From NCBI GenBank assembly GCA_951406725.2, contig OX597826.1, positions 15,748,001 to 15,812,000 of the forward strand: 64,000 nucleotides of DNA. The letters are read 5' to 3'. Shown here piece by piece: positions 1-64,000 of this stretch. The position numbers and the translations under genes are program-made. Source of the stretch: Octopus vulgaris (lineage: Eukaryota). The notes under the pieces were generated by a model that ran no database searches, was not told where the DNA came from, and saw only the letters and a program-made list of their open reading frames with translations. How positions within the stretch are numbered: the stretch's first letter is position 1; every line of letters begins with the position of its first letter.

Positions 1-268
1 AGTTGAATAGTTGTGCTCCTCAAACCAACAGACTTGATTCTCGCAGGGTTTTTGCTGCCTGGCCAGCCTTTTTGTTGATTGGTGGTAGCTGGCAGCGTCT
101 TCCGTGGCGCAGTGAGTGGTAGGTTTTGATACCAAAGTTTTGCACCTTTTGCTCTATCATTTTCCAAATGTATATAATTCGGTATCGCTCAAATCTTCTT
201 TCTATTATAATGTTTAATATAGCTTAATATATTAATATATCACTATAGTGTATTTTTGTATTGATATA

Positions 269-1467
269 CAGGGTGCGTAAGGTATTTGAGGACATACCAC
301 TTTTGGCTCATTGCTATAATCTTTCTTTCAGAAAATAACAGTAGCAGACCCTCAGCTTACAAAAGAAATGAAGAGGCATGCCGTTATTTTGGTTATAAAG
401 GCTAAGCATAGCGATATAGAATTATTTTGACTTTTAAAAGTTGCCAGATCTTTCGTCTACAAAGTTTGTAAGGAACTAGAGACTGTAGATGGCAAGTTAT
501 CACCAGTAACAAAACAGAAAAAAACATTCTAAACGCTCTGAATTCATCAGAACACCTGAATTTATCCAGTAGGTTCAACATATCATTGATTACAAACCCA
601 AAATGTCTATGAGGTCAATTGCAATATATATCCATGTATTAGGAGGAACAGTCGGAAATGTTGTCGTCAGATATATGTCCTATATGATAAGAAATGATCA
701 ATTTGTCAGATAAACCAATCGAAAATCATTACATCAGATCTAAAAGGTTCTTAAACAGACTGAAAACTGCAACAGAAGAAGATCTGATTTGGTTTTTCTC
801 AAACGAGAAAAAATTCGACCAAGATCAAAGAGTTAAGAGAAGAAATGGCAGATAGTTATGTGCAGACCCTTCTGAAGTTCCAAATGTTATGCATTTCCTA
901 CAACTATCAATGTTTTGGGAGTTCTCAGCAGTAAAGGACATGTGATGCCTCCTTACTTTTTTCCACAAGGCCTTAGAGTTGACACTGCCGCCTACATTGA
1001 TGTCCTGGAAATAATTGTTAAGCCCTGGATAGAGAGCGTATGCATTGGAAGGGCATGTGTGTTTCAGTAAGACACTGCACTATCACACATTGCTCTAGTA
1101 ATACAGTAATGGATGGCTGAAAATCGCATAACCCTTAACATTTGGCCTCCTAATTCCCCAGATCTCAATCCATTGCATTATTGAGGAGAGCTGTTTAGAG
1201 AGAGGTCAAAGAAATACTCTCATAACAACAAACATACTTTGAAAGATGCCATTGTCAAAGTAATGTTCAAAGTGATCCAGGACCACTTGATTTGGGCATG
1301 TAGATGATTAGATCTCATATAGAAGCAGATGTTGAAGCTGAAGGTGGCTTTATTGAATAACAATATATCAACTTGATAGCATTATTTGATAAATAAAGTT
1401 ATCTGTTATTATATATCTGTCTTTTTTTATAAAGATAAATATATCCTTAAATATCGTACACACCCGG
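269..1467 (+). mobile_element. Degenerate Tc1/mariner-superfamily DNA transposon (maT/DD37D-like)
   Basis: TA flanks at 267-268 and 1468-1469. Imperfect 27-bp TIRs: CAGGGTGCGTAAGGTATTTGAGGACAT versus the reverse complement CCGGGTGTGTACGATATTTAAGGATAT. Broken transposase motifs FFSNEKKF (~793), FQ*DTA (~1062) and WPPNSPDLNPLHY (~1143). Confidence 0.85.
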
Positions 1468-1472
1468 TATGC

Positions 1473-1525
<53 letters not shown>

Positions 1526-1526
<1 letters not shown>

Positions 1527-1921
1527 TAGCAGTATCGCCCGGCGTTGCTCGGGTTTGTAAGGGAAATAACTATATAAGCATTTTTAGAGAGTTATAGCCA
1601 TAAAATAGGAAAAAAATGCATTAAAAATGGAAAAAAAATTAAGGTAAATTTCTTTTTAAATCGTTGACACATCGTAGATATTTTTAGAGAGTTACTTCCC
1701 TTATATAATAGCGAAAAAATGCATTAAAATGGAAAAATATGATGGTAATTTTTTTTAAATCGTAGACTCATCGTAGACGCGCGCTAATACCCAGAAGGGC
1801 TCGATATGACTCACGACTATAAGATACCCGGTTTTGGTTACACTGCACCGCAAAATGTGGGAGTAGTTAGGAATCTAAATCGTAGGAGACAGACACACAA
1901 CTTCACTCTTATATATAAAGA
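1526..1921 (-). mobile_element. Non-autonomous Helitron inserted in (TA)n
   Basis: On the minus strand it starts with TC (TCTTTATATATAAG) and ends with CTAG, preceded by a GC-rich hairpin (CCCGAGCAACGCCGGG). It sits between A and T and carries an internal ~100-bp tandem duplication (1581-1777). Confidence 0.85.
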
Positions 1922-2033
1922 TATAAGTCACGTAGTTATATACACATACTTTGTTATATACGCATTCTTAAAAGAAAATGTTATTTTGAATACAACATTT
2001 ATAAAGAATAAAATATTTTTTGGTTTTTCTTAA

Positions 2034-2790
2034 CCCTTTCGTTACTATATTTCTGACCAAAATACACCCCTTATGTGTTTCAATTAATTTCTAACGTAGT
2101 CATAAATTTAGTCTGGTTTCATTAAACAACAATAACTTTTTTATTTATCAATATATTAACGTGAACTTTGGAAGATAATTTAATGAAATGTCCTCAACCA
2201 ATTGTATACTATAATTTTTGTCACAAAGTGACTCTAATTGCAGGTAGATACAGGTAAATTCAACAATATATAAAATTATTAAAATTTTGTTCAAACATCG
2301 CTATAGAAAATGGGTTATTATCTAATATTCAATTGGGTATACAACAAAATTTTACGATAGAATTTGTTATTCTGGGTAACTTTCTGATACCCATAATAAT
2401 ATTTATGGCAAAATAGGCCTTAATTTCATTTAAGGTTGTGGGAAATAACAAACTATCCTTTCTTTCGTTTTGTTTACGTTTAGCGTAACGTTTCGTTTCT
2501 GCCGTAATGATTTCAAATGGGCTTATTCGAAAAAGTAAATAGAAATAGTCTAAGGCTTTACTCTTCTGGGAAAGTCTGTGGCTTGGTGCAGTTTCTTCAG
2601 AAAAATCACCGAAAGAAACAGTTTTTAAATTTTCACTCCATTCAGGTACCATTTCGTTTTCTTTATCGCTGTCGGATTCACTGTTTTCACTTTAATAGCT
2701 GCAAACTTGCAAAGACAAAGGAGGAGAAGGGTGATAGCGTCAGTGAAACAATTCGCTCCCTTTGTGTGTGTGTGTGCATTTGCGTGTGAT
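2034..2790 (-). mobile_element. piggyBac remnant with N-terminal transposase fragment
   Basis: TTAA|CCCTTTCGTTAC terminus at 2030-2045. ORF 2329-2652 (LDYFYLLF...EIITAETKRYA...PTTLNEIKAYFAINIIMGIRKLPRI) matches the N-terminal part of piggyBac/PGBD transposases. The right boundary is approximate. Confidence 0.8.
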
Positions 2791-2799
2791 GTAAACCAC

Positions 2800-3011
2800 A
2801 TTAAGAAAAACATTTGACATACACACCAGAATGTGAGTTTTCTGTAAATTTTGCTTAATTGGAGTTTAAATTTTAAAAACTGGACCTGGCATGACCCGAT
2901 GCATTCTACTCTTAAAAATGCTAGGTAAGTTGTAATTGAAGAAATCCTATATTGTAGATTTCTATAACTTACAAAGGGAGGCAGATAAAATCTGCCTTTT
3001 ATAATAAGAGA
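2800..3011 (-). mobile_element. Probable 5' end of a second non-autonomous Helitron family
   Basis: The minus strand begins A|TCTCTTATTATAAAAG next to (TA)n, resembling the 5' end at 1921. Short hairpin AGGCAGAT-AAA-ATCTGCCT. No 3' CTAG end was found. Confidence 0.45.
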
Positions 3012-3036
3012 TGTATGTATATATATATATATATAT

Positions 3037-5467
3037 ATCAACAATAAAGGAACGGCCATAATAGGCCATTCACCCACTAGAAATAACAGCCAAAGCTTCA
3101 ACCGCAAATAAAAGTTAATTCAGTAAACGAGGAGAAAATTAAAAAAAACATTTACCCTGTAATTTCTTATACGATATACCGTTTCATCTGCTGATTAATG
3201 GTAAACTAACCTGATTAAATTAAATCAAGCCAATCTTCCACAGGCCCTCAGATTCTTCAGTAAGAAATAGCCCAAGACGGAACAGATATTTTCACGAGGC
3301 ATTTCCGACGTTGCCAAGTTAATATCTGACCTAAAATTTTCAAATCGTCGCACTCGCGCCAAATTTATAGGCAGCAAATAAATATAAGCCGTCGATTCCA
3401 TTACGGAATCAACCAGAAAATTCATAATTAATCAATATAGGGTGGCAAAAAAAATTTGTAGAATTCTTTTGCCACCAGCGGCCTAGTAGGAAAAAATTAA
3501 AATAGTCATAGACCATTTTTAAGTTCAACATCAACAATAAAGGAACGGCCATAATAGGCCATTCACCCACTAGAAATAACAGCCAAAGCTTCAACCGCAA
3601 ATAAAAGTTAATTCCGTAAACCAGGAGAAAATTTAAAAACATTTACCCTGTAATTTCTTATACGATATACCGTTTCATCTGCTGATTAATGGTAAACTAA
3701 CCTGATTAAATTAAATCAAGCCAATCTTCCACAGGCCCTCAGATTCTTCAGTAAGAAATAGCCCAAGACGGAACAGATATTTTCACGAGGCATTTCCGAC
3801 GTTGCCAAGTTAATATCTGACCTAAAATTTTCAAATCGTCGCACTCGCGCCAAATTTATCGGCAGCAAATAAATATAAGCCGTCGATTCCATTACGGAAT
3901 CAACCAGAAAATTCATAATTAATCAATATAGGGTGGCAAAAAAATTTTGTAGAATTCTTTTGCCACCAGCGGCCTAGTAGGAAAAAATTAAAATAGTCAT
4001 AGACCATTTTTAAGTTCAACATCAACAATAAAGGAACGGCCATAATAGGCCATTCACCCACTAGAAATAACAGCCAAAGCTTCAACGGCAAATAAAAGTT
4101 AATTCAGTAAACCAGGAGAAAATTTAAAAACATTTACCCTGTAATTTCTTATACGATATACCGTTTCATCTGCTGATTAATGGTAAACTAACCTGATTAA
4201 ATTAAATCAAGCCAATCTTCCACAGGCCCTCAGATTCTTCAGTAAGAAATAGCCCAAGACGGAACAGATATTTTCACGAGGCATTTCCGACGTTGCCAAG
4301 TTAATATCTGACCTAAAATTTTCAAATCGTCGCACTCGCGCCAAATTTATCGGCAGCAAATAAATATAAGCCGTCGATTCCATTACGGAATCAACCAGAA
4401 AATTCATAATTAATCAATATAGGGTGGCAAAAAAAATTTGTAGAATTCTTTTGCCACCAGCGGCCACCCTATATTGATTAATTATGAATTTTCTGGTTGA
4501 TTCCGTAATGGAATCGACGGCTTATATTTATTTGCTGCCGATAAATTTGGCGCGAGTGCGACGATTTGAAAATTTTAGGTCAGATATTAACTTGGCAACG
4601 TCGGAAATGCCTCGTGAAAATATCTGTTCCGTCTTGGGCTATTTCTTACTGAAGAATCTGAGGGCCTGTGGAAGATTGGCTTGATTTAATTTAATCAGGT
4701 TAGTTTACCATTAATCAGCAGATGAAACGGTATATCGTATAAGAAATTACAGGGTAAATGTTTTTTTAAATTTTCTCCTGGTTTACTGAATTAACTTTTA
4801 TTTGCGGTTGAAGCTTTGGCTGTTATTTCTAGTGGGTGAATGGCCTATTATGGCCGTTCCTTTATTGTTGATGTTGAACTTAAAAATGGTCTATGACTAT
4901 TTTAATTTTTTCCTACTAGCCGCTGGTGGCAAAAGAATTCTACAAAATTTTTTTTGCCACCCTATATTGATTAATTATGAATTTTCTGGTTGATTCCGTA
5001 ATGGAATCGACGGCTTATATTTATTTGCTGCCGATAAATTTGGCGCGAGTGCGACGATTTGAAAATTTTAGGTCAGATATTAACTTGGCAACGTCGGAAA
5101 TGCCTCGTGAAAATATCTGTTCCGTCTTGGGCTATTTCTTACTGAAGAATCTGAGGGCCTGTGGAAGATTGGCTTGATTTAATTTAATCAGGTTAGTTTA
5201 CCATTAATCAGCAGATGAAACGGTATATCGTATAAGAAATTTCAGGGTAAATGTTTTTTAAATTTTCTCCTGGTTTACTGAATTAACTTTTATTTGCGGT
5301 TGAAGCTTTGGCTGTTATTTCTAGTGGGTGAATGGCCTATTATGGCCGTTCCTTTATTGTTGATGTTGAACTTAAAAATGGTCTATGACTATTTTAATTT
5401 TTTCCTACTAGGCCGCTGGTGGCAAAATAATTCTACAAAATTTTTTTTGCCACGCTATATTGATTAA
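3037..5467. repeat. 491-bp tandem array with internal inversion (~2.9 units in one orientation, then ~2 in the other), flanked by (TA)n
   Basis: An identical 66-aa spurious ORF recurs at 3225, 3716 and 4207 (-) and at 4484 and 4977 (+). The strand switches at 4463-4465 (GCC microhomology). Confidence 0.97.
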
Positions 5468-5539
<72 letters not shown>

Positions 5540-5645
5540 TGAACTTCACAGAAGTTCCCGCCGTTAAAGGTCATATTTACATACCGAAATCTACCGGTAA
5601 ATAATTGTTGGTTGTCTGAAAACCATCGAAGAAATTATTTACCCT

Positions 5646-5676
<31 letters not shown>

Positions 5677-5745
5677 ATAGATATTGATATAGATATAAAT
5701 ATAGATATGTATACGTATGTATCCCGCTGTTTGTCTTTCAGTATG

Positions 5746-5803
<58 letters not shown>

Positions 5804-7074
5804 CTTATATAATTTTATGTGTGTGTATGTGTGTATGTACCAGAATGCTTCATAGGTGAAAAGCAATAACAGTATTTCTAGTTGTAATAGTAGAAATTGC
5901 AAAAATAGTGTATTGAGGGGTCAAAACATATTTCAGTGTATACGCGTCGCTTGAATCCCGTTTAATTTTTTGGAAGATTTGAGAAAAATTTATCGCATAT
6001 GAATTCCGATTGAGTATAAAACAAAGCATATCTTCACCTCACTATTCGTCTTTCTGAATTAATTTTCCTCCTTATTTCTCTCACTCTTTGTATTTCCTGT
6101 TAGTTCTCTGACACATGGTTTATCTGTAATGAGCACCATACTATCTTTCAGTCTCCTTATTAAAGATATTAAAGTTCTGATATCGATTTTGCTTTTCTTT
6201 TATACTTACATAATTGTTTTAGGGCTCAGATATTGGCCATAGTCTTTTTGTGGGATTTAGAATTATTTCCTTTCATTCGGATGCTATATAAATGCCATTT
6301 GTTATTTTCATATAAGCTGTCATTGTAAAACAGACAAAATATACGAAATACAAATAAAATTTAATATATGAACTGGTAAATTAATCTGTGAAATTGGCAT
6401 AAAGAAGTAGAAAACAACAAAAACCTGCTTCCATAGCAACGAAAGGCTGCGTCATTGCCACAAGTATTTCATTTCTCTCTGATCTACTATGCACAAGAGA
6501 GTCTGATCGGAATCCCATCTCTGAAATCGTTTCAGTGCTGACATCAATAAAATGCATACGCTGACGCAAATACTTCAAATTGGCGCCAGACAAAAAGGAA
6601 AAAAATAAATAATATAGGATACTAGAGGAATGACATATTTTTACAACAGCATTAATAAGATATTTTATGCAGCTGTATTTCTTCAGATGAATTTGGAAAT
6701 AGAAATAGTGATGAAAGGCATCGAGATAACACCAGTAATTACTCCGAATACTGCAAAGAATGGTTTTACTTAATACTTCAAGAATATTCCAACTTTTCTT
6801 AGATACAAACAACTAAATCACAAAGAAAAAAAAAGAAACACGTTTTACACATACTGGTACACATATATTTACATATATATATGTATATCTGTAGTAATAT
6901 ATACACACAGACACACATACTCACACGTACTAACAATCATGTATAGATGTATAAGTAGAGTGTAGAGCAAGAAAAAGATTTTCAATTCTTAATCAGAGGC
7001 AGTTTTTACGCATTCATTTTTACCTTATTCTGTTTACCAGTATATTTCTCTTTGCTCATAAACTTCACTCACTA

Positions 7075-7133
<59 letters not shown>

Positions 7134-7198
7134 AATATACACACACAAATATATACATGCATATGCATGTATTTGTATGTGTGTTAGTACGTAAATAC

Positions 7199-7383
7199 AG
7201 GCGCAGGCGTCGCTGTTAAGTAACAGGCTTGATTCCCAACTACATGATTTTGGGTTCAGTCAGACTGCGTGAGAAATTGGGCAAGTGCCTTCATCTATAG
7301 CCGCGACGAAGCCATAGTGGTGGATTTGGTAGACGGAAACTGAATGAAGCCCGTCCTATATATATATATATATATATATATAT
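7199..7383 (+). mobile_element. tRNA-derived SINE, family A (5' half, ending in its internal (TA)n)
   Basis: GGCGCAGG head followed by TTGGGCAAGTG...GTGGATTTGGTAGACGGAAACTGAA...AGCCCGTC(TA)n, shared with the copies at 14576, 33065 and 60083. Confidence 0.8.
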
Positions 7384-7384
7384 C

Positions 7385-8243
7385 CATTCACGGAAGCAAA
7401 GGAATTTCGTAGAAAGGAGGTGAACCTGAAGAATTTGAGAAGTTTCGAAAACATGGTGGATAGGATGGTTGCGATGTGTACTCCGTGAAAGACAAGAAGA
7501 TTACATCGGAGGCAACAGAAATAAATGAGAGAACATTGAGGCCAATTTGGCGAGATAAGTTATATCTCGCCAGAGGAAGCCGTTTCGGATGTGTAAACGT
7601 TCATTTTAGAAGTACGGAGAAAGCAAGGGAACACTCGGTAACGCCCATGAAGACGGACAAAGTGGTCCACCTACCAACGTACCTAGGAAGAAGGACTACC
7701 AGAGTCAAGGTGGAGGAAATTCCCCCGGAAATAGACGTAGCTTGTGTGGCAGCAGCAGTGCTTCTCTGAAACGTAGTGACAGTCATTCACGAAGACACAG
7801 AACTAGATATAAGCATATATCTAGTTCTGTGTCTTCGTGAATGACTGTCACTACGTTTCAGAGAAGCACTGCTGCTGCCACACAAGCTACGTCTATTTCC
7901 GGGGGAATTTCCTCCACCTTGACTCTGGTAGTCCTTCTTCCTAGGTACGTTGGTAGGTGGACCACTTTGTCCGTCTTCATGGGCGTTACCGAGTGTTCCC
8001 TTGCTTTCTCCGTACTTCTAAAATGAACGTTTACACATCCGAAACGGCTTCCTCTGGCGAGATATAACTTATCTCGCCAAATTGGCCTCAATGTTCTCTC
8101 ATTTATTTCTGTTGCCTCCGATGTAATCTTCTTGTCTTTCACGGAGTACACATCGCAACCATCCCTATCCACCATGTTTTCGAAACTTCTCAAATTCTTC
8201 AGGTTCACCTCCTTTCTACGAAATTCCTTTGCTTCCGTGAATG
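7385..8243. repeat. Near-perfect ~427-bp-arm palindrome with a 4-nt loop
   Basis: 7385-7811 is the reverse complement of 7816-8243, with loop AGCA and one visible 1-bp indel (GGATAGG versus GGATAGGG). Mirrored ORFs at 7476-7769(+) and 7858-8364(-). Confidence 0.97.
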
Positions 8244-9250
8244 TCTTCCCTTCCAAATGCTTGTGCATTTTCTGCACCGCTCTCACGAGCTCCTCCTCCG
8301 ATGACAACAACTCGTATTCGCTGATATCTGAATATACAAAATTAGCCGAGAGAAACCTAGCCATCTCTCACGGAGAAAAAAACACAGCTAAACCGCTGCA
8401 AACCAGCAAAAAGAATAACAACTCAACAATTAAAACTCCAAGTAATCGAACAGGAAACACACACAGAGCAAAATTTTATGAAAATGATTTTTTATTACCC
8501 ACAAGGGGCCAAGGAAGTGTGGATATTACACGGACTTGTGGGCAAATAGAACGTATAAAAGAAAACAAAAAACGTATGATATAATGCATAAAAAATGAAA
8601 ATGATATATAGAAATGGGCTACCTGAGACCCTTACATCATTCAGTCCTTCGTTCTCTTCCATATTGCAGTCAGTTCTCCAAACTGAATAACCACTTTTGT
8701 ATTCGTATATTCCCTTCAATCTACTCTTAGGCACCGCAAAACATTTGTACCATGATTTTCCTTCTGAGTTCTCTCGTTTTCTTTCCTTCAACTTTGCCAT
8801 TTTACTTAACAAGTCTGCATCAACTTCCTCAGACATTATAACTAAATCACAATTGGCAGAGGAGGTTTGTGATTTCTTGTGTGTCAGCACTTCTTTTTTT
8901 CTATTTAATTTTTGTCGGAGTGAATGGGTGTGTGTGGTGTCTGCGGGGGGAGGGTTGGGTTGAGAGAGTATGGGTGGGATGGGTATGGGTTGGGGTTCCT
9001 GTTCATTTCGACTCCTTTTCTCTTCTTTCTCTGCGTCACCACCTTCCATCTTCCTTCCTCCTTCTTCTCTGCTGCTTCTTCCATCACCTGTTCCTTTTGA
9101 TCTTCCTCCCGACTTTCCAAGCAATCAAGCAGGAAACACGCACAGAGCCAAATGTTATACACCACCGCATGGCTAAATTGCCAAAATGTTTTCATCGCTT
9201 TGGGAGCACGACCTGTTGCAGCACGGAATTTTGTCAGTGAACAGGTCGCG
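7816..9250 (-). mobile_element. Head-to-tail pieces of a non-LTR element encoding an ORF1-like protein (no ORF2 seen)
   Basis: ORF 7858-8364 (MARFLSANF...GRRTTRVKVEEIPPEID) resembles an RRM-type LINE ORF1. A low-complexity, charged C-terminal piece (8495-9124) runs into an AATAAA-containing tail. A 5' UTR segment is repeated at ~8430-8480 and ~9115-9160. Confidence 0.55.
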
Positions 9251-9297
9251 CTCTCAAAGCGACGAAAATATTTTGGTAAATTAAATTTATGTGTTGA

Positions 9298-10400
9298 AGT
9301 TAGTTAGTTAATTTGGCTCAAAAGCAAATAGCAAGGCCATGTAGGGGGACATGGAGTTAAGTACAGGGTGGTGTTCATGTAAAGAGTTCAGGCCACTTGA
9401 GGTCCAGGGAGGCTTTGAACAAAGCGGTCGTCGGCATCTTCACCATCTCGTCTGGCAGCTTGTTCCACGGATCCGCAACCCGGACGGAGAAAGCTCCTCT
9501 CCTTCGATTGAGATGAAATCGTCGCAGGTATAGCTTTTCGGAATGACCCCGCAGCCGATGCTCTGGAGCAGGAGTGAAGAACAGCTCTTTCGAGAGGTTA
9601 CACTTTCCGCTTATGATGTTGTGGGCGAGAATGAGATCACCACGGCGGCGGCGTTTTTCAAGAGAATAAAGGTCGAGCGTCCTCAGCCTTTCTTCGTAGG
9701 ACAAATTATTGAGACCATGAACCATGCGGGTAGCCAGCTTCTGGACTCTTTCGAGATGCTGTATGTCTTTGAGGAAATAAGGAGAGGAGGCTTGAATCCC
9801 ATACTCCAATATGGGTCTCACCAGCGTGACATAAAGTGGTAGGAATATGGCTGCTGTGAGCATTCCGAATGACCGTCGAATCAAGAACAGAATTCCGCGT
9901 GCTTTGTTGGCAGCATGGACGCACTGGGCTGAAGGCGAAAAGGAGGAATCCACCAAGATACCCAGGTCCTTTACCTGATCGGTCCTCTCCAGCAGCAGAC
10001 GACCCGGCTCGAAATCAAGTTGAGTTGCAGGAGTAGAGCCGACAGGCAGATGACAGCATTTTGACACGTTCAGACACATGTCCCAATCGTTACACCACTT
10101 CCAAATTTGGTGGAGGCATCGACGAAGATCCTCTATATTACCGCGAGGAGCGACCAGTTTGATATCGTCGGCAAATAGAAGGGTGTGTTGCGTGAGGTTG
10201 TCGGGCAAGTCATTTATGAAGACTAAGAACAACAAGGGCCCAAGCACTGAACCTTGAGGCACCCCACTGCTCGCACTGGAGACGTCGGACCGCGAGCCAT
10301 TAACTTGGACTTGGAAGGAGCGATCTGAGAGGAAGGCACCAACCCATCGTACAATATCCGGATGGAAACTATATGCTTGAAGCTTGACAAGTAATAGGTG
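9298..10400 (-). mobile_element. 5'-truncated CR1-group LINE, RT C-terminal half open
   Basis: ORF 9375-10262 has PQGSVLGPLLFL.FINDLP, LFADDIKL, VKDLGILVD, LERVQKLATRMV and RGHSEKL...FSVRVADPWNKLP. A short 3' UTR ends in a (TAAC)n tail. Confidence 0.92.
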
Positions 10401-10763
10401 GTGAATTTGACGGTTTTTGTGTGTATCTTTAAATGACTTATAAACATCTTCACCGCTGTAATTGTTTTTGCTTCAGCTCATCATCTCAGATCAGTCCACT
10501 TGCTATGCAAGTACATCTTCGCAATACATATATGATATTTTTCCTATCATGTCCATAATAGATTTGGGACTATTCGGTGGTACAGAGATATTTTTTGACT
10601 TCTATTTTTAGCGATATATGTACTCATGTAGTACCCTTGTGGATATATATATATATATATATTTACGTATCTAAAATATTGTATGTATCTATTTCATGAA
10701 GTTGCCTGTACGGCTGAGAATTCGCTTACCATTCGTGATGGTATTTTAATAATACCATGTAAT

Positions 10764-10860
10764 ATGTGACAATTATTCGGTAGCCATGATAAAAGTCCGA
10801 GTTTCGGATGCCGAGGTGGAAACTCGGAGTTTTATCATGGCTACCAAACAATTGTCACAT
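10764..10860. repeat. 42-bp-stem hairpin, probably a fold-back remnant of a Penelope-like pLTR
   Basis: ATGTGACAATT...CCGAGTTTC, a 13-nt loop, then GAAACTCGG...AATTGTCACAT, with three mismatches. It lies between (TA)n tracts. The PLE origin is inferred. Confidence 0.7.
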
Positions 10861-10874
10861 TTCCAGATAAATTC

Positions 10875-10920
<46 letters not shown>

Positions 10921-10922
<2 letters not shown>

Positions 10923-11194
10923 TTTGTGACAGATCATGCCTTTCTTTTGCCGGACTCAAATCTCATTTGCGAACCAATGGAAAACGAACCACTACCAACT
11001 ATTCTGCCCACATGACTGTGCAAACCTCTGAATGCAGTGTATGCGACAAGGTGTACAAATAACGCAGGCCTCAAAAGACATTTTAAGATCTACACAGACC
11101 AGAATTAATCTGCCGCTCTTGATGGTCTAAATCGTATGTGCAATCTATGTGGGCGACTCTTCAGAACATTGTTTCGTTTAAAAAGCCCCATCAG
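10921..11194 (+). mobile_element. Decayed C2H2 zinc-finger remnants, probably an RTE-type LINE C-terminus
   Basis: CDRSCLSFAGLKSHLRT, CSVCDKV...GLKRHFKI and [19 protein letters not shown] occur in shifted frames. Confidence 0.55.
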
Positions 11195-11227
11195 ATACAT
11201 ACATACATACATACATACATACATACA

Positions 11228-11287
<60 letters not shown>

Positions 11288-11325
11288 TGTATATATATAT
11301 ATATATAATTATGTATATATATATA

Positions 11326-11793
11326 AGAGACTGATCAAAAAACATTGGAAATGTTGCTATAGTAACGGAGATAAATTACGTAGAGTGAAGCCACTTGGCA
11401 CTGATTGGCCTGGAACTTAGTCAAGCGGGCACAATAAATTGTAACACTTAATTTCGTTGTATATATCAGTTCTTGTGATCATCTAAAAAAGAACGTCACT
11501 TCTCAGCTGTGCAAGTTCTTTATTGCGTCTGGAAGCGGTTGTAATATGTGACGAATCGTGGGTCAATGGTTATGGACTGAAAACCAAGGCAAAGATCAAA
11601 TCGCTCGTGAAAAGGGAAAAAAATTAAAGATATCGGGGAAATCCAAGAGTCTATGATGTGGCCGCTGCTCGCTATCACAAAAACGGAGTTCCAGGAATAG
11701 TTCCATCAATGGAATCGTATGGCTTTAAAAGGCAGTTATTTCAAAGAACAGTAAATGCCGAATTAAATTTTGTTTTCTTTTTATCAGGTCTCG
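11326..11793 (+). mobile_element. Internally deleted mariner element
   Basis: TA flanks and imperfect TIRs (AGAGACTGATCAAAAAA versus the reverse complement CGAGACCTGATAAAAA). The remnant CDESWVNGYGLKTK resembles the mariner TGDESWVYGYDPETK motif. Confidence 0.65.
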
Positions 11794-12743
11794 TATTGAA
11801 ATACACACACACAGAGGTACACACACATGCATACATGCACCATCCTCCCGCACACACATACACGCATGCACGCACACATGCACAGATATCAATTGCTAGT
11901 AAGGCCGCAGTACTTTATTTTGCAACCATGATATACTCCCACGTATATTAAAGGTTTACAAGTAAATACTGGGCCTTACATTTGTGTTAGCGTAACATTT
12001 GAACAATATCTTCGACACAATATGTTAGTTGTTCTCAGTTCTAATGCTATCTCTACAGATTTTCTATAGAATTCAGAACAAGCAATGACAATTCCATTTC
12101 GTATACAAATGCATATATGTTAACAATACCATCGAAGATGAAAAAAATAGGAAGGGCTCTCGCATATACATCTATTACGTATATATCCCTGCCAGCAAGT
12201 AATACTTATGTACCAGCTGCCAGGAAGGTGTTTAATACATAAATTAGTATATCCAATAATGTTATACTACCAAATATATTGAATATTTAAGCAATACGTT
12301 CATAGAAATATTCGTGTAGAACAGGTGACAAGACACTAAAAAAGAAGCCCTTCATTCCTCAATTTCTCAAATTAGCTTCGAAGTTAGCAAAGTATTTGGT
12401 TACAACATACGAAAATAATTTTTCGTTGTATATTAACAAATCATCTGCCTAGGTGGAGTTATCGATCACGTTTAAGTCTGAACATATGTCGAGTCCTATA
12501 ATTATTTCGCTGGGGAATCATTTGATCTGCAGTAACATAAGAGTAGTTGCTCATGAATTGAGAGTGTTCTAATTTTCAATCACAATGTTTATTGTTTAGT
12601 ACAATGTTACGTCAAATGCCTTAAATTCAATTCATGTTTAAACCTTTCAGTCAGATTCTCAGAATGAAGAAAAGGATATGTTTGATGTCTAGCTTCAAAG
12701 TAGAAACATAATAGAAATGGTGTATGTGGTAAATAGATAAGGT

Positions 12744-12782
<39 letters not shown>

Positions 12783-13348
12783 ATATAATATATATATTTT
12801 TTGTTTGTTAGAATACGTAAGAAAAAGAAACGAGAAATTCTGTGGCATGCTTTTCAAAGTGAAAAACTGAGTAGATTTTTTTTTTTGGGGAGTTTAAGGA
12901 GAGAAACTACTCTGGCTCTGACGACCGTATATGTGTGGATATTTTATACGAACTTGCATAATAAAATAGCAACAGTGCAATACTAAAAGAAATAGTGTTA
13001 TATATTGTTCCCGAAAATGACAGTGCCTTTGCTACGAAATGTCCGGGACAACAGTGTGAGAAAAAGCCGTCTCATATTTACAGAACATGAATATAATATA
13101 CGTATAACTAGAATTGCTTAACTATATTTTAGATAACTATTGTTTAACACAAAATTCTTCGATTTTTGTATTCAACAGTTGCCAGTGATAGAACTATTTT
13201 GGTTTATATAAACGCATTCGTTTGCTTCCAGTGAACTTTGTAGATGTAACTTTTTTCCCAGAACACCCATTCACACAAAAGTGAACTAACGTAACTATTA
13301 TCTCTCTCTGTCTATCTAATTATCTCTATCACTCTCGCTATATGTGTG

Positions 13349-13385
<37 letters not shown>

Positions 13386-14575
13386 TTCATAGAATACAAA
13401 ATACTGTAAGTTTTCCAAATATTAATAATGCCGATGATAAAAGATAAAGTCTGTTTGCAAAAAAAGAAACTGAAAGTGAATATTTTATAGAAAAAAATCT
13501 TTATAAATGAAACGGTGAATTATTTCTGAAATTAAATATATATTCTGTTATGTTGCTGCTTAATACAAAATTATATTTAAAGCAAAGAGGTTTCATAAAA
13601 AGACGTTTATTATTATAATTAATGGTTGTGTTTGAGTTTTAACCAAACGTATATTGGCAAACTAGCGTCTAACGTATAAATCATTATTTAAGAATATTGG
13701 AAACGAAAGGAAAATAAAGATATATCATAAAATGATATCTTTCGAACTAAAATAAAACATTTTTTTTGTAGTTTACTTATAATCGGTTTAGAAAATATCT
13801 TGTCAAATAATTCATTTTTAAAAATGTAATTATTTAAGGTAAAATTGTTGTAAATATATGAAATTGGAAAAAATCGATACGCAGATTCACGCACACACAC
13901 ATATATACGGGTTGTATATGTATACATACTTGGAAGAAAGCTTATAAATGGGAGGAAAATCTTGTAAATATATTTTTCACGTGATTTCTAGTGTGCCTTT
14001 TCAATTGAATATATTGTATCATTAGAAGCAGTATTAAATACTTTGAAAAAATTATTTGTACTTATTACGCATTTTAGGAATCTGAAAACGCACATGTATT
14101 TGACATGTCAATGAATTCTATATTAGTCTGCCTACATATGCGATCTTGTTAATCTATATATAAGGGACTGATTAAAAATTAACCTGGTAATTTAGTATCG
14201 GCTTGTATAGAGACGAAATATTATCTGTATCGCTCAGTTCCATGATCAGACTTCAGGCAAAATCAGTTCCGTTGACTCGCCGCTCAAATAACTGTAAGTA
14301 ACAAATGAATGTCAAATTCTTAGACGTATCACTGACTCTAGAATCAGGGACTTATGTTTAACATAAACCAAATTATTATAGAAACTAAATGACTTTAGGA
14401 GCCTTATCTCTGCACCGCGATAGAATATTTAGGGTGATAATTTAGTACAGCACATGAACAGAGTAACAACTTTAGCATTAGAACAAAAAGATAATCCGAT
14501 GCACACAATCATTGTTTTATAATGTTAAGGCAAGTAGAGATATAATCTATTCTTAGTTCTAGATTAGAATTCTCA

Positions 14576-14830
14576 GGCGCAGGCACAGCTGTGTTGTAAG
14601 AAGCTTTTTTCCAATCACATTCGTTTGGGTGCAGCCTTATTACTTGGCAACTTGGGCAAGTGTTGTCTACTCTTGCTTCGTGTCAATCATTACCTTCTCA
14701 GTGGATTTCATTGAGGGGATGCTGAAAGGAGCCCGTTGTATATATATATATATAATATGAATATGTGTGTGTGTGTGTGTGTGTTTGAGTTTGTGTAAGG
14801 TCGTCTGACAAGCTCGCGCGAGCAGTATGT
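14576..14830 (+). mobile_element. Degenerate SINE, family A
   Basis: GGCGCAGG...CTTGGGCAAGTG...GTGGATTT...CTGAAAGGAGCCCGT followed by (TA)n(TG)n. Confidence 0.65.
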
Positions 14831-17800
14831 TTTCCCTTCTGTCCGATTCTCTTGACTAACCGTTGAACGCCTTTGCAACTCAACTTAGATTATAACCCAT
14901 TCAGGGCCAATAAAGATCGTACCTACCTACCTACCAGGCCGCTGAATTTTGCAAGTGTTACTACAACCATCTACCGGTTACCCTTTTGCATATTTTTTTA
15001 CATGGCTTGTGTTTTAACTGCAACGCCTGCAACACTATTCATATGTTACTGCATGAATTTTCTTTAAGAAAAAACAAAAATGTTAAAACAGACAGGAAAT
15101 TTGCATACTAAGCATTCACAAGCAAAACTTGCACTGCGCCTTGTACAAGATTTCTCATGTATAGAACTCAGATGCATAACTGATAGTGAATGGCATTAAC
15201 ACACGAAAACACACACATATGTTCAAATTATATCTTTGGTGAGTTAACTTGAGATTCCTTGAAGATACCGTAACCTTAATATATTTAAGATGATGAGTAG
15301 CTTGCGGAGTAGCCCTCCTGGAATAATTATTAGTGCAGAGGTTCTGCTTCCTCGGAAACATAGGTAGCCTGGATTTTACCTGCTCCACTCCCCCAATCTG
15401 GATTTGTTATTAACATTCATAGCGACTTAAGATGCTAACCGTGAGCAATACAACCTCTTTTTTATCTTATCAAACATCGATATGGGTAAAGCCAACAGAT
15501 ATGGTCACTAAAAAATGATTATTGTTGTTGAACCCTGATTTTTTTTATTTACCATGGACTGCTCGAAGCTTACAAACTTCATACATTTAGACCAACGGAC
15601 CTTATAATTTACAAACACACATACATCCCACCAAATCTCCCACACACACGCATATATGATTGATAGAATGGTAGATAGGTAATTGTATGTATGTATGTAC
15701 GTATGCATATGTGTGCTTGTGTATGCATGTTATCACACATTTAAACCTCAAATTTATACAGTAAGACAAACTGATTGATCTAATGCACACATACACTCAC
15801 ACATGTATATGAATGATATTTATCAGCATGAATTTTTGTGTGTATATGTCTGTGTGAATTTCGTGTTTATAAAAATCAATTCATCTATTCATTTCTTGAC
15901 ACGAAAGTCATAATTTGTCTGGTGTAAGTAATATCGAAAGTGAGTTACCATTCTCAAATTTAGATGAATATATCACATTCAGTCATTTAGAATCTCGTTA
16001 ATTCCTTTTATATACTTAATTTGGAAATATAACACATGAATATTAAGAATACAGCAGCAGGATAAATGTGTCAGCTTTAATGAAATATTAAACAGTTCTG
16101 ATATACAGTTACACAGTTTATGTATTTTAAAGGTGTGTACATTAACTTCCAATTAACTCCGAAACCTGTGTCAATGTTGCACAATCATTTTCTGAAAGTT
16201 TCGTATTGTTTGCACGATATTTGATATTTATAATGATATTCTGAATGTATTACGTAATTGATAATTATTGGAAATTTTGTAAATTTGCTACCACATTTCA
16301 TATGTAAACATAATAAACAAACTAGATCATGTTGCGAAATATTGCAAGTTGTTCTTGTATTTGATGATTTAAAATATGCTTTTCAATAGAAATAGCAAAT
16401 TCTTCGAAGTTGCTTCAGTTCCGAGTTGAAATTATTTAAAAGCAATATCTTGAAACTGTGTACTAGATATTCTATGAACAAACTGAATAAACGAGTCTAA
16501 CAAACATGTATATATTTAGTTCTGCTGCAGATATGCATTCTATTAAACATAAATAAGGATAACTGTGTCTGATTTTGGCGCAATATTAATGAGGAAGTTT
16601 GCAAGAACGAAATATCAATACCACCCACAGAAGTACTTCACTGCTATATCTTTTTGACACATGGAATATGAAAAGCATGGAGTTCGTCACCACGATTTGA
16701 ATTCATGATATATAGGGACAGAATAACTAGGTTCACAAGAATGAAATAAAAATAATTTCTTTTTATAAGTGTATAAAATTGAAATGTAAAATAGCACAGT
16801 GTATTAAAAGTGACAGCTAACATCGACGACAAAAATATGAGTTGTTGTTTATAGCTCTGTTGTATTTTTCTCAGTTTCTGGAGTTCATTTAGGCAGCGTG
16901 ACCACCAGGAATCGATATTGCTAGGAACATAGGTTCTAGGCCATATATTTTGTGCTATTACTTTCAAAACATTTCTTTTGGTACTTTTGATAAGACACAT
17001 TTTCACTATATTTGTGTCTCCCAGAAGTCATTTAAATTGTATGTTTATTGTTCATTGATGTTCTACCTGACCACTTGTCATTCCTAGAAAACTTTTTCGC
17101 AACTAAATACTGGTACTGTACCACAAAGTTTACAACCATCGAAGAGCCTACATCGTTGCCAATATCTTGGGCTGTGACTCAGTGTTCATGTACAATATGC
17201 ATACATAACAACTTGGTCGGCCTGTTCGTCGAACACTTTTATTGAAATACCAAAGCATGAAATATAGTCTTACATTTTTAATTTTTCCTAGGGGTGTATT
17301 AGAAAATTTAAAGCGATATAAAAATATCAAAGACAGATTAAATGTAAAAATGTGTTAAAACGCAAAATGCGAACGGTTAAAGAATTAGAAGCATACCATT
17401 AAAGATGGTGCCATTCGGATATTCGTGTACCATGGTTTCACCTTTTGGCCCGTGAGACTCAACTTTCTTCAGCACGACTTACCGAGACGAAACCATTGAA
17501 AAAATGTCACACTGATCTCTGGCGGCGTTAATTTTATAGCAATTTGATGCTATTTCATACTTGTAACCGTCTACATTATTGTTGCTTTTATTAGCAATAT
17601 ATTATATTTACTGCAGATAATATTAATAAGATTTTTTACGAATATTCACATCTGACTCCTTATTAATAATAACTATACATTCAGCCAAATTATAAAGACA
17701 AGTATGTGATTAGACAAATATGTGTCATAGCTATTACAAAATAAGCAAATTAACTAAAAGTTAGAAAATTAATTTAAATGCAATCAAAGAAATCACATAA

Positions 17801-20800
17801 TCTGATGAGATCCATTCCTTTCAATAGTAAGTAAACTGCTGAGTTACACCATACAGTAATTAAGGGAAATATAACAGAATATTACAGAAAATGAAATCAA
17901 ACATAGAAGATACTTATTAGTAGAATCAGTAGGTATCTCAAGTATAAAGCGTGATATCAAGGAACTAAACTGTAAATAAACTGATGCATTATTTTAAGTA
18001 CAAACATAAAAAAGGAAAGCAAGGAACTAACAGTGCACTTCAAAGCTGATGTAATTAGACTGCAAAAGGAGACAGTGCAAATGAAAATTATAATTCTACA
18101 ATAAAGTGAAAAAGAATAGAGTAAACAATAAATACTTATAAGAAAGAAAAGAATATTATTAGCCTGATAAACATACGTGAAGGAAACGAAAATGTGTATG
18201 TTTATATAAGGAGGTAATGAAGTATAAACCGGAAGGTAACAATACAGAAGAAAAAAGTATTTGTATATAAACAAAAGAGCTGAATAAGTTAATGAAAACC
18301 AGAAGTAATCAAGACGTAATTCCAAAATAAGTTGATGCAGAGATATAAAAAAAAATCATCACTTTATATTCAGGAGCACAAATAATACGGTAGCGGAGAA
18401 AAGTGTGTGAAAGATGAATGACAAGAAATGTGCATAAGCTCTAGGCTAAAACCAAAAATGAAAGTCCGATTTAACTGTAGATTGAAAGAGTTCGTTCAGA
18501 AATAATTACAAAACGAAATCAGAAAAAAAAATCAGTTTAACATGAAATGAAAATTATGCAATCGATGCAAGAAGATGACTTACAGTATCATAACAGGTCG
18601 AATGTTCTCAGCTATACCGCGAATATAGTAGCAGAAATGATCTGTCTGACAGCTACATCCTCAGGACAACATGTGGAAGCTTCAACACGGAAAGGGATGA
18701 CGGTATATGAAACCAGCAGTATATGTCAACGATCTAACAGCAATCCTTTGTACTATGACTGTCAAAAGTTTCAATGTATAACTGCTAAAACTCCGGATGC
18801 GATACCTGAGGGCAGAAACAGTAGCGCCTCTTCCCTGATAGGTATATTGTTCATTTATGGCAGCAGAAATGTAGCAAAGGCGACGGAGAAACTGCCAAAC
18901 CTCAGCTTAAAATGAGTATGAAATTGAAAACGCGAACAAAATTATAGGGAAAACAAAGTATATGAAAACTATATAAACAATACCAAAGCTGACATGTTCG
19001 TACTGTATCCAAAGCACAGGCCAGTTAGGAACAGGTAGCAATGTACAAGAAGTCACATTGCATTCCACTGTACAACTCATATAATTCAATCACTGCATAT
19101 AATACACATCACACAATTACTACACAGTCAGCACAATCGCACTTCTTGTTGCCCAAGTCAATACTACAACTACTCAACATGTACTCTAGTAAATCACCAC
19201 CAATCGATATCGCACAACACAAAGCCTACATAATCATCACCCAACACAATAAAGGAAGTAAGTGATCTTTCATAACTGATACCCAAAATTATAGAGATCA
19301 CCGATATCTTACATTTCGGTAAAACCTTAACATTCATAAATATGAGAATGTAAGTTCTGTAATAATTGAATAATTACAATAAATATGAGTTCACTTCAAA
19401 TACCAGTGAAAGGACACCCCATGATAAAGTGAAAACTTTCGGTGAAATAACATCGAAAATAAACTTTAAAAATCACAATCTTGGCTAATTTAAAGAAAAC
19501 AAATACAGCAGCAGGATAAATTGCAGGATAAATGCGCAGCAATTTCACCAGCAAAATGAAAGAACATATGCAACAGCCACATTTGTTATAAAGGAAAATG
19601 GTTAATTCCTCAAAATTGTTAATACATGACGTCAACTCCTTATTGAATACGTCTATTTTTAAACACATAAGGTATTGTTTCAAGAACAACATCATCGTAG
19701 CTGTGTGTCCCATCGAAGAATCGTGACTGCTCACAGCTATATTGTACCATCTTTAGGTTCACATGAGTGAAAAACCACGAAAATGAAGGTATGTAACCGT
19801 TGCAGATGCTCACCATTTCTGAATCAATCTAATGCTGCTGATAAAGTTTGTTAAGAATAAATGGTTCTAAATTGTTCCTGTGCACGAAATTGATAAAAGG
19901 CAAGGAAGTGTGCTCTGAACTACATTCATATTTTTTGATGCTTTAATTTTTCTCATGAGCATCCAGCAACGCGTGAGACGATAAGTAACTGAAAAATCAT
20001 GAAAAATTATGAGACGAACAGGAAGTACATTACTTTCAAATTATTCCCACTGCCTACTTGTTTACCAACTTGAACATTTCTATATCTCAGTAAAACAGGA
20101 AAACATAAACGCAAGAAGAGAGCATGTAAAACGAATATTCAAAAACAGAATGTTAAAAATTCAATAACGAAAACACACAACTGCTAAAAGTATGAGACGT
20201 AAAGAAATAGAAACCCGGCAATAGTTAAAAAGAACTACCCCAAATCAAAGGGCGTTTGAAATAGGAGATTTTCATGAAATCGGAAAGAATCAAGCAGTAT
20301 GAAGAATGAATCTTTGAAGAAAACAAATATTTCGTCACCAACCCCAAATGATTTTATCAGCTAGGTAAAAGTAAAATAGAAATCAATGCAACTTTAATAT
20401 CAAGTGAAGTATAAATTCTGTGGTTGATTCAATCAATTACTTCGCTTCCGAAATCCTTTGTAAATTAAGAAGACTTACACTATGTTAGATAAGAACAAAA
20501 GAGAAATCAGATGAGGTAGATCAAACACGGACAAATGAATAGAAATCAAGCAAATTGACACAAGTACAGCATGCATGAAAGAGAATGTTAGGAAAGAATA
20601 TAAATGCATTAAATTGGAACTTAAAACAGAGCTAACTAAAAAGAATAAGATAATCAATACGCTAGCCGTTCAAGTAACAGAAAAACAACAACAGAAAGTT
20701 ATAGTTATAATATTCTGAACTTGACGCTAAACTAATGTGCAAGACGAAAGAGAAAATAAAAAGGAAAACTGTATTGAAAATACGCCACACTATATAAGTC

Positions 20801-23800
20801 ATGGAAAGTGTATGTTTATCACGAATACAGGACAGAAATAGAATGCAACTAATAAAACTAATAAATTGTAAAAATAACAATCATCTGCAGTACAAGAGAA
20901 ATACATACAAAGGTAGAAAAATTAGAAATAGCTACAAAAATGAAAGAAACCCCAAACCCGAAGGATATAAACCGTCAACATTATGCAATGGAACAGAATA
21001 ATAACTGCAGTACATAGTTGGGAGAAAAAAGTGTACTGTCTCTACATGTCTTGTCTGAGATAAGTAATGTTAGTTGAAAGTAAGCAATATTGATGGTACT
21101 ATCGTACACTGGATATTGTGCAATTTATAGCCAACCAAATGTCGTTTTACATTGCGATAATGCAATTCTGGAGGATGAAACAAAAAGCGGCTGCGTTATC
21201 ACAGTCGCCATTATTCGGGTCGTCCCAATCGAGTGCTTTTGACAGACAGTAAAGTTGGGGCATCGTAACTCTAAGACAACAGCCCCGTTTGTTAAATTCA
21301 TTCAGTATCTTCTGTTGGTTAGATTTTTCTCATTTTAGTCTATTGGATATTTTTCTTATTTAGTGTGTTATTCGTTAACTTCACCACAGATTTCATTGTC
21401 TAAATCTTTGGACACCGTTGCGGTTTTGCTCTGTAGCTATTTCTGATATTTCCGAGAATTCTGTTGCTGTTTACACTGCTATCTATGATGGGATTGTTCT
21501 TGATGGCAGAGCTTCCTTCGTTGGTTTTTTCCATTTTCCCCTCTAATGATGCTGTTGCTGTTGTTGTAATTGGTGTTGCATTTCTTGCATCTGATGCTTC
21601 TCTCATTCTGGCTACGTTCAGACGCCGTAGCTGTTGCTGCATAGTCGTCGATGTTTTTGATATCTAGTGTTCTGCACATTTGAGCATCGCTTTCATAGTT
21701 CAATTTCCGTTTTGTTTTATTTAAGCAATAGGCAGTCAATGCCTCCCAAGCAGCTTTTCAAGTAAATTTCAGCTTGTTCAGACTATCTATGAACCAGTTT
21801 ATATTTTTTCAGTGTCATGCATCTCTAAATCAGTTATTTTTTTCTGATTGGTTCAAAAGCTGCACTGTATATAACATTCATCCGTCTCGTAGTCTTTTCG
21901 TGAGTTATTCTGCTTCATCCAGGTCCTGCTGTTTTTTACTGTGTTTTTTTTATATCTGTTCAATGGAACTAAATTAAAAGTTTCTGCAGGACCAGCAAAT
22001 GACGTGTTACTGGTATAGATTATTACTTGTGAGGCTGTAATAATTAGTAATAATGCAGCTTTTGTCAGGAGCGGTTTGTGGTGGGCGTCAAATGCACCAT
22101 CCAACTGGTGATTTTTTAGGCGTCATTGGCGATTTTCTAGCTGGTTGTCTTCATTATTTCAACAGAGTTCTGCTGGTTCTGGTGTATGGGTGTTGTTGTC
22201 GTTGTGGTAGTAATTGTTCTTCTTACTGCTACGGTTGATGTTGCTGCTGTTGAATTTGCCACAAATGATGCTGCAACAGCTGTTGCTGATTACCACCTCT
22301 GTGATATCATGTAGTGGGAGTTATAGGCTGCAAACGTCAGATCCATCTTCAAAATGATCTCTCACTTTCCCTTGCTGGCAACCCGTAAGGACGGAGCCAT
22401 TTTTACTATCATTCTACAATTAGTAAGTGCATAATTCTCTCTACCACGGGAACCATTCCGGTAGCTTTCATTCGTTACTATTTTAGTGCGCGAACCCAAT
22501 CCGCGACAACGTAGTCTTCGTGTTTCGCATTGCACAAATGATCGAGGATCATTCTTGAAGGTATCATCTTCGTCGCGATGCCACATCTAATTGTATTTTC
22601 TACTTTACTAAATATCACCTCCTCTAATCTATTTCTCTCTATCCGTTGCTCTTTACTAAAACTAATATTTCATTGCCCTTGTCAACGTCTCCACCACAAG
22701 TTATTTACTATTTCCTCTGTCAAATGCCGATTAACTACGTCGCTAATTCGGTCTCTTTAGTCTGTTACCCTCACAATAGACGCACACAACTGAGGTGACC
22801 GAATTTCCATATAGGGGTCCTTTCTAAGGCGTCTGTGATGAACAGGAATTCTTCAAGTGACTTTGTCTGCTACCCTAACGAATAATCTCAATATAATCTA
22901 GAATACTCTATCTTGTTTATTCCTAGTGTATATTGGAAAATTAAGTCGGTGACTGAAAGACAATCGGAAAATCTGAGCATATTTTTGAGGCATTTGCATT
23001 ATCTTCTCTGGTTTAATTCTGCAGAATCTAAACATGCGTCCAAAATACCATTCCAATCCTCTAATATTGTTAAAGAGCTGGTTATCCTTCGGCAGTTCTC
23101 TAGTATAGCCGTTCAGTCTTGATGGTCGCATAGACGGCCGCTAATCTGAAAGCAGTGCCTTTATCGACAGGCATATCTAGTACCTCCATTAAATCTTATT
23201 CTCTTCGGTAAAGCACTGCTTCTCTACCGGCTCATTTCTTCAGATCACAAGATGCGTATTTCGTGTAGTTTAACAATAAGAATAATAACAACAACCACAT
23301 CAACAAAAACAAAAACAACAACAACATAAAAAACCACAACAACAACGGTTACGGCGACAATGACGACGATGATGATGATGATAATGTTGATGACGATGAT
23401 GATGATAATAATGCCCTGGTGCAGTACCAAGAACTGTATTTTATGCCTTCTGATCTTAACAGATTGGAAGTGCTATCATGTATCAGGTCATACCTTAAGT
23501 TCTGTCCGAATTATGAATAAAGAAAACAAATGAACAAATGTTATATTTAACTGAAATTTAATATTGTAATCAAATGATAGTTCCGATTCACCAATGTACA
23601 TACATCTAAGATTCTGATCGCATTTACAGATAAGATGAAATCAAATCAATCCACTGGTGGAAGAAACCAGCGTTCCATTATATAACATGCTGCATATGTG
23701 AATATTCCATGCAGAAACAACATACTTACAGATAGGGAAATAGCCACTCAAAGGAGTTAGAATATCTTTGCTCACAAAATGATAATAAATTTTATCCATT

Positions 23801-23864
23801 CTCAAATATAAAGTGAGAAAATATTTTCGTGGAATTATCAGGAGAGTTGTTTATAAATGCCAAT

Positions 23865-23890
23865 ATGATAATAATGATGATGATAATAAT

Positions 23891-23969
<79 letters not shown>

Positions 23970-23996
23970 TTGTTAGTAGTAGTAGTAGTAGTAGTA
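23865..23996. repeat. (AAT)n/(AGT)n microsatellite
   Basis: Read directly from the sequence. It is the source of the poly-I/N/L ORFs. Confidence 0.95.
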
Positions 23997-24640
23997 GGAG
24001 AGATATTATTGGTAATGATGATAATGTCGATGATAATAAGAACAAGCAGAACAGCCACAGCCACAATAAAATCTTAATAGTCACCACCAGAAATATAATA
24101 ACAGGGAAAATCTGTTTATAAAAAAAATCCAGTCAAAGCCCCCTATAGAATTATATGGCCACTTCCTTAGAAATATTATCCACGAGACTGACAGTTGCTG
24201 GGAATTCAGAGATTACGCATGGCAGCAGCAGTAGTAGTTCTACTTCATCCTTCAATTTCTTCAATCCACTATTGAAATTATTTTCTCATTGAATAGAGGA
24301 TTTTTTTATCACTAAAATATTTCTCCACGCGGAGTTGAATAATTTAGCATGTATGCAGATTATCATTTAAAACAGTAATTATTCAAAATTAGGTGAAGTA
24401 ATTTTCCAGAAAATAGGTTTCGGAATATTTAAACAGGAATATTTTGGGGACTAGTAAATACCCATGACGAAATTGAAAATACCATTCTAAGTCCGTTCAA
24501 ATCTGAAATTGTAGGCCACTGGGGATGTATGAATGTACACTTGAGGAAATGAGAAGAAAATCTTTTGTATGTATATGTATATATATATGTGGAAAAGAGT
24601 GAAGATAGAAAATGCTAAAATAATTTTATAAAAAACATTT

Positions 24641-24676
24641 CAGTACCGGTTTCAGTCATTGAGATTTATTCAACTG
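24641..24676 (-). ncRNA. Degenerate minimal hammerhead-like motif in the PLE1 pLTR
   Basis: The minus strand reads CAG-UUGAAUA-AAUC UCAAU GACU-GAAA-CCGG-UA-CUG. It has a palindromic stem III (ACCGGU), with mismatches in the core and stem II. Confidence 0.5.
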
Positions 24677-24849
24677 TAACAATTGAACAATTACATTTAG
24701 AAAAGTTAAAAGAAAAGTCTTTTTTATAAGAATATTTGTATAATATTCAAATATAAGTGGCATCTTCCTTGTTTGTGCCTGTATCTGTCTCTCTTGTTTA
24801 CTCTTGTGGGCTCGAGGTCGTTGTGAATTCTTAATTGGGAGGGAAATGA

Positions 24850-24883
24850 AGAAAAAGAAGATGAAGGAGTAGGAGAAGAAGAA

Positions 24884-24915
<32 letters not shown>

Positions 24916-25001
24916 AGAAAAGGAAGAAGAAAAAGAAGAAGGAGAAGAAGAAGAAGAAGAAGAAGAAGAAGAAGAAGAAGAAGAAGAAGACGACGACGAA
25001 G
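24850..25001. repeat. (GAA)n tract inside the PLE1 3' region
   Basis: Read directly from the sequence. Confidence 0.95.
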
Positions 25002-28000
25002 AATGTGGGAGTGGTGCCATGGCAGTAATTTGTTGAATGGTCAACTGCGCTGATCCACAGCTGATGGTAGCAGTCGCTGTTCATTTCTTTTGAATGTTTT
25101 GTTTATGAAATTTGCGTAGGTGTTATTTTAAACATCATTATTGATAAAGTTAGGAAGGAGAACGAAGGAGACGAAGAAGAAGAAGAAAAAGAAGAGGAAA
25201 GAGAAGGGAGAATAGGAAAGAATGTAGTGTCAAAGTAGTAAGGTGTTAAATGTTTAAATGACTTAAAATTGCCACGTTATGGATTATAGCAGTGATTTGG
25301 ACTGTTTTTTAATGAATACTTAGGAATCTCTTAAGTGTATAATTTTTAATATTTGTGTGTGTATGTGGTATTCTTAGGCTGGGGGTGGGAAATATGTCGT
25401 TTGTGAGAAGGGGCCTGTATTTTGTAATAAAGCGTGTCTCTTTACTAATTCGTTGGCTCCAGGTTGTATCGTTCCTGAATTGGTAGAGGGGAAAATTCCA
25501 AAGCTTGGATTTTTGTTATTGGCGCAAATGTCTATGTGTTGGCTGAATGCTATTTTTCTGTTTTGGGGAATTTTTATCTGGGATCTGTGCAGGGCCATTC
25601 TTTTACGTAGAATGTTTTTTGTTCGGCCTATGTATTGCTCTTGACACCCAAAGTAGGTTAATGTGTGTATCAGGTTCTCAGAAGCACATATGAAGTTGTT
25701 TTTCACTGTGAAACGTTGTCTCTGTTTGAAGGAGAAACCTGATCCCTAAATTAGATAATCGCATATCCCACAATTGGGTCTTCCACATTTTTTACTGACG
25801 GCTTCTGTGTTGTTGAGCGTATTGGGGCTTGTGTTAGGAGACTTTTCATAGATTTAGGCAGTCTCATGCTTTTTATGATGGTGTGTGTTTGGAGGATTAC
25901 GTTCTTTCAGTGGTCCTTTTTTAGCAGGGGTATGCTTTGGAGGATGGTGTCGAAGGCTTCATTGTTGAGAGGGTTGTGTGTGGAGATGTATGGTAAGGCT
26001 TTTGGTCGAACATTTTTCTTTAATTTGGGATGTCTTTGTTCTTGGATGTTGAATGGCACGTTGAAAGCATATGTCAATTAGTGAAGGTGGGTAGTTCCTG
26101 GTGATGAATGTATCTTTTAGATCACGTAGTCAGGTGTCTCTAGTGTTTGCATTAGAAACTATTGTACATATCCTTTTTGCTAGGTTGAAGGTGATATTCC
26201 TTCTGGTGTGTCTGGGGTGGCATGAATTGAATGGTAGATATTGCTTGGAATCCGTAGGCTTATAGTATATATCTGCTTCGATTACGTTGTTAGATTTCTT
26301 AATGAGGATGTCGAGGAAGGGGAGTTCTTGCCGGCTATATTCCATCGTGAATTGAATGTTTACGTCAAGTCCATTTAAAAGTGCTTGGAATTCTTCAAGT
26401 TTCTCTATATTTTCATGCCAAAGAATGAAACAGCCATCAAGATATCTCTTCCAGTTACTTTCTATGTAGAGAGAGAAAGGGCTGCCGTATCTTTGTAGAA
26501 CCTTACGATAAAGACTAATTTCTAGATATCCCATGATTAGGTAAGCAACGGAGGGGGCCATTCGCGTACCCATCGCAGTCCCCGATTTTTGTCGGTAGAA
26601 GTTGTCTTTGAAGGCGAAGTAGTTATTTTCCAAGATGAATTTTAGCTCTTCTACCACGAATTCCTTTTTGATGCGATGTGAGAGTTCGTTGGCGTAATTC
26701 TCTAGCCAGAATTAAATTGAACCTATTCCTAGGTTGTGGGGGATATTGGAATAGAGGTTGACTACATCGAAGGATACTAGTAGGATGTTTTTGGTTATTG
26801 TTTTAGGAAGGTGATTGAGAATATCGTCCCTTATATAGCTTTTGACATGGTAAAGGAATGATTTTAAGAAAGTATCTAAAAAGTTAGAGGCGGTGGGTTT
26901 CGCTTGCAGGACCTGCTATTATAGGTCTCAATTTGAGGTCATTAGGAGTAGGGACTTTAATTATTTTGTCTGTGGCTATCTTGCATGCGTTACGTATTTT
27001 CTCACTTTTTTATATCTTGGGAATACCGTAGAATTGGCTGGTTTTACTTTTGAAATTGGTCATGTAGTCATATTCTTTGTCGGCGAGCCCTTCTTTGTAT
27101 AGCTTTAACAAGGATTTTAGTTCTCTCATTATTTTTTGCTGACTGTAGTTTTGGGCCTTTTCATAATATGTTGTGTTTTCCTACATTGATAGTACTAAAG
27201 TTATATAGAATAATGTGTCCATTAAGACAACTGCACTCCCTTTATCGGCCTCTTTGATTGTTATTGTTTTGTCATTTTTTTTATTTGTTCAGCTCAGCCC
27301 ATTCTTTTTTGTTGAAGTTTGGTTAGTGTTTTTTTTGTGCATATGTTGATATGGGTAATTCGAGATGTGTTCACAGAAATAATCAATTGTTTTGTTCTTA
27401 ACTTTTGAGGGGTGTAGTTACTCCTATTTCGGACCAACGATTCGTCCTCGTTGTATTTGTCGTATAGTTCCTCAGCAAGTCGTAATTTTCTACAGAATTC
27501 TGCGATTTCTTCTTTCATTTCATTGTAGTCGGGGTGTTGTGGGGTGGGTGTATACTTGAGTCCTTTGGAGAGTATATTGATTTGGTTTGCTGTTAGTTCT
27601 TTGTGAGTTAGATTGATAATTTTTATCACTTTTGGTTCTTCCTGCCTCTTTGGTGCTATCTTGCGTCTCTGTGCTTGCGTATTGAGTCTTAAAATGATTG
27701 GGGTGGTTGGGACGGTAGCTATTATGTAGTTGTTGTTGTGGGGTGCCCTGTTGTGATTTATGGTGTGGGTTCTTGGAACAGTATTGAAGAGTGTGTCCCG
27801 ATATCCCATATTCAGGTATGACGTTTTAGGGGGCCATCGTTAGTAATTATTGCGTGGGGTGCGGGTTTGTTGCGCATGGTTGTTTAGTAGGTTGTTGGAA
27901 CGAAAATCTCGTTGGTAACTCCTTATTGGGGGGAGTAGGTTGCAGCGTCTATCCTCTCGGTAGTGATTTATCCTTTCTCTGTTTGAAGTTAGGGTACTCC

Positions 28001-29049
28001 CGATATTGTATCACTGGTGGCTTACAAATTTAGGGTTAGGTCCTGTATTCTTTTCTTTTTGGTCGGGGTGATGGTTCCGATTTTTAGACAGGTGGGTATC
28101 AGTGTTTGAGTGTTGTTTTGATTTTCTTATTTTCAGGAAAGGATTGTTGGAAGCGTGCTCTGTTTGAAAGACGGTTTCAGAGTTTGAGAACCAAGTGGCG
28201 CTTTTCTCCCAGCGTTGGAGAGATTTCAGTTCTTCTTTTTCACAGTCCTCTTTCCATAGTTTGGAGATCTTCTCTTGATTTGGCCCTTAGGTCATTTTGT
28301 GAATTTCTTGGTTGATCTCTTCATCGGTGGATTTTACTTTATCTTCATTCGTTTGGGCCCTCAAATTTAGAAGTTCTATTTCCATTTTCCTTTTTTCCAT
28401 TGCCATTCTTTCCCTAAGGCATCATTGTGCTTCAGGTTCCCCTGTAATAGCTTTAATCTGGAATTTACGTGGGAGAATTAACGGTGTCCGGTTGAGCCAT
28501 TTTTGTTTTTTATAAAATTATTTTAGCATTTTCTATCTTGACTTTTTTCCATATATATCGACTAGATCATCTTCCAAAAAGCGAACTTTCTATCTCTGAG
28601 TGATTTGTTCCATATGTGCTGTTTCATTTGGTATGTTGTGAGAGTATTGATCCCATATGCTGTCTCGTTTGGAGGTCCTTGATTCGCGTTGTTAGAGAGA
28701 AATGTTCTAATTGTTTTGCATAATTTTCCAAGGTTTTCGGCGATTTCGGAGGTTGTATTTTTCGTATTAGTTTCCTCATTGTTCTCCCAAATGGGTTAAT
28801 GTGTCGAGTCGAATTCATTTGAAATGTTGACAGATTTGTGTTGATTTTCTTGAGTTCTTTCAGTACTTCTTCATTTATGGAAGTGACTGTGTCTGTTTTT
28901 GTCGGCATTTTGTGTATCTCGTGTGGGTTAATGATATGCAGACCGATGAAATGGAACACTCTAGTCGATATATATGGAAAAAAGTCAAGATAGAAAATGC
29001 TAAAATAATTTTATAAAAAACATTTCATATATATATAGAAAGAGATTTA

Positions 29050-29121
<72 letters not shown>

Positions 29122-29266
29122 AGTACATATATGTATATTCATATTCATGTATATATATAGATAGATATATACGTATATGTATATATACATATATATGTAT
29201 ATTTATATGCATGCATATATATGTATATATATATATATATACATGTATACATATTTAAATGCATAG

Positions 29267-30178
29267 TGTTACGGCCGCAAGGAAAAGTAAACGAACAAAA
29301 ACACATTAAGCCCTTGTTCCATTAGTTGGAATTGAACCGGTGCTCCAGTTGTTCAGGACAATGGTATTTCCTTTGTCCTGTCAAAGAGCACGATTATTAA
29401 TGGCCTTACGCAGTCGACTATGGCCCCACACGGTCACGGAAAGTTTAAAAAATTAAAACTTTTGGGAAGGGATCTACACACTGCTGTCATCGATATCTCT
29501 CTTCTTCTAGCTGCTGACCGTTATAATTATGGCTAGCATTAAGTAAAAGGTGGAGTCGGCGAGAGGCAGCCAAGAAGATGACAGTCAGAGACTGACAGAG
29601 ACAGACAGGTGTAGTTGGAGATGGCGGAAACGAGAGACGGTAGTGAAAGAGATGACAACGAGGGGCCAAACAAGTTGTAGTAGAGGTTTATGAAGTTAAA
29701 TATTGTTGCCGGCGCGAATATAAGAAACAAATGTTCTGGTAATGTTGTTTTTCTGTATGTTTTGAATTCTAATGCTTAAATGTAAACATTTGAAAAAAAG
29801 AAGAGAAGAGACGATGTGTTGTTGAAATGAAAAAAAGAGAGAGGATCTGACGTAACCGTTGAAAAGAAAAAAAGGGAGCGTGTTGTTGGCTGTCTTTAAA
29901 AGAAAAAAAAATGGAGAAAATAAGATAACTTGGAAAGGATTTTAAAAGAAAAGAAGGAACTTTTTGAGAACTATCGTGTTAAAAAAAGAAACGTTTGAAT
30001 TACGCAACTCCGCTGTATGTCTCTTTCTTTTGTTGTTGCTGTTGTTGTTTTGGTTCCTGGCTGCGTTCGCCGCCTTCCTTCTTTCCCGTGATGGATTTCC
30101 GGTTTACTGAGTGTCATCGTCGCGACTTAAGGCCCGTGGTGGAATCGGAAGGCCCTGGGCCTGAGTGCCGGCGTAACA
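29267..30178. mobile_element. Probable solo LTR (912 bp)
   Basis: TG...CA termini with a terminal inverted repeat (TGTTACG/CGTAACA). The flanks ATAG/ATAT are an imperfect 4-bp TSD. It is non-coding and embedded in TA-rich microsatellite. Confidence 0.7.
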
Positions 30179-30189
30179 ATATATATACA

Positions 30190-30243
<54 letters not shown>

Positions 30244-30364
30244 CATATATATGTATATATATACATGTATATATATATATATATATGCATATATATACCT
30301 ATGTATATATGTATATTTATATATATATTTATATGTGTATATATATATGTATAAATATATGTAT

Positions 30365-30406
<42 letters not shown>

Positions 30407-30424
30407 GTTTGTGTGTGTGCGTGC

Positions 30425-30651
30425 GTCTGTGCGTGTGCGTGCGAGTCTGTGTGCGTGCGTTTTCACACGCACCATCGCTTGACAACCAACGTTGCTGTGT
30501 TTGCGTCACCGTAACAGCTGTTTGGCAAAACACACCGATAGAAAATTACTATGCTTATAAACAATAAATCCTGGGCTCAAATTCTTCGACTAAAGGCGAT
30601 GCTCCAGCATGGCCGTAGTCACACGACCGAAACCCAGTTAAGCAATAAAGA
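30425..30651 (+). mobile_element. SINE family A, 3' half
   Basis: CATCGCTTGACAACC...CCGTAAC...GGCAAAA...CGACTAAAGGCGATGCTCCAGCATGGCCG matches 60390-60560. Confidence 0.75.
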
Positions 30652-32921
30652 GCTATGCCATCTTAATCACGAGCAAGGCCGGTTATCTGTGCTAGTTTCG
30701 TACATAGTATAGATATACGTATGTACCAATTACTCATAGAAAGTAATTAGAGAATGTGAAGTATTAGCCTGTTGCTGTAAAGTAAGTGTTTCTCCTGTAA
30801 ACGCTTTCTTTACATGAAATGATTTGCAACCTCAACAAGGTTTCGAAGCAAATGTTTCTGGGAGAGGAGCGATAGACATAATGCCAAACACAATACTCTG
30901 ATACAAAAAGCCTATTTATGACAAACATTACAGATAGTAAAAAAAATAATGGAAACAGATTTCGAATACGACGGAAAGGTAATAAAATAAATGTTTTGAG
31001 AACAATAAAAATGGTAACTATGATGGCAATTTAGGAGCTAATAAAATGAACAGAGATGATAATAAAATAACCGATAAAAGTATTTAAATGATTGCTCAAA
31101 CTTTTGATGAGCAGTTCGGAAACATAAGCTAATGAAATATGATGAAGTTAATTTTGGAAAACAACAGACAGTGATTAGTTCAAAATTCAGCTGTTTTGGA
31201 AAGAAATATATTTGCCCATAGAACTCATAGCGTGCTTGTAAATTTTCAAAGGTGCTTAAATCAGAGTCGATTCCCTTACTTTGACAAACAGGTTCCTGTT
31301 TGTAATATAAGGTAATATCTATACTTGGAAGACAAGGAAATGAAGCTCAGCTAAACACCATCCATAAAATTCTCCCATGATACAGTGACTGGGTTACAGA
31401 ATGAGTTTATCATCAACCTGATTAAACGTTCAAATCTACAGTCTAACAAACCGGTTAGTATTTGTTTGTTGCTGGAAAGTGCGTGTTGAATGAACAGCAT
31501 TTCTTTGTTAAACTCATTTAGGTATTGTAAAAATGCTACAGATCTCTATGTTAGAATCTATTCTACACGGTCAAACCGAAACACCTTTCTTGAGAACATC
31601 CTGGTAAATATACCCGGTTGGTTTTGGAAGCTTTAAATATGAGAAACCATTTGATCCGTCGTTAAACGATCGCAGTCAGTTCACCACGAAATCTGTGCCT
31701 AAGTTTGAAAGATTGACCTACTTAGAATATATAAATATATCTATAAATGTATCTAAATGTATCTATAAATGTATCTTATTATATTTTCAGGTATAGCGTA
31801 TCAGAAAAAATCCCAGAAAATTGTTGAACGAATATTCTGAAATAAATTCCATTGATATATTGATATAATGTGACTTACCATTGAAATAAAATTTTGGTAT
31901 TGTTCCTGTTAGGAATTGCTTGCTGCAAAATATTCTTTGCCAAATCTGCCACGACTCCTCACGTTATGCTGTGATTGTCTGACATATATTGACAAATGCT
32001 TTGGAGGTACTTAATGCAATAATTGGAATGAAATACAAAGTGCACTGTATAGAAGAATCAGATCAATCAATCAATTTTATTACATGTCCTCTGATCAATG
32101 ACTGAGTGTTTCAACAATAAATTTGTTAAATTGAAAATACATTGTTATTGGCTTTAAGATAATGATACTCAAAACGCCAGTCAATGATTAATAATTTTGA
32201 AAAAAATCCTTTATTCTAATATAAATAAAAGCGCATTTTAGTATTCTTGAAAATTATTAGCGCTAGATATTTCCTCCATGCACTAGGGAAGCATATTTTG
32301 AGACAGCGATTTGCTAGTGGAAAAGTTTGGTAAATAATATACGGATATCTTTTTGAAGTACTTTTGAATTGAAATTACCGTGCGATTCATACAATTATGT
32401 TAAATGATGTGAAATGAAGTTCTGAAATAGTGTAAATGGACATATTAGTATTTTGAACCAGCTGAAAGGAGATCATCAAGTTTATTGTATACGGTAGAAT
32501 TCTGAAGCTGGTAATCTTACTATAAAGCGTTGTTTGTTTAGAGTTAATATCTTCTTTGTGTCATGTTTCGTTCCACTTCTTATCCCAACTAATTTTTCTT
32601 TACAATTGAATGAAAGCAATAAAATTCTCTTTAAGATCAGTGATTCAACGTTTTAGACGTCATAAACCGAGGGAAACAAAACAGTTTCTGATTATCTTTT
32701 TGGAAACAAAAGGAATAAATGATATGTGTTGATTTTTACCACACGAACATACGCAAGCGCGCACACATACCTGCAGTCATATTTAAACCTACACATACAA
32801 CTGTACAGAGAAAGCGTATTGGCGTACACATACTGAAATTCGCTTGTGTATATATGAAAAGCTCTCGGTGTGTGATTAGGATGTTAAATTTAAGATCACG
32901 TTTTTACAAGATTGACACTTA

Positions 32922-33049
<128 letters not shown>

Positions 33050-33064
33050 TATTCTTTTATATTT

Positions 33065-33287
33065 TTATTCTATCACTTATTTCAGTTATTTGACTACGGT
33101 CATGCTGGAGCATCGCCTTTATTCAAACAAATCGACAACAGGACTTATTCTTTGCAAGCCAAGTACGTATTCTATCGGGATCTTTTGCCGAACCGCTAAT
33201 GTTACGGTGACGTAAACACACCAACATCGGTTGTCAAGCGATAGTGGGGGGACAAGCATACACACACAAATATATACATACACACAT

Positions 33288-33341
<54 letters not shown>

Positions 33342-33460
33342 ACATATATATAACGGGCTTCTTTCAGTCTACTAAATCCACTCACACGGCTTGTCCAAGG
33401 TGGGACTGAACCCAGAAACAGGTCATTGGGAAGCAAGACTCTTAGCACACAGCCACTCCT
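33065..33460 (-). mobile_element. SINE family A, minus strand
   Basis: Reverse complement of the family A 3' half, internal (TA)n and head (GGGACTGAACCC...CACACAGCCACTCCT). Confidence 0.8.
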
Positions 33461-33469
33461 ACAATTTAA

Positions 33470-34698
33470 AAAATTTATTACAAAGGCAAATGATGGGATA
33501 TATTTATCAAAGTTGTTTTATTTACTCAGTTGCTGTCAAAGTTTTTAACCACATCGCATTTCCGTTTTTCAGGTAATCTATTGAGGGAAAACATTCGGTT
33601 AAATGTCCCCCCACCCCCCCAAAAAGCTACTCCTCAAAAGGTACAATGTGTATCGTGGTGTGTTGAAAGAAAATTGGACACACAGACCCAGTGGAACTAC
33701 AGGATTAAGTATGGAAGAAATCCACCGCCCTGTCTGTCAATTTGTGCATGACAAGAAATTTAAGGAAACAGGAATAGTGCTGGATAAAAGGAGTAGTGGA
33801 CAATGAAAGCTATAATCGTGTAAGCCAACCCTTTACTAGTCCTCCTACAAATTCCATACTTAGTGCTGCCAGACATTTACAGCTACTACGCTGAACAATG
33901 CACAAAGTTCTACACCAGAAGTTACGATTGTATGCTTAAAAAGTGCAAATCTTACAGGCACTCGAACCAAATGATAAAGCAAGACGAAAATTGTTTGCAG
34001 TTAACATGCTGGAACAAATTTCAGCGTTCCTCACCCGAGTTTGATTTAGCCATGAGGCAGACTTTCATGCTTCAGTAAGAATATAAATGTGAGAATCTTG
34101 GAATCAGAACAGCTCCATGTGACCCCATCCAAAAATGAATATCTGATGTTGGGATGATATGTAATCAAATCATTGGTCCAGTTTATCTTCATAGAGAGAT
34201 AACTTTCTGCAGTTGAGTACCTTGAACACTTGACTGAATATGTGGCACCAGAACTGGATGACCTTCAGCCAGCCATCATTGTCCAGCACCACACTGGGGA
34301 GTGCATGTTCGTGGGTTCCTAAATCACACATTTCCAGACCAGTGGATTGGAAGGAGTGGCCTAATTCCCTGGCCACCTCGTTTCCCAGATATCATTTGAA
34401 CTATTTTCTATGGGGTTATGTTAAAGACATCGTGTATCGAACAAAGAAACAAGACATCACCGACCTGAAGCAAAGGTTCACTGTTGACATTGCCACCATT
34501 CATAAAGCTGTACTACAACGGACATGACAAGAAATTGAGTTTTTATGTGCTTCGTGCAACTAATGGTGTCTCCACAGAGATGTATTAAATTATGCACTTC
34601 AATATATTTTACTTTTGTGATAATTTCTACAGATTTATCAAATTATTTGCTTCTGCAATTAATTTTTAATATTGTAAGCAGACTTTATGAACACTCTG
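33470..34698 (+). mobile_element. Degenerate Tc1/mariner-superfamily transposon (rosa/DD41D-like)
   Basis: N-terminus ATPQKVQCVSWCVE...QTQWNYRIKYGRNPP, then YFLWGYVKDIVYRTK..DITDLKQR. It ends GACTTTATGAACACTCTG|TA. The left TIR was not found. Confidence 0.75.
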
Positions 34699-34844
34699 TA
34701 CACACACACACACACACATACACATATATACACATGCATAAATACTTCTCTGTGTGGGTGGGCGCGCACAGTCTGTGTGTATGCGTATATAATTCTTTCT
34801 AGTAAAACAGACCACGCAATTTAGGAGGAAGGGGTTAAGTGAAT

Positions 34845-34955
34845 ACATTGACCCCTAGCAGTTGTTTTATCAACCTCGGAATTTGAACTGAGAACGTGAA
34901 GCCGGAAGTAATGCTGCAGTCTATTTTGTCCACCATATTTACGATTCTGCCTGCC
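34845..34955 (-). mobile_element. Degenerate fragment of SINE family D
   Basis: CAACCTCGGAATTTGAACT.AGAACGT...TACGATTCTGCC is the reverse complement of the head at 47770-47870. Confidence 0.5.
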
Positions 34956-36039
34956 CGACACACCATGTGTAATGATTTAAGAATGTTAATGATGATGGTG
35001 ATAATGATGATGATGATGATGATGACGTTCATGATGCTGATGATGATGATGATGATGAAGTTCATGATGTTACTGATTTAGGTAAAAGTGAAGAGTCTTA
35101 AATGGAAAGAAATATTGAAGAGGGAAACATGTAAAACAGAATAATTATGGATAATGGTTATAAGGATACATTGAAAATAAAGTTAATGATAAAAATTTGC
35201 TCAATAATAGCCACAAACCGCGCTGACAGGTTGGAAAATTCTACCTAAATTGACCAAAGGAATCCGTGGTCCATATTACGTTTTATCACAAAATCTTCAA
35301 TATAAATCTTTGTCTGAGCTTTCAGAATATTCAGTGGTGTCATTAAATCAGAGCGGCTGGTAATGTCTTGCGTCTAATGGATGTTCCATGTGAAATACTG
35401 TGTAAGTATCAAACTACACTTTAATGTTAGTCTCTCTGTCTTATTTTATTTCTAGTCTGGACCCAATTTGTAGAATGCCAACACTGTATCCAAATGATTG
35501 TCGGTTACATTTTCTTTATGCTAAAATAGCTATGAACACAATTCTCTCCTGGAGAAGTGTTCCTTCTCCAGTGCAATATGTTGACTATTCTTACATATTA
35601 GTATCCACTTTGCGAAATGGTTTTGTTGTTTGGGTGTTTTTTTATTGTAGGAATCATTTGTAGTTTTGTTTCCCCGAGGACGTTGGCAACTTTCCCCTCC
35701 ACACTATTTGTTCCTTAACCTTGTAACTAGATGTAAGAAGATTTATAGAGAATGTGGGTTCAATATTGTTCGCCTCGTCTGGGCCCCACTATTGCTATTT
35801 CTCGTCAAGCATTTTCTTTTCCATTCCCCCTCTCTCTGTCACTACTGATTCTACTTGGGAAAGATTCCTTAGGCTTTTTCGTCGGCTTCTAAAACTAACA
35901 GTAAAACAATGTATTTTGACGTCTCTAAAACTGTGTTGCCTTAGAATCAGCAACCTCTCTGATGTGCTGTTGCTGCTGAGATTTCCTTTTCATTCATCGC
36001 GGACAAGATGCCATTAAATGATTTGTATATATGCGTGTG

Positions 36040-36371
36040 AAGGCGCATGGCTCAGTGGTTAGAGCGTCGAGCTTACGATCGTGAGGTTGTGAGCTCGAAT
36101 CCCGGACCGGGCTGCGTGTTGTGTTCTTGAGCAAGACACCTTATTTCACGTTGCTCCAGTTAATGAGCAAGTTAATGAGTTGCGACGTCACAGGTGCCAG
36201 GCTGTATCGGCCTTTGCCTTTCCATTGGATAACACTTGTGGCGTGGAGAGGGGAGGCTGGTATGCATGAGCGACTGCTTTTTTCCATAAAACAACCTTGT
36301 CCGGATTGTGCCTGGGAGGATAACTTTCTAGGTGCAATCCCACGGTCAGTCATGACCGAAGGGGATCTCAA
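36040..36371 (+). mobile_element. tRNA-derived SINE, family B, with 13-bp TSD
   Basis: A box TGGCTCAGTGG, B-box-like GCTCGAATCCC, and TSD ATATATGCGTGTG at 36027-36039 and 36372-36384. Confidence 0.9.
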
Positions 36372-37630
36372 ATATATGCGTGTGTAGCATCTGGTATTTA
36401 TACTGTGAACGAACAGGTTTGTAACTTTTCTATAGGCACTTGCTACTGAGCATGTCTTTGTTATTGGTTTATGCACTTGTGGGTGAAGCCCTTTTGTGTG
36501 CTTATAGTAACCCATATTTATATGTGCACATTTTGCCAAATGGCAAGTCGACATTGAGTAATTTCCCGTATTGTTTTACAAAGTGGATCACCAATATTCT
36601 TCATGATGATCCCTTTATTCGGCCTTCTTTAATAATACAGGAAGAACTTTTGTGCCAGTGTGTTAAGCACTGACTAATCATGTGCTCTAGCCCAATCTTC
36701 AGTTCTGAAAGCAATCCATTTTATTATATGCTCTCCTTCCCCGATATATGCCACTTCACGCTACGAATCCGCAGGGAATGCTTTTAATTGCTGTTTGGAG
36801 TGCATAAGGTAATTTTCTATAGCTTTTATACATACAGGCAAGGTATTATAAAATTTCCCTCATCTGTGTGAGCTAGCCATCTGCATAGAAGCATGCGCAT
36901 TCGTGACATAATATTAATATAATACCCGCTTCTCTTTTTAATGTTTCATATATAGTATCCAGCAATAGAAAAGATCACAGAAAACGTCAATTTCGAAAGT
37001 CTACGCACGAATACTTACATTATCATTGTTATTCTTTATGTCATGATTGTTTACAAATTGCTGTTTTCTACCAAAGCGTAATGAAAATTCATGTATATTT
37101 GCTAATTTTTGTTCTTGTAATGTGTTTATCAGCTGTCTTGCCTGTTTGTTGCTACTTTTCTTGGGATGTTTCCAATATCATCTGATTTAAAATTAAACAT
37201 TGTTCTATTTTATTATGTGATTGCACAGCACATCTTTCATATCCTTGCCTCGATGGTGAAATTTGTCTGTCAACTGATGGTTAAATGCTTGCCGGAAGGA
37301 CAATGTATTGTTCTTTTCGTGTTTTATGGACTTAATTTCTCACAAGCTTTACACACCACCTAGGACTTGGATAACTTTAGTATGTACACTTATGTTGCTA
37401 ACACTCAGTTTAAGTGTTATGTTAGATCACAACGTCATTCAGCACCACCCCATCCCACCCGTTTAGTCCAGGCTTTGAAAATTTACTTAGTACCGCATTT
37501 CTCCGTCTCTTTCTAAGTCATTAAAAAAGTTTCAGATTATAAGTCAGTGCAATTAATATTCATATTTCTTGGCATCGACTCCTGCCTAGAAGTTTCCTTT
37601 GTAAAAGTAAGGTGTGATGTAGCAGTAGTA

Positions 37631-37861
37631 TTAAGTTAAGTTAAGTTAAGTTAATTTTTTGGCTCAAAAAGCAAAAGCAAGGCCATGTAGGGGGACATGG
37701 AGTTATGTACAGGGAGGGTGTTCAGGCCATTTCTGGTCAAGAGAGACTTTGAACCGAACGGTCGTCGGCATCTTCACTATCTCGTCCGGCAGCTTATTCC
37801 ACGGATCCGCAACCCGGACGGAGAAAGCCCCTCTTCTTTGATTGAGATGAAATCGTCGTAG
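37631..37861 (-). mobile_element. Short 3' fragment of the CR1-group LINE
   Basis: Closely matches 9310-9525 (GCAAGGCCATGTAGGGGGACATGGAG...CCACGGATCCGCAACCCGGACGGAGAAAGC) and has a (TTAAC)n tail. Confidence 0.9.
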
Positions 37862-38149
37862 ATTATTGCATTATGAGTTGTTCTGGTTAAGACAAATAAT
37901 AAAGGTCGTCCTGCATTCTTGACATATTCAAGGATCGTTAGAGACTTCAAGCATACGCACATCAGTCACTATGGCTGTCCTCATCTGTAAGTGATGCTGG
38001 TAGTTATAAGCTGAAAGCGGGAACTCACACATAGTCGTGACTGATAGTAAATGGAAGCCAAGTCTCGTTACCACCGTAATTATTTTACAGCATTTTGTAT
38101 AATTGTCATAGAGATGATATGTCTCTCTAAGAGGTGTCGTCACAATCAC

Positions 38150-38177
38150 AACAGCAGCAGCAGCAGTCGTCGTCGTC

Positions 38178-38211
<34 letters not shown>

Positions 38212-38292
38212 AAGTAGTAGCAATAGTAGCAGCAGCAGCAGCAGTAGTATTAGTAGTAGTAGCAACAACAGCAGCAGTAGTAGTAATAGTAG

Positions 38293-38340
<48 letters not shown>

Positions 38341-38350
38341 TAGTAGTAGT

Positions 38351-38441
<91 letters not shown>
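38150..38441. repeat. Compound (AGC)n/(AGT)n microsatellite
   Basis: Read directly from the sequence. It is the source of the poly-Ser ORF. Confidence 0.95.
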
Positions 38442-40326
38442 ACTTTATCGACGGAAAGTTCTAGTTAAATTGGCGCATAGAGGAATGTATTGTAAACTGC
38501 ACTGATATATATAATCGACACAACGAGTGCATATATTTGTTTTACATCAAACATGATATGCATTGTTTTGAATCTATAATCCCCAGGTCGATTTAAACAA
38601 AACGAATAATAAGCTAACTTATGGTGAAATATTTTGTAGCTTAAGTGTTTTATGTATTTGCAAAGATAACAGAAAAATACATAATAGATAAGACTTAAAC
38701 AAAAGGTCTGTAACAAATATTATTTGTATTGTTATTTTAGCTATAGTTGATGTGTTTTTTTTCTGAGACATCATCTATTATCAGTCCTAAACTTAATAGT
38801 TATGTACAACTATTTAACGAATGTTAGGAATTTTAATTATTGCTATACATAGTATTATACACATAAATATTAAAAACTATACAACGTGACTTCTCGTTTG
38901 ATCATTTAGCGATTTCTTTCTCAATTGGTTTTCTATTTAATTAAGAGAAAGTTTATTGACAGATCAAAAGAATATAATTAATTCTCTTTGAAAAGAAATC
39001 AATGGTAAAACATTGAAAATTCCAATATTTGGTGCTGCTGACATTGACTGGCTTTTAATTCTCCATTCTATCTAGGTTATGCTAAAGAGTTTTCCAAATC
39101 AATTAACACGATGTGTTTGGCACGCCGGTGAACCCTCTGTACATGATAACACATTTTTTAGTCACATCACAAAATAACTGTGAAAGAGTTTAAAAAGTAA
39201 TGTGGTGTGTCTTTATTTCCATGAGATTTTCAGGTGAAAGAATATGCATACATTTCTGTAATAAGTACTTGGCTGCTACAATGAGATTTTGGCTTACAGT
39301 TATTCAGTCACAAATTAGAATCACACCCCCGCGTGGAACCATTTAAAATATTTACGATAATATTCTATTCACATGCATCAAGAAACATCAGCTTTATTGC
39401 CTTATCACTGTAAATACAAGAAATTTGGAGTGAAGCCGGTAGAGGTAGCATGACCGGTAACGAGCATGTTGTTTGCGATAAGTTGACAAAACACCAGAAA
39501 TAAAATAGGCAGCTTCTCTATATTTAATTGCTTACATAATGTTCGTGGTTGGTTAAGTCAGTTTACAATTACGGCTTTTTATTTGCTTTTCTTTTTTTCT
39601 TTCTGTTTTTCTTTTTTTTTTACCACACATGTTATTAGAACTATTTGCAGTTATTGACTGTTGAAACTTTTCCAAAAATTGTTTATTTGTATTCAAAACC
39701 CAACAGTTGATGACATACTGGCGCCGAGAAATCTCAAAGTTAAGAAAATAGAAAATATTGAATTGTTGACTGAATTCCACTTAAAACACTGATTCCAACC
39801 CCTACTTTAAGCAGTTCAAAATCCCCAAGAGCAACGAAAACAAATGTATGTCTTCAGAACACAAAATACCTTTTGATATTTTGATCATTGCATTTTTCCA
39901 ATTTGATTGAAATAAATTTATCATAGGAAGAGGATTATCACATATGGGCAACCCACAGTTAACCTTCTGCTTGTTATGGAAATTAGGTTAACTAAATGTA
40001 GAATAAGATGTTTGCAACGGAACTTTGCATTTGAACTTCGACCATTGATGTGATATTTTAATGCCTCGTTGATTCTCCAATCAGTTATTTAATGACTGTG
40101 CAAATAACCAATTAAATATGTTTCTATATTACTCTTGTGTACAACAAAAGTCCATTTTTCTGTTTGTGACCATAGAGTATCGTTAATTTCAAGGATGTCT
40201 TTTTCTCGCAAGTTCATAAATTTCTGGTTTCCTATTAAGTTCGCGATAAGTTTAACCTCGTCATTAATGACACAAGGATAAAGCGAAATGCATTTAATCT
40301 ACAATAATACGTTATTGAATATAGAC

Positions 40327-40379
40327 ATCACCATTTATATATTATCACCATTTATATATTATCACCATTTATATATTAT
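40327..40379. repeat. 17-bp minisatellite, three copies
   Basis: ATCACCATTTATATATT is repeated three times. Confidence 0.9.
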
Positions 40380-41619
40380 AGTTACTCGTTGTTACTGATG
40401 ACTGGCAAAACTTAATTACAAGCTTTCAGGATAAAACGAGAAAGAGTTAATTTTCAAGGTACGAGAACCAAAGTCGTGCGAGCGATTAAAAGTTTTCGTT
40501 CTTTATTGTTCTAATGTGCTTATTTTGCCAATTATGAAGTTATAGCATGTATATAAGTTATAGCATGTGTATCATAGCATGTACACTATATGTCATAACG
40601 AATTGTTGCGATGGAATTAGCAATACAGATACAAAAGTAACTGACGACCATATAATCTCGTCCGTTCTTATACGAGATGCTGTGTCAGATGCGTAGCTTC
40701 ATATGTAGAAATAATAAACAATAAATTTATGGTAGACGAGGCACAAAGCATAGTTAATTTTTATACATCAGAGTAGGCATAAATCTATAATGGTTTACGT
40801 GGGGGTTTATTGACAAATTTGTTTCAGATTTGTTGACAATGTTAACAATACAGTATGAAGTATATACGTAATGCATATTCTCAATATTTATTGCATTACG
40901 ATATAGAATTTTAGTATACACATATACACCAACACGCAAGAATTTAGCCCACATACACGTATGTGTTAAATTCACAGGCTATATATATATATATTCATTC
41001 ACACATCCTGGCATACGCATATATGTACATATAATGTATATTTACATATATATATGTATACATATATATATATATATACATATATGTGTGCGTATGTGTC
41101 ATTGGGTGTGTATGCATACATACATATGTGTATGGATGTGCAAATGAATATATATATATATATATAAGCCCATACACACATATAATACAATATAAGCGTA
41201 CATATTAATGTTTAAACAAATATGTGTGTCTATATGCGTGTATACACCCCCTCACACACACAAGCATACATGCATCTATATGTAATCACAGAAATAGTAA
41301 CATTTATATGCAGAGCATAAAATTTACGGGGGCGGCCAGAAATGAATTCCTTTGTTCCTTTCAAACGGATATTCCATTGACTATAGATGCCAAATAATAG
41401 TTACGATAAGACGGATAATCTCTTGGTGACATTCATAATAAGAAAATACTGAATACGAGACAATGCATGATAGCAGCACATACATTACGCTTTCATAGTC
41501 TGTTTCTGGTACATTGTGACTAATCATATAACAATATACATTCTAAATAAACATTTGTTATTTTAAGCACTAATATCTGCTATTCACGGGAAATCTATAT
41601 TACAATATTACATATTAGG

Positions 41620-41657
<38 letters not shown>

Positions 41658-41704
41658 CATATGAAAATACATATATATATATATATATATATATACATAT
41701 GAAA

Positions 41705-41748
<44 letters not shown>

Positions 41749-44168
41749 ATATATGTATATATATATCTATCTATATATATATATATAACATATACATATA
41801 TATATAATATATATATGACATATTTCTCGATTATATGGAGTGTAGTTTTCTGAAATCATATTTTCTTATACATTTTGCGTTGTATAATATAGGATTCCAT
41901 TAAAATTGGTAATTCAGTAATAAATATCAGATTTCCTGGGGAGGTTTACTACCTATCAGAATTCTATTGCTGCCTAATAGAAACCAGCAAATATGCATAC
42001 CTTAATTCCTAAAAGGAATATATAACGTCTTAATTATTTTACCATACGTTTAACCATGCTTTTAAAGAATACTTAATTTAAAGAATACTGATGAAAGAAT
42101 TAAATAATGACTACTTCCTTATTTTACATAAAATGTTCCAAATGTAAATCAATAAACCTTTTCTTATTAGGAAAAGCTACTTCATATTGTAACATGATAT
42201 CACAATTTTAATTGTTAGCACTAATTTCTTTGGTGGTTGAATAACATGGACAAACACGTTTACCAAAACAGGAGAGCAGTCTATTGCAGCTTATCTTTTC
42301 TGCAATTTGCAAAAATATGCTAAACGTCGTATCAGTTGGTAACATATGGCAAGAAACCTCTTATTTTATTTTTTATTAAGCTTACTACTGCACTGTTTGC
42401 AACAATTGGTTATACGATATGCAACTAGTTGTTGTGATAGTTTAGTATTAGTTTATCATAAATCAAGTAGTGAGGGTTAAAATCCTTCTAATTATGACCC
42501 TCCCACCCATTGCCTCATACATATTATCAAATGCGTCTTCCTATTTCTGTAGCACAATACTATGTGATAAGCAGATGGAGAATTGTTCGTTTACTCATTC
42601 TACCTGTTTATGGTTAGGCCGACAAGGATATATGAACTTTATTATATTAGTCTTATCCTACCTTTGTGCCGGTGATTGGTTACTAACTGCCGGCGCATCC
42701 GTGTGACATCTAGTACCATACCCTACACTCTCTATAAAATATTCATCGCCCGTAAGAAAATAGAATGCAAGAACCAAAGAAATAGAATTACTATACAATA
42801 TCCCACGTGCGATTCAGAATTGCAAATCGGTGCAATTCTGATTTAAAAAATAAGAAATGAAATCAGGAAGATAAATGAAAATCACTGACTTCATTATACT
42901 TGCCTTGATGTTTGTCGACTAGTCCTACAGTGCCGGAACTATCATCACCAAACATTATACCCAAATAGAAAGGCCATGAACAGCATATACATTGAATTGA
43001 GTGTTCCTAGAAGATCACTGAAGGAAATTCGGAACAGGTAAAAAAGTATGCTACCAGCGATTTCTCAGTTCGCAACCGCATTTCCCATCCATGAATTCGG
43101 CATCGATAATTTTGTTTTCGGCGAACTCCCTACATTATTTGGAAGAGAACTCAATTCAACAATAATGAAGACATATATTAACCATAAAAGTCGGGAAAGA
43201 CAAAATGGTGTTAAGCGAATAAAGGGTCTCAAAACTTTTTTCAATTCAAACGTCACAGAAATGAATGTAAACGAGAGAAAAAGGGAGAGGGCGGAGAGAG
43301 AGAGAGAGAGCGGGGAGAGAGAGACAAAAGAAGAGGAAGAGAGTGCGACAAGAGTCTGCACATTCTTTTCAAGGTTGCAAATGACACCAATGTTGTCATT
43401 TGCAACTGTACAGACATATTCTTCAGAAATCTACGAAAAAATATATTTTCGTAACTTCAGCGTAAAACGTTATTAACCAATTTAATCCTAGCGGTGCCAT
43501 TCGGCGCCGCAAGAAATTAATATAAATAACAGTTTACAACAACGACGGGAACAGTAATTTCCATGGAACATATATTGAACATGTTGGGAGAGTGAACATG
43601 TGTGGTTGTCAGCTAATTTGAAAAAATTCCTCAGCGGAGATGAATACTCTAAACTAGTGAGTTACTATTTGTTTGCTTATTCAGGGATATAGTCAAAATA
43701 TATTGTATTTTATTAGAATAATATTGAAATACGTCTTTAGATATGCGAACAAATGAAATTAATCCAGAAGATCTCCTGCAGTAACGTTTGCTTTGTTGAA
43801 TTATTTTACGGTGCCATATGCCACCATTAGAAACTACACAGTACAACATGTGCAATTTCCTATATTTTTACTTCTTTTCCCTTGGAACATGGACTTTCAA
43901 CTTTCAACTATAGTTTTCTCTTGCTGTACATGTTATTATTTCTACCAAGGATGTTTTTGCCAGGAAACTGTTAATATGTATGTATACAAGAAAAAAATAT
44001 GTATGTCAAAACACTTTTTTGGCTTCTTATAGATTTTTAATAATTGTTTATATTATATAATATTATATTATGTTATATCATATTCAGAGTATATCACGTA
44101 ATATTGTAATATGAAAAATTAATGGATTTTCAACAGCATCACTCTAATTTGATTTTATATATGTATAT

Positions 44169-44213
<45 letters not shown>

Positions 44214-44640
44214 AATACATACATCATATGTATATACATGCATATATGCATATCACTATATACACATATGTATATGTCTGTGTGTAATTTATATACATTA
44301 TTCAGGTATTTATTTATGTGAGAGGGAAAAGGAAAGAGAGTTTGTATAACTAAATATCTTTTAATAATTTAAGAGTTATGATGTACCTGTAGTTATTCAA
44401 AATCAAACGGATGCTTGAAGCATTTGTATTAATATAAAAGATGAAGTTATATAACAAAAAATAAATTTATTTGTTCTGAATCATATTTATCGAACAAAAT
44501 TGTGCCAGCAGGGTATTCCTCGTGTAATATCTCTGGAGCTGTGGGTGTATTATATTCACACATACCTATAACCCCACCCACCCATACAAACGCACGCACA
44601 TAAATACACACTCAACTATCTATCTATGTGTGTGTATATA

Positions 44641-44677
<37 letters not shown>

Positions 44678-44815
44678 GTATATATGTATGGATATAAACA
44701 TGTCTACACACACAGACATATATACATATATATATAAAATCTACATATACATTTGTATATGTGTATGTATAAATCTGTAATTGACTATATGCATATTACA
44801 TACACATACATACAT

Positions 44816-44887
<72 letters not shown>

Positions 44888-46041
44888 TTGTGTGTGTATG
44901 TGTGTGTGTATATGTGTGTGTGTGTATGTATTTGTGTGGAAATATGGAAACGGAGAAAATAAAGTGCAAGTGAAAGATATGGGGATGTATGTTACTGTGT
45001 CTCGATTTTCTGTTATAAAATACGTAAATAAAATATTAACATTTACGCAACACATCACTACCGCAGTCGGAGCTCTCTAAATAAACATCAATGGAGACAG
45101 GCACACATGCATATTGATGGCTTAGCACATCTCCAGCTAAGCAAAATGCGCATCATCAAACTCAATAAATATCAATGTAAACCACTACATTTTACATCTC
45201 TCAATATGTTCTAAACTTCGGAAACTGCGGATGGATGATAATTGTTTTCTGTTTGAAATATCAGAAGAAATATAACGTTCGGAAAATATAACTTATGTTG
45301 CAGGTTTCATAATAGAAAGATATCGATTTTTTAAAATATCGCCAACAATATCGCGAATACCTTGAAATATTTTGATAAACATTTCTGCATTGCGAAGAAT
45401 TTTAAAGGAAATATAAATTTTCACAAATGCATGATAGAAGCGCAAATGTGTGGGATCCGAAAGCCTTTGGTGGAAATTCTTCAAAAGATGTCTTTCAATT
45501 GCTTTCAAAAAGTGAAATGTGTCGGATGTATTTCTACTTATAAAACATCATCATTACGTTAGATTTTGGGATGCACCACAAATCTTACTGCCTAAAAGGC
45601 AGAAAGATTCATTTCACACACATATTTCATTAAACGCACATACACATTTTATTAATATTTGGTTATTCTTCAGAAGCAAATAATGACATCCATTTACTAC
45701 ATGTGGGTAGCTGAATAGTTCTTTCTTTGTTTCCCACTCAGACGTGTTTTTGCAAGTGGGACACACTTATATTATAAGACTGACTATGGCAATTAGTAAC
45801 TTTCTTTTGGGGAGTCCTCACTTTTCGCTTTTGCCTCCCTTCAGCATCTTCTGGATCCAAACTCCATCTTCCTATAGTAGTCATCAACAGAAATGTTTAT
45901 GAATAAAATCTCCCATGACTCGGGACTGAACTCTCGATTACTCCTATCGCTTAAACTTAATTACTTCTTAAAGTGAAGTTCCGTTAGGTTGAATTTCATC
46001 GAGTACCAGGAAAGCCGATTTAGTGTCATCTTAATATTTGA

Positions 46042-46422
46042 AGGCGCAATGGTCCATTGGTTAGAGCAGTGGACTCCCGGTCTTAGGATCGCGATTTAGA
46101 TTCCCAGACCGGGTGTTGTGAGTGTTTATTGAGCGAAAACACCTAGAGCTCCACTAGGCCGCGGCAGGGAGTGGTGTTGAACCCTGCTGTACTCTTTCAC
46201 CACAACTTTCTCTATCGCTTCCTTCCTGTTTTTGTTGTACCTGTATTACAGAGGCCCAGCCTTGTCACACTCTGCGTCAAGCTGAATCTCCCTGAGAACT
46301 AGGTTAAGGGTACACGTGTCTGTGGAGTGGTCAGGCACTTGCACGTTAATTTAACGAGCAGGCTCTTCCGTTGATCGGATCAACTGGAACACTCGTCCTC
46401 GTAACCGACGGAATGCCAACAA
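46042..46422 (+). mobile_element. tRNA-derived SINE, family C
   Basis: GGCGCAATGGTCCATTGGTTAGAGC is A-box-like, GATTTAGATTCCC is a degenerate B box, and a GC-richer body ends CCAACAA. Confidence 0.7.
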
Positions 46423-46597
46423 TACGTAGACAAGTCACTCAGTCGTCGTTATGCATGTGTTAATTTTTTTCTTGTGCTCGTCTTCTTAAGTATGAATGTA
46501 TGTAAAACTTAGTCACACCAGGTATGCAAATGGGAGCTGCTAATAGGAACCTTTGAACAGTTCTCTAAGGACTTATTACTCTTTCTCTCTCTCTCAC

Positions 46598-46646
<49 letters not shown>

Positions 46647-47244
46647 GATTAGGTATACTATGTAAGTCCTGTAAATGAATACTGGCGCCCCAAGGTTATA
46701 GCCGAGGCAGTAGTTTTATAATATAATTGTTATATATATAATTGTTAATTCAAAATGTTATTGGGACATACCCGAGTACGGGATATTCTGTGATCGGAGA
46801 CAAATAGAGAAAAATAGGGAAAATGAGAATGGTATATATTAATAGGATGACGACATAGAGAAAGGGAGCAAAAGAATAAGGAGATGGAAAGAAAGAAGCA
46901 AAAAAGAAGCATAAAAGTTCATAGTTCAACTTTCCAATGTTATAAAAACCAGAGTGTGAAACCAGAGCATGAGTTCCGCTAGTATAAGTTGGTATAATCA
47001 TTCACGGTAATAATAATTATTGTTGCAATAATAAACCTGATTAGACCCAAAATAGCGCGAAGAGAAACAGCTGTTAGATGAGATAATGACTTATTTGTAA
47101 TCAATCAATAAATGATAATTAATGTTTATCAATTATCAATTTTATCTCCATATTCTTATTTTCCTGATATATATAATTAGCTGCTTCACCAGTATTTTCT
47201 TTTACCTATAGCCAGGACATTATTTTGTGCATCCACACGTGGGC

Positions 47245-47311
<67 letters not shown>

Positions 47312-47331
47312 ATATATATATATATATCCTC

Positions 47332-47495
47332 CAGTGGATGCTGAAAAGTTCCTGAATCAGTTAGTTACGATTTCATTCAATATATTCCCCTCACAAATTC
47401 ACACACTTATTGCTGCGGCACTTTATAACTCGGCCCCTTTCGATTCGGCCCCTTTCGCGATTCCATTTAGTCCAGGAACTATTCAACGGCCCTCG
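47332..47495. mobile_element. mariner-type MITE remnant
   Basis: Imperfect inverted termini GCTGAAAAGTTCCTG and CAGGAACTATTCAACGGCCCTCG|TA. Confidence 0.5.
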
Positions 47496-47540
47496 TACAC
47501 ACACACACACATATATATACACACACATACAAACACACAA

Positions 47541-47574
<34 letters not shown>

Positions 47575-47764
47575 ACAAACAAACACACTACAGTTATAAT
47601 TAACGTTTCGATCTAAATATAAAATATTACAAATTTAAATCGCGTTTAGGTTATATCCCGAGTAGTTTGTTGGCAAAGCACATTCACTATTTACGGCTAC
47701 CTGGTGTCATCTACAGTAATTACACAATCGTCGCTGAATCTATAGATACACGTTAGAAATTCCT

Positions 47765-48004
47765 CACAAGGCGGTTACCTGGCAGAAACGTTAGCACACC
47801 GGTCGACATGCTTAGCGATATTTCGTCTGACGCTACGTTCTAAGTTCAAATTCCGCCGAGGTTGACTTTGCCTTTCATCCTCTCGAGGTCGATTAAATAA
47901 GTACCAGTTACGCACTGTAGTCGATATAATCGACTTAATACCTTTGTCTGTCCTTGTTTTTGTCGCCTCTATGTTTAGCCCCTTGTGGGCAATAAAGAAG
48001 TAAG
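47765..48004 (+). mobile_element. tRNA-derived SINE, family D, with Deu/Nin-like core and TSD
   Basis: B-box-like GTTCAAATTCC, core GCCTTTCATCCT...GGTCGATTAAATAAGTACCAG, tail GCCCCTTGTGGGCAATAAAG, and TSD GTTAGAAATTCCT at 47752-47764 and 48009-48021. Confidence 0.88.
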
Positions 48005-48712
48005 ACATGTTAGAAATTCCTTAGTCCACATTGAGTAGAAACAATTGATACGTACAATAGTACATAATGGAGATTTATATATATATGAATATCAGTAATT
48101 CATAAGAAATAAGATCCGTCAGCGTGTATGGCTCCACCAACTGGCTAGACAGTCATAATGGCCTTAGAGTGAATAATCTATAATACTTTATTTGTGTAAT
48201 TCTCAATTCATTTATTTTCTAGTGATACGATTCATAGTCGAATCCTTGGTTTCGATTCAACTATAATAAATATGAGTTAGATGGCGTTAAAGTTTACAAC
48301 AATTGTTTTGCTAGAAATTTATTACATATACTTACATCTCCTGAAGTGTGATATAAATTTAGGGAGCCATTCCTATTCTCAGCAGCATGTGTTAGTGAAG
48401 TCTTGGAAATCAACGTCAGTCCACCAAAAACAAGTTCAAGAGCGGTAAATCAATTGAGTATCGTCGAGAAGGGGAACAGGTGTGAGAGAGAATACGAATC
48501 TGACTTACGGTCTAACACAAAAATAATCTGGAGAAGCGAGCTTTATAAAGACACATAGACATCAAATGATTTAGGTCCTTAACTTATATCATTTATACGT
48601 AAATAATGATAAGTAATATAAAAATAGGATATGAAAATAATGAAAAAAGAAATCAGCCACCCTAAATCCACATTCAGTCGTTCACATGTAAATAAACATA
48701 TACAGATAAATG

Positions 48713-49338
48713 TGTAGCGTGGCAGTTTCAGCCATTTTGAAATATGACTATAGTGATTACTAATATCTTCACCGTGTGAAAGGCAAGGCAGAAATGATCT
48801 CGTTTGAGGTTACAACCATCTTTGGTCAACTTGTTCTTGTTCTAAACACTAAATTGATTGGCTGACAGGTGACACGAGTGGTCTCTACGTGTTTCGCGCC
48901 ACTGGTTGACATGTGACACGGGGGTCCCTACGTAGTCCGCGCAACTGGTTGACACGTGACGCGAATTGTCTCGACTTATTTCGCGCCATAATTGCGAATA
49001 AGCCAATCAAAACATTCGGTTAAAATTCCATTTTCTGGAGTTCGGTGAGCCAACCAAACAGTATATAAAGCAGGGTTCACAGACACTTATGTCTTGAGTT
49101 CCAGTTCTTCTAAGAACTAACTTAGGCCACCTGCTGCTCAACTTAGAGATATGCGATTGTCTCTGCTACTACCTGTTGCTACGCTAATCTATACAAACAC
49201 TGATAGCCTCTCGAGTAGATTCCAGCACCTTGCCCTATGAACAGTAAACTAAATGCCATTGTTAATTCTATGTTCAGTATCTTTGGGTATGCTTCACGCC
49301 ACCCGAACACACAGACACAAAACATGCTAACGCTTACG
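48713..49338 (+). mobile_element. Possible solo LTR with U3-like tandem repeats, CCAAT and TATA boxes
   Basis: Imperfect inverted termini TGTAGCGT...ACGCTTACG, three ~43-bp repeats at 48863-48992, CCAAT at ~49003 and TATATAAAG at ~49063. Confidence 0.5.
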
Positions 49339-49975
49339 AACTCTTAAAATTTACATGATTGTAAAATATGTAAAATAAATAATATTTATCTACCAACAGA
49401 AGGCTTGTGTCAATTCACTTATGTCCTATTGTCGTTGTATGTATTTTATAGCTTTGAATAATTCGTTAAGAGTAGAACCGCATACGATCGTATTTCCTAC
49501 ACGATACGATCACATATGATCCTATTTCTTATAAATGCATATAAACATGTAATAGTATACACAGACAACATATACCACATGTTTATACAGTCATACTCCG
49601 ATACAGATATACATGTAACATTACAGACCCATATATAGCGCTCAATATAAACGAACTAGAATATTCCTAAATGTGATTTCTAGTACATGTGTAAAAATAT
49701 AAGTGGGGTTCATAACGCTGGCTCAGGTTTGTTTTTTCCAAATTTGGTGTGCTCACTCAATGCAATGCAGAAATAGTATATCTGAAATTTCAGCTTTCTA
49801 GGTGAAGTAGTTTCGTAGTTATGGTCCTTTTAAACTATATTCTCTAGTTTGTTTATCTATGTATATGTATATATGCATATATGTGTGTGTACGTTTGTGT
49901 ATGTAAAGATATAAATACATATGGATGTATATGTGTACATACGTGTGTATATGTCTGTATATGTATATATATATA

Positions 49976-50029
<54 letters not shown>

Positions 50030-50238
50030 TATACTGACTTACATGTGTCTGTATCTTCGTGTGTGTGCATCTAAACGCATTCGTATATACGTGGCCCATG
50101 CATACGTCTATACATTTATATATGAATATCTGTAATTTTTGTGTATGCATATATCTGTAATTGTACGACTGCGTGTGAATCTAGAGTGTGCAAGTGACAT
50201 AGAAGAATGGTGCTGGGAACTGCTGATTGTTGTGTGCT

Positions 50239-50286
<48 letters not shown>

Positions 50287-50289
<3 letters not shown>

Positions 50290-51069
50290 TAGTTTTATTT
50301 TTATTTTTATAGCGTGCTTTCACTTCACTACCGAGCGCAGCTCTGTGTGCCTTGGGTATGTGCTGTGATTTGTTGTGATGCTCTGATGGTTATTGTATGG
50401 AAAGTGTTCTGCGTAGGATGTGTGCAGTGCCTAGCAGTGCAATTTTCTGTATGTTATATGTGTTTGTAAGTCCTGGTGTTTTTGTTATGTATTTGTCTGA
50501 ATATTTTTTTATCATGCCTAATGCACCTACTATGATAGGAATTGTTTCTGTTTTCAGATTCCACATTCTAGTTACCTCTATTTCCAGGTCTTTGTATTTT
50601 GAGAGTTTCTCCATTTCTTTTAGAGACACGTTGTCATCTGCCGGTATTGATACATCAATTAAAAAGCATTTTTTTCCTTCATGATCTCTGACAACTATAT
50701 CTGGTCTGTTGGCTTTAATTTCTCTATCTGTGTGTATCGGCATATCCCAGAGTATGGTTGCTTTCTCGTTTTCTGTGACCTTTTCTGGTATGTGCCTATA
50801 CCATCTTTTTTCTGTTGTTATTCCAAAATGTTGGCATAGCTTCCAATGTATGTAGGTTCCAACTCTGCCATGTCTGTGAATATATTCCTTCTTAGCCAGG
50901 ACTGGGCAGCTAGAGATAATATGATTTATTGTTTCTTGTCCATCTCCACATATTCTGCAGTTACTTGTAATATTTCTTTTCATTACATGTTTTTGGTAAT
51001 TTCTGGTGGGGAGGCTTTGGTCTTGTGCTGCAATTAAAAATCCCTCTGTTTCTGCTTTGAGTCCTGAGC
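50287..51069 (-). mobile_element. 5'-truncated R4/Dong-type non-LTR element (RLE endonuclease domain) inserted in (TAA)n
   Basis: ORF 50390-50983 has a CCHC knuckle (CRICGDGQETINHIISSC), RHGRV, TILWD, NRPDIV...LIDVSIP and EKLSKY. Pure (TTA)n tracts lie on both sides. Confidence 0.93.
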
Positions 51070-51135
<66 letters not shown>

Positions 51136-51599
51136 CAGTATTCTTAGTTATTTTTATTTTATAAGCATTCTTATTCTTATTCTTATTTTAGTATTATCTA
51201 AGAATTCTATTTGTTTACGTTATTATTTATAACCTCTTTATGTATTTGTAAATTAAGTTAAATGGAATGCGTTGTCACTATTCAAAGCATCCAAATCGTT
51301 CGCAGTGTAGTTTGATGCGCGTTTAATATGACCGCTGACACTTTTCTCTCTTTATTATTAGTCTTACTACTTTCTCTTATCTTTGTGTTATACAGCAAAT
51401 CAAATTTATATCTTCTATCACTCTATTTCCTCATCTCCTCGCTACTTGATTAGTTGACAGATCTTGAACGCATACACTTGTTTTTTTATATCTTGCTATT
51501 CATCAATAAAATTTCAGTAGCTGATAAGCGAAGAAATATTTTACTAAGTTCATGTTATGTCTAAAGAACTGAAAACCTATCTAATATGATATAATATTA

Positions 51600-52500
51600 C
51601 CATGCTCTTAGTGTTTAAGATCAGGGATCTTTTGGCCACTACCAGGAATGTTTTTTCCTTGAACAAAAGAAAAAATCATTCTCGATGATCATTCATTCTC
51701 AAAAAAGGCGAGTTTGTCCAACAGAATGCCGACAAATCGATCAGTACCATTTTCAATCATGTTTCTGGATCTGAGTCAAAAACACTAGAGATAAGTTAGA
51801 GAAAAACATCAGCAATAAATTCTATGTTATGATAATCGAACATCTGATGTCTAATAAAACCCGGAAGAACCGGGCGTGTGGCCCGTCAATCCCTCAAAGG
51901 GCTTGCTGAACTGAAGTACCCCGAAGAGCTGCCATGCTCTGGATATTCTCAAATGAGAATTTTGTTCAAGATCAAAAGGTGACCAAGAGGATTGACAGAT
52001 GCATCTGTGATAGACAGACTTAATTTTCAACTGTTACGCACATCAAGAACTCACATTTTTTGAGGTCTCGTGGGTCGTGAAAAATAAGGGCCTAGTCTTG
52101 CCAACTCACTATATCTAGCGAGATCATTGGTTCAATGAAGCAGGCTATATCAAAACAAGGAAATGATTGTCGTCATCTGGTTTGAGAGAATTATTCGAAG
52201 GAGTAGGCATATGTTACAGCAATACTCTGCGCTTGCTCACACAGTCTGTAAATTCCAGGAATGCAGGGGTGAAGATCTTCATGATTATGTTACCTATAAT
52301 ATTTCGAATGAAAGTTCTCCTTATATAAACCACTCTGGACCACAACCTATTAGTGAAAGGACCACAACTGTGCTACTTGCTATCTGTATTGGGGAGGTTA
52401 TGACCAAAAGGAATAAAGATCACCTTATCAACACATTTAGTCCTTTCAGAGTCCCTCTAGTGGCAGCAATCGAGGTCAATGCTGGATATATTCTATACAA
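51600..52500 (+). mobile_element. Highly decayed maT/DD37D-like transposase remnant
   Basis: FSNENFVQDQKVTKRIDR near 51945-52000 parallels FSNEKKFDQDQRVKRRNGR in 269-1467. Boundaries are approximate. Confidence 0.5.
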
Positions 52501-52739
52501 TTTATCCAGTTTTCTCATATATAGTTTTTTTTAGCTTAACTTAAAATATTATTCCCAAATATCCGATACACACACACACATTTATATATATATATATATA
52601 GATCAATAAATGGTGGGGTTGTGTTGACCGCACGTGGAGAAATGATAAGTAAGGAAACATTTTTTTAAAAATGCAGAATGCTCAAATGAAAGAAAATTTT
52701 AATAAAATGAGAAATTGATAAAATATATAAATATATATT

Positions 52740-52780
52740 TATTCAACCGGTTTTCGTCATTGTATGACTTGTCAAGAATA
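52740..52780 (-). ncRNA. Variant minimal type I hammerhead motif (PLE2 pLTR, copy 1)
   Basis: UAUUC-UUGACAA-GUCAU ACA AUGAC-GAAA-ACCGGUU-GAAUA. Confidence 0.65.
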
Positions 52781-53411
52781 TTTATGTTTTAAGAAGTTTT
52801 TTAAAAATTAGAAAGGGGAAAAAAAGAAAATTGCATTGTTTTTTGTAAAAGAATAATGATAAAAATGTACAAAAATTAAAAAATAAGTTCTCCGATACAT
52901 TGTGAGTTCGTTGTGTATCTTGAGTTTTATGGTTGTTTACGAAAAAATTACCTTGAGGTGTTAAGATCCAAAGGGATTAAGAGCATGTGTTGTGTTGTGT
53001 TGTTAAATTCAGCATGTTTGCAGGACAGGAAGTAGTAGTAATTGTGGTCCTGGTTCTTCAGTTCCTGTGTTGTGAGTAAGGGGAGACAACTCTTTTGAGT
53101 TCTTCAATAAAACCCAAATTATAAACTATCATTTTAGCTTCATTTGCATTATCTTTTTTATATAATTGCTTGTTAACTTAACTTTCAGATTTTAACACTT
53201 TATTTATATTATTTTCTAATAATATAAATCTGCATAGACAATTGCATTTCAAATTGTCATATCATTTATAATAAAAATGATAGTAATAACAACAATAGTA
53301 AAAATGATATTTAAAGAATATAAGTTTTAGCTTGAAGTGATGAATGCATGGTATCTTTATATATTTGTGTTAGTCCATCCATGAAGAGTGAGGTAGAGAA
53401 AGGAAGTTTGA

Positions 53412-55173
53412 TCAACGAGGAGTTTGCATATTAAGTTGTGTTTGGAATTTTTCAATAAAGAGATTCTCCTTGTTAATTCTCTCCTGTGTGGTGATCCCGT
53501 CTTTACATTGGTAGAAGGGGAATATATAGAATTTGGGGTTTAAGTCTTTAGCACATGAGTCTAAGTGGTCACTCAGTGGAATTTGTCGGTATTCCGGGAG
53601 ATTTATTTGTTCTTTATGCACCGTTACTCGTTTACGTAACGGGAGACTCGTTTGTCCAACATAATTATGTTGGCAACCAGCGCATGTGAGAACGTAGATA
53701 AGGTTCTCGGAGGAACAGGAGAAGTTAGTCTTGATTTTAAACTTCGTACCTTGTTTGAAGGTAAATTCAGAGCCTTCAAGTAGAAAGGGGCAGGTACCAC
53801 AGTTTGAGCGTGCACATTTTTTTACTCTTGGGGGTGTATGTGGTGTGTGAAGTTTGGCATTTGTCAAGAGTTTTTTTAAAGATTTGTGTTGCCTTTTGCA
53901 TTTGAGGATTTTGTGTGTATTTATAATGTTTTTCATTTTTTGGTCTGTTGACAGTAGACTGAGGTTTTGTATGATTGTGGTGTATGCTTCGATATTTTTG
54001 GGGTTGTGGGTGGAAATGTATGGAAGTATTTTGAGGTTGTGTGTGGTGTTAGGTTGGGTGGTCTTCTGTGTAGTGTTGTCTAGTTCTTTGGCGCGTTTTA
54101 TTCCATACTCTATAAGGGTGGAGGGATATTGACGTTGTAATAGTGTTTTTTTGAGGTCTTGAAGGCGTATTTCTCGTGTTTTTGGATCCGAGACAATGGT
54201 GCATACTATTTTAGCTAAATTGAAAGGGATATTTGTCTTGGTGTGTTTTGGGTGGCATGAACTAAAGAGGAGGTATTGTTGTGAGTCTGTAGGTTTGTGG
54301 TAGATGTCTGTTATGATTTGGTTCTTAGGTGTTTTTATAATTAGGAGATCAAGGAATGGGAGATGATGTTTGCTTAATTCCATAGTGAATTGGATGTTGG
54401 GATGTATGTTGTTTAGTATGGTTCTGAATTCCAGGAGTTTTTCATAAGGTTCTTTCCATATGATGAAACAATCATCTAAATACCTTTTCCAGTTTTCCAT
54501 TAGGTAGGTGTGGAAAATATGTCCAAATTTCTGGCTTGATATTTCATAGAGTGACAGTTCGAAGTAACCCATTATGAGGTTCGCAAGGACTGGTGCAGCC
54601 TTGGTACCCATCGCAATGCCACATTTTTGACGGTAGTGTGTGTCGTCGAAGAGAAAAAAATTGTTTGTCAGAATGAACTTAAGAGATTCTGTAATAAAAG
54701 ACTTGTTAATGCGGTCAGGGAATGTCTCTGGGTGTTTTTCTAGCCAGAAGTCAATTGCCTCTATACCATACTCATGTGGAATGTTGGTGTAGAGGTTGAT
54801 GACATCAAAGGATACCAGGAGTGCCTCCTCGTTAACTGTTTTCGGGAGGTGTTTGAGCATGTCCAGATCATCCCTAATGAAACTTTTGATGTGGGTAATG
54901 AAAGGTTTCAAAAGGATGTCTAGGAAGTTACTCAGGCGGTGTGTTTCACAGGAGGTACCAGCCACGATGGGCCTTAGTTTTAGGTCCTCCGGTGCTTTGA
55001 TGTTGATGTGGATGTCAGTGGAGAGTTTGCAGGCTTCGGTGATGTATTTGTTTTTATGGATTTTAGGAAGGCCATAAAAAAGGCTGGGCTTGCTTAAATG
55101 GTGATATAATCCCTTTCTTTTTCTGTGCGTCCCTGACCGTGTTGGCGTATGAGTGTGGTGAGGTTTCTGATTG

Positions 55174-55204
<31 letters not shown>

Positions 55205-57195
55205 TGTAGTTGTTAATAACCTCATAGAATATGTTATTGTTAAGCATGGAGAACACTAGGTGTTTATAAAATTCCGTGTCCATAAGGACCACAGCACTCC
55301 CTTTGTCCGCTTCTTTGATGGTGAGGTTTTTATCCAGTTGTATGTCACGTAGGTTTTCCCATTCTTCCTTACTGAAATTGGATTTTACCTTGGTTTTGCT
55401 TGGGGTAAAGGGGAGACTCTGGATGTGTTTACAGAAATCGTCCAGTGTTTTATTTCTCCCTTTTGGTGGTAGGAAGTTGCTTTTATTTTTGATCAATGAA
55501 TCGTCCCCATTGTTGATATCTGTCAAAGCTTCTGTTAGGCGAAGTTTTCGTCAGAATTCAGAAACGTCATCCTTGACCTCCGGGGGGTTGGGTGTTCTTG
55601 TGGTGGGTGTGAATTTCAAACCTCTTGCTAGGATGTTGATTTGGGTTGGTGTCAGTGTTTTGCTGGAGAGGTTTATAATTTTTGTTTTCTTATTTTGGGT
55701 CTGTGTTAGCGGTGGTGTTTGTATTTTTCCCCTCTGTCTAACAAATGGTTGTTGAGGTAAGGGGTGTATTCTTTGTTAAAGTTCTGGTTGTATGTGTAGG
55801 AGTGTTTTTGGGTGGGGAGGTTGGAGGGGGGTAGGTAGTTGTCGTATTTGTGTTGGTATGGGATGCGATGGTGTAAGGATTTGTGAGAAATGCGATGGGT
55901 TTGTGGGTGTGTGTCTGGTAGATTGTATGGGGGGATGTAGGGGGGTATGTAGTTGTGGTGATTGGGTTCGTGTGGGATGTGAGGGTTTGGAGATCTGTAG
56001 GAGATGTGGTAGGAATGTGGTTGTTGGATGGGTGGACTATAGGGGGTTCGTTGGGTGGGTCTTATATGTATCGGTGTGGGTAGGATGCCTTGTTTGTTAT
56101 TAGTGTGAGGGAGGGGAGCCTTGAGGGGGGATAATTTCTAGTGTATGGGAGGTTCTTGAAGGTTCTAATCGGTGGGGGAGGGGTGTTAGAGTGATTGGAA
56201 AACCAGGTTTTGTGGTGGGTCTTGTTTGAGATGTTTCGGGGGGAAAAGGTTTTTTATATGGTTGGGGGAGGTTGTGTCCTGTTAGGAGGGGGTTTGGAGA
56301 GTATGTGTATTTGAGGTGCGGTTTGGAATGGTGTTTATGGGGTACAGTGGAAGTCTGTGTTGTGGGTACTTTTATGAATGGGTTTTTGGATTTATGGTTT
56401 AATATGAATTGTGTTTCATAGTTGAGGAAGAAATCTTTGTTGTTTTCCCAGCGTTTAAGGGAGGTTCGTTCTTCCTTTTCACATTCATCTTTCCATAGTT
56501 TAATAACAAGTTCGAGGGGCTGTTCGTTGGTGTGTGAGGTTAGTTCTAGAAGTATCTCATCGTCTATTTTTGTGTATTTTTGTTCGTGGTTTTGTGCTCT
56601 GAGTTTTAGAAGTTCTACTTCGGTTTTCATTTTTTCCAATGTTAGTTTTTCTCTTAGGGAGCGTTGTTTTGCAGGTTCGTCTGGGATGTGTTTGATTTGG
56701 AATTTTCGGGGTAGTATGATAGGGGAGGAGTTTAACCATTTGTCGTAAATTTCAGCTTTGTTTTGGTTTTTGAGCATGTTCCAGAAGAGAAGTTTTCTGT
56801 TGTAGTTTCTTAGTCCAAGTAGTGATGAGCTGGTTTTTAATGCGTTGTGCTGGGGTTGAAGTGTGTTCTTTCTGTGTGTTGAGTGGTGTCTGAGGTCTCT
56901 TTGGCGTTGAATTGGTAAGTAGAGTTTTCAGTGTAGTGTTGATTTCATTTAGGTTTACATCTATCTTATCCGAAAGTAGAGTTTTCAGTGTAGTGTTGAT
57001 TTCGTTTAGGTTTACATCAATTTTATCCGAAAGTTGTTGATGATGGTTGTTTTCTGAGTTGTCCCGGGATTGATGGAGAAGTTCGTCAATTTTTTTGGAG
57101 AATGTAAGTAGATGTGTATTGAGTACTTTGAGTTCTTTTAGAATGGTCTTATTGGTGACTGTCTCTGAAAGAGTGCTCTTGTTTTTCGGAGGCAT
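53412..57195 (-). pseudogene. PLE2 polyprotein (long N-terminal region, RT, Zn motif, GIY-YIG), interrupted by frameshifts and stops
   Basis: Segments 56752-57195, 56100-56777 and 53412-55526. Motifs FYGLPKIHK, LRPIV, VSFDVINLYTNIP, QKCGIAMGTKAAP, WKRYLDDCF, CARSNCGTC and NLIYVLTCAGCQHNYVGQT. Confidence 0.93.
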
Positions 57196-57363
57196 TCTGA
57201 ATCACACGGGTGGTAGAGGGTACAGATCAATAAATGGTGGGGTTGTGTTGACCGCACGTGGAGAAATGATAAGTAAGGAAAAAATTTTTTAAAAATGCAG
57301 AATGCTCAAATGAAAGAAAATTTTAATAAAATGAGAAATTGATAAAATATATAAATATATATT

Positions 57364-57404
57364 TATTCAACCGGTTTTCGTCATTGTATGACTTGTCAAG
57401 AATA
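57364..57404 (-). ncRNA. Variant minimal type I hammerhead motif (PLE2 pLTR, copy 2)
   Basis: Identical to copy 1. Confidence 0.65.
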
Positions 57405-58739
57405 TTTATGTTTTAAGAAGTTTTTTTAAAAATTAGAAAGGGGAAAAAAGAAAATTGCATTGTTTTTTGTAAAAGAATAATGATAAAAATGTACAAAAAT
57501 TAAAAAATAAGTTCTCCGATACATTGTGAGTTCGATACATGAAGAGTGAGGTAGAGAAAGGAAGTTTGATCAACGAGGAGTTTGCATATTAAGTTGTGTT
57601 TGGAATTTTTCAATAAAGAGATTCTCCTTGTTAATTCTCTCCTGTGTGGTGATCCCGTCTTTACATTGGTAGAAGGGGAATATATAGAATTTGGGGTTTA
57701 AGTCTTTAGCACATGAGTCTAAGTGGTCACTCAGTGGAATTTGTCGGTATTCCGGGAGATTTATTTGTTCTTTATGCACCGTTACTCAAGACTAACTTCT
57801 CCTGTTCCTCCGAGAACCTTATCTACGTTCTCACATGCGCTGGTTGCCAACATAATTATGTTGGACAAACGAGTCTCCCGTTACGTAAACGAGTAACGGT
57901 GCATAAAGAACAAATAAATCTCCCGGAATACCGACAAATTCCACTGAGTGACCACTTAGACTCATGCGCTAAAGACTTAAACCCCAAATTCTATATATTC
58001 CCCTTCTACCAATGTAAAGACGGGATCACCACACAGGAGAGAATTAACAAGGAGAATCTCTTTATTGAAAAATTCCAAACACAACTTAATATGCAAACTC
58101 CTCGTTGATCAAACTTCCTTTCTCTACCTCACTCTTCATGGATGGACTAACACAAATATATAAAGATACCATGCATTCATCACTTCAAGCTAAAACTTAT
58201 ATTCTTTAAATATCATTTTTACTATTGTTGTTATTACTATCATTTTTATTATAAATGATATGACAATTTGAAATGCAATTGTCTATGCAGATTTATATTA
58301 TTAGAAAATAATATAAATAAAGTGTTAAAATCTGAAAGTTAAGTTAACAAGCAATTATATAAAAAAGATAATGCAAATGAAGCTAAAATGATAGTTTATA
58401 ATTTGGGTTTTATTGAAGAACTCAAAAGAGTTGTCTCCCCTTACTCACAACACAGGAACTGAAGAACCAGGACCACAATTACTACTACTTCCTGTCCTGC
58501 AAACATGCTGAATTTAACAACACAACACAACACATGCTCTTAATCCCTTTGGATCTTAACACCTCAAGGTAATTTTTTCGTAAACAACCATAAAACTCAA
58601 GATACACAACGAACTCACAATGTATCGGAGAACTTATTTTTTAATTTTTGTACATTTTTATCATTATTCTTTTACAAAAAACAATGCAATTTTCTTTTTT
58701 TCCCCTTTCTAATTTTTAAAAAACTTCTTAAAACATAAA

Positions 58740-58780
58740 TATTCTTGACAAGTCATACAATGACGAAAACCGGTTGAATA
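58740..58780 (+). ncRNA. Variant minimal type I hammerhead motif (PLE2 pLTR, inverted copy 3)
   Basis: TATTCTTGACAAGTCATACAATGACGAAAACCGGTTGAATA. Confidence 0.65.
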
Positions 58781-58934
58781 AATATATATTTATATATTTT
58801 ATCAATTTCTCATTTTATTAAAATTTTCTTTCATTTGAGCATTCTGCATTTTTAAAAAATGTTTCCTTACTTATCATTTCTCCACGTGCGGTCAACACAA
58901 CCCCACCATTTATTGATCTATATATATATATATG

Positions 58935-59007
<73 letters not shown>

Positions 59008-59391
59008 TCATATATATGTGTGTGTGCGTGTATGCATGTATTTTTTTTTCTAGTTTCAGCTCAGAGCTGCGGCAGGGAATATATTCCCAAAACTTACAGG
59101 GGAAAATTCAGTTTAACAATTTTAAATCAAATTTCACCATATATAATATACGTATATAATTTAGAGAAAAACCACTATTAAACAATTCAGTAAAGAAAGA
59201 TATTCACACCATATAGAAAACATATACTATAAAAACCTTATTCTAAAAATCAATAAAGTACTGTTTACTATTTATTTTACATTATTAATTTAAATTAAGG
59301 TGTTTTATAGTATATGTTTTTTATATAGTGTGAATGACATCTTTAATGACTCATTATTGAGTTGTTTAATAGTGGTTTTTCTCTAAATTAT

Positions 59392-59449
<58 letters not shown>

Positions 59450-60082
59450 GCATATATATATATATATATACATACATACATACATACATACATACATACA
59501 TACATACATACATACATAATAAATATATATTGAAGCTGCAAATTGTTCACAAAACTGTTACTCAGAGATTCACGTTAACGTTCGAAAGTGAGTTGTTATC
59601 TCCCACAACACAATTGCCCCACGAACGGGAACGGGAATTTCTGAGTAACAGCCTTTTGGAGAGTTTCAGCTTTCATAAAAGAACATTCCCCTACGTTATG
59701 TATTCGAGAATTTTCTTTACCCATCATGTTTAGCATTTATGCGCTCACATCTGTATACATATATACATATATACGAAGTACGATAAGGGGGTAAAACGTA
59801 TTTCACACCGGATGTCAGGGTTGGCAGATTGATGATCCCTCACTCTTTGTTGTATGTATATACGCACACACATGCGCGCGCACACACACATGCGCGCGCA
59901 CACACACATGCGTTCGCACACATGCATAAACAAATTAATATACATATTTATACACACATATTTCTATATCTATACACACGTATCTATAAATACATATATA
60001 GTTAGATATATTAGTGTTTCGATTATGTGTATCTAAAAGAAATGCATTAATGTATACAAATATATACATAAAATGTGTATAT

Positions 60083-60562
<480 letters not shown>

Positions 60563-60843
60563 TATATGTGTGTGTGTGTGTGCATCTGTGTGTGTGTACA
60601 TTTAATTGCGAATGGGTTTTGTTATACGGTGCCGTGTTTTACAATCCAGTATAAATAATGATATTTATATCACCTTAAAGCTTATGCCTATAACCGTGCA
60701 ATGACTAAGGATAGGAAAGCCTTCCTTTTTCTGGCCAGGGTTTATATGCCCCATTATACTTTCGTAATCATTACACGGTGATCACAAAGGCTTTAAGCTT
60801 ATAAAATACCATATATATATATATATATTCTATGTATGTATGT

Positions 60844-61022
60844 ATGTAAGGACAAGCAAGTGAGGCACATCGATATACAAAAAATGTAAATATGTATGCA
60901 GATATAAAAGTCCAATTTACACAGAATTTAAATATTAGGTTTCTTTTAATATGTACATTTTTTATTGAATGTATTTAGTATGTTTTTTTTTATCGTCTTG
61001 CCTAACTTGCTTGTCCTTACAT
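60844..61022. mobile_element. Probable MITE (~180 bp)
   Basis: Inverted termini ATGTAAGGACAAGCAAGTGAGGCA and TGCCTAACTTGCTTGTCCTTACAT (1 mismatch in 24) around an AT-rich interior. Confidence 0.6.
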
Positions 61023-61139
61023 TTATAGTTACCTCTCTACATTTTGTAGTTCAAATCTGTTGATCACTATCAAATGTATTCTATATAGAGAATATATATC
61101 TCTAGTTTATCTATATCTATCTATTTATCTATCTATCCG

Positions 61140-61265
<126 letters not shown>

Positions 61266-62517
61266 GTGGTTGTCTACTCATTATGCTGAATTTGGCCACC
61301 TCATGATTTTTGTGAATCTTAACCATTTTGGATGCATTTAAAATACCAATTGTTATAAGAAATACTGAAAGGTTCAGAAAGACATGTCTCATCTGGTTTG
61401 CTGTGATAATTATAATAATTCATGCGAAAATATGAGATTTTATAATATCAAGCACTAGAGAAAAGTGACGTTTATTAAAAACTAATTGTACGAAATACAT
61501 TTCTATCATCTGGTATTTAAAACAGGTTAGATTCAAAATAGTAACAGATACTCAAATTTGACGCTTGCTATTCACTGAAGATCTTAAATGTCTTTTGTTT
61601 ACACTTTTGTAGTTGCAGTTGTTTTAAACAATATTGAAAAACTGCTTCCTAAGTTATATGAAGTTCTATACATAACTCCTCCATTTTTGATGGTTAACCT
61701 ATCCTTGGAAATGATGACAATACGGGAAATGTTGGAAAAATGAACATTTGAGTTTATGAATAGAACAAAATGGGTTTCGCTTTTTAAATCAGCACCCGAT
61801 AAATTTCTAGAAAACATATCTCCAGCACAGGCAACAAGAAAAAAACGTTTCCCAATGATATATATCTAGGCAAAACAATTTTCTGGAAGTTTCAAGATGG
61901 TAGCTCATTTTATACTTTATTGTACACAAGAGGGAGTATTCTATTTCAATAATTTATCTCATTTTTTTTATGCTACCGCTACCTAAGATCAAATGCCAGC
62001 AGCAAAACCATTTCATTTTTTCCTTCCCACATACATTTTCCTTGCAACAATTCATGTACCAGGAACACTTTATTTAAATAAACAACCCAATAAATTACGG
62101 TCTTGTGCCAATATCAAAAATCAATATTTTGCATATTTTCCGGCACTCTGCAAATAACTGAAATCATAAATCAATATGGAAAATGTATATTACTGGAATA
62201 TAGAAAGAGTATGATCATTATTATTACTTTTTTTTTTGGCGGGGGGAAATGGATAAAGTATATAACTTACACAAGTTTCCATTTAGCTTCATACGAATTT
62301 CCTCAATGATGTAGCATTTCGATTTATAATAATCTATGAAAGTATATTTTCTTTATTTCTTTTTCAAAATATTTGTAATATTTCACCTTTTGTTTCCTCT
62401 ATCCTTCTGTTTTTCTTTCTGTGTAGAACTTGTGAAACTTAGGAACTATATTTAACAACGAAATATTTGCATTACATACCAGACATAATAGGACACATGT
62501 AGACATAAACGCACAAT

Positions 62518-62586
<69 letters not shown>

Positions 62587-62674
62587 TCACACATACGCTT
62601 ACACAAAGGCATAAAAGCACAATATATATTCATGTGTGTATTGCCTCCAGATATAAACATGTATACAGCTACGT

Positions 62675-62711
<37 letters not shown>

Positions 62712-62713
62712 AA

Positions 62714-62823
<110 letters not shown>

Positions 62824-63300
62824 TTCACATACATATATCCATGCGTGCAGGTGGATGTATGTGTACGAGTGGGGGAAATTTCACGAGATGATCTTTTCGA
62901 ATTGCATTAGATACGCACATGGCATGCTTACAATAGACAGCTGCACATTACATCTCTTCTATTAGCTTCGTGGTGAACCATATTTTTTCATCATTTCTTT
63001 GAAATTTAAAATTATAAAAGGAGGGTATAAATGTAACATGCTTTATCTTTTTTATACTCACTGGAATGATAAATATGCATTTAAATATGTGAAGATCATA
63101 GCAATTTTCTTAATATTTCAGTTTTTAAAATGTTTTGCATTGTACCACTTTCTGATAGAGTTTTCAATCTCCAATATAATATGCACAAAATGCCTTCATA
63201 TGTATATTTATGCAAATATGCACATACACGTTTACTAGCATACATGCATACATATATACATACACTCCACATATATATAAGTATATTAATACACAAACAC

Positions 63301-63352
<52 letters not shown>

Positions 63353-63426
63353 TTGTTTATGTGTGTATATATACATATATATGCGTATATATATGTAAAT
63401 ATATATACGCACATATATATATACAG

Positions 63427-63486
<60 letters not shown>

Positions 63487-64000
63487 GCAGTGGGAATATG
63501 TCTTTGTATAACAGCAGCTATGGGAAAGGGAATAGAAATACGTAGTGATTCCACGGAAATAGATGGAGGTTGTAAAAAGGAAGTGCAATCCAAAATTCCT
63601 CGACGAAAGATTTTTTCCTCTGAATAAGAGAGATTACATTTTGTATATGCAGAATGGAAAATCAATAGAAAAAATGCTGTGAATTACAATGATTCAGTTG
63701 AAATAGCTGATGAGATAAGTGGACACTGTATGAGCAGTTATCGCATCAGATTAACGTGTATACATAGATACACACACTCACAAAGACCTACGCACAGACA
63801 TACAAGTGTATACTCACAAACATGAATAAACGGTTACATGCAAACACTTATGTGAAGTTTTCATATGTTGTTATTAACAAAATGAATATTTATAATTAAA
63901 TTCATAGTAAAATGGAGAGCAAATATAAAATGTATGCATAATTTCATCATATATGTGAGATCATTTTTCCTGTACCCGCATAATATATATACATATATAT

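What the first reader, a model, noticed from the sequence alone, without database searches (positions are those of the whole stretch)
4463..4962. The 491-bp unit has several hairpins whose G-U pairs fall on one strand
Seen on the right-arm plus strand: GTTGATTCCG-TAA-TGGAATCGAC (4496-4518, two G-U), GCCGA-TAAAT-TTGGC (one G-U), CAGATATT..GGCA..TGCC..AATATCTG (nested stems, ~4581-4627), ACGG-TATA-TCGT (one G-U), GAATGGCC-TATTAT-GGCCGTTC (4838-4859, one G-U) and a 10-bp GGTGGCAAAA stem. On the opposite strand the wobbles become A-C mismatches. The favoured strand has its 3' ends pointing outward to (TA)n in both arms, as the PLE2 sense strand does. Inference: selection on a folded single-stranded RNA, possibly an unrecognised ribozyme or RT-recruitment structure.
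Basis: partly seen in the sequence, partly recalled or inferred. Interest (0 to 1): 0.7.

Follow-up and report, generated by a model that had tools for sequence, protein, structure and literature searches.

The report
Hammerhead retrozyme with pseudoknot-braced ribozyme
This 491-base protein-less repeat, with over two thousand copies in the genome, carries a hammerhead ribozyme motif whose stems and a predicted bracing contact are kept by paired changes between subfamilies, so its RNA likely cuts itself and is likely copied back into TA repeats by a Penelope-type jumping gene; cutting is untested.

Summary
The hairpins are there, but their G-U strand bias is no more than base composition gives (p=0.32; folding asymmetry z -1.45). 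Each unit holds a type I hammerhead (4641-4747, predicted cut after 4739) that Rfam misses; the ACGG-TATA-TCGT hairpin is its stem III. Over ~110 loci only N7 of the core varies. Stems I-III show compensatory or pair-keeping changes, and loop 3 stays palindromic (TATA/TGCA). Stem II carries a 58-nt insert, and a predicted loop1-loop2 pseudoknot covaries (G-C 2036, A-U 203, mixed 13). Hairpin 4496-4518 is not conserved; a long-range helix fits better. Copies sit in (TA)n as head-to-head arms ending at two fixed points (74 of 116 loci one of each, 0 B/B), the Penelope 'tail' footprint. One end shares a 15-nt motif with the young Penelope family found in this window. Verdict: a non-LTR retrozyme, likely moved by Penelope machinery. 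The scan reported this family and its two-ended insertion before, on other DNA of this genome; the pseudoknot did not appear in the notes I retrieved. Cleavage and circular RNA are untested.

The parts
4463..5470 (+). right arm: two full 493-nt units, then the fixed end B into (TA)n
3037..4464 (-). left arm: about 2.9 units, fixed end A at 3037 against (TA)n; joined head-to-head to the right arm with a 2-nt overlap
4641..4747 (+). type I hammerhead: stem I 4641-48/4740-47, core CUGAAGA 4649-55, stem II 4656-60/4719-23, GAAA 4724-27, stem III 4727-38, GUA triplet, predicted cut after 4739
5134..5240 (+). second hammerhead copy (predicted cut after 5232)
4144..4250 (-). hammerhead copy in the left arm (further copies 3653-3759 and 3162-3268)
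4637..4666 (+). predicted loop1-loop2 pseudoknot, GGCU 4637-40 with GGCC 4663-66
   Evidence: same double change in contigs of other runs
4668..4711 (+). long hairpin inserted in stem II (inside the 58-nt insert)
4727..4738 (+). stem III with palindromic loop (TATA or TGCA); self-complementary, predicted to allow a double hammerhead
4496..4795 (+). predicted long-range helix 4496-4508 with 4783-4795 closing the ribozyme domain; fits the variation better than the local hairpin 4496-4518
4829..4919 (+). predicted three-way junction with hairpin 4838-4859; end A (unit position 410 = 4872) lies in its unpaired linker
4925..4978 (+). hairpin 4925-4961 followed by motif CCACCnTnTATTGAT (4957-4971) and end B (unit position about 20-23)
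5468..5538 (.). (TA)n target tract, right side; a (TA)n tract also flanks 3037
52597..58918 (-). Penelope-like element PLE2 (RT plus C-terminal GIY-YIG ORF 53412-55550); candidate, unproven, autonomous partner sharing the end-B motif at 52616, 57240 and 58903

Best explanation
The 491-493-bp unit is a non-coding non-LTR retrozyme that carries a type I hammerhead motif with a 58-nt insert in stem II and a predicted loop1-loop2 pseudoknot; its multimeric RNA likely self-cleaves into monomers that would be circularised, and a Penelope-like RT/GIY-YIG enzyme likely copies one such RNA from both strands of a cut (TA)n target, starting at two fixed sites. Shown: the motif, its covariation, the copy number, the lack of an ORF, the two-ended insertion geometry, and the end motif shared with PLE2. 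Inferred: cleavage (possibly as a double hammerhead through the palindromic stem III), a circular template, copying by a Penelope protein, PLE2's family as the donor, and joining of the two cDNAs by short microhomology.
For: Hammerhead topology is complete in all 5 window units. There are 2103 genomic matches to the long-stem-II pattern and 0 in the reversed control. In 109-115 locus haplotypes only N7 varies (A59/C26/G18/U7); the other core letters differ in at most 1 locus each. 4660/4719 is G-C in 69 and A-U in 41 of 110 loci, with nothing else; loop 3 is TATA 68, TGCA 46, other 1. On 22 rows from four subfamilies, 97.5% of cells pair, 4 of 7 stem I pairs show double changes, and covariation is 0.191 against 0.125 (0 of 500 shuffles; slid controls 31-46% paired). 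Pseudoknot pair 4637/4666: G-C 2036, A-U 203, A.C 7, G.U 6. The stem III self-duplex is -13.6/-17.5 kcal/mol against -0.2 as a hairpin. Longest ATG ORF is 66 aa. Of 116 loci, 74 have one A end and one B end, 1 is apparently A/A and 0 are B/B. The two arms of a locus differ by 0.46% against 2.2% between loci (45 loci). 142 of 157 arms run through at least one cut site and 69 through two or more. The first 100 listed hits of the end-B motif before (TA)n are of two types only; of 15 checked, 7 are this unit, 5 PLE2 family and 3 short unassigned pieces. The PLE2 family is young (95-100% identity) and also has two ends, 48 nt apart. Two adjacent internal RT starts, extension of both DNA strands, and a one-sided tail are described for PLEs (PMC11167929; PMC8557442).
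Against: There is no cleavage, transcript or circle data. Pair 10.1-11.1 is A-U, not the usual G-C, and is A.C in some copies. In single-sequence ensembles stem I has probability only 0.01-0.44, and the active fold costs 1.7-3 kcal/mol. Li et al. found cleavage in only 1 of 9 Xenopus retrozyme dimers. The 203 A-U pseudoknot copies are one subfamily, so probably one event. Only 3 of 166 arm 5' ends fall exactly at the cut site (p about 0.005 for that position; the overall spread is not different from uniform, p=0.07). Some arrays have alternating variants among units (L034, L086, L069; L063), which a single monomer circle does not give without later change. Beyond the end motif the unit shows no similarity to PLE2, and the window's PLE2 copy has the same end on both arms. 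The loci were the first-listed or best hits, not a random sample.
Confidence: 0.8

Rival explanations
1. Same retrozyme and Penelope-type insertion, but the template is an uncleaved linear multimer (or repeated template jumps). The hammerhead cuts rarely or only with protein help, and no circle is needed.
For: Most arms read through the cut site. For the anole element, unprocessed RNA was the main substrate and hammerhead mutants did not change insertion (PMC11167929). Some arrays have alternating unit variants. One heavily A-to-G-changed contig runs uncut across the site.
Against: Arrays reach 15 or more near-identical units (L240). Many locus-private variants are carried by every unit of both arms (8). 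Strict core conservation across subfamilies 83-99% alike implies that cleavage matters to the lineage.
Confidence: 0.3
2. The unit is just the detached pLTR of an autonomous Penelope element not yet found, so the arrays are 5'-truncated insertions rather than an independent retrozyme.
For: The geometry is that of PLEs. Xenopus retrozymes are homologous to pLTRs (bioRxiv 10.64898/2026.07.22.740005).
Against: In 116 loci a PLE-like ORF occurs in 3 flanks only and never continuous with the unit. The units are tandem without an intervening ORF, and there are four long-diverged tandem subfamilies. Only about 140 loci of an unknown larger total were read.
Confidence: 0.1
3. A DNA-level satellite or MITE-like foldback element whose hairpins are incidental, with the hammerhead an inactive relic.
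For: Both strands fold better than shuffles and the G-U bias is not significant; the arrays are tandem and inverted.
Against: Only N7 varies in the core, the helices show compensatory changes, 3' ends are fixed while 5' ends vary, and the inverted arms differ in length and end point.
Confidence: 0.03

Closest known systems
Metazoan non-LTR retrozymes (Cervera and de la Pena 2020, PMC7229834: passages and section 14 read, supplement not readable; Li, Clavereau and Pollet 2026, bioRxiv 10.64898/2026.07.22.740005: parts 1-3 of 5 read)
   Same: Tandem non-coding low-GC units with one type I hammerhead each, a short stem III with a palindromic loop, many dispersed arrays, and coexistence with PLEs.
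   Different: The unit is about 490 nt (170-450 nt in the 2020 paper, within the 51-972 range of 2026). Stem II carries a 58-nt insert and a predicted Watson-Crick pseudoknot to loop 1. The arrays are head-to-head with two fixed ends in (TA)n; the word 'inverted' does not occur in the main text of PMC7229834. The link to the candidate PLE is a 15-nt end motif, not whole-pLTR homology.
EN+ Penelope-like elements and their 'tail' (Frangieh et al. 2024, PMC11167929: parts 1-2 of 4 read; Craig et al. 2021, PMC8557442: passages; Cervera and de la Pena 2014, PMC4209133: parts 1-2 of 4)
   Same: AT-rich or (TA)n targets, an inverted 5'-truncated partner copy, two fixed start points with the extension on one end only, and a hammerhead in the repeat.
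   Different: No ORF; the tail is about 103-106 nt instead of 30-40 (48 in the PLE2 family here); the hammerhead is full rather than minimal.
Pseudoknot-stabilised hammerheads (Perreault et al. 2011, PMC3088659: passages read)
   Same: A base-paired contact between the stem I and stem II regions replaces the non-canonical loop-loop contact; predicted there for about 40% of representatives.
   Different: Here the contact is between two internal loops of a type I motif in a high-copy animal retroelement, and stem II continues into a long hairpin.

Membership tests
Type I hammerhead ribozyme | Core CUGANGA, GAAA and NUH with stem I open | tested here: met
   only N7 varies; triplet GUA
Type I hammerhead ribozyme | Three helices supported by covariation | tested here: met
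   double changes in stems I and II, pair-keeping changes in stem III; 346 of 349 cells paired
Type I hammerhead ribozyme | Usual G10.1-C11.1 pair (conserved, not obligatory per PMC3088659) | tested here: not met
   A-U in all haplotypes; A.C in a few rows
Type I hammerhead ribozyme | Tertiary contact between the stem I and stem II regions | tested here: inconclusive
   4-bp pseudoknot predicted; one pair covaries, probably one evolutionary event
Type I hammerhead ribozyme | Match to an Rfam hammerhead model | tested here: not met
   0 hits at gathering; none among 5 weak hits to E 10; the long insert is the likely reason (inference)
Type I hammerhead ribozyme | Site-specific self-cleavage | not testable with these tools
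   needs an in vitro assay
Non-LTR retrozyme | Tandem units of a few hundred bases, each with a type I hammerhead | tested here: met
Non-LTR retrozyme | No coding capacity; low GC | tested here: met
   longest ATG ORF 66 aa; GC 35%; PBS and PPT not searched
Non-LTR retrozyme | Dispersed, young mobile copies | tested here: met
   210 scored matches, mostly 98-100% identical, on many contigs
Non-LTR retrozyme | Expressed as linear and circular monomer RNA | tested here: inconclusive
   no holder on record as RNA; contigs cannot show ends or circles
Autonomous Penelope-like element | RT plus GIY-YIG ORF between pLTRs | tested here: not met
   absent from the unit and never continuous with it in 116 loci
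Element mobilised by Penelope machinery | Inverted 5'-truncated partner, one-sided tail, microsatellite target | tested here: met
Element mobilised by Penelope machinery | Copying by a named PLE protein | not testable with these tools
   shared end motif only

The most novel reading that the evidence does not exclude
A dimeric Penelope enzyme of the PLE2 family recognises a short shared start motif on a retrozyme RNA circle. It primes both strands of one (TA)n cut at two sites ~105 nt apart and rolls round the circle from both, like a SINE borrowing a LINE by its end motif alone. The circle's pseudoknot-braced hammerhead tolerates a long ADAR-edited hairpin in stem II, and some of those edits are written into the genome.
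Probability: 0.35. Interest if true: 0.75.

Novelty: new variant of a known kind. Interest (0 to 1): 0.55.

Why it matters
How animal retrozymes get back into DNA is open: the 2026 preprint proposes PLE machinery but says the mechanism remains to be elucidated. This family gives a named RNA, two mapped start points, a target, and a young candidate enzyme in the same genome, which fits the in vitro assay already published for the anole element. It also supplies natural compensatory series for a hammerhead with a long stem II insert and a predicted pseudoknot, a form that Rfam misses, so similar ribozymes may be undercounted. As a kind of element it is known, and the scan has met this family before.

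Tried and rejected
G-U strand asymmetry as evidence: not significant. Variant-based versions gave mixed results. The alignment-derived fold gave 13 WC/G-U toggles against 1 A.C, but this is circular. Folds from single sequences gave 2-7 G-U against 2-7 A.C depending on row and strand, and a G-U-free consensus gave 1 against 2. Rfam found nothing useful. Expression: no RNA holder listed. An A-to-G excess among locus-wide variants is suggestive only (13 A>G against 8 T>C of 53, p=0.076; single-piece control 7 against 11). Pile-up of 5' ends at the cut site: 3 of 166 exact, overall spread not significant. An apparent equal distance from cut site to end in PLE2 and the retrozyme was my miscount; PLE2 gives 97 and 145 nt against 133 and ~237. 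The search for the unit as a pLTR next to an ORF was negative. The 5' flanks of 25 one-armed or irregular loci, read by eye, showed no evident fusion to another RNA at the cut site. Whole-ORF Pfam and PDB searches of PLE2 were blank; the split ORF gave RVT_1 (E 2.8e-8) and GIY-YIG (E 1.7e-4, just under the cut-off). Literature searches found no listed paper on an octopus retrozyme, on retrozyme editing by ADAR, or on a retrozyme pseudoknot. The supplement of PMC7229834 and those of the bioRxiv preprint could not be seen and may list such repeats.

Full report
Setting. The finding is the first unit of the right arm of a foldback array: about 2.9 units on the minus strand (3037-4464) joined head-to-head to 2 units on the plus strand (4463-5470), between (TA)n tracts.

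Observation. All listed hairpins are present. The plus strand folds better than shuffles (z -4.47), and so does the minus strand (z -2.56). The claimed strand bias is explained by composition. The energy gap between strands is within the shuffle range (z -1.45, 8 of 100), and the G-U share is 18.3% against 19.6%. A strand-neutral count gives 6 G-U to 1 A-C against a 70% null (p=0.32). Variant-based tests of the bias were mixed. The hairpin 4496-4518 is a feature of a minority of copies: 4499 is A in 87 of 104 loci, which leaves an A.C mismatch, and no pair covaries. A helix 4496-4508/4783-4795 accommodates four one-sided changes as WC/G-U toggles (274 of 285 cells paired against 197 of 219). 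It is mismatched at one pair in the window's own subfamily, where the local hairpin is favoured.

What it is. Rfam does not detect it. The genome holds 808 exact copies of a 25-nt TATA-loop motif, 806 of a TGCA-loop motif, and 2103 matches to the long-stem-II pattern, with 0 in each reversed control. Across 109-115 locus haplotypes N7 takes all four letters, while every other core position differs in at most one locus; 72 of 450 unit columns vary. Stem II pair 4660/4719 is G-C (69) or A-U (41) only. Loop 3 switches TATA to TGCA, keeping the 12-nt self-complementarity needed for a double hammerhead (duplex -13.6 and -17.5 kcal/mol, hairpin -0.2). Two further subfamilies (about 92% and 83% alike) add double changes at four stem I pairs. 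On 22 rows the structure scores 97.5% paired, covariation 0.191 against 0.125, 0 of 500 shuffles (related rows inflate this test, and the pseudoknot is misaligned by one column in 3 rows). The whole-unit fold on 35 rows has 5 pairs with double changes.

Pseudoknot. GGCU (4637-40) before stem I can pair with GGCC (4663-66) in the internal loop above stem II. Pattern counts for pair 4637/4666 are G-C 2036, A-U 203, A.C 7 and G.U 6. The same double change appears in contigs of other runs. Both 4-mers persist in the 83% subfamily although stem I changes length and sequence; 2 of its 4 loci, which were picked from the A.C search, carry the mismatch. The A-U copies are one subfamily, probably one event, so this is a supported prediction, not proof. 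Such base-paired contacts are known in hammerheads (PMC3088659, passages). Against high activity: pair 10.1-11.1 is A-U, and stem I has low probability in single-sequence ensembles.

How it moves. Of 116 loci (first-listed pattern hits on two contigs plus best BLAST hits), 74 are clean two-armed insertions with one arm ending at unit position ~410 (A) and the other at ~20 of the next unit (B). Four more were flagged as irregular A+B, 1 is apparently A/A, 0 are B/B, 25 show one arm, and 12 have an irregular end. Nearly all A and B ends abut (TA)n. The 5' ends are spread over the unit, and many junctions overlap by 1-5 nt. The arms of one locus are nearly identical (0.46% against 2.2%, 23 of 45 identical), so both come from one template or source. 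142 of 157 arms cross the cut site, up to 8 times. The template was therefore a circle or an uncut multimer; alternating variants in a few arrays keep the second option open. This geometry is the PLE footprint: inverted truncated partner and one-sided tail (PMC8557442, passages); both strands extended and two internal RT starts (PMC11167929, parts 1-2 of 4). No ORF belongs to the unit.

Candidate partner. PLE2 in this window encodes RT and GIY-YIG. Its family is young, inserts in (TA)n, and has two ends 48 nt apart (both seen in L171, L174 and L181). Its distal end shares CCACCnTnTATTGAT with end B. Among the first 100 listed genomic hits of that motif before (TA)n, only these two spellings occur (12 of 15 checked loci assigned). 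There is no other similarity to the unit, so the partnership is a lead.

RNA traces. No holder is on record as RNA. In runs guessed to be RNA, one contig end reads 11 of 13 A as G with no other change across the cut site (compared by eye), and others show T-to-C runs. A4702G and A4707G reach 8-34% there against 0.3-1.7% in a large run of unrecorded kind. A4702G is also locus-wide in two genomic loci of different subfamilies. These are single low-depth contigs, and earlier notes say hyper-edited copies exist in this genome's DNA, so they hint at an edited RNA stage and do not prove present expression.

Comparison and verdict. It meets the sequence-testable features of a non-LTR retrozyme (PMC7229834: passages and section 14; bioRxiv 10.64898/2026.07.22.740005: parts 1-3 of 5; PMC4209133: parts 1-2 of 4). 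It differs in its hammerhead architecture and in the two-ended inverted insertion. My searches listed no paper on this family; unseen supplements may. The scan's earlier notes describe this family, the two fixed ends and a Penelope partner on other DNA of this genome; the pseudoknot was not among the 8 notes shown. Confidence: hammerhead retrozyme about 0.93; Penelope-type two-ended copying about 0.85; circular template about 0.6; PLE2 family as donor about 0.5; pseudoknot about 0.7. New variant of a known kind; interest 0.55.

Noticed in passing
window 52775 and 57399 (- strand, core start): The PLE2 pLTR holds a minimal hammerhead candidate with a U3-A8 core, a 5-bp stem II and a palindromic stem III region; this core variant is described in PMC4209133.
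   Followed up: partly
window 52597-58918: PLE2: a young Penelope-like element with an inverted partial pLTR. This copy has the same end on both arms, whereas other family copies have two different ends 48 nt apart.
   Followed up: partly
window 26130-28262 (-): A second, broken Penelope-like element; its RT piece is 59% identical to PLE2.
   Followed up: no
window 7463-8164: A perfect 349-nt inverted repeat with a 4-nt spacer next to (TA)n; the relaxed scan found no hammerhead in 7380-9300.
   Followed up: no
runs X1 and X3 laid on window 4463-4955: Contig ends with dense A-to-G or T-to-C changes, and recurrent A4702G/A4707G in the stem II hairpin.
   Followed up: partly
L240 (G000:C1:195858500-195868400): An array of at least 15-17 near-identical units of the A-U pseudoknot subfamily.
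   Followed up: partly
L086/L133, L034, L069: Variants recurring every few units within one arm (for example period 3), which may mark multimeric templates or later duplication.
   Followed up: no
L154, L155, L161: Very short (~25 nt) pieces with the PLE2-type end motif between TA tracts; L154 and L155 are a 3.6-kb tandem duplication.
   Followed up: no
window 9375-10472 (-) and 50390-51187 (-): Fragments of other retroelements: RVT_1 and zf-RVT hits.
   Followed up: no
runs of coded organisms B-F: The unit occurs in contigs of five other coded organisms, with tandem joints, so the family is not confined to this species label.
   Followed up: partly
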